Shown one piece after another: positions 1 to 64,000 of a stretch of 64,000 nt of DNA. The DNA lies in IMG/VR virus record IMGVR_UViG_3300032116_000088, positions 26,668 through 90,667 of that record. One strand, 5' to 3'. A model generated the notes under the pieces. The model had not been told where the DNA came from. It saw only the letters and a list, made by a program, of their open reading frames with translations, and searched no databases. This DNA is from a virus. Both the position numbers and the translations under genes were made by a program. The first letter of the stretch is position 1. The number at the start of each line of letters is the position of its first letter.

Positions 1-274
1 TGTAGTGCAAAAAGAACTTATTGCTAATAATGACCGTAATGGTGCCGAGCAAACCACTATTCTTTTGCAGCATACAATTCTTGAAATTGATGGAAAGCCT
101 GTTATGGGTAAAGCTCAGGTTCAAGCAATTGGTTTAGCTGACCGTAAAAAAATTAGTGATGAAATTGTAAAGCGCCTTCCTGGCCCACAGTTTGAAGACA
201 TCGTAATTGACTGCCCTGATTGTGAAGGAAAGGTTGTGGTTCCAATTAATCTTGGAACTTTGTTTCGCCTGTAA
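1..274 (+). CDS. Tail assembly chaperone / T4 gp26-like baseplate hub assembly protein (5'-truncated by window)
   Basis: C-terminal CPDC zinc-ribbon half; lies two ORFs upstream of the tape measure gene. Confidence 0.55.
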   Translation, partial: VVQKELIANNDRNGAEQTTILLQHTILEIDGKPVMGKAQVQAIGLADRKKISDEIVKRLPGPQFEDIVIDCPDCEGKVVVPINLGTLFRL

Positions 275-296
275 AACATCAAACTATTATAAGTTA

Positions 297-428
297 ATGT
301 CTGATTGGATGGCATTATCTATAACGTTTACCGGATGGTCTTTAAATGAAATTAAAGAACTTTCGTATAAAGAAAGAAGCAACTGGCTAGAAATGGCTAG
401 AGCTGCTGGAAAACTAGTGAGGACTTAA
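297..428 (+). CDS. Small tail chaperone 'T'/gp51-like ORF, possibly a frameshift extension of the upstream gene
   Basis: GWSLNEIKELSYKER motif typical of ORFs before tape measures; frame open from 207; no clear SD before ATG297. Confidence 0.5.
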   Translation: MSDWMALSITFTGWSLNEIKELSYKERSNWLEMARAAGKLVRT

Positions 429-429
429 T

Positions 430-2997
430 ATGGCCGATAGCCTTCAAGGATTGATTGCTCAGCTTAAGCAGGCTGAGAAGGTCGTCGATTCATTAGTAAG
501 TAAGTCCGCAAAAGTTAATAATAACTTAAACGGAGGGTCTGGAGGACCCGGCAGCGGCGGAATGCCTTCAGCAAAAGACATGTCTGCCGCTATGGGTAAA
601 CGCACTGCTTTAAGGACTGGTGGTAATTTAGCTGCTGGTGCTGGTACTCGAATAGGAATGGGTTTACTTGGTCTTCAACAACCAAGTTCTTTTGACATTA
701 ATGGTGGTCCTGGCCAATTTGAGCGAATGCAGGAAATTAAACGCAATAACGAAGCTAAAATGGAGCGAATGAAAGACAGAGCTCAAACGGCTTATCTTGG
801 AATGCGTGGAATTAGTAATCGTAAAACACAAGTAATGTACGACAGCAATGGGGACCCCGTTTTAGATGCAAATGGGCAAGTTAAAATGCAGTCACGTTTT
901 TCTGCACTATCTCCAGCCGCTCAAACAAATATTACCAGCAGTATGTATGGTATTTCTGACACTTTAAAATTAATGCAAGGTATGCAAAATGCGTTTAATA
1001 CTTTCTTACCTAGTGTCGAAAAAACAATGGGAAGGGCAGCAAGCTACTATAACGCTGGAATTTATACTGGAACTGCTCCAGGAACTATACAAGACGCTAC
1101 TTTTGGCCGACTAAAAGCAATGTCTGCAATAACCTCTGTTGGTTCGGATGCTAAAGTTGCTCAGCTTCTTGCTAGTAGAGGGATGTCTGCTAATCAAAAA
1201 GTATATGGAACTACCATTAATACTATTGGTAATGCTGCCAGATATATGAATATTGCTAATGAAGAAGCTGCCGCATCTATTGAAGGATTAACTAATGCTA
1301 AAGGTGCCGCTGAGATGTTGCGAAACTTTGGTATTTATACTGCTGATTTAGCTACTGGAGAAGAAAAAAGCCAAGGACAAATTTTTGAAGAACTGGCTCA
1401 AAGACTTACGGCAGGTAGAGGCCAAGCTACACAAGAACAAACACTAAAGTCTATTCGTAGAGGCGCTCTAGGAGTAACTATTGACTCTTTCTTTGCTGGA
1501 GATAAACAGGGCGCTCAGATGTTTAAGCAGTATATGGTGGACAGGTCTAAGGGCGGCAATAATGTTGACTTATCTTCATCTACTGATGTTACTAGTGCTT
1601 TAAGTTCTAAAAATCCTTTGGCTGCACAAATGGCTGTTGATACATCAGCTACTGAAGCACTAGGTATGTCTCAAGAGCAATACATAAAAGGAATTAACCA
1701 AGCAAGCAATGCTCTTCAAGTATTAAATAAAGCAGCTGGTGGGTTAGCATCAGCTTTAGGTGCCAGCTCAGCCATGATTCAAACTTTGTTTGGGTCTGAT
1801 ACTGTTAAGGGACTAATTGGTGGAGCAAGTACTTTAATTGATTTTACTAGTAAAGGAATTGCTGGTATAGGTACTGCTTTGATGGGAATGGACGCATTAA
1901 ACCCTGCCCCTGCACTTGCTCAAGCGGGTATTATTGCTGGTAGTATGGGCCTAAGTCTAGGTGCTGCTGTTGCTACGACAGGAGTAGCACAACTAATCGG
2001 AGGATTTGGTGGATTTGGTGGTGGAAATACTGTCACTAGAAGTATTGGTGGAGTGGGTGATGGTGGCTCAGCCGGTAATTTATTTGATATGGGGCAAGTT
2101 GAATCTGGACATGGAGTTAACGAGGCTTTAGGAACTAAAAGAAGTGATGGAACGACTCACGGAGGAACTGATTACAACTACTCCTATGGAGATGCTGTAA
2201 AAGCTGTTGCAGACGGTGTTGTTACTGTAGCTGTAAACACCCACAAGTATCAAGACAATAGCGGACGTAGCATGGGAAACTACGTTTGTATTTTACACAC
2301 CGCTGCTGATGGAAAAGAATACACATCAATTTATGGACATCTGTCCGAAGTGTTTGTTTCAAAAGACCAAGTAGTTACTAAAGGTCAAACAATTGGTAAA
2401 GCAGGAAATACTGGAAATACTCGACCAAAAGCAACGAACTATGACCCTTATGCCGGTACTCATTTACACTTTGAAATTAGAGAAGGAAGACAAACTGTTG
2501 GTGGAGTAGGAAAATCAGTATCTCCTCAGGCAGCAAAAACAATTGGGTCTACTGGAGCATCAACACTGGGGTCTTCAAATACTCCAGGAGCTTCAACTTC
2601 TTTTGCCTTAGACCAAAAATTAACTCAAGAGCAGTTTACTGCGGCACAAAGTCAAATGGCAGTTCCTGGTAATGTCCAAGGAGCAATGACCGCATTGGCT
2701 GGAATATACTCTGGTGACACAGATAAAATATTAAGTTCTCTTCAAGCTATGTCTGCTGGAGTTGGAGTAACTCCTAGTAACTGGAAAGCAGGATTAAGTC
2801 AAAATCCGGCTATATATTCGGGTGCAGGACCTACTCCTGGAACACCTGGTCAGCCAAAACAAAATACTGTAAATAATAATGTGAGCATTGTTGTTCAAGT
2901 TCCGGATGTTACATCCGCTGATGCAGTTAAATTTGCTCAACTTGTAAAACAATACCTAGATGATAATTCATTGCTATCTAACACCGGAGGTATCTAG
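430..2997 (+). CDS. Tape measure protein with C-terminal M23 peptidase domain
   Basis: 855 aa Ala/Gly-rich helical protein; HGGTD (HxxxD), YGHL and HLHFE (HxH) M23 motifs. Confidence 0.85.
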   Translation: MADSLQGLIAQLKQAEKVVDSLVSKSAKVNNNLNGGSGGPGSGGMPSAKDMSAAMGKRTALRTGGNLAAGAGTRIGMGLLGLQQPSSFDINGGPGQFERMQEIKRNNEAKMERMKDRAQTAYLGMRGISNRKTQVMYDSNGDPVLDANGQVKMQSRFSALSPAAQTNITSSMYGISDTLKLMQGMQNAFNTFLPSVEKTMGRAASYYNAGIYTGTAPGTIQDATFGRLKAMSAITSVGSDAKVAQLLASRGMSANQKVYGTTINTIGNAARYMNIANEEAAASIEGLTNAKGAAEMLRNFGIYTADLATGEEKSQGQIFEELAQRLTAGRGQATQEQTLKSIRRGALGVTIDSFFAGDKQGAQMFKQYMVDRSKGGNNVDLSSSTDVTSALSSKNPLAAQMAVDTSATEALGMSQEQYIKGINQASNALQVLNKAAGGLASALGASSAMIQTLFGSDTVKGLIGGASTLIDFTSKGIAGIGTALMGMDALNPAPALAQAGIIAGSMGLSLGAAVATTGVAQLIGGFGGFGGGNTVTRSIGGVGDGGSAGNLFDMGQVESGHGVNEALGTKRSDGTTHGGTDYNYSYGDAVKAVADGVVTVAVNTHKYQDNSGRSMGNYVCILHTAADGKEYTSIYGHLSEVFVSKDQVVTKGQTIGKAGNTGNTRPKATNYDPYAGTHLHFEIREGRQTVGGVGKSVSPQAAKTIGSTGASTLGSSNTPGASTSFALDQKLTQEQFTAAQSQMAVPGNVQGAMTALAGIYSGDTDKILSSLQAMSAGVGVTPSNWKAGLSQNPAIYSGAGPTPGTPGQPKQNTVNNNVSIVVQVPDVTSADAVKFAQLVKQYLDDNSLLSNTGGI

Positions 2998-4355
2998 TGC
3001 CTACACTAATTACTGCTAGAGACAAAGCCAAAGCAGCTGCAGAGGACAGACAATCTGCTGTTCAAGAGTTTGCTGCCTTAACCACTTATGCTACTAAAGT
3101 TTCTAATCTAAAAAGGCAAATAACTGACGTTGATATTGAAATAGCGTCAACTACACAACAAATAAAGATTCTTAGAGATGCGGACCCTAATGGAACTGTT
3201 TACTCTGTTCAACAAGAAATAGACGTTCTAGAAAGTCAGTTAGCCCAATTAAAAAATGATAGAGGGGTTATCTCTTCTAAGCTAACTTCTTTAAATTTAT
3301 CTGTAAGTTTAAGTCAATCATTATCTAAACAAGAGTCTGGTATTAAAGCTAAAACTGATGCCAAAAAAATAACTAGTACAGGAACGGCTGCTTACAAGTC
3401 CATAAATAAGACTACATTTGCTCCTTTACAGTACAATGCTAGCTCGGTTAAAGAAGCATACTTTAGTACTAGAACAGACTTTATAAACAAAGTTATGCTG
3501 TCTCACAATCAACCAAGAGTAGTTCGTTCTGCTTCTGATTTATGGACTTCTGTTATTGCAAGTAAAGGAATGATTGTTACTTCAGAGCAAGTTTTAAAGG
3601 CGTGGAATTCTGGCTCAAATAAAGCACAATCAACAGACTATTTTGATAAACACAACTACGGATTCCAATTTCAATACAATCCAGGAACTGTTGCAATGAG
3701 CTATTTTACGTCACCAAACGTTGACGTAACTATGATTACCTCCGGTTCTGAAATGTTTAACTTAGCTGGTGTATCGGGTTCTCAAGGCTCTGTTTCTTTT
3801 CAAATTATTATAAATAGAATTTTTGATATGCAATATTATGATACTGACGGTAATTTGCGTAATCCAGAAAGATACTCCAAGAGGCCTGCAACAGTTCAGG
3901 AAGAAAAAGACATTTATAATAAAGGAACAATGTACGATTTAGAGTTCTTATTAAGAGTACTAATGGGAACTACTATGAGCAGCTACCTTCGAGGAGAAAA
4001 CACTGCTGATATGGGTTGGCTTCCTGCTATTCCTGTAGAACTTCATTTAGGTAAATCATTACGATACCTTGGAGTGGTTAATAGTTTGAGTGTAAATCAC
4101 ATTATTTTTAATGAAAGAATGGTTCCACTCTTTACCACTGTCGATATAGCCTTTGCTCGTTTGCCAGATTATCCGCCTGGAGGAACAAGCAGCAGTTCTG
4201 GTGGTCAACCAGGAGCCTGGTCTACTTCAACTTCAAATTCTGGAAATAATTCTGGGTCATCTGTTGGAAGTAGCGGAGGAAGTTTACCTGGAGGTACTTA
4301 CGATATGGGTAATCTTGGTGTTGGTGGCGGCTCAGGAAACCCTTACACAAATTAG
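2997..4355 (+). CDS. Tail/baseplate protein (coiled-coil N-terminus, tube-initiator-like domain)
   Basis: FQFQYNP motif and FNERMVP motif as in contractile-tail tube initiators; synteny. Confidence 0.55.
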   Translation: MPTLITARDKAKAAAEDRQSAVQEFAALTTYATKVSNLKRQITDVDIEIASTTQQIKILRDADPNGTVYSVQQEIDVLESQLAQLKNDRGVISSKLTSLNLSVSLSQSLSKQESGIKAKTDAKKITSTGTAAYKSINKTTFAPLQYNASSVKEAYFSTRTDFINKVMLSHNQPRVVRSASDLWTSVIASKGMIVTSEQVLKAWNSGSNKAQSTDYFDKHNYGFQFQYNPGTVAMSYFTSPNVDVTMITSGSEMFNLAGVSGSQGSVSFQIIINRIFDMQYYDTDGNLRNPERYSKRPATVQEEKDIYNKGTMYDLEFLLRVLMGTTMSSYLRGENTADMGWLPAIPVELHLGKSLRYLGVVNSLSVNHIIFNERMVPLFTTVDIAFARLPDYPPGGTSSSSGGQPGAWSTSTSNSGNNSGSSVGSSGGSLPGGTYDMGNLGVGGGSGNPYTN

Positions 4356-4364
4356 GAGACAGCA

Positions 4365-4640
4365 ATGATATATACAGATAGTAGATATGCAGATGGGTTA
4401 ATACTTAAAGCCCAAGATGCAAGAACTGAAACTTATAGGCTAGCGGTTTACCGTAAATTTCCTGATGCAAAGTTTCCGTTTTATTATTACACCTGGGTAC
4501 TTGGCGATAGAATTGATTTAGTTGCTAATGATTTATTAGGTAGTCCTAATTTTTGGTGGAAAATTATGGATGCTAATCCTGAAATTATTGACCCATTTTC
4601 AATCTCAATAGGTGCGACAATAAGGATTCCTAGTGTCTGA
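4365..4640 (+). CDS. LysM-like baseplate protein (tail X / gp53-like)
   Basis: GDRIDLVA...WWKIMDANPEI..P..I..G..IRIP. Confidence 0.8.
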   Translation: MIYTDSRYADGLILKAQDARTETYRLAVYRKFPDAKFPFYYYTWVLGDRIDLVANDLLGSPNFWWKIMDANPEIIDPFSISIGATIRIPSV

Positions 4641-5904
4641 TGTTTTTGTTGGTAAATATAGGAAAGGAACCAATACTTCGGTTTCTTTTCCTACTTTACC
4701 CTCTTTAAGTGCCCAACCAAGAAGAATTGACCTTATTCAAAAACAATACTCTCATGATGTTTTAGTATTAGAATACCCTGCAGAAAGCCTTTTATGGTTT
4801 GACTCACTAAAGACAGGGGTTCCTATTCAGTTTTCTTGGAACCAAAATACTCTATATAAAAATTGGATTGGATACGTGTCTTCTATTTCAAAAAACAATG
4901 CTCCTCAAAGAATGAACTCTATGAAAGTTGTTTGTGTTGGAAGCTCTTTTCCGTTAAAAGATAGGGTAGCTAGAGTATTTGAAGACTCCTCTATACCTAA
5001 TGCTGTTCGTAGAATTGTTGAAGAATACGGGTTTAGATATATTGGAGATGACAATGGCCAATTATTTTCTCAGCTAACTATAGCCGGTTTAACTTATTGG
5101 GAATGGATTGTTGAACAAGCTAAACGTATTGGATATGGGATTATAGTTGATGGCATGAACTTTATTTTTAAACCGATAGATAAGCTTATAGATTTTGGGT
5201 TTAGTAGTGCTGCGGTTCTTAGTATGGGAGATGCAACTATCCCTTTTAACTCTCAGGCTTTAGATAGGACTCTTGATATTTTTAATGTTATTAGCGGAGA
5301 TAACATAGAAGACACAGTTAATTTTAGAACAGTTAAAAATGTGGGTGGAGTTGACCCTGTACTAAACACCCCGTATTTTTCTGAAGCAAGTCCAGCTGAT
5401 ATTGGAAACGGTCTACGAAGCAATACTAGTGACGTTTTATTTTCAGAGTATAGAACAGATAGAGTTATTTCTAACTCATTATCAGCCAAAATTGAAGCAG
5501 AAGGTGCGGCAGAACTAGCAAGATTTAACTTACCAGCTAATATTATGGGTCAAGGAGACCCTAAAATTAGGCCATTTTCTACAGTATTTATTTCTGGAAC
5601 GGGTAATTTAACAGATGGTTTTTGGATTGTAAAAGAAGTTAAACATATGTTCCATAAAATTGGGGAATATATGATTGATTTAAAAATAGCCACAGATGGT
5701 TTAGGGGATACCATTGAAACTTCTTTTAGAACCAGGGATTCTTCTTCAGTTGGGCTTATAAACTCTTCAGAAGCAGTAAAAAATAACGGAATTTCGCCTG
5801 TTTATTTCAACATGGACGCCGTAGAGCTAAGTTCAACTGATATGATAGTAAAAGAAGGAAATCAAGGTTATAAAAGAACTATTCAGCAATGGAAGGCACG
5901 ATAG
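4633..5904 (+). CDS. Baseplate hub protein (gpD/gp27-like)
   Basis: GDPKIRP...G.G...DG.WIVKEVKH hub motif; synteny. Confidence 0.7.
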   Translation: MSDVFVGKYRKGTNTSVSFPTLPSLSAQPRRIDLIQKQYSHDVLVLEYPAESLLWFDSLKTGVPIQFSWNQNTLYKNWIGYVSSISKNNAPQRMNSMKVVCVGSSFPLKDRVARVFEDSSIPNAVRRIVEEYGFRYIGDDNGQLFSQLTIAGLTYWEWIVEQAKRIGYGIIVDGMNFIFKPIDKLIDFGFSSAAVLSMGDATIPFNSQALDRTLDIFNVISGDNIEDTVNFRTVKNVGGVDPVLNTPYFSEASPADIGNGLRSNTSDVLFSEYRTDRVISNSLSAKIEAEGAAELARFNLPANIMGQGDPKIRPFSTVFISGTGNLTDGFWIVKEVKHMFHKIGEYMIDLKIATDGLGDTIETSFRTRDSSSVGLINSSEAVKNNGISPVYFNMDAVELSSTDMIVKEGNQGYKRTIQQWKAR

Positions 5905-5913
5905 GAGTACAAA

Positions 5914-6321
5914 ATGGCTAATTCAGAAGTTGCTTTAAAGCTACCCCTGTCTTTAGATGAGTCAGGTAATTTACGTATTGCAACTACTCAAAAGGATATT
6001 TGGGCAGACAGAGTGCGTATTGCTCTTGGAACTAGAATAACTGAGCGAGTAATGCGTCCGGATTATGGGACAACTATAGGGGCGGCTCTTTTTGAAACTG
6101 TAAGCATTACTAGTGAAGCTATTACTAAAGAGATTAGAAGAGTATTTCACGAACAGTTTTCTCTGCTAACTTTAACCTCTGTTGTTCCTTCTTATAACGA
6201 AGCTTCAAGTACACTTACTATTACCGTAATCTATTTACTTCCTAATAAAGAAGAAGTAGTTACTGAAATAGGAGTAGTAACCGTTTCTAGCACAGCCAGC
6301 CCTTTTGAGGAGTTATCATGA
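5914..6321 (+). CDS. gp25-like baseplate wedge protein
   Basis: T...ERVMRPDYGT motif. Confidence 0.85.
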   Translation: MANSEVALKLPLSLDESGNLRIATTQKDIWADRVRIALGTRITERVMRPDYGTTIGAALFETVSITSEAITKEIRRVFHEQFSLLTLTSVVPSYNEASSTLTITVIYLLPNKEEVVTEIGVVTVSSTASPFEELS

Positions 6322-9300
6322 CAGCACCAGCAAATAAAGTCCCTTTATCAGTAGACTATACTGGTAGAGACTATTACTCTCTTAGAAATCAATTAATTGA
6401 GAGAGTTAAAGAAAGAACAAACAATAATTGGCAGGGAAATGACCCCGCTGATTTTGGTGTTGCTATTATTGAGTCATTTGCATATATGGGTGACTTGATT
6501 AACTACTATATTGATAGAGTTGCAAATGAATCGTACATTAAAACAGCAACTCAAAGAGATACCCTAATTAATCTAGCCAAAATGTATGGCTATACTCCAA
6601 CAAACTATGTTAGTTCGATTGTTGATTTACAGTTTTCAAGCACAAATGGCTATTACGGAAATATTGGAGCTGCAATTATTGAGTCTGGGGTAATTGGAGG
6701 AACTACATACACTAATTTAGCTAAAATTATTGTTCCTAATGACCAACCATTCTCTGTTGGAGATACTATTAGGGTAACTGGTATTCCTACTACTGTAAAT
6801 GGAACTATTGCAGATACTCCTGTTGTCTATAATACAAGTGTTTATAATGGACAATTTGTTGTAGAAAGTATTGGCTATAATAATATTGGTAGAAATGTTA
6901 TTTGGTACCAACCAAAAGCAACAATTAGCAACATTTCTTTAAGTGGAACAACTTTTACTGTTACTTCATCAGGCTCTTTAAATCCATTTGAGGGTCAAAA
7001 AATAAAAATAAGTGGAGTATCTGTTACTGGTTCTACTAATAATTACAATGGAAATTGGACTGTAGACTCTACAACTTCTGCAACTGATTTAGCTCCAGCA
7101 ACATTTACTGTTGATGCATCTCTAAACGCTGCAGATATTACTCATATTCATTCAGATGGAACCACTGTAAGGTTTTCGGCTTGGAATGACTTTATTGTGG
7201 GTCAAAAAATAAATGTTAGAGATGTAATTAGCTCTGACAATACAGGGGGTACAGCTGGTTCTGGATACAACTTTACTGGTGCTACCGTCTCTTTAGTTAA
7301 AACAATTGATGCTTTGGTTACTGGTGCCACTTTTAGTGGAACGGGTTCTGGACAAATAGTTACCTTTAAAACAAATAAAGAGTTTGCTATTAACGATATT
7401 ATAAGTATTACTGGGGTTAGAAGTGCTGGAAATCCGAATGCCACTGCAGATTTAGGGTTTAATTTTGAAGATACCATTGTAGCTAGTTCTGGTTATGATA
7501 GTGCAAATATTACAGACGTTCTTGGAAACATATCTAATACTGGTTTTATTACATTTACAACAGCTGCAGCGCACGGATTTTTTCCTGGGGAATACGTTAC
7601 AATTTCTGATGTGGAAAGTACATCGGGAGGAACAACAACTTCTGTTTACGATATGCAATCAGTAAAAATTATATCTACTCCTTCAGACACAACATTTAAG
7701 GTTGAAGGTTATTTTACAGATGAGTTTGTTTCTGGTGGAATTGCAAAAAGATATAAATTTACAGTTTCTGCGCCGGCTTCTGAGCGTGGCACAGATTCTT
7801 TACCTGCTGGTGGTCACATTACTTGTAGACAATTTGAGGTAACAAGTAGTCAAAATACAACTGTAACCAGTGTTTCTGGGGCAACCGCAACTGCACAAGT
7901 TGGGGGAACGTACAGTGCCGGTGGTACTGTTTACTACTCCGAACTTCCCGCGTTACTTGTAAATGGTCAAATTAGAGAATATGGTTTTGATGTTGTTCCA
8001 CAAGGAACCCAGGTTACAGCTCAAGTCACGGATGCCGGGTCAACCAGAACGCTTAGTTTTATTACCCAAAGTGACTCTATAGTTCCTTATAGAGGGTCTA
8101 CAGATACTCCTGTTTTAGCAATTCAGGGTGAAGACATCTCTTTGCGTGCAGAAAACTTGGCTGATTTATCTGCAGTATCGTATGATATTCCAGGTGAAAA
8201 ACTAGGATTTTCTAAAGGAACTCCTGACCAGTCCTTTTATTTAAAAGAGACTCAGGTTGATTTAAGCACTATTAAAGTTTATGTAGACAATGGCCTTGAA
8301 TTTGAAGAATGGCAACAAGTACAGCATATTCGTGATTATGCTGCTGGAGATAAAGTATTTGATGTTATTGTAGAATCTTCAAATAGAATTGCAATTAATT
8401 TTGGTGATGGGATTTCTGGTGCCATTCCTACCTCAGAGGCTACTATAAAAGCTACTTATATTTATGGTGGAGGAGTTATAGGAAATGTTGGTGCTGGAAC
8501 AATCACAACAATCGGAGATATTCCAGGCCTAACTCTTTCTGAGCAAACCTTATTAAGGTCAAAAATAACTGTAATAAATATGGCGGCTGCAGCCGGTGGT
8601 GCTGACCCAGAAACTAACGATAGCATTAGGTATAACACCCCACGTTCTTTAAGAAGTTTAAACAGGGCGGTTACTTTAGAAGATTTTGCTAATTTAGCAT
8701 TGACTGTTCCGGGTGTTGCAAAAGCAAATGCTACTGCAACAAACAGAAGTAACGTGACCGTGTACGTTGCTCCCGTACAATCCGGGTCATCGGATTTATA
8801 TCCTGGAATTATTGGTAACGTTGAAACAGGAATATATGAGATTACAACTCAATTAGACTATCTTTTAACTACTGGTGTTCCTGATTTTGTTAATGATAAA
8901 AAATCTATTGGAACAACCGTAACGTATTCTCAACCAACGTATACTAACATTTCCGCTGCAATAACATACTCTCCTTTGCCACAGTACTCAAGTGCAATTG
9001 TAGAAGCAAACCTAAAAGCTGCTTTAGTTACAGAGTTTTCTTTTAATGAGGTTCAATTTGCAGATGTAATTACTCCTGAAGAAATTGAGTTTAAACTTCG
9101 CCAAGTAAGCGGTGTAAGAAATGTTAAGATAACAAGCCTGTATAGACAAGGTGGCTCAGGCCGCAACAGCCTTGTCGGAACTCCTGATGAAATATTTGTA
9201 TTCCAAGAAAGCAATATTACATTAACAAAGGCACTGAGCTTATCTACATTAACTTCTTTGACCTTAGTTGCCAAAAATTCTTCTGGCAGTGTTGTTACTC

Positions 9301-9551
9301 CAGTAACTTTCTCAAAGACATTTAATTCTTCGGTTTATAACTATATAATTACTGTTCCAGCAACTACTGCATCACTAACTGTAACACCTACTTCAACAGA
9401 CAATACCGCATCTATAACCGTTAATGATGTTGAAATTAGTAGCGGAGATAGCTCTATAGTAACAACTCTAAACAACCCAATAATTATTACCGTTACTGCC
9501 AGTGATGGTATAACAGTAACTAGTTATGCATTAAACATTACAGGAATTTAA
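6318..9551 (+). CDS. Baseplate wedge protein (J/gp6-like) with inserted beta-rich repeats and C-terminal cadherin-like domain
   Basis: DYTGRDY..LR, FGDGISGAIP, GGADPET, RAVTLEDF motifs. Confidence 0.85.
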   Translation: MTAPANKVPLSVDYTGRDYYSLRNQLIERVKERTNNNWQGNDPADFGVAIIESFAYMGDLINYYIDRVANESYIKTATQRDTLINLAKMYGYTPTNYVSSIVDLQFSSTNGYYGNIGAAIIESGVIGGTTYTNLAKIIVPNDQPFSVGDTIRVTGIPTTVNGTIADTPVVYNTSVYNGQFVVESIGYNNIGRNVIWYQPKATISNISLSGTTFTVTSSGSLNPFEGQKIKISGVSVTGSTNNYNGNWTVDSTTSATDLAPATFTVDASLNAADITHIHSDGTTVRFSAWNDFIVGQKINVRDVISSDNTGGTAGSGYNFTGATVSLVKTIDALVTGATFSGTGSGQIVTFKTNKEFAINDIISITGVRSAGNPNATADLGFNFEDTIVASSGYDSANITDVLGNISNTGFITFTTAAAHGFFPGEYVTISDVESTSGGTTTSVYDMQSVKIISTPSDTTFKVEGYFTDEFVSGGIAKRYKFTVSAPASERGTDSLPAGGHITCRQFEVTSSQNTTVTSVSGATATAQVGGTYSAGGTVYYSELPALLVNGQIREYGFDVVPQGTQVTAQVTDAGSTRTLSFITQSDSIVPYRGSTDTPVLAIQGEDISLRAENLADLSAVSYDIPGEKLGFSKGTPDQSFYLKETQVDLSTIKVYVDNGLEFEEWQQVQHIRDYAAGDKVFDVIVESSNRIAINFGDGISGAIPTSEATIKATYIYGGGVIGNVGAGTITTIGDIPGLTLSEQTLLRSKITVINMAAAAGGADPETNDSIRYNTPRSLRSLNRAVTLEDFANLALTVPGVAKANATATNRSNVTVYVAPVQSGSSDLYPGIIGNVETGIYEITTQLDYLLTTGVPDFVNDKKSIGTTVTYSQPTYTNISAAITYSPLPQYSSAIVEANLKAALVTEFSFNEVQFADVITPEEIEFKLRQVSGVRNVKITSLYRQGGSGRNSLVGTPDEIFVFQESNITLTKALSLSTLTSLTLVAKNSSGSVVTPVTFSKTFNSSVYNYIITVPATTASLTVTPTSTDNTASITVNDVEISSGDSSIVTTLNNPIIITVTASDGITVTSYALNITGI

Positions 9552-9553
9552 TA

Positions 9554-9823
9554 ATGATAAAAGACTCTTATGGTAATGCTAGATTTTATGGGGTCTACCG
9601 TGGCGTAGTTTTTGATAATAACGATAAACAAAATCTTAAAAGACTACGCCTCCAGGTCCCACAAATTTTAGCCGACCAGCCAACTCATTGGGCATGGCCT
9701 GTGGAAACTCCTGGAGTAGCCACAAACACGCCTAAAATTGGGCAGGGAGTTTGGGTAATGTTTGAGGGTGGTGACCCCTCCTATCCTATCTGGCTAGGAG
9801 TTTTTGGTACTGAGGTGGTTTAA
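9554..9823 (+). CDS. Baseplate spike gp5/V OB-fold protein (short)
   Basis: YRGVVFDNND...RLRLQVP...WAWP...P.IGQGVWVMFEGGDPSYPIWLG. Confidence 0.85.
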   Translation: MIKDSYGNARFYGVYRGVVFDNNDKQNLKRLRLQVPQILADQPTHWAWPVETPGVATNTPKIGQGVWVMFEGGDPSYPIWLGVFGTEVV

Positions 9824-9825
9824 TT

Positions 9826-11934
9826 ATGGCATTATATAACAGTTTTAAATACAATGATGGAACACTTTATGGTGACGGAAGTCCCTTAGACTATTCCGCA
9901 AGTCCGGTAGTTGCTACAGCAATAAATTATGGCCAAGTCTCTTTGTCCTATTCGGTTCCTACTGGAGGGTATATAAAGTTTAGAATAGTTAGAAATCAAG
10001 ATGGATATCCTGAGACTTCTGAAGATGGAAAAATTATTTATGAAACTGATTTGGGAGAATATCCTACTGGAAGTACAATTTTAGATACAAATTTAGTTTT
10101 AGGTAGATTTGTTTACTACAGAGTTTGGATTCAAAGAACTGCAAATTCATATTGGGAGCCTGCCGGAGATGCAATAACTCTTATGCCTTTAAAACACACA
10201 CTAACTAGCGGAAACAATGTAGTTAAAAGTGTAACTGGGTCAAATGGAGTAACTTATGATAGCCCAATTGCTGATGACGTGGAGTTTTCTACTACACATA
10301 AACGATTTATGTCTTATTTTCCAGCTGTTTTAACCAGTATGTCCTTGTCTCCTTTAGATGAAATAAATACAAATTACAGCTATATTGAACCAACAGGTTA
10401 TCAAGAAAATTCTTTAATTTCTAGGTTTTTTGAAGGATTTTCTTTTAGTATAGATGAGTTTTTAACTTTTGCTAAAATAATTGTTCCTGATGTTAGTGGA
10501 GCAAACTCTTCTCCATCAATCATAGGCTTAAAATCTTTTGAACTAGGAATCAAGCCTTATAATGAACTAGCGATTAAAGCTCAAAAAAGACTTGTAAGAG
10601 ATGCTGTTGCTATTTACTCTAAAAAAGGAACTATTGATGGTTTAACTTTATTTGTTAAAGATTTAACTGGTTATAAAACCCAAATTACAGAAACAACTAA
10701 TCTTATGCTTTCCTATGAAGAAAGCACTTTTAAAATAGAGTCTTGGGATTCTGGTGACCCTATTGGAAGTTGGATAGCTGGAGATGGAGTAACCTTAGAG
10801 GTATCAACTAATACTCCTCCTAGTTTAACAAATTCTTTAGACACTGTTTATTCTTTGAAGGCCGTGGCTACAGGGGCTTCGCAATATATTGCTTATGGAA
10901 TAAATAAACCAATTACAGATGCAATTCCTGTTATTCAAAATTCAAACTATTCCTTGTCTTTCTATTGCAAAGGTCCTAGTAATTTAACTATGACGATTAC
11001 TTGGCATGATAGATTAGGTAATAGTATTTCTACAAGTTCTAACTCGGCTACAGTTTCTAGCTCAGCCTTTCAAAGACACCAAGTACAAGCAAACTCTCCA
11101 ACAGGAAGTGTGTACGCATCATTTAAATTAGAGTTTGCTTCGACTGGTTCAGCAACTTATTATTTTGATTCATTCCAGTTTGAACCTGCTATTCCAGCAA
11201 CAGAATATTACGAACCTCGTGGAGTATTGGTCTCTCTTTTGCCTGATAAGATAAACTTTATTAAAAACCCTTCTTTTGAAGTTGATTCTGCTGGCGTTCC
11301 TATATCTTGGACATTTACTAATCTAACTGCTGTAAAAGTAGAGAGTAGCTTAGATGAAGCCCCAGGTTCAGAGCATATGGTTAAAATTACTACTCCAGGT
11401 TCTTTTCCCTCTGGACAGGGTGTGATAAGTTCAACTTACACTGGGACTGCTCCAACATCCAACTTTTATACTTTTTCTGTATATGCCAGAAGTTTAACTG
11501 GAGACCAAGTAGTTACTTTAGAGTTGAATGCTAATAGTGTGCCTTCAAACGTGTTTAGTTACGCTGAGGCAACGCTAACTTCTGAATGGCAAAGGATTTC
11601 TGTTTCAATATACTCCCCAAATATTCCTGGACAACTAGTTGCTAAAATTAAAACTCTAGTTCCAAATGCTGTTTTTTACTTAGATTCTGCTCAGTTAGAG
11701 GAAGGCTCATCTGCAACAGACTATTTTGATGGAGATAGGACGTACGATGGAAGTGTTTGGTTTGATACGGCCAATCCTGGAGCCTCTATATCTGGACATT
11801 ATTCAAATAGAGACCAAAGAATTGCTCATTTAATGGACTCTATTAAAGAGTACCTTCCTGTAGGAACTCCATATTATGTTACTTTTTATGGTAGCGATAC
11901 ATATACAGAAGTTGCGTTATCTGGAATTGCATAG
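9826..11934 (+). CDS. Tail protein (P2 I-like wedge domain plus carbohydrate-binding-like modules)
   Basis: YSKKGTIDGL motif; NPSFE and LDSAQLEEG..ATDYFDG motifs. Confidence 0.65.
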   Translation: MALYNSFKYNDGTLYGDGSPLDYSASPVVATAINYGQVSLSYSVPTGGYIKFRIVRNQDGYPETSEDGKIIYETDLGEYPTGSTILDTNLVLGRFVYYRVWIQRTANSYWEPAGDAITLMPLKHTLTSGNNVVKSVTGSNGVTYDSPIADDVEFSTTHKRFMSYFPAVLTSMSLSPLDEINTNYSYIEPTGYQENSLISRFFEGFSFSIDEFLTFAKIIVPDVSGANSSPSIIGLKSFELGIKPYNELAIKAQKRLVRDAVAIYSKKGTIDGLTLFVKDLTGYKTQITETTNLMLSYEESTFKIESWDSGDPIGSWIAGDGVTLEVSTNTPPSLTNSLDTVYSLKAVATGASQYIAYGINKPITDAIPVIQNSNYSLSFYCKGPSNLTMTITWHDRLGNSISTSSNSATVSSSAFQRHQVQANSPTGSVYASFKLEFASTGSATYYFDSFQFEPAIPATEYYEPRGVLVSLLPDKINFIKNPSFEVDSAGVPISWTFTNLTAVKVESSLDEAPGSEHMVKITTPGSFPSGQGVISSTYTGTAPTSNFYTFSVYARSLTGDQVVTLELNANSVPSNVFSYAEATLTSEWQRISVSIYSPNIPGQLVAKIKTLVPNAVFYLDSAQLEEGSSATDYFDGDRTYDGSVWFDTANPGASISGHYSNRDQRIAHLMDSIKEYLPVGTPYYVTFYGSDTYTEVALSGIA

Positions 11935-11946
11935 TAATATGTAGTT

Positions 11947-12201
11947 ATGGATACTTTAATTACAGTTATTATTGTGGGTATGGCTACTGGTTATATCCTT
12001 GAATTTATTGGTTCTTTTCTTAAAAGCGATAGATGGCTAAAGCTGGTTTTAACTTTGCCACTATCCTCTACGCTAGTTTGGATAACAGGGGTTTCTGGAC
12101 TTATGATTGGCGTTGTTGGATTGGCTTCAGCGTTTTTTGCTCTTTCTATTTTGCATTTATTAAATAAGTCTGTTACTATTAACACCATAACCCGTCGTTA
12201 A
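11947..12201 (+). CDS. Small membrane protein
   Basis: About three hydrophobic segments. Confidence 0.6.
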   Translation: MDTLITVIIVGMATGYILEFIGSFLKSDRWLKLVLTLPLSSTLVWITGVSGLMIGVVGLASAFFALSILHLLNKSVTINTITRR

Positions 12202-12208
12202 TAGGAGA

Positions 12209-12739
12209 ATGGTGAATAAATGGAGTGACGATGATGATAATTTAATGGGATTTGGATTACTTGATGGTGAAGTTTCTGGCCAAAAATCTAAACCAACAGT
12301 AAAAAAGAACCCTAAAACTCGTCATCAGAGGGCGAAAGAAGAATGGACTCCTGCAGATGTTGCAGCTGAGTTTAGTTGGCGTATCTACGACAAGGTTCGT
12401 GGTATACCAAATATGATAAATACCAAAACTCTTACTATTCTACTGGCTAAGAATCGTAGAGATTTTGGTATTACTGCAGTTACTGAACTTGAATTACTTG
12501 ACAAATTTATAGGTGATGAAAGAAACTTAATAGCAGTTAAAAGACAACCAAGTAAGACTATTAATATCTTTATGGTATTTATAACTAATAATGTCAATAA
12601 GATAAGTCAAACTAGTCAGGTAGTCATTGAAGAAGAAAATAGTAATTTAATAGCTAGTGATGGTAAAACATTTGACAATACTATCATTGGTAGGGCAGCA
12701 TTAGAACGTTATGAGTCTAAGTTAGGAGGACAAAAATGA
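12209..12739 (+). CDS. Hypothetical protein, possible replication initiator/loader partner
   Basis: AGGAG SD; overlaps DnaC-like gene. Confidence 0.4.
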   Translation: MVNKWSDDDDNLMGFGLLDGEVSGQKSKPTVKKNPKTRHQRAKEEWTPADVAAEFSWRIYDKVRGIPNMINTKTLTILLAKNRRDFGITAVTELELLDKFIGDERNLIAVKRQPSKTINIFMVFITNNVNKISQTSQVVIEEENSNLIASDGKTFDNTIIGRAALERYESKLGGQK

Positions 12740-13470
12740 CATATGACATTTCACAATTAGACCCAATCAAGAGGCACTGGCTTCTTCGTGGGGCAAACAT
12801 TCCTAGGAGGTTTATTGGCCTTGAACCTCAGGACATTATTCACACAACAGGCGAGTTTCCAGAAGAGATTGACATCTGGCTAGAACAAGTTTTTGAGGGC
12901 AAGGTTATCAAACAAATTGGTGGTCTAGGTATGACTGGTGTTGGTCTACTATTTGACGGTGGTCCAGGACTTGGAAAGACTACTCATGCTGTTGTTGCTC
13001 TTATGGAACTTATTCGTAATCTACCAGTTAATGAAGATGAGGCCAGGGAGGTTCTTGCTATGAGTCCAGAAACTTTTGGTATGCAATCTCGTCCTATTTA
13101 TTACATGACTTTTCCTGAGTTTCTTAGCAGGAAAAAAGCAATCATCGATGCCGAAGGTGAGCTGCGTAAGGACCTTTATCGTGAGATGGAGGGTTTCCAT
13201 GGCCGTGCAAAAGAGGACTACTTAAACGTTCGTGTTTTGGTTCTTGACGACCTTGGAAAAGAGTACGGTTCAACTTACAATGACAGCTCATTTGACGAAA
13301 TACTTCGTTCCCGCTACGATAAAGCATTGCCAACAATTATTACCACTAATGTGAAGCGTGAAGACTGGACAGCACAGTATGGGGCAGCAATGGGCAGTTT
13401 TGCTCATGAAGCATTTACTCGTGTTCGTATTGACGGTCAAGACCTTCGTAAAACCAAGAAAGGAAAATAA
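12736..13470 (+). CDS. DnaC/IstB-like helicase loader ATPase
   Basis: Walker A GGPGLGKT, Walker B LVLDDLGKE, R.RY....PTIITTN. Confidence 0.85.
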   Translation: MTYDISQLDPIKRHWLLRGANIPRRFIGLEPQDIIHTTGEFPEEIDIWLEQVFEGKVIKQIGGLGMTGVGLLFDGGPGLGKTTHAVVALMELIRNLPVNEDEAREVLAMSPETFGMQSRPIYYMTFPEFLSRKKAIIDAEGELRKDLYREMEGFHGRAKEDYLNVRVLVLDDLGKEYGSTYNDSSFDEILRSRYDKALPTIITTNVKREDWTAQYGAAMGSFAHEAFTRVRIDGQDLRKTKKGK

Positions 13471-13471
13471 A

Positions 13472-13771
13472 ATGACTAAAGAATGGCGCACTGTACAAAT
13501 ATTTCTAGAACCAACTAGTTTCAAAATCTATGAGGTTGAACTCGACACTGCCTCATCTACAAATATTCGTTGTAACTGTTCAATTTTTGTTGAAAACAGG
13601 ACCTGTAAACATTCAAGATATGTTCAAAATCATATGAAGAAAAACAATGGACACTATGCTATTCAGATTTCTAGCAGTGTAACTGATACAGATGTTCTAG
13701 AAGCTATGCAAAATCCAGACACATTCAGGTATTTTGTAATTAAGAATGCAAAAATAGAGGTTCTACACTAA
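13472..13771 (+). CDS. SWIM zinc-finger protein
   Basis: CNC-x8-CKH motif. Confidence 0.7.
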   Translation: MTKEWRTVQIFLEPTSFKIYEVELDTASSTNIRCNCSIFVENRTCKHSRYVQNHMKKNNGHYAIQISSSVTDTDVLEAMQNPDTFRYFVIKNAKIEVLH

Positions 13772-14190
13772 TGAAGGGCGGAGACATTTCAAATGAAACT
13801 CCGCCACGCATTATAGTTTTAATTAATGTTGTTGGAGAGATTGAGTCTGTTAAAGTTAAAAAGAACTTTCTACAACAAGAATCAAAACAAGTAATTAAAA
13901 AACTTGATTTACGTTCTCTTTCTCATTTGTGGAATTTAGCGAATAAATACGGATTAGCTGTTGAGCTGGCTGCATTTGAGGATGAGGGATGGTCCCAAGA
14001 AGACTTAGATAAATTAATGGAGTCTTTAGAGCGTCGTATATCAAATCCTTTTAATTACGCTGAGGTGTACACTGATGTCGATGAGTTCATCTCTTTACTC
14101 CCATACAGGGCAAATCTAAAAGGCGTAGTAGATATTCCAGGAAGAGTTGCAATGTATGGGTCCTGGGGCTTAGAATTAAATAACTTATAG
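13771..14190 (+). CDS. Hypothetical protein (degenerate HAD-like fold possible)
   Basis: Coupled ORF in replication operon. Confidence 0.45.
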   Translation: MKGGDISNETPPRIIVLINVVGEIESVKVKKNFLQQESKQVIKKLDLRSLSHLWNLANKYGLAVELAAFEDEGWSQEDLDKLMESLERRISNPFNYAEVYTDVDEFISLLPYRANLKGVVDIPGRVAMYGSWGLELNNL

Positions 14191-14200
14191 GAGGCAAAAA

Positions 14201-15454
14201 ATGGCAGCAGATAACGAATACCGTTTAGTCAGCAAGGTTATTCTTGACCGCAATATTATTCCAGTATTGGAACGCGGTATCAAAGATGACTGGATTGTTG
14301 ATGATGATTTACGTCGTGTATGGAAGTTTGTTCGTGAACACTACGCTAATTATCGTGAAGTTCCGACAGCCGTAGCGGTAAACGATAACTTTCCAAATTT
14401 TAAAACACTCAAAGTCGAAGACTCTCTCGATTATCTTATTGATAAGATGGTTGAGTTTCGCCGTCGCACTTTAACTAGGAACAGCGTAGAAGACGTGGTT
14501 CTTGCTTTAAACAGTAATGACCATGAAGGTGCTTTAGCAGAGATGTCTCGTGCAATTACTATTGTAAATGAACAAGGTATCATCGGTACTACTCACGTTG
14601 ATTTGAGCAAAGACCCTGACCGTCGTTGGGAAGAGTACGAGAATCTTATGAATGCCAAAATGCTTGGTGTTCCTACCGGATTCGCAAAGATTGATGAGGC
14701 TACAGCTGGATTACAGGGCGGTCAGTTGATTACTGTTATTGCTCCACCAAAGACCGGTAAGTCGCAGATAGCACTTCAGATGGCTATCAATGTTCATTCT
14801 GCAGGATTAGTTCCTATGTTCCAGTCGTTTGAGATGAGTAACCGTGAACAGTCTCAACGTCACGATGCGATGCGTGCACATATTTCTGCTGGTCGTTTTC
14901 GTCGTGGTAAACTAAACACGTCAGAAGAAGACCGTTTAATTAAACTTTATGACGAAATGAAGACTGAGCATCCATTTCATTTGGTTGATGCTGTGAATGG
15001 TTTGACAGTTGATTCGCTGGTCGCAAAAGCGGAGCAGCTCAAGCCGGACGTACTTTTTGTGGATGGTGTTTATTTGATGATGGACCAGGTGACTGGTGAT
15101 GCAAACACTCCTCAGGCTTTGACTAATATTACTCGTGCTTTGAAGCGTGTGGCTCAGAAGTTGGATATTCCGGTTATTATTACAACACAAACATTGTTGT
15201 GGAAGATGAAGGGTGGCAAGGTTTCTGCTGATTCTATTGGTTACTCGTCTTCGTTCTTCCAGGATTCGGATGTTATTTTGGGTTTGGAGCCGGTTGAGGC
15301 GGATGATGAGATTCGTTTGTTGAAGGTTGTTCAGGCCCGTAACTGTCCTCCATCGGAGACCTCTATTACTTGGAAGTGGGATACTGGTTGTTTCCATGAT
15401 GAGACTGCTGCTGGTTCTTGCAAGTTTTGTACTCCTTGGTCAGGTAAGTTCTAA
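14201..15454 (+). CDS. dnaB: DnaB-like replicative helicase
   Basis: GVPTGF..ID, APPKTGKS, SFEMS, VDGVYLM, QDSDVILGL. Confidence 0.9.
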   Translation: MAADNEYRLVSKVILDRNIIPVLERGIKDDWIVDDDLRRVWKFVREHYANYREVPTAVAVNDNFPNFKTLKVEDSLDYLIDKMVEFRRRTLTRNSVEDVVLALNSNDHEGALAEMSRAITIVNEQGIIGTTHVDLSKDPDRRWEEYENLMNAKMLGVPTGFAKIDEATAGLQGGQLITVIAPPKTGKSQIALQMAINVHSAGLVPMFQSFEMSNREQSQRHDAMRAHISAGRFRRGKLNTSEEDRLIKLYDEMKTEHPFHLVDAVNGLTVDSLVAKAEQLKPDVLFVDGVYLMMDQVTGDANTPQALTNITRALKRVAQKLDIPVIITTQTLLWKMKGGKVSADSIGYSSSFFQDSDVILGLEPVEADDEIRLLKVVQARNCPPSETSITWKWDTGCFHDETAAGSCKFCTPWSGKF

Positions 15455-16449
15455 TGCTTGTTGATATCCCGTTAGTTCTGGATGCGCTTGGCATTCAGTA
15501 CGATGAGCGTGGTGTTGAGGCACACGCGTTGTGCCCTATGCATCACGTTCGTACTGGTCGTTCAGATAACTCTCCGTCTTGGTGGATTAACACTGAGACG
15601 GGTATGCACATTTGTTTTTCATGTGGATATAAGGGTAACCTGTTTCAGCTAGTTTGTGATATTAATGAATTTTATAAAGAGGTCTGGGGCACCGCATCTG
15701 AGTATGATTATGTTGCTGCTAGGATATGGCTGTCTCAGGTTTCTGAAATTCCTGCTGAAAAGCTTTTGGAGATGGTCCAGGCTTTGCCTAATCGTATTGA
15801 GGCTATTCCTAAGCCTATTCCGATGTCTGAGGCTAGGTTGGCTATTTTTGTTTCTCCTCCTGTTGAGGAGTTAGCTAAAAGGAATATCTCTGTTGATGCC
15901 GCTAAGCAGTACGGTATTTTGTGGGATGCAAATAAATCAAATTGGATTCTTCCGTTGCGTGAGTCTGAAGAACTGAAACTGCTTGGTTGGCAGGAGAAGG
16001 GTACTGTACACCGCACGTTCTTTAACCGTCCCACTGGCCTTCAAAAATCAAAAACATTATTTGGAATAGGAAATCAAAATGAAGAAGTTGTTGTGGTTGT
16101 TGAGTCTCCCCTTGATTGTGCTCGGCTTGCTACTGCTGGAGTTATGGGAGCGGTTGCTATTTGTGGGTCGTCTATATCAGAGGAGCAAGTAAAGCTACTG
16201 CGTAGGTCAGATAAGATTATCGCTGCTTTTGATAACGACCCTGCAGGACGCAAGGCGTCTGAGGAGCTGAGGAAGTTGGCTCGTAAATACGGTTTAAATC
16301 TGTTCTTTTTCAGCTATCCTAGTAATGGAGCAAAAGACCCAGGTGATTTAACGGATGACGAGATTGCGTGGGGCATTGCCAACGCTAAATCGTCAATACT
16401 TGGAGAATCTGCTTATGTTCAAAGGGACACTGAAACCGTATCAAGTTGA
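15454..16449 (+). CDS. dnaG: DnaG-like primase
   Basis: CPMH...CFSC zinc finger; TOPRIM VESPLD, FDND.AG, KDPGD. Confidence 0.88.
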   Translation: MLVDIPLVLDALGIQYDERGVEAHALCPMHHVRTGRSDNSPSWWINTETGMHICFSCGYKGNLFQLVCDINEFYKEVWGTASEYDYVAARIWLSQVSEIPAEKLLEMVQALPNRIEAIPKPIPMSEARLAIFVSPPVEELAKRNISVDAAKQYGILWDANKSNWILPLRESEELKLLGWQEKGTVHRTFFNRPTGLQKSKTLFGIGNQNEEVVVVVESPLDCARLATAGVMGAVAICGSSISEEQVKLLRRSDKIIAAFDNDPAGRKASEELRKLARKYGLNLFFFSYPSNGAKDPGDLTDDEIAWGIANAKSSILGESAYVQRDTETVSS

Positions 16450-17965
16450 TGCTGTCGCCAAAATGGTCGCATCTAAGAAGATGCTTGTAGCCTATGAAAT
16501 GGGTTTAGGTAAAACACCAATGACCATCGCTGCATTAGAGCAGCTTAATCCAAACAAAATTTTAGTGCTTTGTTTAGCCAGTTTAAAATATCAATGGCAA
16601 AAAGAAATAGAAAAGTTTAGTGATTCCACTGCAATTGTTATTGATGGAACTCCGTCTCAACGATTTAAGCAGTATGCGGATGCTGAAAATTATAAATATG
16701 TAATTATGAATTATGAGCAGGTAGTAAATGACTGGGATACTATTAAGGCTTTTGATTTTAGTGCTGTGGTCTGTGATGAGGCGACCGCTATTAAAGGATT
16801 TCGAGCCAAGCGAGCTAAGAAAGTTAAAGATTTATCCAAAAACATTCCCGTAAGATTCGCTTTAACTGGTACTCCAATTGAAAACGGTAAGCCAGAAGAA
16901 ATATATTCTATTATGCAGTTTGTTGACTCAAAAGTTTTAGGGCGATTTGATTTATTTGATAGAACGTTTATTGTTCGAAATCATTTTGGCGGAGTTCAAC
17001 GTTACCGAAATCTGCCTACATTACATGAGATTATGAAGAAGCATTCTGTTCGTAAGTCTCAAAAAGACGACGATGTTAAACCATTTCTTCCTGATGCAGT
17101 ATATAGGCAACCCTTATTAGTTCCTATGGATTCTTACTCATCAAAAGTTTACGCTCATGTAGCTAAGGATTTGTATGGACTATTATTAGACGCACGTGAG
17201 ATGTTTGGTTCTAGTTTTAATTTAGCCGCTCATTATGGTCAATCGTATCAGCCAGGAGACCCAGCTAATGAACTGCGGGGGCAAATTATGTCTAGAATTA
17301 CAGCTTTAAGAATGCTTTGTTCTTCTCCTAATTCTTTACTTAAAAGTGCTGTAAATTTTGAAGAAGGTAATGGAGGAAGCTCTTACATACATTCTTTAGG
17401 AGAACTGCTAACGGGTTTGACACGAAATAATAAGTTAGACTATACTATTACCTATCTTAAAGAGCATTTAAATATTGATGAATCATATAAAGCTGTAGTT
17501 TTTTCCTCTTATTTAGATTCTGTAGATAATATTGTAAAAGAACTTGCTAAAAACAACATAAAAGCTGTAAAATATACAGGAGAGATGAATGCTAAACAAA
17601 AAGAAGAAGCCAAAGTCTCCTTTCAAGGAGGAGCTGATATTCGCGTTTTGGTTAGCTCTGACGCTGGTGGTTATGGCGTGGATTTACCTCAAGCTAATCT
17701 CCTCTTAAACTATGACCAGCCCTGGAGTTCCGGTCTTGCCGTTCAAAGAAATGGTAGAATAAATAGGACTTCAAGCGACTGGACAACCATTACAATTCAA
17801 GATATACTAATGAAAGATTCTATTGAGCAACGTCAGTACGAGATGCTCAAGCAGAAAGGCAACGTTGCGGGAGCAATTCTAGACGGGGCAAATATCAACT
17901 CCAAGGGAGGGGTTGACTTAACAGTTGGAAGTCTGATAAACTTCTTAACAAACAACTTGCTGTAG
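16415..17965 (+). CDS. SNF2-family helicase
   Basis: MGLGKT, DEAT, LTGTPIEN, QRNGRINR; start set at ATG16415 after GGAG. Confidence 0.88.
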   Translation: MFKGTLKPYQVDAVAKMVASKKMLVAYEMGLGKTPMTIAALEQLNPNKILVLCLASLKYQWQKEIEKFSDSTAIVIDGTPSQRFKQYADAENYKYVIMNYEQVVNDWDTIKAFDFSAVVCDEATAIKGFRAKRAKKVKDLSKNIPVRFALTGTPIENGKPEEIYSIMQFVDSKVLGRFDLFDRTFIVRNHFGGVQRYRNLPTLHEIMKKHSVRKSQKDDDVKPFLPDAVYRQPLLVPMDSYSSKVYAHVAKDLYGLLLDAREMFGSSFNLAAHYGQSYQPGDPANELRGQIMSRITALRMLCSSPNSLLKSAVNFEEGNGGSSYIHSLGELLTGLTRNNKLDYTITYLKEHLNIDESYKAVVFSSYLDSVDNIVKELAKNNIKAVKYTGEMNAKQKEEAKVSFQGGADIRVLVSSDAGGYGVDLPQANLLLNYDQPWSSGLAVQRNGRINRTSSDWTTITIQDILMKDSIEQRQYEMLKQKGNVAGAILDGANINSKGGVDLTVGSLINFLTNNLL

Positions 17966-17974
17966 GAGGCAAAA

Positions 17975-18415
17975 ATGGCAAATCTAATTCCCGAAGAAGG
18001 GCGCGTATCCAATCCTGATGATTTTGAATCCCAGGTTCGTGAATACATTAAAATCAAAAACTCAATGGAAATCTTTGAGGCTCGTCAAAAAGAACTACGT
18101 GAGAAGCTGTTTTCAGTTTTAGACACTGATGGTCTTGAAGATGAAAAGGGTAACCTACAATTCGAACTAGAACAGGCTGTTGATGGCATTGTTCGTATTG
18201 AAAAACAACGTCGCTCATCTAGAAAAATTGATGAGTTCCGTGCAGATGAAATAATCGCAGAGCTTGGACTTGAAAATGACGTCTATGAAATGAAGCGTGT
18301 TATTAATGAAGATGCACTAATGGCCGCATACTATGAGGACAAAATTACTGAACAACAACTTGATGAAATGTTCCCTGTAACTGTTACTTGGGCGCTTCGC
18401 ACACTAAAGAAGTAG
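17975..18415 (+). CDS. Hypothetical protein
   Basis: GGAGG SD; helical 146-aa ORF. Confidence 0.55.
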   Translation: MANLIPEEGRVSNPDDFESQVREYIKIKNSMEIFEARQKELREKLFSVLDTDGLEDEKGNLQFELEQAVDGIVRIEKQRRSSRKIDEFRADEIIAELGLENDVYEMKRVINEDALMAAYYEDKITEQQLDEMFPVTVTWALRTLKK

Positions 18416-18419
18416 ATTA

Positions 18420-18818
18420 ATGAAAAAACTATTTGCAGTAGCAGGAACCGCCCTGCTGATGATTGGACTAGCTAGCTGTTCTAGTAACAACTCTGCTACA
18501 TCATCACCAACGTATACAGCAACGTCGGAGCCAACTCCTACGTATACCCCAGAACCAACGTACAGCGTAGATGAAATTTATGTTGCAGCTATTCGCAACC
18601 AATACCCCTACTACGCAAGCTTGTATAGCGATTCAGAACTAATTAATATCGGAAAAACTGGTTGCCAGTACTTTTCTGAAGGAGGAACATTTGAAGAGCT
18701 TGCGTACTATTTAGTTTCAACAATTGATGCTGACGAAGAAGCCTTTGGTTTCATGGGCTTTGTAATTGGCGCAGGCGTTTCCTCTTATTGTCCACAATAT
18801 AAGTACTTGTTAAGCTAA
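18420..18818 (+). CDS. DUF732-like lipoprotein
   Basis: Lipobox LASC, Thr/Pro linker, IG...C...YCPQY. Confidence 0.7.
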   Translation: MKKLFAVAGTALLMIGLASCSSNNSATSSPTYTATSEPTPTYTPEPTYSVDEIYVAAIRNQYPYYASLYSDSELINIGKTGCQYFSEGGTFEELAYYLVSTIDADEEAFGFMGFVIGAGVSSYCPQYKYLLS

Positions 18819-18822
18819 ACCA

Positions 18823-19293
18823 ATGCCAGGACTACGTAGCGACGCCGAGATTCTCAAAGCATTTGAGGGTCTAGACAAAGCACCCGGTTCTAAAAAAGAA
18901 CGCCGTAAACCATCTGAATTATCAGAAAAACGTCGTAAACAAGCTTCCGGAGAATCAAATGGTTGGGATGCTAACCCAATTATTAAAAATTTAAAGGGAG
19001 TAGAAACAGAAGTTTTTACCATCAAAGCTCTTGCGGATGCACTAGAAAAGCAAGTGGTTACAATCCGCTTATGGGAGAAAAAAGGTTATATACCAATTGC
19101 CCCATATCGCTTGCGTTCCAAGAGCCTTAATGGTAAAAAGGTAAATGGGAATCGCGTTTATACTCGTGAGTTAATCGAGATTGCCATCGAGGAGTTTGCA
19201 AAACGCAATCTTCTCGGTACCGCTCGTGTAGAGTGGAAAAAATTGCATGATTTGACCGAAGTACTTGTGCAACGGTGGAAAGATGCATTATAA
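18823..19293 (+). CDS. MerR-like HTH DNA-binding protein
   Basis: FTIKALADAL....TIRLWEKKG.IP...R.YT. Confidence 0.7.
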   Translation: MPGLRSDAEILKAFEGLDKAPGSKKERRKPSELSEKRRKQASGESNGWDANPIIKNLKGVETEVFTIKALADALEKQVVTIRLWEKKGYIPIAPYRLRSKSLNGKKVNGNRVYTRELIEIAIEEFAKRNLLGTARVEWKKLHDLTEVLVQRWKDAL

Positions 19294-19361
19294 TAAATAA
19301 GTAGGCAGATGCCTCAAACAAAAAAGTAGTCGAAAGACTCAAGACTAAGGAAATATACATT

Positions 19362-20018
19362 ATGAATTACACACCAACAGTTAATGCAGATGACTATCTA
19401 GCAGAAGACACCGTTGACAATGCTGCAAAGCACGGTACCACCGTTCAGTCTGGATGGGGAGCTGCTGCTTCAGCATTAAAGCCAAAGCGTGAGGCTGGAG
19501 ATTATCCAACCGATTTCCGCTTTAGCGAGCAGGCACAACTTATCCGCTTTATGCAGGATGAGCCATTCGCAGTTTACGAATTGCACTGGATTGATGCCAT
19601 CAAGGAAGGCCGTCGTTCGTTTGTTTGCCTAGGTGATGATTGCCCATTGTGCACTATCGCAGGAGATAAGCCTCGCCCTAAGTTTGCCTTCAACATCATC
19701 GTTCTCTCCGATGGTGAGCCTAATGTACAAATCATGACTGCACCTCCGTCATTCGCTCGTCAGCTTCAGGCTGCAAATGATGACCCTCGTCGCGGTCCAC
19801 TGACCAAGTATTACTGGGCTGTTTCTCGCACTGGCTCAGGTAACACTACCCAGTACACATTAGACCGTGTACGTGGTACTGACCTGGCAGACGAGTGGGA
19901 GTTGGATGAAGAAAGTATTAATACTTTCGCTACATCGGCAGTAGCATATGACAAGAGCGCAGTCTACGTGAGCCCCCGCGAAGACTTATTGAAGGTCGCT
20001 CGCCAACTCATTTCCTAA
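19362..20018 (+). CDS. Single-stranded DNA-binding protein (gp32-like)
   Basis: H-W...C....CPLC zinc motif, SRTGSG..TQY; directly upstream of PolA. Confidence 0.65.
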   Translation: MNYTPTVNADDYLAEDTVDNAAKHGTTVQSGWGAAASALKPKREAGDYPTDFRFSEQAQLIRFMQDEPFAVYELHWIDAIKEGRRSFVCLGDDCPLCTIAGDKPRPKFAFNIIVLSDGEPNVQIMTAPPSFARQLQAANDDPRRGPLTKYYWAVSRTGSGNTTQYTLDRVRGTDLADEWELDEESINTFATSAVAYDKSAVYVSPREDLLKVARQLIS

Positions 20019-20027
20019 CCACTCATT

Positions 20028-20073
20028 GTGGGGAGCCAGAGTCTTTTTGACGCCTTTCTATCTGGCTCCCCAC
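20028..20073. terminator. 13-bp perfect inverted repeat between ssb and polA
   Basis: GTGGGGAGCCAGA / TCTGGCTCCCCAC with 20-nt loop; no U-tract. Confidence 0.5.
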
Positions 20074-20094
20074 CCATAATTTTCGGGGCTTAAT

Positions 20095-22086
20095 ATGAAC
20101 ATAATTACAACACTAAAACAGTTAAATGAATTTGTAGATTACTACTCTAAAGTAGACGCATTTGCATTTGACGTTGAAACTATTGGCGATAACCGCCTGT
20201 ATCCAGTCATTAATGATGTGTGCTGGATATCTTTTGCTACCGAAGGTCGTGTAGATGTTATTCCCATGGGTCATCCTAATGGAGAACTAGAAGGATATGA
20301 CAAACCTCTTTTACTTCAAGGCCAACGTCGTTTGGCTGAAGGTAAGACTATTCTTGAATCTCATTACTCTAAAGATGAGCGTAAATGGACTGCTAAATTT
20401 GGAGAGGCACCAGAACAGCTGACTCCTCGTGAAGTATTTGATGCTATTCGTCCATTACTATTTGGGCCACAGTTGAAGGTTGCTCATAATGCAAAGTTTG
20501 ATTTAAAATCAGTGGCTAAGTATTACTCAGGGCAAGTTCCTGTTGGTCCTTATTTTGATACTATGATGGCTGCTTTTATAATAAACAATTTAAATAAGTT
20601 TGATTTAGGTTTGAAGTCCTGTGTTCAACGTGAACTGGGTGTAGATATGGAAAAGGGTATTGGTGAAAATGTTGCTTTATATTCTTTTAGTGATGTCGCT
20701 AACTATTCTGGTATTGATGCAGATTTAACCTGGAAGTTATATAAAATACTTTCTTCTAAAATTACAGGAAACCTTGAAAAAGTTTGGAAGCTAGAAATGG
20801 ATGTTCTTGGTGCTCTGTGTGACATGGAGCTCACTGGAGCTTACATAGACCAGGATGCGTTAAAAATTCTTGCTCAAGAAATTGAAAAAGGTAAATTAGA
20901 TGCAGAGGCACGTTGCTACAAAGAGGCAGGTAAAGCATTTTCTATTAACTCCGTGCCTGTAAAGCAAGAACTATTATTTGGTGGAGAGTCTCCTCGTATT
21001 AAGCCTAACCCAAAGTTTAAAACGTCCTTAACTCCTAAAGGTGCAGAAGCACAAAAGAGTGGTGAAGAACTTACTCCAGCACACTTTTCGGTATCTGCAG
21101 AAGCCCTAGAATATTACCGTGGTAAAGATGCTTTAGTAGATGCCTTACTTGAGTACCAAGATTTGAATAAACTTATGACCACATATGTAACTCCTTACAC
21201 TGGTGGTGAAGTAAAGAGGACTACCAATGGAAAAGTAAAAATTGAAGAACGTAAATCACTGTTAATTAATGGGCGTGTACATACCAATTTTAAAGCTCAT
21301 GGAGCAGAAACTGGAAGGTTCTCATCGAGTGAGCCTAATCTACAAAATATTCCATCATCTGGAGAGTACGGTAAATTAGTTCGTGATTTGTTTGTAGCTC
21401 CTCCTGGACATAAGCTAGTAGTAGCAGATTATTCACAAATTGAACCTCGCATTATTGCTTCATTTAGTCAAGACCCTGTTCTCGTACAAAATTACTTAGA
21501 TGGCGGAGATGTTTATACTGCCATTGGAGACACCATGGGTGTTGACCGTAAAGCAGGTAAGGTTTTGGTTCTAGCTATCTCTTATGGCGTAGGTCCGGAC
21601 AAAATTGCGTCATCTGTTGGGTGCTCTGTTAAAGAAGCCAAAGATTTATTAAATAGGTTTGAAGATGAATTCTCATCTATTTCTAAATATAAAAGCAAAG
21701 TTATTCGTATGGCAAAAGAAGCCGGAAAAATTCCATTTGTAGAAACTATCTTTGGTCGGCGCAGGTACATACCAGAACTACTTTCAAAAGATTTTAGTTT
21801 ATTGGGCCGTGCAGAACGCCAGGCCTTTAACACAGTTATACAGGGCTCAGCTGCAGACATAATGAAGCTTGCCTTGATTAGGGCTCATTCTTGTTTCAAA
21901 GATGACCCAGAAGTAAACGTAATATTAACTGTTCATGATGAATTGGTTACTATTACCCCTGAAGACAAAGCGGAACAAGTTGCAGAAGCAATCCGTCAAT
22001 CTATGGAAGGAATTCACTTATCGCAAATTAGAGTCCCACTTATTGCAGATGTGAAAATTGTTGACAAGTGGGGTGAGGCGAAGTAA
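20095..22086 (+). CDS. polA: Family A DNA polymerase with 3'-5' exonuclease
   Basis: FDVET, HNAKFD, TGRFSSSEPNLQNIP, ADYSQIE, IQGSAAD, VHDEL. Confidence 0.95.
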   Translation: MNIITTLKQLNEFVDYYSKVDAFAFDVETIGDNRLYPVINDVCWISFATEGRVDVIPMGHPNGELEGYDKPLLLQGQRRLAEGKTILESHYSKDERKWTAKFGEAPEQLTPREVFDAIRPLLFGPQLKVAHNAKFDLKSVAKYYSGQVPVGPYFDTMMAAFIINNLNKFDLGLKSCVQRELGVDMEKGIGENVALYSFSDVANYSGIDADLTWKLYKILSSKITGNLEKVWKLEMDVLGALCDMELTGAYIDQDALKILAQEIEKGKLDAEARCYKEAGKAFSINSVPVKQELLFGGESPRIKPNPKFKTSLTPKGAEAQKSGEELTPAHFSVSAEALEYYRGKDALVDALLEYQDLNKLMTTYVTPYTGGEVKRTTNGKVKIEERKSLLINGRVHTNFKAHGAETGRFSSSEPNLQNIPSSGEYGKLVRDLFVAPPGHKLVVADYSQIEPRIIASFSQDPVLVQNYLDGGDVYTAIGDTMGVDRKAGKVLVLAISYGVGPDKIASSVGCSVKEAKDLLNRFEDEFSSISKYKSKVIRMAKEAGKIPFVETIFGRRRYIPELLSKDFSLLGRAERQAFNTVIQGSAADIMKLALIRAHSCFKDDPEVNVILTVHDELVTITPEDKAEQVAEAIRQSMEGIHLSQIRVPLIADVKIVDKWGEAK

Positions 22087-22511
22087 TGTCAAAGAAGAAA
22101 AATAAAAAGAAAAAACTAGATAATGTCATAACATTAACTGAAGTTAGTGCTCGTTTACGCGGGTTTTTAATTGACTCTCAAGTAAAGGATGCACACGAAC
22201 TAGCTGTACTACTAGGGTGCTCACCACTGAGCCCGGAAGTAAGGGAAATGGAAGACGAAGAAAGCGATAAAAGGATTGAGCGTATTACTCATCTGATTCC
22301 TTTGCTTTATGCTCAGGCCCATGCTTTGGCAGAAAGTTCAATGGAACATCAAAAACTCAATAATTCAAAAGAGATTGAAGGTCTGTCAGAAGAAGACCAA
22401 AAAGATTATCGTAAAGCTTTAGAACAAATTGCAATGTCAGCTTTAGTTGGTTCTGTATCACAACTAGTTGATATGGGATTACTAAAGCTACCTAAGGAGA
22501 AAAAGAAATGA
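22086..22511 (+). CDS. Hypothetical protein
   Basis: Translationally coupled ORF. Confidence 0.55.
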   Translation: MSKKKNKKKKLDNVITLTEVSARLRGFLIDSQVKDAHELAVLLGCSPLSPEVREMEDEESDKRIERITHLIPLLYAQAHALAESSMEHQKLNNSKEIEGLSEEDQKDYRKALEQIAMSALVGSVSQLVDMGLLKLPKEKKK

Positions 22512-22882
22512 ACAACGCAGATTGGTGGGCTAAAAAACTAGGACAGCCAGCACAACAGGGGCGTCCTGACCCAACCCCTCCAATGCCACCGAGTCAACAA
22601 CCGATGGCACAGATGCCTTCCTTTCAGGCCGCAAATCCGGCAGAAAAAGCGCAATCGTCTAAGCAGACTGCTTCTTGTCCTGACTGCGGGTCGGGCAACT
22701 ACTTTTCTATTCAAAATGCGACACCACGTTGTTACGACTGCGGGTATCCCATTCAGCAATCTGGGTCGCGTTACGGTGGCCTCGCTGGTGCGCATGTTGA
22801 AGGCTCAACTAAACAAGCCACAGGAAACAACACAACAAACAACTGGAATCCACAAGGAATAATCGGGAGCATAAATGGATAA
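22508..22882 (+). CDS. Zinc-ribbon protein
   Basis: CPDC...CYDC. Confidence 0.6.
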   Translation: MNNADWWAKKLGQPAQQGRPDPTPPMPPSQQPMAQMPSFQAANPAEKAQSSKQTASCPDCGSGNYFSIQNATPRCYDCGYPIQQSGSRYGGLAGAHVEGSTKQATGNNTTNNWNPQGIIGSING

Positions 22883-23060
22883 CTCACAGATACAATTAAT
22901 AAAAGAAAAAACTTTCCTAGAAATTAGGGAGCATATAGCAAAAGTTCTAGTAGAACATAACGTATTAGATACCCACGAAGGTTCAGTAGGCTGGTGGGTA
23001 CATAACGGGACCCCTACCTGGATTTCTTTGTATGACGTGTTGGAGGAAATTCGTGATTAA
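22875..23060 (+). CDS. Hypothetical protein
   Basis: Fills gap with overlapping start/stop. Confidence 0.45.
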   Translation: MDNSQIQLIKEKTFLEIREHIAKVLVEHNVLDTHEGSVGWWVHNGTPTWISLYDVLEEIRD

Positions 23061-24099
23061 TTCAGAAGCATTAAAAATTATGGTTGCTCTAAATAAAAAG
23101 TTTGGAGAAGGCTCAGTTGTGTTAGGAGAGAATATTCGTGAAGACCTTATTGGCCGTGCTACTACTGGCTCAACTACTTTTGATTATGTGCTGGGTGGTG
23201 GTTTTCCTACTAACCAGTGGAACGAGCTTATTGGGGAGCCGTCGCATGGTAAGACAGCAATTGCTCTCAAAACCATCGCCGCCAACCAAATAGCAAACCC
23301 AGACTACACTACTGTATGGGTAGCAGCAGAACAGTGGGTTCCAGAATACGCTGAGATGTGTGGGGTAGATACTAGTCGTGTCATTGTTATTGAAACTAAT
23401 ATTATGGAGGAAGCCTATGATGCAGTCCTTGCATTTGCGGAATCTAAATCTGTAGACGCTATTGTTATCGACTCTTTACCAGCTCTAGTTCCAGGACCAG
23501 AAGATGAAAAATCTATGGATGAAATGACTGTTGGGCGTGGAGCATTGCTTACTAATAAGTTCTTTCGTAAAGCTGGTGCTGCTATGAAACGCAGCTTAAC
23601 AGAAGATGAACGCCCTATTTTAGGAATTATTATTAATCAATGGCGTATGAAAATTGGTGTAATGCACGGAGACCCCCGCACTACCCCAGGAGGAGTAGGA
23701 AAAGATTATGCTTATTTTACCCGTTCAGAAGTTAAGCGGGATGAGTGGATTGAAATTGGTTCGGGAAATAATAAAGTTCGTGTAGGACAACGTATTAAGA
23801 TTCGTGTTCTTAAAAACAAGACTGCACCTCCTCAGCAAATTGCTTATATTGATTATTACTTTCAAGACCACAGTATTTATCAAGCCGGTGACTATGACCG
23901 TGCAAAAGAAGTAGTTGCTCTTTCAATTATTAAAGAGATTGTAGACCGTCGTGGTGGCTGGATTTACTATGGTGAGCGTAAATGGCAAGGTCAAGAAGCT
24001 TTAGTAAACTCAGTTCGTGAAGAAATTGACTTGTTTGATGAACTCCGCGCAAAAGTACTTTCCACTCCAGATGGCCCTATGGCGGTGATTGAAGGGTGA
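23053..24099 (+). CDS. recA: RecA-like recombinase
   Basis: LGGGFP, GEPSHGKT, IVIDSL, INQWR.KIGVMHGDP.TTPGG, KNKTAPP; GTG start after GGAGG. Confidence 0.92.
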   Translation: MINSEALKIMVALNKKFGEGSVVLGENIREDLIGRATTGSTTFDYVLGGGFPTNQWNELIGEPSHGKTAIALKTIAANQIANPDYTTVWVAAEQWVPEYAEMCGVDTSRVIVIETNIMEEAYDAVLAFAESKSVDAIVIDSLPALVPGPEDEKSMDEMTVGRGALLTNKFFRKAGAAMKRSLTEDERPILGIIINQWRMKIGVMHGDPRTTPGGVGKDYAYFTRSEVKRDEWIEIGSGNNKVRVGQRIKIRVLKNKTAPPQQIAYIDYYFQDHSIYQAGDYDRAKEVVALSIIKEIVDRRGGWIYYGERKWQGQEALVNSVREEIDLFDELRAKVLSTPDGPMAVIEG

Positions 24100-24416
24100 A
24101 AAGCGAAGGCCAGAAGAACTCCCAGAAGCACGAGAAACGGCTTGCTAAGGCCATTGGAGGGTCTCGTACCGCTGCTTCTGGGGCCTTCTGGTCCCGTAAA
24201 GGAGACGTAAGAAACGATGACCTTTTAATTGAGCATAAATGGACCGGAAAAAAATCTAAAACGATTACCTCAGCAGAGTTGACTAAAATAGTAAACGAGG
24301 CTATTATGGATGGTAGGCTTCCAGTATTTGGAATTCATTTAGATGGAAAAGACTATGTAATTCTTATGGAAACCGACTTTCTAGAAATATGGAACAAACT
24401 TAATGGAACTGAATAG
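24096..24416 (+). CDS. PD-(D/E)xK Holliday junction resolvase-like nuclease
   Basis: E..LAK..GG....SGA....KGDV....LIEHK. Confidence 0.7.
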   Translation: MKSEGQKNSQKHEKRLAKAIGGSRTAASGAFWSRKGDVRNDDLLIEHKWTGKKSKTITSAELTKIVNEAIMDGRLPVFGIHLDGKDYVILMETDFLEIWNKLNGTE

Positions 24417-24765
24417 TATTTACGAATTGGAATGGGTTGATGATGCAGCTTGCACTATGGCCCCAAATCCTGATATATTCTTTCCACCAAGAAATAAAGA
24501 CCTGTATAAACCAATAGCTGACGAGGCTAAAGAATATTGTTTTGGAATTGAAGGAGAAAGACCGCCATGCCCAGTAAGAAAAGAATGTCTTTGGTCTGCT
24601 GTACAATCAGAAGAACAACATGGTATATGGGGTGGGCTATCTCATAGAGAACGTAACGCTCTCGTTCGTAAATGGCAAAGACAGTACAAGGATAAAATGA
24701 CTTTGAAAGAATACATCTTTCAATTAAATAAGAAGGAAAAAGCAAATGCCGGTATCATCAAGTAA
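24403..24765 (+). CDS. whiB: WhiB family transcription factor
   Basis: AAC...FFP...C...CPVRKECL...GIWGG. Confidence 0.9.
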   Translation: MELNSIYELEWVDDAACTMAPNPDIFFPPRNKDLYKPIADEAKEYCFGIEGERPPCPVRKECLWSAVQSEEQHGIWGGLSHRERNALVRKWQRQYKDKMTLKEYIFQLNKKEKANAGIIK

Positions 24766-25600
24766 ATCAGACCTTAAAAGGTTTCTAGATGCAAAAACAA
24801 AACCATCACGTTTGATTGGGGACATCGAACGTCATCTCATGGCCCGTCCCGTTGGGGACCGCAGTACAACTGTATTGCACCCATCAGAAATAATTAAACG
24901 CGACTTCTGTCGCCGTTCAGCCTACTTTTTGTTAAGTGGACACACCAAGATTGCTGAAAAGCCTAATCTTCGCCTACAGTCCATTTTTGATGAGGGACAC
25001 GCTATTCACGCTAAATGGCAACGTTGGTTCCAAGAGATGGGTGTGCTATATGGTCGGTTTACCTGTACAGCATGTAAATTTTCATTGTTTGACCTGGGAC
25101 CAACTACTTGTCCAAATTGTGGGAATGACACTATGGAATACAATGAGGTTACTTTAGTAGATAATGACCTACGTATTGCTGGTCATACAGACGGCTGGAT
25201 TAAGGGAATTGGTGACGATACTCTTATTGAAATTAAGTCTATTGGTCCAGGCACCATTCGTTCAGAAGCGCCTAATTTGTTTATGGATAATGAGGGTGAC
25301 TTTATGAAGGCTTGGAAGAATGTTCGTCGCCCATTTCCGTCACACATCATGCAGGGGCAGGTTTATCTTGAACTTATGCAACGTATGGGTCACGATGTAA
25401 ATGAGATTGTATTTATATATGAACTTAAAGCGGACCAAGACTACAAAGAGTTTTCTATCAAACGTGACTTTGAACTTGTTCGCCATATCTTCGATAACGC
25501 TAAGCTTATTGTAGATGCAGTAGAGGCTGGTCTAGTTCCAGATTGCAATAACAATCCTGGAGGAACCTGTAAGCAGTGCGCACCTTATAAGGAGGACTAA
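24746..25600 (+). CDS. Cas4/RecB-like exonuclease
   Basis: HPSE...C, G..IH, GHTDG, EIKS, Q..VY, C-terminal C..C.QC; internal zinc ribbon. Confidence 0.8.
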   Translation: MPVSSSKSDLKRFLDAKTKPSRLIGDIERHLMARPVGDRSTTVLHPSEIIKRDFCRRSAYFLLSGHTKIAEKPNLRLQSIFDEGHAIHAKWQRWFQEMGVLYGRFTCTACKFSLFDLGPTTCPNCGNDTMEYNEVTLVDNDLRIAGHTDGWIKGIGDDTLIEIKSIGPGTIRSEAPNLFMDNEGDFMKAWKNVRRPFPSHIMQGQVYLELMQRMGHDVNEIVFIYELKADQDYKEFSIKRDFELVRHIFDNAKLIVDAVEAGLVPDCNNNPGGTCKQCAPYKED

Positions 25601-26046
25601 TGTCAGCAATGGAGAAGTTTAAAGACTGGAATCTAACATTCCATAAACCATCGGATGAACAAGTCCATCTTCCATCGGATATAACCACTATTGATTCTGA
25701 GGAGCTAGGTGAGTTATTTACTCGCCTAACTTCTTGGACAGATTATATTAACTCTCAGTTAACCATGGCCCAACTTGAAGAGCGTGCAGCTCTTAAAAAG
25801 AAAGAGTTTTTAGAAAACACTATGCTAGTAAAACGCATGGGTGCCCAAGTTAAGGGAGAGCGGGTTACTGCTGTTAAAGCAGAAATTGCAGTAAATGAAG
25901 AAGTTGTAAAACTTGACAATGATTATGAAGAGAAGTACGCTTATCGTAAGCTAGTGGAAATGCTACTTACAAACCACGAGCGTGACCTGTCTTTGGTCAG
26001 CCGTGAAATCACACGTCGTTCAAATGAATATAGGAGGAACATATAA
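25600..26046 (+). CDS. Coiled-coil protein (possible recombination mediator)
   Basis: Helical, ends SREITRR; recombination cluster. Confidence 0.45.
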   Translation: MSAMEKFKDWNLTFHKPSDEQVHLPSDITTIDSEELGELFTRLTSWTDYINSQLTMAQLEERAALKKKEFLENTMLVKRMGAQVKGERVTAVKAEIAVNEEVVKLDNDYEEKYAYRKLVEMLLTNHERDLSLVSREITRRSNEYRRNI

Positions 26047-26519
26047 TGGGACGCATGAAAGATATATTTACAGAGATACAAGAGTTGGGTATTGACCCAA
26101 ATACAGATGAAGGTGCAGCCAAGTTTGCTGAGATAATAAATGAACGGTATCCTGGGCGTACAGTTAAGCCAACTTTTCCAGCAGAAATTAAGGACTTGCC
26201 AGACACAATTGTCCAAATGATTCGCAACAGCAATCCAAATAGTGCATTTGAAGAAGCTGTACAACAAAAGTTTCAACATGCAAAGCATGTGCTACTAACT
26301 AAGCACAAAGACTACGGACCAAAGAATATTGCATTTGCTCCAGGAGGAGCATTAAATGGTCTTCGTGTTCGTATGCATGACAAGCTATCTCGCATCAATC
26401 ATCTTATGGACACTGGAGCCAAACCACAAAACGAAAGTCTAAAAGACTCATTCTTAGACCTTGCTAACTATGCTATTATTGCAATGCTAGTAATTGATGA
26501 GGAGTGGCCAAATGAATAG
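26046..26519 (+). CDS. DUF1599 / nucleotide-modification-associated domain protein
   Basis: KHKDYG...RMHDKLSR...ESLKDSFLDLANYAII. Confidence 0.75.
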   Translation: MGRMKDIFTEIQELGIDPNTDEGAAKFAEIINERYPGRTVKPTFPAEIKDLPDTIVQMIRNSNPNSAFEEAVQQKFQHAKHVLLTKHKDYGPKNIAFAPGGALNGLRVRMHDKLSRINHLMDTGAKPQNESLKDSFLDLANYAIIAMLVIDEEWPNE

Positions 26520-26661
26520 TTGTGAAGGATACGTAGAACCAGGAGTGGTATTCTTTTGGGTTATGGGAACAATATTTTTAAGTGTTTTAATAACTGGACT
26601 AATATCTAAAGTACTACACCAATCAGATGAAATACATCAGTTAAGGAAGCCTAAAAAATGA
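26512..26661 (+). CDS. Small membrane protein (49 aa, not in ORF track)
   Basis: MNSCEGYVEPGVVFFWVMGTIFLSVLITGLI...; overlaps both neighbours. Confidence 0.5.
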   Translation: MNSCEGYVEPGVVFFWVMGTIFLSVLITGLISKVLHQSDEIHQLRKPKK

Positions 26662-27089
26662 AAGCTGAAGGATTTGAACCTAGGTTTGACCGCGACATGG
26701 AGCGCGGTGAAGTAGGAGAAAAGCTACTTGACTTACTGTTTGAAGACAGTCAAGACCCCAATGTTACTATTGAAGTTAAGACAGATTACCGCACTAATGA
26801 AACGGGAAATATATATGTTGAAACTCATAAGTATCGTAATGGACGTGAAGACGAAGCCGTTCCATCCGGTATACTTGGTACAGAGTCTAAATGGTGGGCT
26901 CAGGCGTCCCCTGACGGTACCGCTGTGCTTCTAATTAAGACAGAAGCATTACGGAACTATATTGATATCGTAGAGCCTCCAAAGAGCGCACAACCCATTT
27001 CTAACGCACATTCTGCGGCTAGTTTAGGGGTGCTTGTTTCCATGAAGGGTCTCATGAAATTTTTAAAGATGTGGAAGTCTACGGACTAG
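26658..27089 (+). CDS. PD-(D/E)xK nuclease-like protein
   Basis: GE...IEVKTD....TGNIYVE...SGI..T. Confidence 0.65.
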   Translation: MKAEGFEPRFDRDMERGEVGEKLLDLLFEDSQDPNVTIEVKTDYRTNETGNIYVETHKYRNGREDEAVPSGILGTESKWWAQASPDGTAVLLIKTEALRNYIDIVEPPKSAQPISNAHSAASLGVLVSMKGLMKFLKMWKSTD

Positions 27090-27096
27090 GTATAAA

Positions 27097-27666
27097 ATGA
27101 GTATTAAGGAATTCGACGGAGGCCTTCAAGGCAACCAAGAAATTACAATAGGTATAGACCAATCTTTAACAGGGTTTGCTCTTTCAGCAGTCTCTGTCGA
27201 GTTCCCTAATAAGCATAAAACTTGGGTATATAAATCCGAGTTTCGAGGTGTCCAACGCCTTGTAGATATTTACAATTGGCTTGATGCCAAATTTGTAGAA
27301 TTTATGTGGAATGGCTGGCATGTTAAAGATATCGCCATGGAAGGCACCGTTTTAGCCTCCCATTCTGCTCTAGCTTTGGGAGAACTATCTGCAGTTGTAA
27401 AGCTAGTTATATGGTTTAAACACCACGAACCCCCTCTTCAAATTCCTCCAATGACCCTAAAAAAGTATGCCACAGGCAAGGGAACTGCTAAAAAACAAGA
27501 GATGCTCTTACAAATATATAAACGTTGGGGAGTAGAATTTAATGATGATAACGCAGCAGATGCGTATGCTCTAGCTAGACTGGCTTCAGGGTCAGCAATT
27601 GACGCCATAGAGCGTGAAACCCAAGAAAAAATAAAAGACCCTAAATATAGAGATTTTATACAATAA
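27097..27666 (+). CDS. RuvC-like resolvase
   Basis: IGIDQSLTG, AMEG, P.TLKKYATGKG.A.K, DDNAADA. Confidence 0.8.
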   Translation: MSIKEFDGGLQGNQEITIGIDQSLTGFALSAVSVEFPNKHKTWVYKSEFRGVQRLVDIYNWLDAKFVEFMWNGWHVKDIAMEGTVLASHSALALGELSAVVKLVIWFKHHEPPLQIPPMTLKKYATGKGTAKKQEMLLQIYKRWGVEFNDDNAADAYALARLASGSAIDAIERETQEKIKDPKYRDFIQ

Positions 27667-27722
27667 TTCCCGTATTCTTAATAGTGAGGATGGCATATAA
27701 CCCGTACACCCAAGGAATACAA

Positions 27723-28016
27723 ATGAGTGAAGAAATTGTCATCCCATCCACCGAAGAACCCTTTCTTCGAGTTTCGGCTGGGTCAAACCCACAATCCGTT
27801 GCATCGGCAATTGCACATGCTATCTACGAAAATAAAGCTGTAAAGCTTAGAGCCGTAGGCGCAGGTGCTGTTAATCAGGCTGTTAAATCAATCGCTATCG
27901 CCCGTGGTTATGTTGCACCACGAGGTTTAGACCTGACATGCAAGCCTGGATTTACTACTATTGAATCAAGAGATGGCGAAATCTCTGCAATAGTTTTCGC
28001 AATATCAGCAAGTTAA
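27723..28016 (+). CDS. spoVS: SpoVS family protein
   Basis: LRVSAGSNPQSVASAIA...AVGAGAVNQAVKSIAIARGYVAPRG.DL.CKPGF. Confidence 0.9.
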   Translation: MSEEIVIPSTEEPFLRVSAGSNPQSVASAIAHAIYENKAVKLRAVGAGAVNQAVKSIAIARGYVAPRGLDLTCKPGFTTIESRDGEISAIVFAISAS

Positions 28017-28029
28017 TTAAGGAGTTCCA

Positions 28030-28464
28030 ATGGCAAGTTGGAAAGATATGGGACATGGTATGAGACGTCGTACCGGAGCCCCCTCAAGTCATTTAGAATC
28101 GACAGGAAAGAACATGGCACGTAATCACATGACAGCAGATGAACACATGGGAGCTGCAGCTACTGCAGGTAGTCACAGAGTACCTATGGGAATGGATGCC
28201 TACCAAGTAACCGCAACTCCAGCACTTAAAGGCACTTTAATGCCTAAAAAGAATGTTCAAGCTGGTGACCCAACTGGTATGGGTACTAAGCAGAATCGTC
28301 AGAACATTGAAAAGATTGGTGCGAGCTACCGCGTTGCTCCAAAGGCTACCTTTGTTCAACTAGACCCTTCTGCAGGACCAACCATGGCAAGTGCTAGAGT
28401 AGTTCCATCTGTGGCTGGCGTTAATGGTTCATTCCAGGATGCAGAGAACACCGCCTTCCTATAG
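28030..28464 (+). CDS. Hypothetical protein
   Basis: AAGGAG SD; low-complexity ORF. Confidence 0.6.
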   Translation: MASWKDMGHGMRRRTGAPSSHLESTGKNMARNHMTADEHMGAAATAGSHRVPMGMDAYQVTATPALKGTLMPKKNVQAGDPTGMGTKQNRQNIEKIGASYRVAPKATFVQLDPSAGPTMASARVVPSVAGVNGSFQDAENTAFL

Positions 28465-28473
28465 GAGGTAAAA

Positions 28474-28671
28474 ATGGCAAACGGAATAATCCCAGAGTCC
28501 GATAAAGGACGACCTCAAGCTAACTCTCCAGTTAGTGTTGCGCCACATAACGCCCAGTTGAGTGGAAGAAATAGAATGACAAGTAAGAATTTTGTCATAA
28601 ATTCTCGTAATCAATTTAATATTCCTGAATCTTATATGGCAAGTAATGCAGGAAGTGTAAGGCAAGTTTAA
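28474..28671 (+). CDS. Hypothetical protein
   Basis: GGAGGT SD. Confidence 0.5.
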   Translation: MANGIIPESDKGRPQANSPVSVAPHNAQLSGRNRMTSKNFVINSRNQFNIPESYMASNAGSVRQV

Positions 28672-28947
28672 ATGCAAAGCATGTCAAACCCACATCCAGC
28701 GCACATGGCACTAAGTGCTAGAGTTTTTGCTAGCAGACAAAACCCTTCTGCACGAAGCTACGTTCAAGGCTCAGAAGATTTTAATCCTGTAGGACAAGCT
28801 GCACGTTCAACAGGTAAACTAACTATGGGTTCTAACGTATTCCAGTTTTATAATGCAGATATTGCTGAACAACGTGGTGGTAGACCAAACGCTCTTGGTA
28901 AAGAAACTCTTGGAACAGTCTATGGGGGAAGAGTCGGTGAATTTTAG
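28672..28947 (+). CDS. Hypothetical protein
   Basis: Contiguous ORF. Confidence 0.5.
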   Translation: MQSMSNPHPAHMALSARVFASRQNPSARSYVQGSEDFNPVGQAARSTGKLTMGSNVFQFYNADIAEQRGGRPNALGKETLGTVYGGRVGEF

Positions 28948-29480
28948 TGGCTGGTGCAGTAAATAACTTTAGCCCACAGCAAAACTGGCAATCAATCGGT
29001 GGCCAAGGATTTTCTGGGTACAACAACCAAAGCGGTTATGGTGGACCGGTTGCACGTGGACAGTTAGATGGTATTCGGATTGGAACTGGCCGTGTTCCAC
29101 ATGCAGAATACCCTGATGGTTATTTAGGAACCATTCGTTCAAGACGAGATGACCGTCTACTTGACTCTATTAAAAACAGGGTTAATCAAAAAGCATATCA
29201 GCGTGGTGTTCACAAGGGTGAACGTATTGAGCCTAGTGCTTACTACTGGAGCATAGATTTTAATGACCAGTCAAGTCTTAAAAGACAAATGAAGGCTAAG
29301 CTAGTTAATATGAATGGCGTAAACATTTATATGGTTCCTAAAGGTGCACCAGAAATGCAGCTTATTCCTGCCCCTCATCTAGTTAACGATGGAAAATCAA
29401 ACCTTCGTTCAGATGGCCCTGGAGAATTTGACGTTAATCGTGCAAATAGAATGAATTATCTAAAGCCGAGGTGGGCATAA
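28947..29480 (+). CDS. Hypothetical phage protein
   Basis: Coupled ORF. Confidence 0.55.
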   Translation: MAGAVNNFSPQQNWQSIGGQGFSGYNNQSGYGGPVARGQLDGIRIGTGRVPHAEYPDGYLGTIRSRRDDRLLDSIKNRVNQKAYQRGVHKGERIEPSAYYWSIDFNDQSSLKRQMKAKLVNMNGVNIYMVPKGAPEMQLIPAPHLVNDGKSNLRSDGPGEFDVNRANRMNYLKPRWA

Positions 29481-29830
29481 TGCCGTATACATTTGATGGA
29501 CGTTACGACTATACTAAGCCTTGGACTAAGGCCCCAATGCAACCAAAATGGTCGTATAATGGACCTTGGGCAAGTAATGAAGAAAGACTTACACAACAAG
29601 CTTTGATGGTAATGACAGTTCCAGGAGTACAAATTCAACAAATGGTAAAAGCCCCATTGCCTCAAATACAGTTATTTCCGGCTAGGTACGGCTATGGTGA
29701 CCGTCAACAGCCAGGAATTGATGATGTTGTTAGTATTAATAGAAATTATGTTGAACCTAGAATTTCTTGGTATTCCGGTGGAGTAGCGGGCTCTTTGGGT
29801 GCAAGCAGAAATAGTTTGGAGAGTAACTAA
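29480..29830 (+). CDS. Hypothetical protein
   Basis: TAATG coupling at both ends. Confidence 0.55.
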   Translation: MPYTFDGRYDYTKPWTKAPMQPKWSYNGPWASNEERLTQQALMVMTVPGVQIQQMVKAPLPQIQLFPARYGYGDRQQPGIDDVVSINRNYVEPRISWYSGGVAGSLGASRNSLESN

Positions 29831-31728
29831 TGGGTATGAAAGAATTTGGTGAAGGCCACAAAGGAGCCGGAGGCGCACCAGTACCACCAGCCGAACCTAC
29901 TGTTGTTGCATCCGAAGGAACTACAGGCGCATTAACTCCAGAAGAAATGAAAAGCCGCCTATCCGCTCAAGCATCGACCCCAACTAGAACCCCCTATATT
30001 CCTGGGCAAAAAGTTGAACAAGATGTTGTACTTGATAAGCCAGCTGAACGTCCAAGCATAACTGAAAAAGGAACAGGAAAAGTTCTAAACGTTCGTTACC
30101 CTGAAGACTTTGAAGCATCTACTGCAGGACAAAACGCCAAAAACCTCTGGAAACTTAAAGGAAATGCCGTTATTGGAGAAACTCACGATTTAAATGGAAA
30201 TCCTATAGCAGATACATTTGTTCAAAAGATGAGTGCTCCAGTAACTGTAGGGGCATCCTCAGAGAAACCATCAAGAAAATCTAGAGAAGCAACAGTTCTT
30301 TCTAATAGACCAGCACCACAAAGTGAGTACGAAGCTCAACTAATTGCTAGAAGAACAGCTGCTGGGTCTACAAGACCATCAAGAACTCAAGCAAGTATAT
30401 ATAAGTCTGCCAGCGAAAACCTTAGACTACTAGAGGACCACTGGAATAAAGTACACACATTGCTTGGTGGAAATGATGAGACTGGTGAAAAAGACTTAGA
30501 TATTAATCACCCAGTGTTTGCTGCCCACGTCAGAATTGGTGGAAATCTAGCTGCAGCAAGAATGTCATTAATAAATTCTAAAAATGCAGCACTACAAAAT
30601 AACACCGAAGAAGCAATTAGGCATTTAACAGATGCTACCCATATGATTCACGCTGCTAATAGTGCGGATGGCGGAATGCACTCTTCAGAGTATTACACCA
30701 GTGCAGGAAGTTTGCCTCCAGTAGGAACAGCAGGAACAGATAAAGACCGTGCACATATGGTTGTAGAGTACCCTACAGCAAAAACCGCAGGGGCATTGAT
30801 ACCTTCAGTAAAACTTGGTAGATACGGTAGTGTGGAAAACACTCAAGCTAATTTTGAAAAAGTAGAGAATCTTAGAAGAAAACTAAGAGCCAACGACCCT
30901 TCTGTATCTGGAGTAAACAGGCAACTATTTAACAGAGTTTATAGAATGCTTAAAAAAGGAACCGCTGTCGGTGGTGCTGAATTTAGTAGAGAACTTGGAA
31001 CAGGAACAAATGTTGCTGGACAAGATGCCATTAATCCAGCCGCATTAAAGACAGAAGGTGTTGTAAACATAAGCGAAGCCAACAAGGGCGGAGCTAGAGG
31101 AGACATCTCTAAAGGTGAACCTCAGCAGTTTGTATATGTACACCCAGACGCTATGCCAGGTAATGCTGTAGCATTCTTTAATAAAGAAACTGGAAAAACT
31201 TCCTTCCATGTTGATGGTGGTCCTCCAATAAAGAGACCAAGTACTCCTCCAATTGCAGTTCCTTATGGACAACACTTATTTAAAAAGGTAGTTGACAGAG
31301 AAGGAATGGAAATTCCTCATCTAAAAGATGATGGAACTCCATTAAGTTTTGAAGAACTTAAGGATGCAGGAGCTCTTACACAAACAGTAACTCCAGTAGC
31401 AGCAGCTCCATCTGCTGCTCAAGCCCCTAAGCCAAAAGCAGAAGCTAAACCAGAGCCACGTTCATGGGATGTTCTTACTAAAGAGCAAAGAGAGGCTGCG
31501 GCTCAAAAAGCGGCTGACCGTAAAGCAGAAACTGACAAGCAGCTATCTGATATTGATGCCCAGATATCCCAACTTCCATCCGTATTAAATAAAGCCTATG
31601 AATGGAAACTATCCCAAAAGAAAACAAGGACAAAGGGACCTAGAAAAACTGGACGTAAAAACATGACAGATGCAGAGCTTATTGCAGAAGCCTTGACTCA
31701 AGGCGTTACAAGGTCTGAAGGAAAGTAA
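29830..31728 (+). CDS. Large low-complexity hypothetical protein (possible virion-internal)
   Basis: 632-aa ORF; HLTDA helical module. Confidence 0.6.
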   Translation: MGMKEFGEGHKGAGGAPVPPAEPTVVASEGTTGALTPEEMKSRLSAQASTPTRTPYIPGQKVEQDVVLDKPAERPSITEKGTGKVLNVRYPEDFEASTAGQNAKNLWKLKGNAVIGETHDLNGNPIADTFVQKMSAPVTVGASSEKPSRKSREATVLSNRPAPQSEYEAQLIARRTAAGSTRPSRTQASIYKSASENLRLLEDHWNKVHTLLGGNDETGEKDLDINHPVFAAHVRIGGNLAAARMSLINSKNAALQNNTEEAIRHLTDATHMIHAANSADGGMHSSEYYTSAGSLPPVGTAGTDKDRAHMVVEYPTAKTAGALIPSVKLGRYGSVENTQANFEKVENLRRKLRANDPSVSGVNRQLFNRVYRMLKKGTAVGGAEFSRELGTGTNVAGQDAINPAALKTEGVVNISEANKGGARGDISKGEPQQFVYVHPDAMPGNAVAFFNKETGKTSFHVDGGPPIKRPSTPPIAVPYGQHLFKKVVDREGMEIPHLKDDGTPLSFEELKDAGALTQTVTPVAAAPSAAQAPKPKAEAKPEPRSWDVLTKEQREAAAQKAADRKAETDKQLSDIDAQISQLPSVLNKAYEWKLSQKKTRTKGPRKTGRKNMTDAELIAEALTQGVTRSEGK

Positions 31729-31730
31729 TT

Positions 31731-33524
31731 ATGGCAAAATTAACAAAAGCAGAACAAGAGTTTTTGGCAAAGAAAAAAGCCGCTAGTCAAGAAAAGTCTA
31801 CAGCTAAAGCGACTAAGAAAAAACAAGACAAAGCAGCTGTAACTAAAGAGCAACTTCTAGAGCAGATTAAGCAAGCGGGAGAAAGAAAAGCTAGCAAAGA
31901 TGCTGAAACAAGAAATATTCTTGAAAATGGAGATGTTTCTGCTAACGAACTTGGTGGAGATACTTTAGGGTTTGGAAATCCTAGTAGCCAGTTAAGTAGT
32001 AATTATAACTATCACAAAGCATTTTTAGCTCTACATAATGACTTAAGCTTTAGAGTTCAAGGAATTCAAGATGATTTAAGAGATTCTGCAACTAAAAAAG
32101 CAAAGGAAGCAGCAGCTAAGCAGTCAGAAGAGCTTGGAAGAAAAGTTGATGTAGATAATTTGGTAAACGAAAAAGGAGAAAGAATTTCCTTTATTGATAC
32201 TAGAGTTCAAAAAAATATTGACCCAATTAACTATCACCTATCTGCCGCTTATAAAAAGTATTCTGATTCTGTAGAGGCGCACAAAGCAGGAAAAGCGTTA
32301 TCTTCAGTTCAGCATTTAACTGATGCTTCTGACCATTTAGCTGCAGCTATAAACCTTTTTAAAAACAATTTCAGTACTCAAAAATATGGAAAAATAGCTA
32401 AATTTAAAGGTGATAAAACCTTTAATATTAACAATGACAGTGACAATTTGTTGAACAATATTGTTAATGGGTATACGGACCACGCTTTTGAGAGGGCAAC
32501 AGCTTCTGGAGATTTAAAGCCATCGGTGGCAGAAAAAGCTCGTACTATATTAAGTCAATCAGAAGGTTCAGGTCAAATTAGGCAATATGGTCAAATCACT
32601 GCACCTCAAGAAAAGCTTGCTGTACCCCAGTATGCTGTAACTCAAACAAGAGAAGAAAAAGCAGAAGCAGCAAAGCAAGCTGAAGAAAAAAGACAAAAAA
32701 GACTTTCTTCAATACGTATGACTAAAGCTCAACTAGGACAAATCAACATAGTAAAACCAGCAACTGATACAAGTGGTGTTGAAGGGTTTATTGGAACTTC
32801 CGGATACGATTCCGAAGAATACCAAAAAAACTTTAATCTTCGTTGGAAGAGCGAGCAAATTATGCCAGCATTTCAAAAGGATGAAGAAAGAACTGCAAAT
32901 TCAGCTGCAGAAGTTGGTAAGCAGTATGAGCCAAAAACTTTTGTTGGGTCTCTAGCACATCAAAATCCAGATGAATGGCACAAATTAAAGCAAGTAAAAG
33001 ACCACTGGGTTTCTAAGGGAAATCGTCCAGAAGATTTTGAAGGAAGCTCTGGACATATTGACCCAGATTCCTATATAAAAGAAAATAAATTGGATGTATC
33101 CGAGATTACACCGTCTATGGATACTATTAAAAAGTGGGCAAGACTTACGACCTCTATAGATTCCTCTGGAAAAGTAGTAAACATGGAAGGGTTTGTTCCT
33201 ACTGCCGCAGAAACAGCAAGAGCAAATACTCAAGAAAAGTTGGCTAAACCAGGAGAGTGGGTTGGAGTTCCTGAAGATATTAATAGACGGCAAGCTGCAA
33301 GGGCTTCAAGAGGCGTTGTTGAGATAAAGGCCTCACGGTCATCCGAATTTTTAAAAACAGCTGACTCATCAAAATTGGGTTCTGATATGGAGCAAGAACC
33401 TGAAGCTACTGCGTCAGATGTTTTAAAAACCGAACAGGAAAAAATTATAAATAAACCAGTTACTGATACAGGAGTAGTTACAGGTGGGTTAAACTCACAC
33501 TTTGATACAGGAAGAGGTGTCTAA
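31731..33524 (+). CDS. Large charged hypothetical protein (possible virion-internal)
   Basis: 597-aa ORF; HLTDA helical module. Confidence 0.6.
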   Translation: MAKLTKAEQEFLAKKKAASQEKSTAKATKKKQDKAAVTKEQLLEQIKQAGERKASKDAETRNILENGDVSANELGGDTLGFGNPSSQLSSNYNYHKAFLALHNDLSFRVQGIQDDLRDSATKKAKEAAAKQSEELGRKVDVDNLVNEKGERISFIDTRVQKNIDPINYHLSAAYKKYSDSVEAHKAGKALSSVQHLTDASDHLAAAINLFKNNFSTQKYGKIAKFKGDKTFNINNDSDNLLNNIVNGYTDHAFERATASGDLKPSVAEKARTILSQSEGSGQIRQYGQITAPQEKLAVPQYAVTQTREEKAEAAKQAEEKRQKRLSSIRMTKAQLGQINIVKPATDTSGVEGFIGTSGYDSEEYQKNFNLRWKSEQIMPAFQKDEERTANSAAEVGKQYEPKTFVGSLAHQNPDEWHKLKQVKDHWVSKGNRPEDFEGSSGHIDPDSYIKENKLDVSEITPSMDTIKKWARLTTSIDSSGKVVNMEGFVPTAAETARANTQEKLAKPGEWVGVPEDINRRQAARASRGVVEIKASRSSEFLKTADSSKLGSDMEQEPEATASDVLKTEQEKIINKPVTDTGVVTGGLNSHFDTGRGV

Positions 33525-33727
33525 TGGATGACGGAGACGGCTCATTAACCCTTGAACTTCAAGCATTTCAAGTAGCTAAAAATTCAATTAATTACAGAGG
33601 CTCAGCCCCTTGTCCACAATGTGGTATTGTAATGAACCCAGTTCAATACATGTATGATGCTTTAGGAACTTGTCCTGATTGTAGCGAAAAACGACGTCAG
33701 GACCGTATCAGAAGAAAAATGGTTTAA
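33524..33727 (+). CDS. Zinc-ribbon protein
   Basis: CPQC...CPDC. Confidence 0.6.
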   Translation: MDDGDGSLTLELQAFQVAKNSINYRGSAPCPQCGIVMNPVQYMYDALGTCPDCSEKRRQDRIRRKMV

Positions 33728-34113
33728 TGACACACCCAGCATTTAATCAGGCACATAATCTACTATGGCACATGGTGGATTACGCCAATATACACGGTCG
33801 TAATTTAGGTTTTGATAATGTTGATAAAATTACTGGACATTTAAGAAACGCCATGAATGCCTTACAGTCAGCGGATACGCAGCATAAGACCCAACCTTTT
33901 AGCACATCTGCTATGCTAGAACTAAAGGATGCAGGCCACCATTTAAACCAAGCTGCTAAAGCATTTGATATTAGGGATGAAATGGGTCAAAGGGTAGACT
34001 ATCCTTTAAGTACAGATATTTTGCAAGCCCAAATGGGTGAGCAGCAAAAAGAGTTCGTAGATAACTATGCGAACGATATGAATGAAGGAAGAAAAAATGG
34101 CCGTAAATACTAG
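33727..34113 (+). CDS. Hypothetical protein
   Basis: Contains LKDAGHHL variant of the shared module. Confidence 0.55.
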   Translation: MTHPAFNQAHNLLWHMVDYANIHGRNLGFDNVDKITGHLRNAMNALQSADTQHKTQPFSTSAMLELKDAGHHLNQAAKAFDIRDEMGQRVDYPLSTDILQAQMGEQQKEFVDNYANDMNEGRKNGRKY

Positions 34114-34309
34114 CCGTTCAATGAACGAAAGTTTAGACGCAGGCGCAACTGATGGTAAGTACCGTAAAGTTCGCCCAAACACCGAGGTTCTAGACCACGA
34201 TGGTCATGAAAAAACCTTAGATAACCGTCAGCTACTACACCCATTTGCTGGATATGGATTTGTTACGTCAGAAGCACCAGATTCGTCTAAAGTAAACCCA
34301 GGCAAATAA
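34097..34309 (+). CDS. Hypothetical protein
   Basis: AAGGA SD before MAVNTS. Confidence 0.5.
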   Translation: MAVNTSRSMNESLDAGATDGKYRKVRPNTEVLDHDGHEKTLDNRQLLHPFAGYGFVTSEAPDSSKVNPGK

Positions 34310-34327
34310 TTTTAAGAGAGTAATATA

Positions 34328-36115
34328 ATGGCTAAACCTCCTAGCGGTTCAGGTTCTCCTAGAAAAAGAGCACCTAGAACCGGAACTAAAAACCAACCTC
34401 TTGCAGTACCGGAAACATTAACAACCCCAATTGAAGCTAGTAGTCCGGAAAATGCTGAAAAACTTAAAGCCGCCCTTGCTGCGAGTCAACAGGGCGATGT
34501 TTTAGTTCCAAAAACTAGAGAATCAGAAACCGAGTTTAGAGCCTCAAGACCTGTCACAGATTACGTTAAAAGTGATTTAGAAAGACAACTTTCTTTTGAA
34601 AACAGTATAAAAGAAGATGTTCCGGTCAATCCAGTAAAGGCTCAAAGAAGCAGAGATAGAGCTAGTGTAACCAGAGCATTTGGACCAACTTCTGTAGCTA
34701 GGTCAACTGCTATTAACTATAATTATCCTCAAATTGCAAGTAGAATTTCTGTTGAACAAGTTCCACAGGACGCAACAATAAGGGGAATGGACGACTCTGT
34801 AACTCCAGACCCAGATGCTGGAAAAATATTTGTTAAAAGAGGTGAACCAGTATTTTCAGAAACCCCTACATCAGTAAGCCCTGGACAACCTGTTACTAGC
34901 CCACTATTTACTTCTAGACAAGAAGCAAATAGAAGACAGTTAAATAAACAGCAAAGATTAGCTCAACAAGCTAGCTACGGTCCTGAATATATGGACTCTT
35001 TGAAAGAAGCATATAAGTTTCATTTTCCTGGGAGTAAACTTCCTATGGATGAGCACGGCCTTTTTGACCATAACTTCGCGCACACAGCAATAGACTCAAA
35101 AATAAAAGCAGATGAACAAAAAGTTCAAGAAGAAAAAGAAAAAAATGCCCCTAGAAGGGTTGAACCAAAAGTTTCTTCTGGTATTGATTTAACAGTTAGT
35201 CCATCACCATCGATTCCTAACCAGATGATGTGGAGAGATGTCTTTAGACCTCTTGAAGGTGTTAAAACTGCCATGCCACATAGCCACAAAGTAGAATTAA
35301 AAAGTGATGGAAGTGCAGTTGTAACTCCTGTTTCAACTTCTCCAGGCTTGCCTGCCCCTGTTGAAATGCCTCAAAATGCAACAACAATTCCTGCAAATAA
35401 ACCAATAACTGCAGAGCATTATGAAGACACAGGAAAAGAACACGTTGTAAATGGTCAGCGTGTATTTGCATACAATAAAATTATTACACCTTATTCAAGA
35501 ACTAACAATAACGGCGTAGGTGGTCTATTAAGGGGCGCTCCACAGGTAGCACCAGGAACATTTTATCGTCACCCAGACACTGGAGAAATTGTTCAAACAT
35601 TTGAGCAGCCTCAAGAACAGAAACAATCAGCAGTGGAAATGCATCACGCCGCATTATTTGTTAAATATGCACCTTCTTCCTCCTACGGTAATAAAGAAGA
35701 TAGATATAGACAAACAGGAAGCACAAGCCGTAATTGGACAAGAGACGCACTACAAAAAGCAATTAAATCAGTTCGTAATGGTGATGTTGCAGGAACTATG
35801 CGGGATTTAGAGCAAAATCCAGATTATATTCACGATTTATTTAAAGAACATTTTCAAGTATTACCTGCAAAGCGTGCAGCATATCGCGAATATCTTGCAA
35901 AGCAAAAAGAGGATGAGACCAGTGTTCCAGAAAAACTTCCAGAAATTAATCAGGCAGATTTAGAAGCGCAAAAAAGAGAAATTAAAAATGCAGCACAAAT
36001 AGCAAGTTCATTTGGCCGTTTTGCTTCTCCAGATAGCGGAACGTTGTCTGGTCTAGGAAATGCCGCCAGAGCACAACGAGCAAAGAATAGAAGCGAAAGA
36101 TTAAAAGGATTTTAG
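34328..36115 (+). CDS. Large Pro/Ser/Gln-rich hypothetical protein
   Basis: 595-aa ORF. Confidence 0.6.
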   Translation: MAKPPSGSGSPRKRAPRTGTKNQPLAVPETLTTPIEASSPENAEKLKAALAASQQGDVLVPKTRESETEFRASRPVTDYVKSDLERQLSFENSIKEDVPVNPVKAQRSRDRASVTRAFGPTSVARSTAINYNYPQIASRISVEQVPQDATIRGMDDSVTPDPDAGKIFVKRGEPVFSETPTSVSPGQPVTSPLFTSRQEANRRQLNKQQRLAQQASYGPEYMDSLKEAYKFHFPGSKLPMDEHGLFDHNFAHTAIDSKIKADEQKVQEEKEKNAPRRVEPKVSSGIDLTVSPSPSIPNQMMWRDVFRPLEGVKTAMPHSHKVELKSDGSAVVTPVSTSPGLPAPVEMPQNATTIPANKPITAEHYEDTGKEHVVNGQRVFAYNKIITPYSRTNNNGVGGLLRGAPQVAPGTFYRHPDTGEIVQTFEQPQEQKQSAVEMHHAALFVKYAPSSSYGNKEDRYRQTGSTSRNWTRDALQKAIKSVRNGDVAGTMRDLEQNPDYIHDLFKEHFQVLPAKRAAYREYLAKQKEDETSVPEKLPEINQADLEAQKREIKNAAQIASSFGRFASPDSGTLSGLGNAARAQRAKNRSERLKGF

Positions 36116-36180
36116 TCCTTTTACTTGCATTTATTACTAAATATAGTAGTATATAAGTATCACTAATAAGGAGTATAAAC

Positions 36181-36378
36181 ATGGAAACCAATGCCGCTCA
36201 AAATGCCTTAAATAAACTAAAAGAAGCTGCCCCAGAATACGCTGAGCGTTGGGAAGTCAATCCTAAATATGATGTTCCACATCTAGGCCCGTATATCTAC
36301 GTTGATGATAATACCGGCCATATAACTAGCCAACAAATGGGATTAAAGTATTACGGTAAGGAAAACAATGACGGATAA
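36181..36378 (+). CDS. Hypothetical protein
   Basis: AAGGAG SD after AT-rich promoter-like gap. Confidence 0.5.
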   Translation: METNAAQNALNKLKEAAPEYAERWEVNPKYDVPHLGPYIYVDDNTGHITSQQMGLKYYGKENNDG

Positions 36379-36925
36379 ACCAATAATTGGTTCAAAGCCA
36401 ATAGATGGACCAGTAATTCGCCTACTTCGTTGTATGGTGTGTGAAACCTGGGAAGAACTACCAGACTACGAGGGTCCATCTAATTTTGATTATTTATTAG
36501 AGATTTCTCTAGAAAAACATAAGTTTCCATCGGGAGACCCTCACGTAGGAAAACTGTTTAAAGTACCAGTAAAGTCGTGGGCTAATCCAGAGCAAAAGCA
36601 GGCAATTCTAAAGCAATTGGCTACGGGTGGTTCTAAAGGTTTAGATGAACTAGACCCTAATAAAAAGTTTTATGAAACAAAAATGACATTCGCTGAGGAT
36701 GCCATGAATTGTTGGGTTGCACATAATAAAGTTACAACAAACTGTGAAGATTATGAATCGCCTAAAAAGCGTTTGTTACCTGATACAGCAGTTGAACGTA
36801 AAGAGCTGGGATTACCAAAGCCAGAACATTTGGAAGGGCCCCAGGTCTACACTTGCCATTTCTGTCCCTACCATGGTAAAGTGTTAGAACGTAAACGCCA
36901 ATTTCTTGGCCTATATAACAAATAA
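36368..36925 (+). CDS. Cys/His metal-binding hypothetical protein
   Basis: CMVC, C..H...C, C.FCPYH. Confidence 0.55.
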   Translation: MTDKPIIGSKPIDGPVIRLLRCMVCETWEELPDYEGPSNFDYLLEISLEKHKFPSGDPHVGKLFKVPVKSWANPEQKQAILKQLATGGSKGLDELDPNKKFYETKMTFAEDAMNCWVAHNKVTTNCEDYESPKKRLLPDTAVERKELGLPKPEHLEGPQVYTCHFCPYHGKVLERKRQFLGLYNK

Positions 36926-36933
36926 GGAATAAC

Positions 36934-37242
36934 ATGGAAAACAATAAAAAAGAAGTAAAAAAGCAATTTGTAGTTAACATTTATGTAGATGACACTTTCT
37001 CGGTGGATTTGGCTAAGCCAGAAGATTCACCAGAAACTCAACAGGACGCAACTGTAGCTGATGTTTATCAGTGGGCTCACCAGTTGATTAAAGAAATTGA
37101 TGACCAGCGTCTTGTAGAGCGTTTTGCATCAACATTAGTTCAGTTGCTAACACCACCGCAGGAAGCATCGGTTCCTGATGTAATTAGCGAAAAGCTAGCA
37201 GAGCGTGGAATTAAACCAGAAAGCTCAGAAGAAACCGCCTAA
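36934..37242 (+). CDS. Hypothetical protein
   Basis: AAGGA SD. Confidence 0.5.
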   Translation: MENNKKEVKKQFVVNIYVDDTFSVDLAKPEDSPETQQDATVADVYQWAHQLIKEIDDQRLVERFASTLVQLLTPPQEASVPDVISEKLAERGIKPESSEETA

Positions 37243-37251
37243 ACTAATTAT

Positions 37252-38127
37252 ATGAGCAATCCTACTTCATATTTCAGCGCACCCTCGACCGAATTAGACC
37301 CAAAGCTATTTAATGGCAGGTCTCTAAGGTCTTGGGTGCGTTCTGGAATAACCGGAATGCTAAATGATTTTATGGGCAGGAAGTATCGTCAAGCGGAAGC
37401 CTGGGCCAGACCATATTTGGCTGGTTCAGGTGTTTCGTATCAATGGCAAGCAGCACGCGAGCCAAAAGATTTAGATTGCCTGGTTGGCATTAATTTTGTT
37501 CAGTTCAGAAAAGCAAATCCGGATTACGCTGGATTATCTGATAAAGAAATTTCAGCACAGTTCAACGAAGAATTTGATGAGGGATTGCGCCAAGAAAACT
37601 GGAATGGGTACGAGTTAACCTTTTTTGCATTAATTAATGAAGATATTAAAACAATTAAACCGTATGCTGCCTATGACGTAAAAGATGACGAATGGGTTGT
37701 TACGCCTAATCCAAGTCAAACTGCACCATCTAGTTTGGAGTGGGATTCAGTTGTTGACAATGATAGAAAAGCAGCATCTGCAGTAGAAAATAAGTTTAAT
37801 GCAGCAATGCAGGATATTAGATATTCAAGAAATGATGCAATTAGAAGAAATGCAGAAAATAATTTAACAATGGCTGCCGCTCAAGGAAATGCATTATATA
37901 ATGAAATTCACGGAAATAGGTCAATGGCATTTTCTGAAACCGGTGAGGGTTACGGTGATTTCCACAACTATCGTTGGCAAGCAGGAAAACGTAGTGGAAC
38001 CGTTCAGTCGCTGAGAAATATAAGAGAATACATGAAGGCATCATTACAAAGCAAAAACCCTTACGGGGTTGAGCTGCCTGACGCTAGTACACTCATCAGA
38101 CGCGCGGCAATTTATAGGAACCAGTAA
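37252..38127 (+). CDS. Pol-beta superfamily nucleotidyltransferase
   Basis: hhAGS...DLDChh signature (YLAGSGVSYQW...KDLDCLVGI). Confidence 0.7.
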   Translation: MSNPTSYFSAPSTELDPKLFNGRSLRSWVRSGITGMLNDFMGRKYRQAEAWARPYLAGSGVSYQWQAAREPKDLDCLVGINFVQFRKANPDYAGLSDKEISAQFNEEFDEGLRQENWNGYELTFFALINEDIKTIKPYAAYDVKDDEWVVTPNPSQTAPSSLEWDSVVDNDRKAASAVENKFNAAMQDIRYSRNDAIRRNAENNLTMAAAQGNALYNEIHGNRSMAFSETGEGYGDFHNYRWQAGKRSGTVQSLRNIREYMKASLQSKNPYGVELPDASTLIRRAAIYRNQ

Positions 38128-38237
38128 TGTCGTTGACAACTGTATGCCATTTATGTGGGCATGAATTATACGCAGGCATATGTGTAGAAGATTATTGTAA
38201 ATGTGATTGTTATGGAGAATCTTACGAGGACGATTAA
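38127..38237 (+). CDS. 36-aa Cys-rich peptide (not in ORF track)
   Basis: MSLTTVCHLCGHELYAGICVEDYCKCDCYGESYEDD; TAATG coupling at both ends. Confidence 0.55.
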   Translation: MSLTTVCHLCGHELYAGICVEDYCKCDCYGESYEDD

Positions 38238-38722
38238 TGCATATATTAGTAGATATAGATGGAGTATTACGCGGCCAAAATGATGAGCCAATTGGTACCG
38301 GAATCATTATGGTTGGAAGTTTAAGTTCCTGGAATCAGATAACTTTTATGGGCAATTCGACTGAGGCTGAGATTCAATATTGGGCTGATGTTAATAAGGT
38401 TGTTGATTTTGATAGGATTATCGATTCATCAGTTCACCTGGAGGGTGAGAATTTATCTGAACGTCAAATAAATGTTTCCCGTTCCAGGGGCCCTATTGAT
38501 TTGTTTATTACTAATAGCCCGAAAACGTGGGCGTACGCGTTTAATTTGGGTATTCCTAGTGTTATGTTTGCTGTGCCTAGTTATACTCGTACAGAGTTTA
38601 GGCCGGATGCACCTAAAAGGGTTCGTCAGTGGGATGATATTGAGCGTTCAATAAATGAGCAGAATAAGTTAAAAACAAATGATGCTAGGCTGCAGCGCAC
38701 TGAGGGGTTGAATTTTGAATGA
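38237..38722 (+). CDS. HAD superfamily phosphatase
   Basis: N-terminal ILVDIDGVL (DxDG). Confidence 0.7.
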   Translation: MHILVDIDGVLRGQNDEPIGTGIIMVGSLSSWNQITFMGNSTEAEIQYWADVNKVVDFDRIIDSSVHLEGENLSERQINVSRSRGPIDLFITNSPKTWAYAFNLGIPSVMFAVPSYTRTEFRPDAPKRVRQWDDIERSINEQNKLKTNDARLQRTEGLNFE

Positions 38723-40188
38723 AACTAATTTTTAATGGGGTGGAGATTCCATCCAATAGGACGTTATTAGAAAAAAACGGTGTAGTTCATGTGATGTTGA
38801 GTTACTGGGGGTTAAGGAAGCGGGGGCTTCCTAAGACTAAGCCGTATTTGATTGGTGAGCATTTTCTGCCTAATATGAAGGTTTGGGTGGATTCTGGAGC
38901 AGTTCAGGCGGATAAAGCTGGGTGGTCTAAACAGGAATTAGAAGATTACGCTGCGGATTATGAAGAGTTTATTTCGTTAAATTATGACCGTATTGAAGGT
39001 TGGGTAGAATTTGACAGCCAGGTGTTGGGGTTTGATTGGATTCTGCAGCAGAGGGATGTTTTTTCTGAAGACCCTAAGTTTTTTATTGTTTGGCATGATA
39101 TGTACGGGCAGAATTTATTAACAAAATGGGGTGCAGAATACCGTAATATTGCGATTCCAGGTGAGGCCGTAGAAAATGTTACATCCCTGGCTGCGGTTGT
39201 TCGTTTGATAAAGTCACAGTATTCTACTCAGTTTATGGCGTTGGCCACAGCAAAGCCAGATAATTTGCGTCAAATACCGTTCGACATGGCCGCTACATTG
39301 GCCTGGATAAGCCCTATGAGGCGCGGTGAGACCATTATATGGGACGGCATGAAACTTATGCGTTATCCTAAAAATATGAAGTCACAGGCCCGTTTACGGT
39401 ACAAAATGATTGTAGAAAAAGCTGGGTTGGATTTCACAAAGTTTGTTGATGATGACACCTTAGAAGCAACAAAAGTTGCAATTTGGTCGTATTTACAGTT
39501 AGAGAAGAAAATGGACAATAATAAAGACAATATAGTATCTGATAACAGTGATGATACCCTATACACCGGTTTGATGGAAACTGGGGTGGGGTCATCTAAT
39601 AACAGTGATGTTGAAAAGCGGAAAGTTGAACGTACGGAAGTAGTACAAAGAGACCCAAATGAGGTTCAACCAATGCCTGTTTTTGGATATAAAATGAAGA
39701 CAATCGTGGAAAATATTGATGGACATGATGTATTAAAAGAAGTTCCGGTTGTCCAATCAAATAATTCAAGTTTACGTCAGTGTGACACCTGTTTTGTGGC
39801 CGCTAATTGTCCAGCGTTTAAACCAGCAAATACATGTGCATTTAATCTGCCAGTAGAGGTAAAAACCAAAGAACAATTGAAAGCGTTATTGACCACAGTC
39901 GTTGAAATGCAGGGCCAAAGGGTAGCATTTATGCGGTTTGCAGAAGAAATGAATGGTGGATATGCAGACCCAAACGTATCCCAAGAAATAGACCGTTTAT
40001 TCAAATTGGTGAGTTCATTAAAAGAGCTGGAAACTAATAAAGAGTTTATACAAATAACAGCAAGTCGTCAGACGGAGGGAGGAGCGTTGTCACGTATTTT
40101 TGGTGACCGCGCATCCGTATTACGCAATCTAGATAAGCCATTATCTGAAGACCAAACCACGGGAATTATCAGGGATGCCCTGGAATAA
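38719..40188 (+). CDS. TGT/DpdA-like TIM-barrel protein with Cys-rich C-terminal domain
   Basis: MLSYW...VWVDSGA, EFD, VWH motifs; CDTC....NCP......C. Confidence 0.55.
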   Translation: MKLIFNGVEIPSNRTLLEKNGVVHVMLSYWGLRKRGLPKTKPYLIGEHFLPNMKVWVDSGAVQADKAGWSKQELEDYAADYEEFISLNYDRIEGWVEFDSQVLGFDWILQQRDVFSEDPKFFIVWHDMYGQNLLTKWGAEYRNIAIPGEAVENVTSLAAVVRLIKSQYSTQFMALATAKPDNLRQIPFDMAATLAWISPMRRGETIIWDGMKLMRYPKNMKSQARLRYKMIVEKAGLDFTKFVDDDTLEATKVAIWSYLQLEKKMDNNKDNIVSDNSDDTLYTGLMETGVGSSNNSDVEKRKVERTEVVQRDPNEVQPMPVFGYKMKTIVENIDGHDVLKEVPVVQSNNSSLRQCDTCFVAANCPAFKPANTCAFNLPVEVKTKEQLKALLTTVVEMQGQRVAFMRFAEEMNGGYADPNVSQEIDRLFKLVSSLKELETNKEFIQITASRQTEGGALSRIFGDRASVLRNLDKPLSEDQTTGIIRDALE

Positions 40189-40189
40189 A

Positions 40190-40278
40190 GTTATCTGATA
40201 ACATCAATATTTGATACCTGAATCCATATTGTCGCAATTTTAGTTGCGAAGTTAGCAGAAGGGTATTAGAGTAATACC
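40190..40278. promoter_or_regulatory. Four short palindromes upstream of RNR
   Basis: GTTATC-T-GATAAC, ATCAA-TAT-TTGAT, TCGCAA-N6-TTGCGA, GGTATTA-GAG-TAATACC. Confidence 0.45.
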
Positions 40279-40318
40279 TGAGATACTAGTAATCCAAAAC
40301 AAAGATATAGGAAATAAT

Positions 40319-42361
40319 ATGACAGTTTTTTCATTTAAATTAGCAGAAGAATTCGTTGCCGGATACCGGGGTAAGAAACCACCGTTTGGTTATGCCGATG
40401 TTGCGGGGAATTCAGTAGGGGAAATAACATTCCTGAGAACGTATAGTCGTTTGAAAGAAGATGGAACCAAAGAAACATGGGCTGATGTATGTGAGCGTGT
40501 TATTAATGGCATGTATTCATTACAGAAAGACCACGCGAAGCAAAATCGGTTGCCCTGGAGCGATGCAAAAGCTGCGGCCAGTGCAAAAGAAGCGTATGAC
40601 CGTTTATATAACCTAAAATGGACACCACCAGGCCGTGGATTATGGGTAATGGGTACGGAAATTGTAAACGTTCAGAAGAATTCGGCAGCGTTGCAGAATT
40701 GTGCATTTGTTAGCACCAATGAGATGACCAAGAATAATCCAGCAAAACCATTTGGATTCCTAATGGAAGCCAGCATGTTGGGTGTAGGTGTAGGATTTGA
40801 TGATAAGGGTGCTGATAAAGGGTTTGATATATATGAGCCGGGAGCAGTACAAGAATACGTAATTCCAGATACGCGTGAAGGTTGGGCGGATTCTACAATG
40901 TCGTTGATTAATTCATATTTGAAACCAGACCAGCCATCATATGAATTTAATTATGATGATATTAGGCCATATGGGGCATTAATTAAAACATTTGGTGGGA
41001 CCGCATCCGGGCCAGAGCCATTGATTAAATTGCACAAGAATATAAAGAAGATGTTTGATGGACGCAAGGGCGAGAAGTTAAGCCGTGTTGATATTGCCGA
41101 TATTGGTAATATGATTGGCGTGTGTGTAGTTTCCGGAAACGTTCGCCGTTCAGCGGAATTGTTGATTGGCCGTATTGATGATGAGGATTTCCTAAACCTA
41201 AAAAATGGTGAGGTATTCCCTGAACGTAATTCATATGACTCTGAAAATCCAGGATGGGCATGGATGTCTAATAATAGCGTAGATGTTTGTGTTGGGACAG
41301 ACTTTGACCCTATTGTTGATGGGATTGTACGCAACGGAGAACCCGGCGTTATATGGATGGATGTAAGCCGTAAATACGGTCGTCTAGTTGACGCTCCTAA
41401 TAATAAAGACTGGCGTGTAGTTGGATATAATCCTTGTGCAGAGCAGTCTTTGGAGTCTTTTGAGATGTGTACTTTGGTTGAAACATATTTAAATCGCCAT
41501 GAGTCTCTCGAAGATTTCAAGAGGACGTTGAAGTTTGCTTATTTATATGCAAAAACAGTTACACTACTCCCTACACACTGGGAAGAAACTAATGCTATCA
41601 TGCAGCGCAATAGGCGCATTGGTACCAGCATGTCTGGTGTAGCTAACTTTGCTGACAATAAAGGTATGCAGACTCTCCGTGAATGGATGGATGAAGGCTA
41701 CAAGATTGTCCGTGACTATGATATTAAGTACAGTGAGTGGCTAGGCATTCGTGAGTCTATTAAGATGACTACAGTTAAGCCTTCTGGCACTGTGTCTATC
41801 TTAGCTGGAGAATCTCCAGGTGTTCACTGGCCTAGTGGTGGTAAGTTTTTCCTGCGTGCAATTCGTTTTGGAAACAATGACCCTATGTTGCCACTATTTA
41901 AGATGGCTAACTATACTGTAGAGCCAGCTAGTGAGTCGCCAGACACTACGTCTGTTGTGTTCTTCCCTATCAAGACTGACGCTAAACGTTCTGAAAAAGA
42001 AGTGTCTATCTATGAAAAGATGAACCTAGCTGCTACTGCTCAACGTTGGTGGTCAGACAACTCTGTGTCTGTTACTGTCACCTTTGACGCTGAAGAAGAA
42101 AAGAATGATGTCGGAACTGTGCTTCATATGTATGACGGCCAGTTGAAGACTGTAAGCTTCCTCCCTATGGGTAATCATGTGTACCCACAGATGCCTTACA
42201 CTCAGATAACTGAGGAGGAGTATAATGAATACGCTATGCAATTATTCCCAATTGATTTCGTAGGAGTGTACCAGGGTATGGCTGCAGACGCTGTTGGTGA
42301 AGCTTATTGCACCACAGATGCCTGTGAAATTAAACTAATCAAAGATAATACTAAGGAATAA
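40319..42361 (+). CDS. nrdJ: Class II (B12-dependent) ribonucleoside-triphosphate reductase
   Basis: PPGRGLW, NCAF, GNVRRSA, NPCAEQ, TTVKPSGTVS, C-terminal C..DAC. Confidence 0.92.
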   Translation: MTVFSFKLAEEFVAGYRGKKPPFGYADVAGNSVGEITFLRTYSRLKEDGTKETWADVCERVINGMYSLQKDHAKQNRLPWSDAKAAASAKEAYDRLYNLKWTPPGRGLWVMGTEIVNVQKNSAALQNCAFVSTNEMTKNNPAKPFGFLMEASMLGVGVGFDDKGADKGFDIYEPGAVQEYVIPDTREGWADSTMSLINSYLKPDQPSYEFNYDDIRPYGALIKTFGGTASGPEPLIKLHKNIKKMFDGRKGEKLSRVDIADIGNMIGVCVVSGNVRRSAELLIGRIDDEDFLNLKNGEVFPERNSYDSENPGWAWMSNNSVDVCVGTDFDPIVDGIVRNGEPGVIWMDVSRKYGRLVDAPNNKDWRVVGYNPCAEQSLESFEMCTLVETYLNRHESLEDFKRTLKFAYLYAKTVTLLPTHWEETNAIMQRNRRIGTSMSGVANFADNKGMQTLREWMDEGYKIVRDYDIKYSEWLGIRESIKMTTVKPSGTVSILAGESPGVHWPSGGKFFLRAIRFGNNDPMLPLFKMANYTVEPASESPDTTSVVFFPIKTDAKRSEKEVSIYEKMNLAATAQRWWSDNSVSVTVTFDAEEEKNDVGTVLHMYDGQLKTVSFLPMGNHVYPQMPYTQITEEEYNEYAMQLFPIDFVGVYQGMAADAVGEAYCTTDACEIKLIKDNTKE

Positions 42362-42364
42362 CAT

Positions 42365-42541
42365 ATGTTAAAGAAACTGAAGCAGCTCTGGTTTGAGCTA
42401 AATATTATTGCTGGTAGGGTTCAGGTCCTAGACAGTGACGTATCTAAGCTAGAGAAGAAGGTTAAGTCTATGGCTGAGCCAAAGAAGACAGCTACTCCAG
42501 CTAAGAAGCCAGTCGCAAAGAAGCCTGCTGTAAAGAAGTAA
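42365..42541 (+). CDS. 58-aa protein with PAKK-rich tail (not in ORF track)
   Basis: AAGGA SD; ends PKKTATPAKKPVAKKPAVKK. Confidence 0.6.
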   Translation: MLKKLKQLWFELNIIAGRVQVLDSDVSKLEKKVKSMAEPKKTATPAKKPVAKKPAVKK

Positions 42542-42554
42542 CTAATACTTAAAA

Positions 42555-42579
42555 GCCCCCTGTCATTTAGGCAGGGGGC
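42555..42579. terminator. Hairpin at convergence of plus and minus transcription units
   Basis: GCCCCCTGTC / GGCAGGGGGC, U-tract on the minus strand. Confidence 0.75.
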
Positions 42580-42586
42580 CTTAGTA

Positions 42587-42799
42587 TTACAGGCGTATGT
42601 GTTTACGTTCTTCTTCAGTTTTACCGCCCCACACACCCAGCTCATTATTAGTTATAGCATGAGCTAGACATTCTTGTTGTATAGGGCATGATGCACAAAT
42701 CACTTTTGCCGCATATTCTTTTGCTTGTTTATTTTTACCTTCAGGGAAAAATATCTCTAAAGGTGCAGTTGCACATGCAGCGTCTGTCATATCAAACAT
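42587..42799 (-). CDS. whiB: WhiB family transcription factor
   Basis: AAC...FFP...C.SCPIQQECL...GVWGG..EEER. Confidence 0.9.
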   Translation of the reverse strand: MFDMTDAACATAPLEIFFPEGKNKQAKEYAAKVICASCPIQQECLAHAITNNELGVWGGKTEEERKHIRL

Positions 42800-43011
42800 T
42801 ACTTGCCTTTCTTTTTTATTATTAATCCACCAGAACGTAAGTCACGCTCTATATTTTTAATAGCCCGATTATCTGATGGTGTGGATGATGTGAACACTAT
42901 CTTACCGTTAGGAGCAATAAGTTTGTAGTGCCCGTTATTTGTTCTACTTACTCTCCACCCCTGGTCTTCAGCCAGGGATAGTAGGGCTTTTAGTTCTTTT
43001 ATTAATGCCAT
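42799..43011 (-). CDS. HicA-like protein
   Basis: AEDQGW.V.R...GHYKL..P.G.......TPSD.R...N....L...G. Confidence 0.7.
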   Translation of the reverse strand: MALIKELKALLSLAEDQGWRVSRTNNGHYKLIAPNGKIVFTSSTPSDNRAIKNIERDLRSGGLIIKKKGK

Positions 43012-43014
43012 ATA

Positions 43015-43584
43015 TTATACCTTTACTTTTTCTTTTTCTTCAACTGGCCAGTAATACTCGTAACTAGTTGGTTGAACACCAGCATCTTCTGGCCACTCAA
43101 AATCACTGTAGTGTTCATAGTTTTTATTAAGTAATGCTATTCTATGAGTACGCGTGACAAGTTTAACTGTTTCAAGGTCACGCATCCATTCAGGAGTCAA
43201 GGATTCATCAGTAATCCAAGTATCCATTGAAAATGCTAAACCAGCATGTTTCATTGTATCTTTTAGTTTTTTCTCTAAGGTGCTTTTATAGCCACGACGT
43301 TTCCATTCCCGAACCATCTCTAAAATGTAAACACACAAGGCTGTTTCATAACCACGCCACATCCTAACGGCCGGGTGATTAACCCAGCCTTTAGGAGTAC
43401 GTGGATTACCGTCAGGGTCTACTTCTAGTAGGCACATAACTATCTGCCAGCCTTCAAGCGCTTGTTTGTGTAGGCGCTTGTTGTCTAGTTGCTTAGCAAT
43501 TTCTCTAGATGTAAATGCCCAGTTTTGTAGGTTACTTTCATTAAAACCTAGTTCAATTGGACTCGTCGTTAAAAACGTCTGCAT
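43015..43584 (-). CDS. Pyrimidine-dimer DNA glycosylase-like (MSMEG_6728/DenV family)
   Basis: MQTFL, LDNKRL.KQ..E..QI, GW.NHPAVRMWRG, HR..LL.K, Y.WP. Confidence 0.8.
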   Translation of the reverse strand: MQTFLTTSPIELGFNESNLQNWAFTSREIAKQLDNKRLHKQALEGWQIVMCLLEVDPDGNPRTPKGWVNHPAVRMWRGYETALCVYILEMVREWKRRGYKSTLEKKLKDTMKHAGLAFSMDTWITDESLTPEWMRDLETVKLVTRTHRIALLNKNYEHYSDFEWPEDAGVQPTSYEYYWPVEEKEKVKV

Positions 43585-46500
43585 ATGTTGTCTCCTCTAA
43601 TGCTCCGATGTCACGCAATATAATTGCAATTGTAGTTTCGTCAAACTCATTCTGTTCAAGAATAGGTATGAGTTTTTCTACAATACTTAGTTTCATATAC
43701 TTCATTCCTAAAGTAAATGACTCTTCCATCTGTTCGCGAACAGCATGAAGAATTGCTTGTGTTACTTGAGCGGTGTTGTTTTCCATTTGTTTCTCCTTGT
43801 TATTTAAATTGAGAGAAGTCGACTACTTCTCCCTGCTCTACTATCATAGTGCCATCTTTTTCTATCTCATAATTAAAGCTACCTAGATAGACTGTGTGGC
43901 TGTCTGGAATGAATGTATTATCTACTGCCCACTCCATAAACTCTTCTTGCGCTTCTTTAATAGCGTTTTCTTTTGAGTCTGATTTGATACGTACAATTAA
44001 CATGCCTGTTTCTGTAGGGCAATGAAATATAAACTCTTCTAATTTAACTTGCTCTATTACTTCTGGTTCCATTAGTATTCCTCTTCTTCTTGTGAATCAA
44101 TCCAGTCATTAAATGCTAAACGATATGCTACAGGGTCACACTCCCGTAGTATTTGAGATGGTGACAAAGTAATACCTACAATATCATACTCTTCGTATAA
44201 CTCGTCTAGCAACTCGTCAAACATTTCTTCTGTGTATTCTTCCATTGGTTCGCTCATTAGTTTTCCTCCAGTTGTTCTACTTCATAGTTTTCTAATACAT
44301 CATTGATTGCATCTTCTAAATAGTTGTAGAAGAGGTGTAGTTCAAGTTCGTCCATATGATTGACTTGCAGCTCACGCAGGTTCATACTCCAAACAATTTC
44401 TCCGTGTTCATGTTGCATTACTGAATACCTTTCTCGTATTTGTATTCTTCTGCTAGGTGGTACAACTCGTTATCTACATACTCAGCAACAGCGTGCTCTA
44501 GAGCATCGCAGATGTTGTCCCATTCTTCATCGGTTAACTTGTGTGCTAGTGTGTCATCGATATAAGATTCAAAGTTTTCTTTATCGATTAACAGTTCTTG
44601 TAGTGCTATTCTTTTACTCATTTGGTTCTCCTTGTTCTAATAGATACTCTTCATAATCATCTAGTTCTCTAATAGAGACATTGATTACGTCTAGTTGTGT
44701 TACTTTGTTATTTAGTTGTTTTAGTGCTAGTTCTACTAACCTACCAGGACTTGTAGTCATATCTGCTAGAGTCATAGGCTGTGTTTCTACAACTGTAATA
44801 TATTCTTGTTCATCAGTTGCTAACGTGATTTCGTATTTACTCATCTTCATCATCCTCATCTTCCATGTAGTAAACATCATCTAACCATTGTTTAATATAT
44901 GCAGAAGACTCATCTGGAAAACCACTTGAATCAAGCAACTCTGCTCTAGCTTCAAAGTCGTCTTCATCCCAGTCAGTGTGTTCTGCTAGTATATATTGAA
45001 AGACCACTACTGTATTGGGGTCTTCAGTTTTTAGATGTTCAATTAGTTGTGCTACTGTTGTTGCCATTATTTTTTCTCCTTTATTTCTAGTGTTACTTTA
45101 ACATCGTAGAACCGTTCTACGACTTCTCGTGCTGTTTCCCAATAGCCCAAGTCTATTGCTGTTTCATTGTGCATCCTAACTAGTTCTTCTGCTAGACGTT
45201 CTAACAGTTCAATGTTGTTTAGGTGTTTTACATATCTACTCATTTATTTCTCCTTACATATTGTTTTAGTGTGTACTCCATCTAAGTTTTGGTACTTGAT
45301 TTCATTACACTCATACTTTGAATTAAATATAACTATTGTACATACCAATAAAAATAACCCTAATGATATGAATAATAGTTTTGCATCTTTACTCATTTAC
45401 TCCCTCACAATTTAGTATTGCTTCTTGCTCTGTTGAGTACATATCCCAACAGTTTTTCTTTTGGCCTTCTTTTAGTAAGAAGTACCCGTACACTAAAGAC
45501 CCTACCATTGATATTAGAATTCCTCCAATAACTAATAGTTCTTTACATGTAAGTTTAATTGTGTCATTCATCCGGGCCTACATCCACACAGTTTTCTGCT
45601 TCACAATATTCGCATTCAGCATAGACTTCGTGTGAGTTTCTTGAGCCAACTGTTTCTATAGCATCATTAAACTCTTCACAACTTTCACAGTCAAATGAGA
45701 CAGTCATTGCTACTTCATCATCCCACGGTGTTGCTAGTTTCCATCCATCATAACCTGGTATGTGTTCCATTATTTTACCTTTCTTATTAGTTTGCCTTGC
45801 AGGGTTGCAAGTTTAATTATTACTTTACTAATTAGTTTAATAAAGTAAAGTCTTGTGTCGTTCATCCTTCCTCCAATACATATTGAGCACAACATCCATC
45901 GCACTCATGCTTATGATATATGTGGATTAAGCCATGTTCACACTTAATCATTCCATTACCTCTTCTCCATCAATAAAATACTTAGGCAATATATCGGGTG
46001 GACTATCCCACTCATGAGCATCATGCATTGCCCATTCATAGGCTTCATCTTCTGTATCAAAAGATGGAGCCCATTGTACTTCATCTCCATCTACATAAAT
46101 GTAGTATTTAATTTGTATCATTTGTTTTCCTATCTATCTTCGTGGCCACAGAATACTCTACCACATTCTGGACACATTTGATTTTCACAGTTGTGACACA
46201 TTTCCCACTGGTTTAATTCCTCTTGTGTGCATTCTTCATCACACTCAGGGCAATATATCTTCTTCATTTGTTTCTCCTTCATCTTGACATGAGCAACTGC
46301 AATACCACTTATTGTCATACCATTCAATAAGTGGTCTGCAGTTCTCGTGATGTCCTGTCATACAGAACCCACATATTCTACTCAACGATTAGATATCCTT
46401 CGTTGCTTAGTTCAACTTCAATGGAATGGTCAATGACTGCTCCCCTTGCTTTGTTGATGGCTATACCAATAGGTAGTTCAATACCAGGAAGAACCATAGT

Positions 46501-46698
46501 TTTAGTCTTGTCTGGCTGGCTGTCAAGGAACTCTTGAACATGCTCAATTTCATTGAACATTCTCATAACTTCCTCGAACTTTTCAATGGTTGTGACACCA
46601 ATAATGTCTGCCCCATTGAATGCAGGTATCATTCTATACACTGCAAACGGTGACCCACTAATTTCGTGGTTGATGCGCTCTGCGATTTTTGATTCCAT
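43553..46698 (-). other. Array of short, mostly acidic early-region ORFs (e.g. 43553-43786, 43800-44072, 44072-44257, 44418-44621, 44837-45067, 45389-45571, 45564-45770, 46378-46698)
   Basis: Tightly packed minus-strand ORFs with GGAG/GAAAGG SDs; no recognisable domains. Confidence 0.6.
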
Positions 46699-46703
46699 TT
46701 TTA

Positions 46704-47075
46704 TTACTCCATTTCACTTGATTGATTGTTAATAGCTGTCTCAATGGCATCTTGCAATAAGGTCATGATGTCAATGATATCGCTGTCTTTTAGGCCTAAA
46801 CTGTTGCCTTCTTCATCTGCACCACCGGTGATAACAACATCACCCATAATAACATCTGCATTAGGAAACATTTTATTCCATAGCAATGTGGCTAACACAT
46901 TAGGTTGTAGCCCATTTATTTTACCTTCTTCGTTCAACCACATATCTACATCTCTATTGAGTGATACTAGTTCAACTAGACCGTTAACTGATTCGAATAA
47001 GAAGTCATAACTAATGTCTTCTACTTCTTTAACGGATACGCTATTATCTGTTGTAATAGATAATACTTTGTGCAT
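46704..47075 (-). CDS. DUF3846-like protein
   Basis: V.GLVE.V......WLNEEGK...L.PN..AT......I.GDVVITG..DEEG. Confidence 0.75.
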   Translation of the reverse strand: MHKVLSITTDNSVSVKEVEDISYDFLFESVNGLVELVSLNRDVDMWLNEEGKINGLQPNVLATLLWNKMFPNADVIMGDVVITGGADEEGNSLGLKDSDIIDIMTLLQDAIETAINNQSSEME

Positions 47076-47136
47076 TTGTTTCTCCTTAGTTTGTTTGTGT
47101 TGGCACGGCCTAGTGGCCCTGCTATACCTGAGCGCT

Positions 47137-47904
47137 TTACTCAGGAGTCTGTTCTATTAGTGTTGCTTCGATTAGAGGCATAACATCATACGTAATCATC
47201 TTGCAATCTGGATGTATATCAAATTCATTTTCATATTGATGTAATGTATTCATTGCTGAATAACTATCGTATGCCTTGACTTTATGTTTATAAGTAACTA
47301 CAACTTCGTATTCTCCTATAGTATCTCTTGGACAATCATCAAACCAATCGTTAGGGTCATCTGCCCAACCACATCTACAAGAGTCTGCGGAATCTCTAGA
47401 CACCCAGTCAGCATGTGATGCTGGTGAATCATACTCAGTAATATCATACAATCCTGATTCTCCATGTATCTCAAGTGCTTCAGATTCTTCACCTTCAGAC
47501 CATATACTAAACTTAAGACCGGGGTTGTCTTCAATAAGTTTTAGGAAAGGTTCTCTAGGCCAATCATATTTAGTTTCAAACCTAATATGTAATGTTGATG
47601 AACCAGCATTTGTTGAATTAACATAACTATCAAGCTCGTGAGCTTGCCAGTTATAGGTACAATCCCAATTTTGTGCTCTCCATACATTTCCTTCCGCGGT
47701 CCACCATTCTCCAGAGATTAACATATCTTCTGGTGGAGGGGACAGGTTATATAACGACACACTATCAATACCTTCATCTGACCAAACAATATCACCTTCA
47801 TCATTGAGTTGTTTAGGATGTGGTGCTTGAAGTTTTTTCTCTAGTGCATCTATATATTCTGTCTTACCTTGTACGGTAATGTGATGTGTAATCCAATAAC
47901 CCAT
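47137..47904 (-). CDS. DUF1281/YubB-like ferredoxin-fold protein
   Basis: W...WRAQNW, FETKYDWP....KL....P.LKF. Confidence 0.5.
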   Translation of the reverse strand: MGYWITHHITVQGKTEYIDALEKKLQAPHPKQLNDEGDIVWSDEGIDSVSLYNLSPPPEDMLISGEWWTAEGNVWRAQNWDCTYNWQAHELDSYVNSTNAGSSTLHIRFETKYDWPREPFLKLIEDNPGLKFSIWSEGEESEALEIHGESGLYDITEYDSPASHADWVSRDSADSCRCGWADDPNDWFDDCPRDTIGEYEVVVTYKHKVKAYDSYSAMNTLHQYENEFDIHPDCKMITYDVMPLIEATLIEQTPE

Positions 47905-47913
47905 ATGTTCTCC

Positions 47914-49854
47914 TTACTTACTTAGATTACGCTTGATGGCAAGTCTAACAATTGCTTTAGCAAGAGTTAGAAGTGAACTGCCGTCTTCAAGTGGCACAAC
48001 AATTTCTGAGTTGTGACCGTTGATTGTACGCTTCTCACCTGCTTCTCTACGACGCTGCATGAACTCTTCACCGTACTGTCTGTACTCATCAATAAAACCT
48101 AGGCTAGTGATAACACCATTGCGTCTAAGGTCAGCAATAATCTTGTCACCTTCTTTGCCATACCATTCACCATCAGTAATAGTGATAAGTATCTTGATAG
48201 CACGTGTGCTGTTGGCTAGAACATACTTAGCATACTTAAGTGCATCTTCTGGCTCTGTACCACCAGAGTCACTAGTAATTTTCTTCATAGGCTTAGCACG
48301 TTCGTCTGCTGAGTAAAGCAACTTAGCATCGTTGTCGAATGTAACTACTGTAGTAGATGCGTCTATCTTATCTAGTGAACGCTTGATAGCCCAAGTAGAG
48401 TCAAAGGCAGAGTCTCTAGTCCAAGACATTGAACCAGATACATCTAGAAGAATAACTGCTTCGATATCTGTAACGTCATCTCTACCGTTGTCCCACTGGT
48501 CAAAGCACTCATCAGCATCAACACCTGTAGCATAACGTTGAACATTAAGTCTACCAACTTCAACCTTGCGATTCCAACCTGGGTCAAAGTCAGCCTTGAT
48601 TAGTGATAGTTGATTGGCAAATGATTTGACTTGTGCTACAACATCAGCAGGCACAGCAGCAAGTTGCATATGATAACCTTTCTCTGGCTTAGCAACATAC
48701 TTGCTACTAAGTTGTGGGTCACCATTGAACTGTGCTATAAGGTCATTAACATCATCACGCAACAACTCTTTGATTTGGTTGTTATGCTTTTTGATATTGT
48801 TAACAGCATTATCAATATGACCTGTGCCTGCTGAACTACTTGTGTCATCTTGTGGTTGACCAGGTTGACCAGGTTGACCAGGCTGATTACCAGGCTGACC
48901 AGGACTCTTGCCAGGAACTTTAGGACCACAACCACCGTTAGAACCAGTAGGCTCAGGGTCACCTTCTGCTTCTTGGTCACCGTCTGGATTAGTAGGTTGA
49001 GCATTACGTTTCTTGACAATCTTGTCAATGATACGGTCTTGACCAGCCTTGTTAGTAGTCTTGGACTTGTCACTAGACTTAGCACCAGGATGACCACAAG
49101 TACCACCAGTAGGTGATGGTGGACGCACAGGTTCATTAGTATTTATCTTGAGTAACTTATGTAGTCTCTCGATAAGTTGCATAGCTAATGGTATGTGTGC
49201 ACTGTTAGACAGGTTAAGTATTGTATAGTCATCAATTATAGAACCAATCTCTGCAACAATACTCTGGTCAACAAATGCATCCTTGATTACTTTACGTAAG
49301 TCATCAGGTAAAAATGTTCTACCGTGTATCAAAGGATAAGCATAGGGTATAGAGTTTGTATCCTTCAATAACATCTGAGTGATAGAAGCAGTAAACCAAT
49401 GCTTGACGTTACTATACTTAGCATCTAAGAATACTTCAAGACGCTGGTCTTCAAGTATGTTGAATGCTATGTTGTATTCATTGTTTTTGACCCACTTAAC
49501 TAGATTGCTACTAGACCGTGGAGTAAACAATATGTGACCAACTTCGTGTAATGAAATACCCTTGACTGCGATAATTGAATCGGGGTCAGTAAGGTCACCC
49601 ATTTCATCTTCGTTGAACCAAATGTTTTCAGCATCAGACCAGGCTTCGATATGACGCATATGATTTGGATTTTTAGCACTTGTTGACATTGATACGTGAA
49701 TAAGTCTAGCAGTAAGAGCACTAGCAAATTTACTTACGACTGAAGTCATACGTGCATTGCGTTGCTCTGTTGTATCAGTAGGCAACATATTGTTGACAAC
49801 TTCTACATACTCAGACTCAAACAGGGCATCAATATCGGCTATATCTTTTTCCAT
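47914..49854 (-). CDS. vWA-domain protein with N-terminal HExxH domain (MoxR partner)
   Basis: HEVGH..FT, NILED.R.E, QPG repeat linker, MIDAS DVSGSM, GGT, ITDG. Confidence 0.85.
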   Translation of the reverse strand: MEKDIADIDALFESEYVEVVNNMLPTDTTEQRNARMTSVVSKFASALTARLIHVSMSTSAKNPNHMRHIEAWSDAENIWFNEDEMGDLTDPDSIIAVKGISLHEVGHILFTPRSSSNLVKWVKNNEYNIAFNILEDQRLEVFLDAKYSNVKHWFTASITQMLLKDTNSIPYAYPLIHGRTFLPDDLRKVIKDAFVDQSIVAEIGSIIDDYTILNLSNSAHIPLAMQLIERLHKLLKINTNEPVRPPSPTGGTCGHPGAKSSDKSKTTNKAGQDRIIDKIVKKRNAQPTNPDGDQEAEGDPEPTGSNGGCGPKVPGKSPGQPGNQPGQPGQPGQPQDDTSSSAGTGHIDNAVNNIKKHNNQIKELLRDDVNDLIAQFNGDPQLSSKYVAKPEKGYHMQLAAVPADVVAQVKSFANQLSLIKADFDPGWNRKVEVGRLNVQRYATGVDADECFDQWDNGRDDVTDIEAVILLDVSGSMSWTRDSAFDSTWAIKRSLDKIDASTTVVTFDNDAKLLYSADERAKPMKKITSDSGGTEPEDALKYAKYVLANSTRAIKILITITDGEWYGKEGDKIIADLRRNGVITSLGFIDEYRQYGEEFMQRRREAGEKRTINGHNSEIVVPLEDGSSLLTLAKAIVRLAIKRNLSK

Positions 49855-49878
49855 ATATATTCTCCTATATAAGTTGGC

Positions 49879-49911
49879 GGGTAGCGGCAACCATTACCAT
49901 TGCCGCTACCC
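49879..49911. terminator. 12-bp perfect hairpin between AAA and vWA genes
   Basis: GGGTAGCGGCAA / TTGCCGCTACCC. Confidence 0.5.
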
Positions 49912-49917
49912 TAGAGT

Positions 49918-51276
49918 TTACTCGTTGTAGCCGTTAAGTGGCACACCGAGTTCTTGTGCGATAACATCTACGTTAGCATCAAAGGTCATCTTGATTGCTT
50001 CACGCTCACCGTCATCCTTAGGGAAGTTGTTGAGCATAGATGATACAGCAAAGGATAGGTTAAGACCCTTAGCCTGCTCTATGAAGTTGAGCAAGATACG
50101 GGTAGACATAGGCTTGCTGAACTGGTCAGTAGTCTTGCTTGCTTCACGAATGCTGTGTGCAAACTGTAGCAGAGCAGATGAAGGTATGAACTTAGACTCA
50201 AGTTCGATGTCGTAATCGAACTCTAACTTAGGTTGCATACGGTCATACAAGGCATCATCTTGACGTTGAACACCTGTATAACCCTGACCTGTGTTCTGGT
50301 CAGCAATGAACAGACACTCAGGATGAACCTTGATGACCTGGTTTAGCTGGTCAACAATAAGTTCACGCTCATTAAGAACACGAAGCAAGAGAGATGCAGC
50401 CTTAGGCTGTAGTCTGCTCAACTCGTTAATCAGAATGACTGATGGCTGTTGAATTGCTGTAGCAAACTGACTGTACTTCCACTTGGTGCTGTTGCCTACA
50501 CCTGTAGGAACAAAGCGACCGTGTAGAACAGTCTGGTCAATCTGCTGTGTACACTCTACAACTACGAACGGTATATTGCGAATGTGTGCATAGTGCTCTG
50601 CAGCACTAGACTTACCTGTACCGGCTGGACCAGTAAGCAAGACAGTTCGTTGGTTATCTCTTGCAAAGTCAAATACTTGACTCTCAAGAACACCATCGAA
50701 CACTCGCTCAATGTGTAGCCTACCGGCTGGAACAGTGATTGGTGTCTCGTTATCGGAACTTAACACGCTACTGTTGGTATATTGCATGGGTGTCTCCTGT
50801 ATAGGAAGTTCAATCTCTTGAACTTGTGGGTCAGGCTGTGGCGGAGTTGCTACAACCTGTTGCACCACTGGCTGTGGTGTGGCTTGTGTTACTTGAACAA
50901 CTGCGTTCTCATATACTGCTAGAGAACTTGGGTCATTCATAGTCTGCTCTACCAGAGTATTGAACTCATCTAGAGCAGAATTACTTGTCACATTGCTAGC
51001 AGTTAGTTTCTTACCTAACTTAACTAGGAACATTGACGGTGTAATTGTGGAGTTGATTATCCTGTCTTCTGCAGGAGTAATCTTTAGTGATACTGGGCTT
51101 CCGACTAGCATCTCATTATCTTCAATGAGAACGTCGCCTTCAACCCAAGCACCAGCACGACCTCGTCCTTCTCCAAGCCTAGAGAAAATACGAACATTAC
51201 CATCTGCTGTTGGCGTAATGGCTACAGTTCGTAGTTCTCCTTGACTGTTTTGGGACTTCATCATTGCTGCATACAT
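49918..51276 (-). CDS. MoxR/CbbQ-like AAA+ ATPase
   Basis: GPAGTGKS, ILINELSR, N.G.GY.G....D.AL.DR, STR. Confidence 0.85.
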   Translation of the reverse strand: MYAAMMKSQNSQGELRTVAITPTADGNVRIFSRLGEGRGRAGAWVEGDVLIEDNEMLVGSPVSLKITPAEDRIINSTITPSMFLVKLGKKLTASNVTSNSALDEFNTLVEQTMNDPSSLAVYENAVVQVTQATPQPVVQQVVATPPQPDPQVQEIELPIQETPMQYTNSSVLSSDNETPITVPAGRLHIERVFDGVLESQVFDFARDNQRTVLLTGPAGTGKSSAAEHYAHIRNIPFVVVECTQQIDQTVLHGRFVPTGVGNSTKWKYSQFATAIQQPSVILINELSRLQPKAASLLLRVLNERELIVDQLNQVIKVHPECLFIADQNTGQGYTGVQRQDDALYDRMQPKLEFDYDIELESKFIPSSALLQFAHSIREASKTTDQFSKPMSTRILLNFIEQAKGLNLSFAVSSMLNNFPKDDGEREAIKMTFDANVDVIAQELGVPLNGYNE

Positions 51277-51308
51277 AGGACTACCTTTCTATAGTGGTAT
51301 GCTGTGGG

Positions 51309-51671
51309 TTATTCGATGTCAAGATTTTTGATAATGTCATCGAATTCTTGGTTAATTTGCTTTTGTGCAATATCATCACCTGATTGCCAAAGAATCTTGG
51401 CAGTTTTAGTAATTTGCATAATGGCAAATACAATTTCATGCTTCTCTCCGTCATCATCAACAATGTGGTGAACTCCATCAATAACTTCATGAGATTGTTC
51501 GTGCTCTTTGTGCATCTCTACAAGTGCTTCGAGATACGCATTAGCCGCCTTCTCTGAAGGAAACTCCATAGGCCAAGCCTCTGGTTCTTCTTCACATAGG
51601 TGGCAACGCTTTAAGATAATGTAATTTGCTGGAAACTTTGGCAAATCATCATCTTTAATACGATGTTCCAT
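51309..51671 (-). CDS. Hypothetical protein
   Basis: GAAAGGT SD before MEHRIK. Confidence 0.55.
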   Translation of the reverse strand: MEHRIKDDDLPKFPANYIILKRCHLCEEEPEAWPMEFPSEKAANAYLEALVEMHKEHEQSHEVIDGVHHIVDDDGEKHEIVFAIMQITKTAKILWQSGDDIAQKQINQEFDDIIKNLDIE

Positions 51672-51689
51672 AATATTACCTTTCATAGT

Positions 51690-52372
51690 AATAAAACCTA
51701 GTAGCGACTTGCTACTAGGTGTATCTGTATGACTATACAGAACTTTACAGCCTAAGATGTTTGTGTCGGCTAGGCTTATCACACCGACTAGGTCAATGCC
51801 CCGTGGCTACACTGTAGTCTGACTTATACAAGCCCATCTATATAAGATGCTGTTGACTTGTGTAGCCACGGAACATTAGAAGAGTTTAACCATCTAGTTT
51901 GCGCCCAATACTCAATATGCTAGTTACTCTTTACTCACTAAGGTTCACATATATCTAACGTCTTCAATTATCCGAATAGAAGCGAAGCGCCTATCTATAA
52001 GCCAAGCCTCCCACTTGAACGGGCTTTGATTGACTGGCCTAGCCACACCAGATACTATACATTGCTGTATAGAATTCTATGCAGTCTTTCACAACTAAAC
52101 ATAGACTCGAAAGTTTCTGCCTAGTTGTGAAAGTTTATACACTTAACTGCTTAGTGTTTGACTTTACGTTGTCATCGTTTGTAGTTTTACGAGGAATTGT
52201 TATGCTTTGGAATTCCACCTAATGCACACCCACCGACTCTACTCATTACTGAGTGCCAGCTGCTACCTTTACGTACGGGGCATCACGCTCGATGGTTTTT
52301 GTTTACGGAGAGCCATACCAAAAAACTCTCCCCAGTGCTCATTTATGACTTACGTCAAGGGGGATGCACCCC
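51690..52372 (-). ncRNA. Candidate large structured ncRNA containing a tmRNA-message-like segment
   Basis: ~680-nt gap without a credible gene; 12-bp stems at 51801-51871 and 52086-52133; two H-type pseudoknots; 3' hairpin 51696-51720 followed by U-rich tract. Confidence 0.6.
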
Positions 52373-52384
52373 ATCTAAGTATTG

Positions 52385-53421
52385 CTACTTAGAATTCTTT
52401 TGTTTGAGGTTATTGAGTGCGTCAACAACTTCTTGCAAAGCCTTAGGTGTTTCTACAGGTTCAGTGATTTGAATACGGCTAATCTCATCACCATTTTCGT
52501 CATACTTAACTATTTCTGCTATCGCACCAGGGTCTTGAGCCATAAGCCTTGCCTGTATAACTTCTTGGTCTTCACCAGTTTTTTCTGATTCTTCCCATGC
52601 TTCAGCCATTTGGTCTAAGAACTTATCAAGGTCATTGATTCTCATAGCCGTTCCATTAGCAAGAATACGCTTTGATTCTTCTGGGTCTAATACAGTCATT
52701 TTTTAATTCCTAACAATTTTTTATTTTCTTTATACTCTTTTTGCCAACCTCTTAAGTCTGGGCAAAGCCAATCGTGTAACTTCCAAAGTAAAAAGTCAAA
52801 CGATAACCAATAACCTAAGGCACTAGTCTTCCATTTACGGTGGTAGTATATTTGGCATATGTATGGTGCTGTAGCACAATATTCTTTTGTGCAACCATAC
52901 AAGTTTTTTCTATTCATTTGTTTCTCCATCTTCTTCTGGGTTATCGAACTTAGATAAACGTTCGTTCATCTCGTCAATAATATTTGTGCTAGGGGTTTCA
53001 AAAGCATTATCAAACACTTCTTTAGACCAAATTGCTATAGCATCATCATCTGTAGGGTCTATCCATTCTTGGTCTGGTATAGACCACACGTTGATAAGTT
53101 CGTGTAGTCTGCCTTTAAGAACAGATAACGCTTTCTCTTGGGCATCTCCTTCATAACCGATGTCCTGCTCTAGGTCAGCGATTACTAGTTTGTATGCTTC
53201 TTGTAGTTCACTCATTTGTTTCTCTTTCTATCTCTGTTATCTTGTATAACCATTACTTTATATAAGATGTTCCATATAAAGAACGGAATTCTAATCCAAC
53301 CTTTAGGTTGCACATAAAAATCAATTTTATATTTTGATTTAGGTGACATACCTAATGTAAAGGGTTTAAAGTGTACGTGAAATACTTGTGTGTCAAGTAA
53401 TTCTTTAGGTAGTTTATTCAT
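52385..53421 (-). other. Four small hypothetical ORFs (52385-52699, 52696-52929, 52910-53215, 53212-53421)
   Basis: Coupled minus-strand ORFs. Confidence 0.55.
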
Positions 53422-53424
53422 TTA

Positions 53425-53739
53425 TTACCATCCTTTTTCTATTGTTGTTATTAGTTCTGTATAGAACTCAACAGTTGTTATGCCTAAACCACGGCATAAA
53501 GCTTCTACAGTGCTAGAACTAGCAACCTTTTGACCTAGTTCTACTTCGCAAATAAACGCTAAAGCAACATTGCTATTTTTAGCTACATTGCGTAGTGTCA
53601 AGTCTTTGTTCATACGAATGCGTCTAAGTGTTCTACCTATTTGAGAGTTTAGACTATTGTGTCTGAAATAGTTAGTGGTTGTCTTAGGTTGTTTGTGTTG
53701 GCTAGGCGGCGACGCTAGACTAACGCTTGTTGTAGGCAT
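53425..53739 (-). CDS. XRE-family HTH regulator
   Basis: IGRTLRRIR...LTLRNVA...V...FICEVELGQK.AS....ALCRGLG; start uncertain. Confidence 0.75.
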   Translation of the reverse strand: MPTTSVSLASPPSQHKQPKTTTNYFRHNSLNSQIGRTLRRIRMNKDLTLRNVAKNSNVALAFICEVELGQKVASSSTVEALCRGLGITTVEFYTELITTIEKGW

Positions 53740-54234
53740 CTATGTCTTTCCTTACTTCATCTAATCGTAGTTGTGTCATATGTATCTCACCATCTAATGA
53801 CTTGTTGGGTGTTTGCATTAGTTGTTGTAGGTTCTTTAACCTGGTGAGTTTCTTATCTAATGCATCTCTCCTGTCAAGGAGTTCTTGTAGTGAACTAGGC
53901 ATGTCTACCTGCTGGTCTGTTGTAGAATGCTTGGCTACAACTAACTAACTGTGCATAACGCCAATGTTCCACGTGAAACATTTGTAGGAACTTGCGTGCT
54001 GATTGATACTTCTTGGCTCTACGGTAGAACGAACACTCTACGCAGTGCATTTCATTATTCATTTGGTTCTCCTTATCTTTAACTTAAGGTTTAGTAATGC
54101 ACAATAGAATTTCCATTGTGAATGTGTTATAACTTTGAATCCCATAGCAAGTGCTTGTTCCGTAGCGTAGTCATCTGCTGTAGCAGTGACGGCTTGCTGT
54201 AATGTGCCTGGCTTGTTCCAGTAAGTGTATACAC

Positions 54235-54681
54235 TCATTTAGTTTCTCCTTCCCAACCAGGCTTATCCCAGGTTGGATATCTTTTGTATGCTATCCCCCT
54301 ATATGCAAGACGAGTTGGAATTAATCCACCAAGCCATCTTGGTATGTGAAAGTATAAGTAATGACAGTCACCCATATATTTAGGCTTAATAAAAGCATAT
54401 TTGTTTATACTTTTACGAGACTGTCTATCCATAGGCTTACCTGAATAATGTTGCAGTGTAATACAGCCACAAGGAATGCATATACTTAGTCGATAATGGC
54501 CTTCAAAGAATTTGTTTCTTGTAGAACTGTTCCACCAAGCAAGACTGTAAGCGTTTTTAGTAAACAATAGTTTTCCTAGTTGCTTATATTCACACCCCCA
54601 TTCAAAGCATCGTAATACTTGTCTAGGTAATCCTTTGACAAATTTTACATTGGGATATAACTCGTGTTCGTGTTCATTCAT
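54235..54681 (-). CDS. Hypothetical protein
   Basis: Coupled ORF. Confidence 0.5.
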   Translation of the reverse strand: MNEHEHELYPNVKFVKGLPRQVLRCFEWGCEYKQLGKLLFTKNAYSLAWWNSSTRNKFFEGHYRLSICIPCGCITLQHYSGKPMDRQSRKSINKYAFIKPKYMGDCHYLYFHIPRWLGGLIPTRLAYRGIAYKRYPTWDKPGWEGETK

Positions 54682-54955
54682 TTGTTTTACCTACTTTTCT
54701 AGTTAAACCTATTAAATTCTTTAGGTCACACAGGCACATTATGTTACCAAACCCACGCTTTGATTTAGCACAGGCTAATGTAATGTGATAGTCTACACCA
54801 AAGGTTTTATTACCAGTGTTTTTAATTTCACACTCGTTAGTTCCCCTACTACCATAGGTTCTACTGGCTATAAGGTTATACACACGCTTACGCTCATCAC
54901 GCTTGCCTTGGTTGTATATTTTACGCTCAGCATCAGTCATTTGACTTATTAGCAT
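54674..54955 (-). CDS. Hypothetical protein
   Basis: GAAAGGTAGG SD. Confidence 0.5.
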   Translation of the reverse strand: MLISQMTDAERKIYNQGKRDERKRVYNLIASRTYGSRGTNECEIKNTGNKTFGVDYHITLACAKSKRGFGNIMCLCDLKNLIGLTRKVGKTNE

Positions 54956-55062
54956 TGTTTTCCTACCTTTCTATAGGCTAAATGGGGCTTGGTTAATCTA
55001 TAGGATACGGTTCAATTGAGCGAGCTACCACGGTCATAACCAAGCCCCTTTGTTACCCTTAG

Positions 55063-55114
55063 AACGCCCCTACACCATGTAAATAGGGGGTTCTAAGGGG
55101 GCTTTGCCCCCTTA
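55063..55114. repeat. GC-rich double hairpin, copy 1 (copy 2 at 55664-55707)
   Basis: AACGCCCC...GGGGTTCTA-(A/G)GGGGGCTT(T)GCCCCC shared by both. Confidence 0.65.
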
Positions 55115-55297
55115 CCCATAAAGGAGGTAATATCTCAAGGGGGACTTATTGTTTAGAGATACTACGTGCCCTAGAGAGCGGACTATGAGGCTCCCTAGGG
55201 CTTGCAAGACTTAGAGTATATAAATACCTGCTTGCTTGTTGAATTAGATAGGGCACAGAGATAATGCTTTGACTAAATCCGCCGTTATCTATTGATA

Positions 55298-55630
55298 CTA
55301 GATGATTCTGTAACTAGCCAGGGTTCTGCCCCTGAACTTAGGTATGGAATCAGTGTAGGACTTGACAGACTGTCTAACTAGTTTTGCTACACCAGCGTTG
55401 ATTATAATGATATTCGCTGGCTTAGTGTCTTCAGTTACATTCTGTAGGTCAGCGATAAGGTCATCTATCTCGCTCTTGCGATTAGACAGTGCGTATTGAA
55501 AGCCACTAGGTGTCTTATAATACATCTCACCAGCGTAATGCTCTACTTCAAAGGCTCTTGCTAATCCTTGTTCCATCAACTTCATAGAACTAGACTGCTC
55601 AATGCCAAGTAGTTCTGCTACTCTAGCCAT
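55298..55630 (-). CDS. Hypothetical protein (110 aa)
   Basis: GAAAGGGGGTG SD before MARVAELL. Confidence 0.6.
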   Translation of the reverse strand: MARVAELLGIEQSSSMKLMEQGLARAFEVEHYAGEMYYKTPSGFQYALSNRKSEIDDLIADLQNVTEDTKPANIIIINAGVAKLVRQSVKSYTDSIPKFRGRTLASYRII

Positions 55631-55712
55631 GTTGCTCACCCCCTTTCTTTGGGTAAGGCTAACAACGCCCCTGTTAGCGGGGGGTTCTAGGGGGGCTTGC
55701 CCCCCTAAAGTC

Positions 55713-55877
55713 TTAGTCAGTGAGAATCTTAAAGCAAGTCTTACAGACATACTTATATCTCTTATGGACTATAAACACTAAGTCATACTTCTTAGAGTTC
55801 CAATAGTCTCTAGAACTGCCTTTACAGCAGTCACATCTCTCAGGCCAACCTGGAGGTGTAGGCTCTCTTTCAGCCAT
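55713..55877 (-). CDS. 54-aa Cys-rich protein (not in ORF track)
   Basis: MAEREPTPPGWPERCDCC...VCKTCFKILTD. Confidence 0.5.
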   Translation of the reverse strand: MAEREPTPPGWPERCDCCKGSSRDYWNSKKYDLVFIVHKRYKYVCKTCFKILTD

Positions 55878-56025
55878 TTACAGGCTCTTCAGGCTTATGA
55901 CAGTCACACTCACAAGGCTCACACCTAGAGTGGTCTCCATCTGTAAAGCAATTACCTATGAAGTAATGGACTGTCTTAGGGGTATCCTTACAGCCACAGT
56001 CTTCGGCTTCTGTGTATTTACACAT
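55870..56025 (-). CDS. 51-aa Cys-rich protein (not in ORF track)
   Basis: GAAAGGAG SD; MCKYTEAEDCGC...RCEPCECDCHK. Confidence 0.55.
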   Translation of the reverse strand: MCKYTEAEDCGCKDTPKTVHYFIGNCFTDGDHSRCEPCECDCHKPEEPVNG

Positions 56026-56231
56026 AACGGCTCCTTTCTATGAGCGTGCCCTAGGCAGGACTATGCACCTACCTGTAGGCTGCCTTACGGCTTCCTATAG
56101 GGCTTGTCTATATATAAAGCCTACAGACAGGCTTAGGGACTGTTATACTTGATAACAGTGACGGGCAGGCTTCGTAAATCTGGCTACAGACTCACTTAGC
56201 CTGCCCGTCGGTTGGACAGTAGCCGAACGGC

Positions 56232-56702
56232 TTACAGGGTTGCTAGACCCCAGATGCCCTTTGCGCCACGGCTACGGTTGACACCCAACTCGCCTAGCCA
56301 CTCGTCTAGAAGAACGAATGTCTGGGCATCTGCTGGCTGTAGAAGACAAGGGTAGTTGGCGTCTTCTGGATTCACATCAGTGTTTCCTTCAGATAGTAGG
56401 AATTCCATAAGTCTCTCGTTACGAGAGCCGTCTGGTAGAACTACTGCCTTGCCTACGCGTAGACCGGCCTTGTAGAGAGTGACTAGCGTCTCAGCGGCAG
56501 ACTTAACAGTGTAAGACTTACCGTTGATGGTAGTGACGCTCTCTAGGCGAGCCTTAGCGTCAGCGTTTAGTATCTCAACAATCTCAGGGTGAGACGCGAT
56601 AATAGACGCGATGGCATCCTTAGTGAGCCAGTCTAAACTGGTTCGTAGGGATGTTTCCACAGGGGTTACCGTAGTGGTCACGGTGTCCATGGTTGTATCC
56701 AT
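56232..56702 (-). CDS. Hypothetical protein, first gene of the minus-strand arm
   Basis: AAGGAGTG SD; higher GC than neighbours. Confidence 0.6.
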   Translation of the reverse strand: MDTTMDTVTTTVTPVETSLRTSLDWLTKDAIASIIASHPEIVEILNADAKARLESVTTINGKSYTVKSAAETLVTLYKAGLRVGKAVVLPDGSRNERLMEFLLSEGNTDVNPEDANYPCLLQPADAQTFVLLDEWLGELGVNRSRGAKGIWGLATL

Positions 56703-56705
56703 GGC

Positions 56706-57034
56706 TATCACTCCTTATTAGTGATAAAGGTGATACCTAGGCGATTACCTAGGCACGCGTGCCATACCTAAAAGATACGGCACACGCCTAAATACGCGGT
56801 TAGGTGTCTAGCCGTGTAAATAGGTGTATGCCGTAGCGTTTAGGGCGTTCATAACTACATAGATAAGGGCACTAGCCTAGTGTTGCCTAGTGCCCTTACC
56901 TAGTATGTAGGTCTATCTAGGCGTATTGCCTAGACCTAACTACTATCCACGCCACTAAACCCGTATTGGTTGCCTAGTGGCGATAATTCCATACTAGCCT
57001 AACCCCTTACCACTACCCTAACGCTAACACCTAA
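56706..57034. repeat. Dense inverted-repeat array; probable genome end / packaging region
   Basis: At least six consecutive hairpins, e.g. TAAGGGCACTAG/CTAGTGCCCTTA, then degenerate CCCTAA repeats. Confidence 0.55.
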
Positions 57035-57087
57035 GAGATGGGCCAGGTGAAAAACACGGTTGAAGCTTTTTTATATTAAGCAGTAGC

Positions 57088-57594
57088 CTAAACGAGTTCG
57101 CCATTGAGCCACATTTTGTCTGATTTAGCTAAATTGCATTCTGCATGGGTGGGTTTTACGTTATCGATGATGTCTGCTCCTTTTTTTGCTATTGGACGTA
57201 CGTGGTCTAGGTGTAGGCCACGGGGTTCTGTTCTCGGTATTTGTAGGTCTATTTCTTCATCACATAGATAGCATATTGTGCCCCAACGTTCTAATATCAT
57301 TTCTGTGGTGTAGAATTCCCATCCCCATTTACGTTTGTCGCGATTGGATAAGGTTTCGTCGCGTAGACGATAGTTGATTTTTGGAAAGCCGTGCTTTTTG
57401 AGGAAGTAGGCACGTCTACGTATTTTGTTGATTTCTTTGCCCCTGTAGTCTGGATGGTTGGGGTCGCGTTTGTTACGCCAGTACTGCACTTCTGCTTCGT
57501 GGCATTGTGGACATTCATCCTTAGGACGCCCCTGTACCCTGACATGGAGACGATATCCGGCCCTGGTGCCACATGGGGGTGCTGGCTTAGACAT
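57088..57594 (-). CDS. HNH endonuclease with N-terminal CGT..GY..H...C..C domain
   Basis: CYLC...HLDHVRP..K.G.....N....H..CN..K. Confidence 0.88.
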   Translation of the reverse strand: MSKPAPPCGTRAGYRLHVRVQGRPKDECPQCHEAEVQYWRNKRDPNHPDYRGKEINKIRRRAYFLKKHGFPKINYRLRDETLSNRDKRKWGWEFYTTEMILERWGTICYLCDEEIDLQIPRTEPRGLHLDHVRPIAKKGADIIDNVKPTHAECNLAKSDKMWLNGELV

Positions 57595-57704
57595 AGAACG
57601 CCCCTGTAAGAGGCTGTGAGGCCCGTAGAAGGGTTTTGGTGTTTAGGAGAATAAACTGCTCAATTAACTTCATAATCCCAATTTATAGGGTGGTTAAGAG
57701 CTTG

Positions 57705-57998
57705 TCAAGTATTTTTAGATTCTTTTTTTGCCCTAAATTCGGCCATGCTGATTACGGGGGCTAAAGGCAGTTCTGTAGCTGGTTTTTCTGGTGCTCTTTC
57801 TATTTCGCCTTGTTCGTTGAACTTCCATTTACCGTATGTGAACCCCATAATGGCTTTGTGTCTCATTGGTTCGTACTGTTTAAATGGGCAAGAGGCGTCG
57901 TGTAAGCCAGAGTGTGACCAGTCGTCAAATTCTTTATTGTAGCTGATTGTTTGCCCGCATCCTCCGGGACACGGTCTATCTTGTATATGTGGATTCAT
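57705..57998 (-). CDS. Hypothetical protein
   Basis: CPGGC...H...C motif. Confidence 0.5.
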   Translation of the reverse strand: MNPHIQDRPCPGGCGQTISYNKEFDDWSHSGLHDASCPFKQYEPMRHKAIMGFTYGKWKFNEQGEIERAPEKPATELPLAPVISMAEFRAKKESKNT

Positions 57999-58013
57999 AT
58001 TGGCAGGGGCGTT

Positions 58014-58364
58014 TTAGCGCTTCTTTTTGCCAAGCCAGTTTACTTTAGGGCTAAGGTTACGGTTAAGTCTTTGCATTCCTTTAGCAGCTAGATAAGCACC
58101 AGTAACCACTGCGGTGTCTCTAAGAACATGTGGAGTAGCACTAGCTACTGCTTGGTCAAAAGGCATACCTGGAGTAGTCACAGTTTCAAGATTACGTAAA
58201 AGAACAGAACTTCCTCCACCATTCGGGTCATCTGCCCATTTTTCAGTAACTACATCTTTAGAGCCTGGAGCAGTTAAATCACTAACTCTGAGTGCAGCTG
58301 AAAGTGCTGCTGTTCCAAGAGCTGTTCTTGCTGCTTTAACAGAAGTTCTTAATGCCATAATCAA
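58014..58364 (-). CDS. Hypothetical protein
   Basis: AAGGA SD. Confidence 0.5.
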   Translation of the reverse strand: MIMALRTSVKAARTALGTAALSAALRVSDLTAPGSKDVVTEKWADDPNGGGSSVLLRNLETVTTPGMPFDQAVASATPHVLRDTAVVTGAYLAAKGMQRLNRNLSPKVNWLGKKKR

Positions 58365-58449
58365 TCCTTACTTTATATATTTATTTTGACATACTACAGG
58401 GGCGTTTTAGGTATAAACTATAAACGAATAAATAGTTTAGGAGATAACT

Positions 58450-59202
58450 ATGTTAACACGATTGTTTCGTAAAAGAGGAACTGGACAAGGTCCTGTAGTA
58501 GAGTCTACACCACAAAGAGACCCATTTGATTTTAATGCTCCACTTTCAACCCAAGACCAAGCATATGTAGCATGGAAAGCTTCTCAAGCAGTTCAAGATT
58601 CAGCTAAGAATGACGCTAACATACGTGAAAGAGAAGGGCTTAAAATGAGAAGACGAGAAGAACCTAACAATCCGAAGTGGAAAGACTAATGCAAAGAGTA
58701 GGCCATGACAATAGAGTAGACCTCTACTCTAAAGCAAGAGCAGCCGAACTAGGTAAATACCAAAACGAAGTAAAAACAGCCAACACTCTAAACTGGATGG
58801 ACCGCTCCGGTAAACCCGACGTAGCAAGAGTACAATCCGCATTAGGCAGAGTTGTTAACGTTCCAGGTGGATTGTACTAAAAATGGCCGAGGCCGAAAAA
58901 AGGCCTTCCGTCGTTGACTAAGGATATTTATGGCTAGAGATGCACAGTACTGGGCTAGATGGCGTTCTTATCAAGAAACAGGTAAATGGCCTGAAACTGA
59001 GAACCAGCGTAAGACCAGAGAAGCTAAAGAGCGTGAAGCAGCAGAGCCTGTTTCAACCGAACAAGCTCACCCTGCCGCATCCCCGCAGCTGGCTAACGCA
59101 CCTAAAATTGAAGAAGAACCTAAAGAAGAAGACCATGTATCTAAAGTAGTTAGATTATGGTGGGAAGCTCATCCAGAGCTAAAACCAAATAAAGACGAAT
59201 AG
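58450..59202 (+). other. Three small hypothetical ORFs (58450-58689, ~58689-58880, 58930-59202)
   Basis: SDs AGGAG / AAGGA. Confidence 0.55.
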
Positions 59203-59204
59203 TC

Positions 59205-59234
59205 TTGACAAACGTGTATAGTTTCCTTTAAAAT
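59205..59234 (+). promoter_or_regulatory. Sigma70/SigA-type promoter for hsp20
   Basis: TTGACA-18 bp-TAAAAT. Confidence 0.6.
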
Positions 59235-59321
59235 CTATATAGATACGCCAATTGGGTATCTTAAATTAATTACTGTGCTTCGGGCAGTACTGAAGTACAG
59301 TTGTCGTCTAAAGGAGACAAT

Positions 59322-59840
59322 ATGTTCATTGAACCAAGCCCATGGGACCACAACAAGCCATGGAAACCAAATCCCTATGATAAAGACCACTGGAAAAAAG
59401 AATGGCACAAAGAACCAGTAAAAAAGCCAATCACCATTGATGACCTTTTTCCACGTCTAGACCGCCTATCAATTGGATGGTCACCACTTCTTGACCAACT
59501 CAAAGAAGTAACCTCAAACAAACCATCTTACCCACCATACGACATTGTTTTATTGGAAGATGATGTTACCCTACTTAACATTGCTGTAGCAGGTTTTGAT
59601 AAGAAAGAACTCAAAATTACTTTCCAAGACTCAACTATTACTATTCTAGGTAAGAAGGAAGATAAGCAACGTGGTGACGTAGTGTATCAAGGTATTGCTG
59701 GCCGTGACTTTAGGTTACAGCTTGCAGTAGCAGAATACTGGGAAATCACTAATGCCACTATTGAAAACGGTATGCTGACTATTCAATTCAATAAAGAACT
59801 ACCTGAAGAAAAGAAACCTAAAGTAATTGACATCAAGTAA
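59322..59840 (+). CDS. Small heat-shock protein (Hsp20/IbpA-like)
   Basis: YPPYDI, AVAGF, QGIAGRDF, A..ENGMLTI, PEEKKPK.IDI; start at ATG59322 after AAGGAG. Confidence 0.92.
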   Translation: MFIEPSPWDHNKPWKPNPYDKDHWKKEWHKEPVKKPITIDDLFPRLDRLSIGWSPLLDQLKEVTSNKPSYPPYDIVLLEDDVTLLNIAVAGFDKKELKITFQDSTITILGKKEDKQRGDVVYQGIAGRDFRLQLAVAEYWEITNATIENGMLTIQFNKELPEEKKPKVIDIK

Positions 59841-59854
59841 ACTTGGTGTATACT
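59827..59854 (+). promoter_or_regulatory. Promoter for the RNA gene cluster
   Basis: TTGACA-16 bp-TATACT, followed by GC-rich hairpin 59861-59886. Confidence 0.55.
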
Positions 59855-59892
59855 AGAAGCCTGGGGGAGATTTCGGTCTCCCCCAGAGCCTA

Positions 59893-59972
59893 GGGCCTAA
59901 AATGGTGTCGATTGCACAGCAAAGCCGCAAGTCGGAGTGTGTAAGACCACAGTTCGATTCTGTGTAGGTCCA
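59893..59972 (+). ncRNA. Stand-alone tmRNA tRNA-like domain (mini-tmRNA)
   Basis: Acceptor GGGCCUA/UAGGUCC with G3.U70 and A73; stemless D-loop AAAUGGUGUCGA; 7-bp stem; GAC then T-arm CACAG-UUCGAUU-CUGUG. Confidence 0.8.
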
Positions 59973-59975
59973 CGA

Positions 59976-60047
59976 TGACCTTTAGCTCAATGGCAGAGCA
60001 GAGAGCTGTTAACTCTAAGGTTCCTGGTTCGAGTCCAGGAAGGTCAG
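59976..60047 (+). tRNA. tRNA-Asn(GTT)
   Basis: Full cloverleaf: TGACCTT/AAGGTCA, GCTC/GAGC, loop CT-GTT-AA, CCTGG-TTCGAGT-CCAGG, G73; no encoded CCA. Confidence 0.93.
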
Positions 60048-60062
60048 CGATAGGAGAATAAA

Positions 60063-60173
60063 ATGGCAAAAGTAAAAGGTGCCCGTAATGACAATCGTAC
60101 CAATGGAAAAGCTTTTAAGAAGCGTCCAAAGGTATTCGATAAGATTAAACGGAAACTAGTAAACAAGGTATAA
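60063..60173 (+). CDS. 36-aa highly basic peptide (not in ORF track)
   Basis: AGGAG SD; MAKVKGARNDNRTNGKAFKKRPKVFDKIKRKLVNKV. Confidence 0.6.
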   Translation: MAKVKGARNDNRTNGKAFKKRPKVFDKIKRKLVNKV

Positions 60174-60174
60174 G

Positions 60175-60348
60175 ATGGCTACTTACGAATATAAGTGTGA
60201 AGTATGTAACTCTATTGTTAGCGTTACTAACCCCATATCTGAAGAAATTAAAATACCAAAGTGTCTGGCTTGTAAAAAAGATATGGTTCGTATATTTAAT
60301 GCCCCAGGGTTATCCTTTAAAGGAATAGGTTGGGGGTCTGACAGGTGA
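60175..60348 (+). CDS. FmdB-family zinc-ribbon protein (not in ORF track)
   Basis: MATYEYKCEVC...CLAC..DMVRIF.APG.SFKG.GW. Confidence 0.85.
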   Translation: MATYEYKCEVCNSIVSVTNPISEEIKIPKCLACKKDMVRIFNAPGLSFKGIGWGSDR

Positions 60349-60680
60349 TTCCAGAAACAATTAAAATAGGAACACAAGTTTGGACTATCGTTGAACATAC
60401 TTCCAAAGAAGACGGTATGCTCTACGAAGACAACTACGGGTATACGCTAGAACGTCGTAATATGATTGTTTTAGATAAAGACGCATCAGATACCCGTAAG
60501 CAACAGGTATTGATGCACGAGATTCTACATGCAATCAGGTTTACTTTTTTTACTGGAAATAAGATGGCACCTAAGTTAAGCTTTGAAGATACAGAGCATT
60601 ATTTTATTGGAATGTATGAAGAAACCATTTTAATGGTATTTAAAGACAACCCTCAGCTTATAAAGTATCTTTTATCTTAA
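60345..60680 (+). CDS. HExxH metallopeptidase-like protein
   Basis: VLMHEILHAI...E. Confidence 0.65.
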   Translation: MIPETIKIGTQVWTIVEHTSKEDGMLYEDNYGYTLERRNMIVLDKDASDTRKQQVLMHEILHAIRFTFFTGNKMAPKLSFEDTEHYFIGMYEETILMVFKDNPQLIKYLLS

Positions 60681-60785
60681 TAACCACATCCCTATAAATT
60701 ATATGATAGGGTTTTTACATAACTGAATACTGTCGCTTCGACAATAAACGACCAAGTACTAACGCAAGGAAAGGTAGGTCGCTAA

Positions 60786-61313
60786 ATGAAAAAGTACGTA
60801 ATAATCGCCAGCATACTTGTAACACTTGCTGGTTGTTCTGCATCAGCCACAATGGCCGTTCAGCCAAAACCGGTTGCTGCTCCAACACAAACAAAAGAAC
60901 CAAAAACATTTTTGCAAATGGTAAAGCCACAAGCTAATACTAAGCAAATGAAAAAAGTAATTAAATACCTAAAAACTCGTGAATATAAAACAAGTTATGT
61001 GTTTTCTGGTTCAAGTCCTCGTGGATGGGACTGTTCGGGTCTAGTACGCTGGACCTATAAAAGATTCGGATTAGATATACCACACTCAGCAGACAAACAA
61101 GCTCATATAGGCACAAGAGTATCTAAGCCTAAACTTGGAGATATAGTAGTGTTTGCTTATCCTGGTTCCACACATTTCTATCATTCCGCCATTTATATTG
61201 GAAATGGAAAAATAATCAATGCACATTCTGGTGCTAAAACAACAATCATTCAGCCTTTGACTGACTATAAAGGTCATCAAATAAGATACGTAAGATTAGT
61301 TCCAACGCTATAA
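60786..61313 (+). CDS. NlpC/P60 peptidoglycan endopeptidase, secreted/lipoprotein
   Basis: LAGC lipobox; YVFSGSSPRGWDCSGLV, GDIV.F, HSAIYIGNG..I.A. Confidence 0.9.
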   Translation: MKKYVIIASILVTLAGCSASATMAVQPKPVAAPTQTKEPKTFLQMVKPQANTKQMKKVIKYLKTREYKTSYVFSGSSPRGWDCSGLVRWTYKRFGLDIPHSADKQAHIGTRVSKPKLGDIVVFAYPGSTHFYHSAIYIGNGKIINAHSGAKTTIIQPLTDYKGHQIRYVRLVPTL

Positions 61314-61318
61314 GTATG

Positions 61319-61348
61319 GCCCCGCTGGTTTAGGCTGGCGGGGCTTTT
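61319..61348 (+). terminator. Intrinsic terminator
   Basis: GCCCCGCTGG..CTGGCGGGGC then TTTT. Confidence 0.75.
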
Positions 61349-61388
61349 ACTTTATGTCATAATTTATATTGATGTTAAAGGAGTTTAC

Positions 61389-61921
61389 ATGGGTGCCTTA
61401 GATGATAAGCCCTTTGGTGTAGTTAGTACCGATACTTCTATGCAGGACGAAGGAGAGGCTATGAGAAGAGACCCTAGGTTTCTTGGTGACCCTTCTCAAA
61501 GTATGCGGTTTGAGGGAAAAAGACCCGATAGAAACGTATCGGCAAGGCAGATGAATATGTCAGGACACGATTAATGCCAGCTCAGCGTAAGTTAACAGAT
61601 AAAACTAAAGGAATGTTTGCTGGACAAGCTGTTGACCTTGGTCAGTATTTAGATGCAAATTTAAATAAAACTAGTGGAACTTATCCTTATGATATCCGTG
61701 GTGCAAATACTCGTGGAGAACAACAGCAAAGCGATTTTGCATTTAACCAGTGGCCGTATATGGTTTCTGGAATGACACAGTATGACCCTTCTGCATTACA
61801 ACCAGGCTCTAATCTAAGTGCAGTTCAACTTGGAGCAAGAAGTCTTGCTAAAGCGGCTGGGTTAGATGGTAGGCCTATTGGTAATCCTTCTGGGTTGAAC
61901 GGTATGCCAGGTAATATCTAA
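61389..61921 (+). other. Two hypothetical ORFs (61389-61574, 61574-61921)
   Basis: AAGGAG SD, TAATG coupling. Confidence 0.55.
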
Positions 61922-62007
61922 AAAAATTTTATATTATTAAATAGGAATCATAATATCTGTCTAATACCTCAACAATTCGTAATACCTTAAATTAGTTAGA
62001 GGTTAAA

Positions 62008-62268
62008 ATGAAACTTTTCATGATTATTTTCAAGAGAACTATTGCTCTTGTTATTTTAAAGGTTAGCGGTGTCTTAGCCGCAGGCTCTGTCTTTGGGGCC
62101 CAGTTGTGGCAGTCTGCTGCTATTGCCGCGTTTGTCGGTATTATGGAAGTGGCAGAGTCGCTGGCTCGTGCTTATGTTGTTGATGGAGAATTGGACAAAG
62201 ACGAAATTAATACCGCATTTGCTAGCTCTGCAGAAGCTAAAGTAGCTGAAAGCAAGAACAAAGAGTAG
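62008..62268 (+). CDS. Membrane protein (holin-like)
   Basis: Two hydrophobic helices then DGEL..DEIN.AF; near lysin. Confidence 0.55.
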   Translation: MKLFMIIFKRTIALVILKVSGVLAAGSVFGAQLWQSAAIAAFVGIMEVAESLARAYVVDGELDKDEINTAFASSAEAKVAESKNKE

Positions 62269-63683
62269 TGCGTAGTCTGCGTAAAATCGCAGCACTATTC
62301 GGAATACTTTATGTAGTTTTTACTCCATTACTGTTCAGCTCACCAGCTCAAGCAGATACTCAAGTTGGGCTAACTCAAGACGTGTATACGTATGACCCGT
62401 CAAGCACACCCGAAAGACAGGCATATACGCTTTGCAGCACTGGTATAGTTTCAGACATTAACTGGGATGTAGGCGGAGGGGTAGTCGCTGGTTGTCAGGA
62501 AGACTTTGTTCTTATTCACTGGTATGGCTATATCACTTTGCCTGTAGATGGTGATGTAGTATTCCAATCTTATGCTGACGACGGTTTCTACATGACCATT
62601 GGTGAAAATGTAGTTATAGATAACTGGTGGCTAAAAGGCTGTTGGGGTACTCAAGGAACTGCCAAATTTGAGGCTGGCGTATCACAGAAAATAGACATTT
62701 GGTGGTACGAGTATGGCGGAGGGGCATGTAACTATCTATATTACAACGACCCTACGACAGGTCTTACTCTTACAAACCCGAGTATGTTTACTACTGAACC
62801 AGTTGTTCCTGTAATCCCTCCTTCGTTAAATGCACCAATAAATGTACAAACTTCTGTAGTTGAAAACAACATTACTGTAATCTGGGACACGCCTCAAGAC
62901 ACAGGCACCGCTATTGAACGTTACGCTTTGTTCTGGACATACGATGACTTAACGGGTTGGGCAGTAGCCGTAATTGGAAATACATACACATTAACAGGGT
63001 TACCTGAAAATAAAGACGTTAAAATTTGGTTACGTTCAGACAACGACACTATTCCCGTCTATTCTCCTAATACAGAAGTTGTAGTAGTTACTACTGGCAC
63101 TATTTATGTTCCGCCCCCACCTCCTCCCCCTGTAGACCCTCCGGTAGACCCACCAGTTGACCCGCCAGTTGACCCCGAACCAGTTGACCCTGAGCCTGTA
63201 AAACCAGAGCCACCTGTAGTTGAACCACCTGTAATAGAGCCACCTATTGTTGAACCACCGGTCACTACTCCAGAAGAAAAATTAGAAGAACTTACTGATA
63301 TTGTTCCTTCTGAATTAACTGAAGAACAAGTGGAACAACTTCAAGAAGCTGCTTACGAAGTGCTAGAAACTGCTGAAGAAGGTTCTCCCGAATATGAAGA
63401 GGCCCTTGATGCACTTTTTATTGCTGCTCAAGCAGATGATATTGAAGTTCCGGAAGAACTTGCTGCTATTCCAGTTCTTGGAACTCTAGCAGTAGGACTT
63501 ACAGATGCAGTTAACTTTGTAGGAAACGTCGGAGCAGACATGAGTCCCAAAGCTCGTGAAGCTGCAGAAAAACAAGTACTCGTGTCTGTAGTTGCTGTTG
63601 GAGCAGCAGTACAGGCAGCCGCAGGAGCAGCCACTAGTGCAGCAGCCGCTGCAGCTAGTTCAACATCTAGTAGAAAGAACTAA
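62268..63683 (+). CDS. Secreted PA14 + FN3 + Pro-rich protein
   Basis: Signal peptide; ADDGFY and WYEYGGGA (PA14); FN3-like; DPPV repeats; Ala-rich C-terminal segment. Confidence 0.75.
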   Translation: MRSLRKIAALFGILYVVFTPLLFSSPAQADTQVGLTQDVYTYDPSSTPERQAYTLCSTGIVSDINWDVGGGVVAGCQEDFVLIHWYGYITLPVDGDVVFQSYADDGFYMTIGENVVIDNWWLKGCWGTQGTAKFEAGVSQKIDIWWYEYGGGACNYLYYNDPTTGLTLTNPSMFTTEPVVPVIPPSLNAPINVQTSVVENNITVIWDTPQDTGTAIERYALFWTYDDLTGWAVAVIGNTYTLTGLPENKDVKIWLRSDNDTIPVYSPNTEVVVVTTGTIYVPPPPPPPVDPPVDPPVDPPVDPEPVDPEPVKPEPPVVEPPVIEPPIVEPPVTTPEEKLEELTDIVPSELTEEQVEQLQEAAYEVLETAEEGSPEYEEALDALFIAAQADDIEVPEELAAIPVLGTLAVGLTDAVNFVGNVGADMSPKAREAAEKQVLVSVVAVGAAVQAAAGAATSAAAAAASSTSSRKN

Positions 63684-63684
63684 C

Positions 63685-63852
63685 ATGAAGAATTTCTTCA
63701 ATGACATCGTAGGCCAAATTTGGACCTTGCTTGGTATGTTTGTTGCTTGGATTGTTCTGGAAGGTACTGCTAAGACAGTAGTGGGATGGCTAATTATTGC
63801 CTCCACAATTATCTGGGTAATAACTTTTCCACTGCGAAAAGATGACGAATAA
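63685..63852 (+). CDS. Small two-helix membrane protein
   Basis: WTLLGMFVAWIVLEGTAK. Confidence 0.6.
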   Translation: MKNFFNDIVGQIWTLLGMFVAWIVLEGTAKTVVGWLIIASTIIWVITFPLRKDDE

Positions 63853-63886
63853 GAGACAATAGAAATATAAACCCGAAAGGAAAACC

Positions 63887-64000
63887 ATGCCAGAAGCAAT
63901 CTATATTGAACCATTCCCTAAAGCAAAACGTGGTGACGAATTTAAGAACATGGCTTCTTACCGTACAAACCCACACCGTGGAGTTGACTGGTCCGTACCA
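63887..64000 (+). CDS. M23 peptidase endolysin (3'-truncated by window)
   Basis: GAAAGGA SD; HRGVD (HxxxD). Confidence 0.6.
   Translation, partial: MPEAIYIEPFPKAKRGDEFKNMASYRTNPHRGVDWSVP

Follow-up and report, generated by a model that had tools for sequence, protein, structure and literature searches.

A gene-free gap in the early arm of a myovirus-like phage probably holds two separately inherited structured RNA cassettes

Related phage elements

GOLLD and ROOL belong to the large structured RNAs without an assigned function, which are to our knowledge rare in phages. GOLLD was first seen in lake metagenomes. Both are multi-helix non-coding RNAs that lie in gene-free gaps and are often encoded by phages or prophages; ROOL measures about 580 nt and GOLLD about 800 nt, and cryo-EM structures are available for the two of them (PMC12286853).

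Stem-loops of another kind, the PeSL motifs, mediate modular shuffling in T4-type phages (PMC2839356, PMC4122927). In that system, a short stem-loop motif is placed at the edges of variable segments that differ between close relatives; the stem-loop is joined to a sigma-70-like early promoter, and many copies are dispersed through the variable parts of the genome. Other repeated signals of phage early operons are the lambdoid nut sites (boxA plus boxB) and the put sites of HK022, in which a conserved single-stranded block is followed by a short GNRA-type hairpin. The loop of these elements is constant, and the stem may vary. Finally, the preQ1-I riboswitch is built of two short stems and an A-rich third loop.

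The locus described here consists of a 713-nt gap without genes, which is read, with a probability of about 0.6, as two separately inherited structured RNA cassettes (A and B) and not as one giant RNA. On the evidence of the sequence, these adjacent non-coding cassettes would be co-transcribed with the early genes, and B would act as a leader or as a processed RNA with a partner-binding core. Compared with ROOL and GOLLD, each cassette is short (300-385 nt), the arrangement is a tandem of separable cassettes, and it is found at six loci of one narrow phage clade.

The gap and its surroundings

The window, that is, the whole stretch of DNA analysed (64,000 nucleotides), spans bases 26668-90667 of an IMG/VR virus record that is 90,667 bp long and has direct terminal repeats. 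The phage is myovirus-like and encodes a baseplate wedge protein, a family A DNA polymerase, a ribonucleotide reductase and a queuine tRNA-ribosyltransferase-like enzyme; the single tRNA gene in the window is tRNA-Asn. Between minus-strand early genes, the interval 51672-52384 is free of genes and, at 713 nt, forms the largest such stretch of the minus-strand arm (the runners-up measure 376, 342 and 206 nt). The original prediction had described it as the largest gene-free gap of the arm and as non-coding, and both descriptions agree with the present data, in which no conserved ORF was found across the interval.

The upstream early gene (52385..52699, minus strand) encodes a 104-aa protein without a Pfam match, and its last codons and stop codon lie inside a hairpin discussed below (H1); the upstream homologue of locus L004 (109 aa) likewise terminates, stop codon included, within the corresponding hairpin. 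Downstream, a 120-aa protein with a CxxC motif (family A3; 51309..51671, minus strand) starts at the ATG at 51671 (MEHRIKDD), preceded by the ribosome-binding site GAAAGG at 51679-51684 on the same strand. It is followed by the genes of an AAA ATPase (49918..51276, minus strand) and a vWA protein (47914..49890, minus strand). An AlphaFold model of the A3 protein (pLDDT 73) found no PDB fold match at E <= 0.001, and so RNA binding is not hinted at by the model. The flanking genes are normal under table 11, and an alternative genetic code was rejected on this ground.

Comparison with Rfam 15 was carried out by cmscan over the whole window, in which only the tRNA-Asn passed the gathering thresholds. 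At E <= 10, the interval 51400-52700 gave three chance-level matches (16-18 bits, against gathering scores of 40-70), the 76-nt core region of cassette B gave no match, and the homologous loci L012 and L014 had no relevant match. Since no family was matched, ROOL and GOLLD included, the RNA of the gap may represent a new class, as judged from its sequence. Several specific candidates were also considered and set aside. A cobalamin riboswitch upstream of CobS/CobT-like genes was rejected, there being no Rfam match; an intron was rejected because the flanking ORFs are not exons, given that the upstream neighbours vary among loci; and a retron, omega RNA or bridge RNA was rejected, as reverse transcriptase, TnpB and recombinase were absent among the neighbouring ORFs listed or scanned.

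Homologous loci and the distribution of the cassettes

The homologous gap was recovered in five further phage or metagenome loci. A search with the AAA ATPase led to L002, L003 and L004 (64-66% amino-acid identity) and also to four remoter phages (48-49%) in which the gap is absent and in which the RNA model R1 was not found (G001-G004). A profile search with the downstream protein yielded L013, identical to L014, and an exact search for the core of cassette B in metagenome contigs produced one new contig, L012. Within family A3, the protein P0015 is about 62% identical to that of the window, and P0014 is a shorter, near-identical form of it.

Other searches yielded no additional locus. Neither a blastn search of 50,697 phage records with the gap nor the use of each neighbouring small protein as a single query in IMG/VR returned relatives, and pattern scans of viral contigs (for the core, for a block of cassette A, and for a degenerate boundary hairpin followed by CUGG) returned only the loci already known. 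In bacterial and archaeal genomes, neither the core nor the A3 protein was found, which gives no host target and no prophage copy.

The distribution of the cassettes among these loci was uneven. Cassette B (about 385 nt; 52080..51696) was present in all six, where it always abuts, directly upstream, the same operon of CxxC protein, AAA ATPase and vWA protein. Cassette A (about 300 nt; 52374..52079, minus strand) was found only in the window and in the contig L012 (at about 655-905), which is thus its sole homologue. In the relatives, A's place is occupied by small protein genes or by a third cassette, C, which is found in L002, L003, L012, L014 and, by inference, L004, has a covarying 15-bp long-range stem, and is absent from the genome of the window. 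Upstream of the CxxC gene, the order is therefore gene, A, B in the window; C, A, B in L012; C, B in L003 and L014; C, a 47-aa gene led by a Shine-Dalgarno (SD) sequence, B in L002; and C, a small gene, the 109-aa gene, B in L004.

Structure and covariation of cassette B

Cassette B carries ten helices (H, S1, S2, P3, P4, P6, Plong, Paca, X and T) that keep the same order and nearly the same positions in all six loci, while their sequences differ. From 5′ to 3′, the RNA comprises a GNRA hairpin, a 32-nt core, two small hairpins, P6, a long branched stem and a hairpin with a CA-rich loop, followed by two 3′ hairpins that abut the ribosome-binding site of the next gene. When the 5′ domain was aligned to a covariance model, pairing was seen in 96.9% of the cells, and both partners had changed in 11 of the 27 pairs counted, a result reached by none of 500 shuffles, slid controls giving 0-3 such pairs; the six loci amount to some four independent lineages, and their relatedness inflates these statistics. 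A covariance model built without the window found it at 53.5 bits (E = 1.8e-14). The covariation that the original prediction had proposed to look for in collected homologues was thus found. In the 3′ domain of the window, MAFFT produced a misalignment and the covariance model misplaced the 3′ strand of the long-range helix, and both were aligned by hand.

The core (52022..52053, minus strand; AUCUGGUGUGGCUAGGCCAGUCAAUCAAAGCC) is a candidate H-type pseudoknot formed by S1 (CUGG/CCAG) and S2 (GGCU/AGCC) with an A-rich third loop. Its 32 nucleotides are unique within the window and identical in five of the six loci (the window, L002, L003, L004 and L012), whereas identity falls to about 30% in the neighbouring protein and to about 65% in the AAA ATPase. 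The sixth locus, L014, reads CUGG..GGG..CCAG..A-rich..CCC, a variant in which both stems and the A-rich third loop are preserved; the support for S1 and S2 comes from this single variant and counts as one event. It is proposed that the invariant core would serve to bind a conserved partner, which could be a protein or a small ligand.

This topology recalls the preQ1-I riboswitch, whose two short stems and A-rich third loop have counterparts in the B core (CUGG..GGCU..CCAG..UCAAUCAA..AGCC) and, likewise, in a segment of cassette A (GGAGAG..UGGU..CUCUCC..A-rich..ACCA); the queuine tRNA-ribosyltransferase-like enzyme of the phage adds a shared context. However, the B core lacks the free C that pairs with the ligand, GG preceding CCAG instead, a conserved expression platform was not found, and the cassettes are not placed beside 7-deazaguanine genes. 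The Rfam model of preQ1-I matched neither the gap nor the 76-nt core region, and the genes downstream encode the CxxC protein, the AAA ATPase and the vWA protein, so that a preQ1 riboswitch is not supported.

After the core come two small hairpins, P3 (52003-52017, minus strand) and P4 (51975-51999, minus strand), in which four of five and four of seven pairs, respectively, changed on both sides among the six loci. P6 (51887..51926, minus strand) has the loop UAUUGAGUAUUG in the window and UUGCUGAGU in the relatives. This loop is complementary to the 3′ strand of the boundary hairpin H2 and its linker, 11 of 12 positions pairing in the window, and in L003 and L004 a change of the H loop from GCAA to GUAG is matched by a distant change from UGCUAC to CUACUAC. 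This correspondence between sequences suggests that the P6 loop and H pair with each other, either as a tertiary contact or as an alternative fold.

The long stem Plong (51796..51876, minus strand) consists of 17 bp, including two U.G pairs, around a branched interior of 47 nt. It had been predicted as the helix CCGUGGCUACAC/GUGUAGCCACGG, which is present and can be extended to 17-18 bp (51795-51812 / 51860-51877); at the same position, the relatives carry an unrelated stem of 10-16 bp, CAAGCCCCCUG/CAGGGGGCUUG, that encloses 34-46 nt. In Paca (51749..51776, minus strand), the CA-rich loop GCCGACACAAACAUCU is kept on a stem that takes four forms (AGCCUA/UAGGCU, GGGCUAG/CUAGCCC, GGCAG/CUGCC and GGCGA/UUGCC). 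Hairpin X (51724-51741, minus strand), near the 3′ end of B, resembles the boundary hairpin, with a GCAA loop in the relatives and a covarying stem. The terminal hairpin T (51696-51720, minus strand) is the closing 10-bp hairpin of the original prediction, with the tail UUUUAUUAC; its stem covaries, and the run of U on its 3′ side is confined to the window. A conserved structure that would sequester the ribosome-binding site of the downstream gene was not found.

Boundary hairpins and the exchange of cassettes

Each cassette is headed by a copy of the same hairpin. H1 (52375..52400, minus strand), at the head of A, reads AAGAAUU + CUAAGUA-GCAA-UACUUAG and has a 7-bp stem with a GNRA loop; H2 (52055..52080, minus strand), at the head of B, reads AGAAUU + CUAUACA-GCAA-UGUAUAG. 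Together they form an 18-nt direct repeat (family D1) that brackets cassette A. The consensus of the motif is AAGAAUU-CUAnnnA-GCAA-UnnnUAG: among the loci, the stem occurs in six versions, all of them Watson-Crick, and the loop is GCAA except in L003 and L004, where it is GUAG. The motif is found in 2-3 copies per genome, at this locus only, with two exact copies in the window. Cassette A lies between two copies of it in the window and in L012, and in L004 and L002 one copy lies directly behind a protein gene.

In this arrangement, the boundary hairpin would mark the points at which cassettes or small genes are gained and lost, and such events probably occur by recombination between hairpin copies; the hairpin may, in addition, double as a site of RNA processing or protection. 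The likeness to PeSL lies in the short stem-loop motif at the edges of segments that differ between close relatives. The differences are that PeSL requires a sigma-70-like early promoter joined to the stem-loop, which is missing at the minus-strand hairpin here, that its copies are many and dispersed against 2-3 at a single locus, and that the segments shuffled here include structured RNAs and not ORFs alone. Exchangeable cassettes bounded by a conserved hairpin suggest that non-coding RNAs can be shuffled in phage early regions much as small accessory genes are.

The nut and put elements offer a second comparison, since they also combine a conserved single-stranded block with a short GNRA-type hairpin and are repeated within a phage early operon; an RNA polymerase gene was not identified in the ten large ORFs scanned. 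They differ from the present locus in that no boxA-like sequence is present here, an N-like protein was not identified, and the loop is GUAG, and not GNRA, in L003 and L004. As this loop change is matched in a distant segment, it points to RNA-RNA pairing rather than to recognition of the loop by a protein.

The question arises as to whether the gap acts as DNA, in the form of PeSL-like recombination or promoter-terminator cassettes with drifting spacer, or of a replication origin or protein-binding sites. This reading is unlikely, although several observations are in line with it: the repeated H motif is the exact point at which cassettes are gained and lost, which resembles PeSL (PMC2839356, PMC4122927), the core reads as TTGACT-17-TACTAT on the plus strand, both strands fold better than chance, and the motif of the Paca loop, GCCnACACAAACA, has 7 occurrences in the window where 0.45 would be expected, and is present also in distant relatives that lack cassette B. 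However, the ten helices of B are kept through compensatory changes, which is not the behaviour of drifting spacer, and the G.U pairs of the minus strand would be A.C mismatches on the other strand. Iterons and an AT-rich unwinding block are absent, and no inflection of the kind expected at an origin appears in the GC skew at the gap. In L003 and L014 the -10-like hexamer has decayed to TGCTAT, a sense-strand sigma-70-like promoter is absent from the gap, and the low copy number and single location of H also speak against it.

Folding strength and the case for a single RNA

The gap was originally predicted to be highly structured, and this was confirmed both by the compensatory base changes in the relatives and by folding. 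The minimum free energy (MFE) of the minus strand was -230.5 kcal/mol, against -186.4 +/- 6.2 for dinucleotide shuffles (z = -7.2), and that of the plus strand gave z = -4.9 against shuffles of the same kind. For cassette B in the relatives, z ranged from -4.4 to -5.4, and both strands folded better than shuffles. Among the individual helices foreseen, AAGAGU/ACUCUU is present, and CUUUCACAACUA/UAGUUGUGAAAG is present with arms at 52086-52107 / 52112-52133. The pairing GGGGUGCAUC/GAUGCCCC exists as well, but it needs a bulged U and is not used in the MFE fold, where it competes with a local GGGG-UGCAU-CCCC hairpin.

The original prediction went further and took the gap for one transcript with a complex fold, possibly of a new class. 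The structure was borne out; the single fold was not, given that cassette B stands without A elsewhere. A single integrated molecule of about 680-710 nt, comparable in size to ROOL and GOLLD, would fit the strong folding of the whole gap, the absence of a gene between A and B in the window, and the long-range pairs that the MFE draws between the two halves, for instance the 9-bp AUGCCCCGU/ACGGGGCAU. These pairs between A and B, however, have no counterpart in L012, the one other locus with both cassettes. In addition, four loci have B but not A, and B directly follows a protein gene in L004, which rules out one obligatory 680-nt fold; the position just ahead of B is taken by a small gene in L002 and by A in L012. 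With no Rfam match to ROOL, GOLLD or other families, a single integrated RNA is improbable, and two separately inherited cassettes are the preferred reading.

Strand and transcription

The minus strand is favoured as the transcribed one by the orientation of the flanking genes, by its G.U pairs and by z-scores that are somewhat lower. The curated helices contain 9 G.U against 1 A.C, a biased count, as the helices were picked on the minus strand; four pairs alternate between G.U and Watson-Crick by a change on one side. No sigma-70-like promoter was found on the minus strand within the gap, for which reason A and B probably lie within an early polycistronic transcript. Moreover, the terminal hairpins of the relatives lack a U-rich tail, making a discrete 3′ end at T doubtful. 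With no sense-strand promoter and no U-run in the relatives, we infer that read-through from the upstream genes into the downstream operon is the simplest model.

The opposite strand was also weighed. An antisense RNA could start at the promoter-like site TTGACT-17-TACTAT (52030-52058, plus strand), which scores 9/12 and falls in the best-conserved block, and could run across A and the 3′ end of the upstream gene as a regulator; the z-score of the plus strand (-4.9) would be compatible with it. Such a transcript is quite improbable, as a promoter does not need 32 invariant bases, spacer included, and L003 and L014 have G in place of the critical A at the second position of the -10 hexamer. The sequence downstream of the site differs among the loci (cassette A, a protein gene or cassette C), which leaves no conserved antisense product, and antisense ORFs are not conserved either, a 1-nt indel in L014 shifting the frame.

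Cassette A and coding potential

By its sequence, cassette A is a second structured RNA, unrelated to B and with its own pseudoknot candidate. The latter, of H type (about 52293-52331, minus strand), pairs GGAGAG/CUCUCC with UGGU/ACCA and has an A-rich tail. The cassette further contains a hairpin with a GUAA loop (52241-52254, minus strand), a conserved 45-nt segment (52154-52198, minus strand) that is 89% identical to L012 over 46 aligned positions, and a 12-bp hairpin (52086-52133, minus strand). Compensatory changes relative to L012 were found both in the GUAA-loop hairpin and in the pseudoknot candidate: ACUCA/UGAGU in the window corresponds to ACUUG/CAAGU in L012, and UGGU/ACCA of the pseudoknot candidate corresponds to GGGU/ACCC. 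In the variant of run X13, one G.U pair is changed to A-U at 52260.

The layout of A also brings to mind the detached message part of a split tmRNA, which would work with the 80-nt tRNA-like mini-tmRNA of the phage at 59893-59972 and be composed of a pseudoknot, a resume codon and a tag ORF (TNDDNVKSNTKQLSV followed by a stop). The pseudoknot, linker and ORF at 52135-52226 have a tmRNA-like order, the putative tag resembles tmRNA tags in beginning with N-D-D-N, and the segment is the best-conserved part of A. Such a split tmRNA is nonetheless very improbable: ARAGORN searches of the window and of five relatives were negative for tmRNA, as were the Rfam tmRNA models in the gap and in the relatives. 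In L012, the frame has an indel, no stop at the matching place, a different C-terminus and non-synonymous substitutions, and homologues of the mini-tmRNA (84-88% identity) occur in genomes without A (G005) or without B (G002).

That the gap holds unannotated small protein genes or decayed pseudogenes can be dismissed as highly improbable: SD-led genes of 47 to about 60 aa do lie in the same neighbourhood in L002 and L004, and in L003 and L012 one frame runs open through part of cassette C, its substitutions being conservative, but every frame of cassette B has 5-16 stops in every locus (six frames each), the sense strand of the window has no SD-led ORF above 15 aa, no protein similarity to the genes of the relatives was found (tblastn of their proteins against the gap gave no remnant), and the open frame of cassette C has no start codon in L012 and is broken in L014. 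As the homologues share no SD-led ORF, conserved small ORFs, which the original prediction had named as the competing explanation, do not account for the region.

Possible roles

Within the preferred reading of two co-transcribed cassettes, B would be either a cis-acting structured leader or the precursor of a stable processed RNA. A bolder version can be offered tentatively: B, and separately A, would be founding members of new classes of functional phage RNA, their pseudoknot cores would bind a ligand or a protein, and the RNA would control the AAA/vWA operon or, once processed at the GNRA hairpins, act in trans on the host, the cassettes being mobile through recombination at the hairpins. 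If this were true, a possible ligand could be one tied, for example, to the 7-deazaguanine metabolism of the phage, or else the partner could be a host or phage protein, and a core that binds a ligand or a host factor would constitute a new class of aptamer or decoy. Should the core bind nothing, the locus would still be a clean case of conserved structure in an early polycistronic leader.

Traces of the region were also met in environmental data. Among lake metatranscriptome contigs, one maps to 52116-52253, in cassette A, and another to 52532-52712, in the upstream gene; their strand and ends are not given and DNA carry-over is possible, and as these RNA libraries contribute one contig each on this stretch, the parts that they do not cover are uninformative. 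At the DNA level, near-identical sequence covering the whole stretch or part of it was found in the metagenome runs of 15 studies, mostly from freshwater or lakes, the phage being abundant in freshwater metagenomes.

Variation at the positions of the RNA cassettes

A third structured cassette, cassette C, was absent from the window's own genome and was found at four loci of relatives carrying a homologous gap (L002:3773-4000, L003:3934-4150, L012:409-625 and L014:2365-2580). It was characterized by a 15-bp long-range stem, GUGAUGCCUGUCUAG/CUAGACAGGCAUUAC, in which compensatory changes were observed in L014. In L003 and L012, one frame of cassette C was open throughout, with conservative substitutions; this frame had no start codon in L012 and was interrupted in L014.

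The location equivalent to cassette A, the upstream RNA cassette of the window, was occupied in two relatives by small genes in the range of 47 to about 60 aa (L002, approximately 4006-4149; L004, approximately 3700-3887), led by the ribosome-binding string AAGGAGAAACAAATG, which likewise preceded the window gene at 47075. Cassette A itself may also vary in nature. A contig of the sequencing run X13 matched the window only at 52229-52292, a 64-nt segment in the centre of cassette A, and was unlike it beyond the match on both sides, which suggests that a further, more divergent variant of this cassette exists.

Cassette B, the downstream RNA cassette, and the gene for the CxxC protein downstream of it (window 51309-51671) occurred together in all six loci available. 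This protein family comprised 18 clusters in the protein database, and the search against Pfam returned nothing above threshold, with only a weak match to Imm30. The predicted model was mixed alpha/beta (pLDDT 73), and no fold match was found for it in the PDB.

Other elements of the early arm and the wider genome

The arm that carries cassettes A and B has, upstream of them, three more gaps that lack genes and are rich in hairpins: window 54956-55297 (342 nt), 56026-56231 (206 nt) and 56712-57087 (376 nt). Several of these ended in the same ribosome-binding context, AUAGAAAGG, and none resembled cassette A, B or C in sequence.

The motif GCCnACACAAACA occurred seven times in the window, against 0.45 expected (at most one mismatch). 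The copies at 43463-43475, 47092-47104, 51758-51770 and 53690-53702 lay on the minus strand; the copy at 47092 was closely followed on its 3′ side by a Shine-Dalgarno sequence, and one copy fell within the HTH regulator gene, in its 5′ part. One to three copies, always on the early-gene strand, were present in each of four related phage genomes (G001, G002, G005 and G006); the reversed-pattern control gave zero matches. Possible roles of the motif are those of a phage promoter, operator or translational enhancer.

A tRNA-like mini-tmRNA gene (window 59893-59972) had homologues with 84-88% identity in two other phage genomes, G005 (C1:50669-50750) and G002 (C1:1554-1639), the latter wholly devoid of cassette B.

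What the first reader, a model, noticed from the sequence alone, without database searches (positions are those of the whole stretch)
59893..59972. 80-nt 'mini-tmRNA': a complete tRNA-like domain with no mRNA-like domain
Seen: acceptor stem GGGCCUA/UAGGUCC with a G3.U70 wobble and A73. The D-region AAAUGGUGUCGA has no stem. A 7-bp helix (UUGCACA/UGUGUAA) is capped by only 19 nt, then GAC precedes a perfect T-arm. Established: G3.U70 is the AlaRS determinant, and a stemless GG..UCGA D-loop plus GAC before the T-arm are tmRNA/SmpB-binding hallmarks. Normal tmRNAs carry roughly 250-300 more nt (pseudoknots, tag ORF) at the position of this short loop, and message-less tmRNAs are mainly known from protist mitochondria. 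Inference: an alanylatable SmpB partner that either titrates host SmpB, rescues ribosomes without tagging, or works with a message supplied in trans. It has its own promoter and sits 3 nt before tRNA-Asn.
Basis: partly seen in the sequence, partly recalled or inferred. Interest (0 to 1): 0.92.

Follow-up and report, generated by a model that had tools for sequence, protein, structure and literature searches.

The report
Phage tag-less mini-tmRNA gene
This freshwater phage carries a real, conserved 80-base gene that copies only the alanine-accepting, tRNA-like end of the bacterial ribosome-rescue RNA (tmRNA); the type was already reported once, in mycobacteriophage DS6A, where it blocks the host's rescue-and-tag system, so this is a further, unannotated member of a known but little-studied phage RNA family.

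Summary
Window 59893-59972 (+) has a 7-bp acceptor stem with G3.U70 and A73, a stemless GG..UCGA loop, a 7-bp helix closed by 19 nt, GAC and a canonical T arm. It lies 3 nt before tRNA-Asn.

It is a real RNA gene. I found at least 67 homologues in IMG/VR phage contigs (56 distinct sequences, locus G+C 29-69%). In these, 98% of cells pair and 18 of 22 pairs show compensatory changes. G1-C72, G2-C71, U70 and A73 stay essentially fixed.

It is not new in kind. A covariance model built without DS6A hits the published 'TLD only' tmRNA of mycobacteriophage DS6A end to end (70 bits). That RNA was reported to inhibit E. coli tmRNA (Mao 2009, as cited in PMC4131195 and PMC11915505).

ARAGORN and Rfam miss the window's copy. 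Rfam's tmRNA model scores two siblings above its cut-off.

Most likely it is charged with alanine by the host, binds host SmpB, and competes with host tmRNA so that stalled chains escape the degradation tag.

I found no phage SmpB, no full tmRNA, no message supplied in trans and no conserved mini-ORF. Expression, charging and SmpB binding are untested.

Earlier follow-ups of this scan reached the same reading on other phage genomes.

The parts
59827..59854 (+). Sigma-70-like promoter (TTGACA, 16 nt, TATACT) overlapping the hsp20 stop codon. It is the probable start of the small-RNA transcript.
   Evidence: 11 of 12 matches. The same site is kept in hsp20-group relatives. Sequence match only; no transcript start is shown.
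59861..59886 (+). Leader hairpin: 9 bp (CUGGGGGAG/CUCCCCCAG) with the loop AUUUCGGU, 6 nt upstream of the RNA.
   Evidence: Relatives keep a hairpin at this place with a different sequence. Its role is unknown; it may be a processing or stability element of the precursor.
59893..59972 (+). TLD-only (tag-less) tmRNA gene, 80 nt. Acceptor stem 59893-59899 with 59965-59971 (G3.U70); A73 at 59972. CCA is not encoded.
   Evidence: (R1 95.5 bits, the only hit in the 90.7-kb genome).
59900..59911 (+). D-loop analogue AAAUGGUGUCGA: GG plus UCGA, with no D stem.
   Evidence: It matches the conserved GGaUUCGAC of the RF00023 consensus and has the same layout as the GenevaB15 tmRNA. Its invariance within the family is partly forced by the search patterns I used.
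59912..59944 (+). Helix 2a analogue: 7 bp (59912-59918 with 59938-59944), closed by a 19-nt cap. The cap has an A-rich 5' bulge, the 3-bp hairpin CCG-CAAGU-CGG (59925-59935) and AG.
   Evidence: All 7 helix pairs and all 3 hairpin pairs change on both sides. A31, A32 and A46 of the cap are kept in 52-54 of 56 distinct sequences.
59945..59964 (+). GAC linker (59945-59947) and T arm CACAG-UUCGAUU-CUGUG (59948-59964).
   Evidence: GAC is nearly invariant. RNAalifold pairs GUC of the D-loop analogue with GAC, as in tmRNA helix 2a.
59976..60048 (+). tRNA-Asn(GUU), 3 nt downstream. Probably co-transcribed, so that RNase P cutting at its 5' end frees the 3' side of the mini-tmRNA.
   Evidence: the only canonical tRNA in the whole phage genome. 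18 of 45 family loci have same-strand tRNAs nearby, some only 2-4 nt away.

Best explanation
It is a phage gene for a tag-less, TLD-only tmRNA of the DS6A type.

Proposed pathway:
1. The RNA is transcribed from the promoter at the end of hsp20, together with tRNA-Asn.
2. It is trimmed like a tRNA: RNase P at the 5' end, then trimming and CCA addition at the 3' end.
3. It is charged with alanine by host AlaRS through G3.U70 and A73.
4. It is bound by host SmpB through the GG..UCGA loop and GAC.
5. As Ala-RNA.SmpB.EF-Tu it competes with host tmRNA for SmpB and for ribosomes stalled on broken mRNAs.
6. Because it has no resume codon or tag frame, the nascent chain receives at most one alanine and no SsrA degron. 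Host rescue-and-tag is therefore blunted during infection.

What is shown: the gene, its structure, its family and its tmRNA ancestry. What is inferred: processing, charging, SmpB binding and the effect on tagging. The inference rests on the conserved identity elements and on published work with DS6A-like and TLD-only RNAs.
For: Structure and conservation:
-.
- G1-C72 is kept in 54 of 55 distinct sequences, G2-C71 in 55 of 55, G3.U70 in 53 of 55, and A73 in 56 of 56. The neighbouring pairs 4-7 covary freely. This is the pattern expected if alanine charging is under selection.

tmRNA ancestry:
- Same layout as the GenevaB15 tmRNA, including UUGC.../...GUAAGAC, and as the RF00023 consensus.
- blastn of the 3' halves lands in annotated tmRNA genes.
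- RF00023 scores two siblings at 51 bits against a cut-off of 47.

Same family as DS6A:
- R1, built without DS6A, scores NC_023744.1:28478-28557 at 70 bits, E 1e-16, over model positions 1-80, with the same A-rich cap and CCG hairpin.

Published function:
[quoted passage not shown] - A TLD-only tmRNA accepts the peptide in vitro (Shimizu and Ueda 2006, as described in PMC3895274).

Dependence on host factors:
- No SmpB gene in this phage or in 5 related near-complete genomes.
- No full tmRNA.

tRNA-like maturation:
- Same-strand tRNAs lie 2-4 nt away in several loci, and CCA is encoded in 7 of 45 members.
Against: - Nothing here shows that the RNA is made. The one metatranscriptome contig that lies on the locus stops at 59867.
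- Charging and SmpB binding are inferred from sequence only.
- According to PMC4131195, inhibition by the DS6A-like RNA did not need chargeability. Ribosome entry may therefore be dispensable.
- Two family members have A3-U70.
- The strongly conserved cap is not explained by this model.
- The host is unknown, so no SmpB or tmRNA partner could be examined.
Confidence: 0.55

Rival explanations
1. Pure SmpB sponge. The RNA only sequesters host SmpB in solution and shuts trans-translation down. It does not need to be charged or to enter ribosomes.
For: [quoted passage not shown] The SmpB-contacting regions (GG..UCGA, GAC) are the most conserved parts. Two members carry A3-U70.
Against: A sponge would not need G1-C72, G2-C71, G3.U70 and A73 to stay fixed in 53-56 of 55-56 distinct sequences while pairs 4-7 drift. 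Nor would it need an encoded CCA in some members. The conservation of the D-loop analogue is inflated by my search patterns.
Confidence: 0.2
2. A true tagging tmRNA in disguise. Either the cap is a six-codon message (GCC GCA AGU CGG AGU GUG UAA in the window), or a separate phage RNA supplies the message in trans, for example the 705-nt non-coding stretch at 51680-52384 on the minus strand.
For: 30 of 56 distinct sequences have an in-frame stop six codons after the A-rich bulge, and 20 of these start with GCN. Another first-stage note (e1-6077508) reads a tag-like frame at 52135-52226. Tags of only 2 aa exist in some bacteria (PMC11915505).
Against: Mini-ORF:
- The UAA is the closing U-A, U-A, G.U of the helix. 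It becomes CAA or other triplets as the pairs covary.
- 26 of 56 distinct sequences, DS6A among them, have no such frame.
- The 'peptides' vary in the way helix strands vary.
- The hairpin pairs covary, which points to intramolecular pairing.

Message in trans:
- The 705-nt stretch has no blastn match in 10 related records. Five of these are nearly complete genomes (92-100%), and four of those five carry the mini-tmRNA.
- It has no Rfam hit.
- It pairs with the cap no better than shuffled sequence does (54 of 300 shuffles do as well).
- No complement of the cap occurs elsewhere in the window.
Confidence: 0.04
3. An unusual decoding tRNA: class II-like, intron-bearing or D-armless.
For: At a relaxed 70% threshold ARAGORN calls it tRNA-Leu(aag). 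It calls one GC-rich sibling tRNA-Ser(cga).
Against: - No tRNA call at default settings, with or without introns.
- No Rfam tRNA hit at E up to 10.
- The supposed anticodon loop has 3-5 nt, and its length and sequence vary across the family.
- The conserved letters are those of tmRNA.
Confidence: 0.02
4. An alanine-charged, tRNA-like RNA used off the ribosome or as a decoy. Examples: a donor or competitor for Ala-tRNA-dependent transferases, bait for a host nuclease or defence system that senses tmRNA, or a processing signal for the neighbouring RNA.
For: The cap motif (A-rich bulge plus CCN hairpin) is conserved across very different phages and has no role in the other models. No conserved protein partner lies nearby.
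Against: The conserved non-acceptor elements are the tmRNA-specific ones. A family member has a published effect on tmRNA. The RNA occurs both with and without neighbouring tRNAs, so it is not merely a processing signal.
Confidence: 0.12

Closest known systems
'TLD only' / CDS-less tmRNA of Mycobacterium phage DS6A (tmRNA Website tmID 11587; NC_023744.1:28478-28557; Mao et al. 2009 as cited in PMC4131195 and PMC11915505)
   Same: Both are 80 nt with the same architecture: a 7-bp acceptor stem with G3.U70 and A73, a GG..UCGA loop, a 7-bp helix, an A-rich bulge, a CCG-loop-CGG hairpin, a linker and a T arm. My model, built without DS6A, aligns to it end to end at 70 bits.
   Different: The phage and host are different: an uncultured 90.7-kb freshwater phage with 40% G+C, against a 69% G+C siphovirus of the M. 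tuberculosis complex. The genomic setting also differs: after hsp20 and fused to tRNA-Asn, against the gap between gp33 and the DNA polymerase clamp gene. The window's copy has GAC where DS6A has CAC. No experiment exists for this copy.
Standard one-piece tmRNA (Rfam RF00023), e.g. the 400-nt tmRNA of Mycobacterium phage GenevaB15
   Same: Acceptor stem with G3.U70 and A73. A 12-nt NNNUGGUNUCGA loop. The start and end of helix 2a (UUGC.../...GUAAGAC). T arm. No anticodon arm.
   Different: About 320 nt are missing: all pseudoknots, the resume codon and the tag frame. RF00023 does not report the window's copy.
Message-less mitochondrial tmRNA of jakobids (Rfam RF02544; Jacob et al. 2004, cited in PMC11915505) and the ~65-bp plastid forms
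   Same: They too are reduced to the tRNA-like domain and lack a tag frame. They are presumed to act with SmpB.
   Different: They are organellar products of genome reduction, paired with a nuclear SmpB. The phage RNA works beside an intact host tmRNA, so it is a competitor, not the only rescuer. RF02544 gives no hit here.
Engineered TLD-only tmRNA fragments used in vitro (Shimizu and Ueda 2006, as described in PMC3895274)
   Same: Acceptor stem, T arm, D-loop analogue and helix 2a closed by a loop. They accept the nascent peptide with SmpB and EF-Tu.
   Different: They are laboratory constructs. The natural family has a conserved cap of its own.

Membership tests
tmRNA (Rfam RF00023; tRNA-like domain features) | Acceptor stem with G3.U70 and discriminator A73 (alanine identity) | tested here: met
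   In the family, G3.U70 is kept in 53 of 55 distinct sequences and A73 in 56 of 56.
tmRNA (Rfam RF00023; tRNA-like domain features) | D-loop analogue GG..UUCGA(C) without a D stem, GAC before a canonical T arm, and no anticodon arm | tested here: met
   No anticodon arm by ARAGORN or the Rfam tRNA model.
tmRNA (Rfam RF00023; full molecule) | mRNA-like domain with a resume codon and a tag reading frame | tested here: not met
   Only 33 nt lie between the D-loop analogue and GAC. The apparent six-codon frame is not conserved.
tmRNA (Rfam RF00023; full molecule) | Pseudoknots PK1-PK4 | tested here: not met
   There is no room for them in the 19-nt cap.
tmRNA (Rfam RF00023; full molecule) | Score at or above the Rfam gathering score (47 bits); ARAGORN tmRNA call | tested here: not met
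   The window's copy gives no hit. Siblings in L096 and L020 score 51 bits, above the cut-off.
tmRNA (functional definition) | Charged by AlaRS and bound by SmpB | not testable with these tools
   Needs biochemistry. No phage SmpB is present.
DS6A-type TLD-only (CDS-less) phage tmRNA | About 75-82 nt: the tRNA-like domain plus helix 2a closed by a short cap, with homology to the DS6A element | tested here: met
   R1, built without DS6A, gives 70 bits and E 1e-16 over positions 1-80 on DS6A, and 95.5 bits on the window.
DS6A-type TLD-only (CDS-less) phage tmRNA | Inhibits host tmRNA when expressed | not testable with these tools
   Reported for the DS6A-like RNA only.
Permuted two-piece tmRNA (RF01849-51, RF04321) | Gene circularly permuted, with the 3' acceptor piece before the 5' coding piece | tested here: not met
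   The order is collinear, 5' acceptor strand to 3' acceptor strand. No Rfam hit.
Mitochondrial tmRNA (RF02544) | Match to the family model | tested here: not met
   No hit at E up to 10.
Canonical tRNA (RF00005) | Cloverleaf with an anticodon arm and a 7-nt anticodon loop | tested here: not met
   No RF00005 hit at E up to 10. ARAGORN makes no call at default settings, even with introns allowed. It makes a call only at the 70% threshold, and that call needs a 5-nt 'anticodon' loop.

The most novel reading that the evidence does not exclude
The RNA is not merely an SmpB sponge but the core of a phage-specific, tag-free ribosome-rescue route. Charged Ala-RNA enters stalled ribosomes with host SmpB. 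The conserved A-rich/CCN-hairpin cap makes a specific contact that stands in for the missing message, and the chain is released untagged. The conserved 36-aa basic peptide encoded just after tRNA-Asn may help. Phage proteins made from damaged mRNAs would then escape SsrA-directed proteolysis.
Probability: 0.2. Interest if true: 0.75.

Novelty: new member of a known kind. Interest (0 to 1): 0.45.

Why it matters
Trans-translation is the main ribosome-rescue and protein-tagging system of bacteria, and some phages are known to depend on it.

A small RNA that many unrelated phages carry, and that standard annotators miss, would be a compact and portable tool for switching that system off or diverting it.

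The family data add one point to what is published for DS6A. The alanine identity elements are under strong purifying selection. This argues that the RNA works charged, probably on the ribosome, and not only as a passive SmpB trap.

The conserved cap gives a defined target for mutagenesis.

The covariance model built here could be used to annotate these genes.

Tried and rejected
1. Mis-typed patterns. Searches had one N too many between GAC and GTTC, and one search also had N10 where N8 was needed. Both whole-collection scans of bacterial genomes are therefore void. The nine 'hits' were chance matches or tRNAs. One search was too strict and found nothing.
2. Bacterial genomes. R1 found nothing in 151 sampled genomes of one class (reached from an Actinomycetes MAG) at E 1e-5, under strict filters. 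This is a small sample and not evidence of absence.
3. Expression. 19 DNA runs, mostly freshwater metagenomes, hold half or more of the sampled words of the locus. One RNA run gave a 159-nt contig over 59709-59867 and a tRNA-Asn-like piece, but nothing over the mini-tmRNA. This is no evidence either way.
4. Message in trans: no support.
5. Mini-ORF in the cap: not conserved.
6. Conserved neighbouring protein. Clustering of ORFs within 3 kb of 68 family loci gave only lineage-specific neighbours (hsp20, NlpC/P60, tail genes). No translation factor appeared.
7. Phage SmpB: none.
8. Cultured relatives. blastn finds the full element only in DS6A. The nearest cultured phages share about 31% identity in the AAA-ATPase, so the host is unknown.
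9. The weak Rfam YrlA match (24.8 bits against a cut-off of 69) merely spans the T arm and the neighbouring tRNA.
10. Mao et al. 2009 is not held in the library. Its content is cited second-hand.

Full report
**What is there**

- a 7-bp acceptor stem, GGGCCUA/UAGGUCC, with G3.U70, followed by A73;
- a 12-nt stretch, AAAUGGUGUCGA, with no stem of its own;
- a 7-bp helix, UUGCACA/UGUGUAA, closed by 19 nt;
- GAC;
- a canonical T arm, CACAG-UUCGAUU-CUGUG.

The 19-nt cap also contains a 3-bp hairpin, CCG-CAAGU-CGG, preceded by an A-rich bulge. Three bases later tRNA-Asn(GUU) begins. It is the only canonical tRNA in the whole 90,667-bp phage genome.

A TTGACA-16-TATACT site overlaps the stop codon of the upstream hsp20 gene. 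A 9-bp hairpin sits between that site and the RNA.

ARAGORN, with or without introns, and Rfam, at gathering score and at E up to 10, report nothing for the 80 nt.

**Is it real?**

The genome is an IMG/VR virus record with direct terminal repeats, rated 100% complete.

- One of ten relatives found through the hsp20 protein carries a homologue, with compensatory changes in every helix.
- Pattern scans of IMG/VR then gave many more. The strict pattern alone matches 60 contigs. Seven further members have a diverged D-loop analogue.
- On a MAFFT alignment of 37 sequences, 98.3% of cells pair and 17 of 22 pairs change on both sides. No shuffle of 500 reaches the observed covariation. Slid controls pair in 32-47% of cells.
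- RNAalifold, given no structure, returns the acceptor stem, the 7-bp helix and the T arm. It also pairs GUC of the D-loop analogue with GAC.
- A covariance model (R1) collected 69 copies, 56 of them distinct, and gave the same picture: 98.0% of cells paired and 18 of 22 pairs with double changes.

So this is a structured RNA gene under selection. It is carried by phages whose loci range from 29% to 69% G+C.

**What kind of RNA?**

The letters that never change are informative.
- G1-C72 is kept in 54 of 55 distinct sequences and G2-C71 in 55 of 55.
- U70 and A73 are each kept in 56 of 56. G3.U70 is kept in 53 of 55; the other two have A3-U70.
- The neighbouring acceptor pairs 4-7 drift freely.
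- These fixed positions are the alanine identity set of tRNA-Ala and tmRNA (established knowledge).

The remaining conserved blocks (UGG-U-UCGA, GAC, GUUCRAUUC, UCCA) coincide with the upper-case positions of the Rfam tmRNA consensus.

Set beside a genuine 400-nt phage tmRNA with an annotated tag (GenevaB15), the two ends have the same layout. The helix even starts and ends the same way, UUGC... and ...GUAAGAC.

Further links to tmRNA:
- blastn of the 3' halves of family members lands inside annotated tmRNA genes of mycobacteriophages and crAss-like phages.
- The whole-genome search tool scores two siblings with RF00023 at 51 bits, above the 47-bit cut-off, with the model aligned from end to end over 83 nt. 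These places are the R1 hits.
- The window's own copy, whose T stem is further from the consensus, is not reported.

What is missing is everything between the two strands of helix 2a: the pseudoknots, the resume codon and the tag frame.

**Prior art**

Hudson, Lau and Williams (2014) list 'Mycobacterium phage DS6A (TLD only)'. [quoted passage not shown] R1 contains no DS6A sequence. It hits NC_023744.1:28478-28557 at 70 bits (E 1e-16) over model positions 1-80. The architecture is the same, down to the A-rich bulge and the CCG-loop-CGG hairpin.

The window's RNA is therefore a member of the DS6A type. The kind is known and one member has been tested. Neither paper describes the breadth of the family or its conserved cap. 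Text searches for other names of this RNA found nothing further.

Earlier follow-ups in this scan reached the same conclusion on other phage genomes. I arrived at it independently before reading them.

**Context**

- The phage lacks SmpB, and so do five related near-complete genomes. It has no full tmRNA. Any partner protein must come from the host.
- The RNA sits in different places in different lineages: after hsp20 (19 loci), among tail genes (about 11 loci), inside large tRNA arrays (for example 24 tRNAs in L020), and between gp33 and the clamp gene in DS6A.
- No protein family travels with it across lineages.
- In 18 of 45 loci, same-strand tRNAs lie nearby, sometimes 2-4 nt away. Seven members encode CCA after A73. 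Both facts fit tRNA-style maturation.
- The host is unknown. The nearest cultured phages share about 31% identity in an AAA-ATPase. The locus recurs in many freshwater metagenomes.

**How it most likely works**

Shown: the gene, its fold, its tmRNA ancestry and its family.

Inferred:
1. It is co-transcribed with tRNA-Asn.
2. RNase P and CCA-adding enzyme process it.
3. Host AlaRS charges it.
4. Host SmpB and EF-Tu bind it.
5. It competes with host tmRNA.

Because a TLD-only RNA can accept the peptide in vitro (Shimizu and Ueda 2006, via PMC3895274), the charged RNA probably enters stalled ribosomes. With no resume codon, the chain gets one alanine and no degron.

The strict conservation of the alanine identity set argues for this and against a pure SmpB sponge. 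The sponge stays a serious rival, because the published inhibition did not need chargeability.

The conserved cap is unexplained by either model. It may correspond to the bulge and the first pairs of helix 2b in the tmRNA consensus, but that is only a resemblance.

**Rivals tested**

*A message supplied in trans.* Another first-stage note reads a tag-like frame at 52135-52226 on the minus strand.
- That 705-nt non-coding stretch has no blastn match in ten related records. Five of these are nearly complete genomes (92-100%), and four of those five carry the mini-tmRNA.
- It has no Rfam hit.
- It pairs with the cap no better than shuffled sequence does.
- No complement of the cap lies elsewhere in the window.

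That UAA is the helix's closing U-A, U-A, G.U, and it changes with the pairs. DS6A and 25 others lack the frame.

*An odd decoding tRNA.* There is no 7-nt loop, and the loop varies in length and sequence.

**Limits and errors**

- Two whole-collection scans of bacterial genomes were wasted on mis-typed patterns. I cannot say whether bacteria or prophages carry the family. A sample of 151 genomes was negative.
- No expression evidence was obtained.
- Part of the invariance of the D-loop analogue is imposed by the patterns used to find members.
- Mao et al. 2009 could not be read.

**Verdict**

- The reading as a message-less tmRNA is supported.
- The mechanism is plausible by analogy with a tested family member but is untested here.
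- The novelty is modest, because the phage type is already published.

Noticed in passing
window 59861-59886: A 9-bp leader hairpin lies between the promoter and the mini-tmRNA. Relatives of the hsp20 group keep a hairpin at the same place with a different sequence, which suggests a conserved processing or stability element of the precursor.
   Followed up: partly
window 60063-60173: A 36-aa, very basic ORF with a strong ribosome-binding site begins 15 nt after tRNA-Asn. It is conserved (67-83% amino-acid identity) in at least 8 related loci, all of which carry the mini-tmRNA. It is absent from the 9 hsp20 loci without the RNA. It has no Pfam or PHROG match. An FmdB-type zinc ribbon (60175-60348) and an HExxH / M78-like protein (60345-60680) follow it.
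   Followed up: partly
L005:3631-3770; also L100, L011, L006: A structured non-coding stretch of about 130 nt ending in CAGUCCACG follows the mini-tmRNA in L005 and L100. In L011 and L006 it follows hsp20 directly. Its 3' end resembles an acceptor 3' strand. It is not identified.
   Followed up: no
L024:3640-3722; L078 and L165 (minus and plus strand): A second anticodon-less, tRNA-like element lies just upstream of the mini-tmRNA in a few contigs. It has a 7-bp acceptor-like stem, a T arm, and a pyrimidine loop (UCUCCUUUC) that resembles the anti-Shine-Dalgarno sequence. ARAGORN does not call it.
   Followed up: no
window 51680-52384 (minus strand): A 705-nt gene-free, hairpin-rich stretch in the early arm. 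It has no Rfam match and no blastn match in ten related phage records. It appears specific to this phage or is fast-evolving.
   Followed up: partly
L004:3490-3684: A relative without the mini-tmRNA has a different structured stretch of about 190 nt between hsp20 and tRNA-Asn. The slot behind the hsp20 promoter seems to hold interchangeable small RNAs.
   Followed up: no
L135:1282-1360: ARAGORN annotates this GC-rich family member as tRNA-Ser(cga). Some mini-tmRNAs may therefore be mislabelled as tRNAs in databases.
   Followed up: no
window 59709-59867: An aquatic metatranscriptome holds a 159-nt contig identical to the end of hsp20 through the promoter and into the leader hairpin, and it ends there. 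It may be read-through from hsp20 or DNA carry-over.
   Followed up: no
window 40319-42361, 47914-51276: Class II ribonucleotide reductase and a CobS/CobT-like AAA+ and VWA pair. These are common auxiliary genes of aquatic phages and give no host assignment.
   Followed up: no
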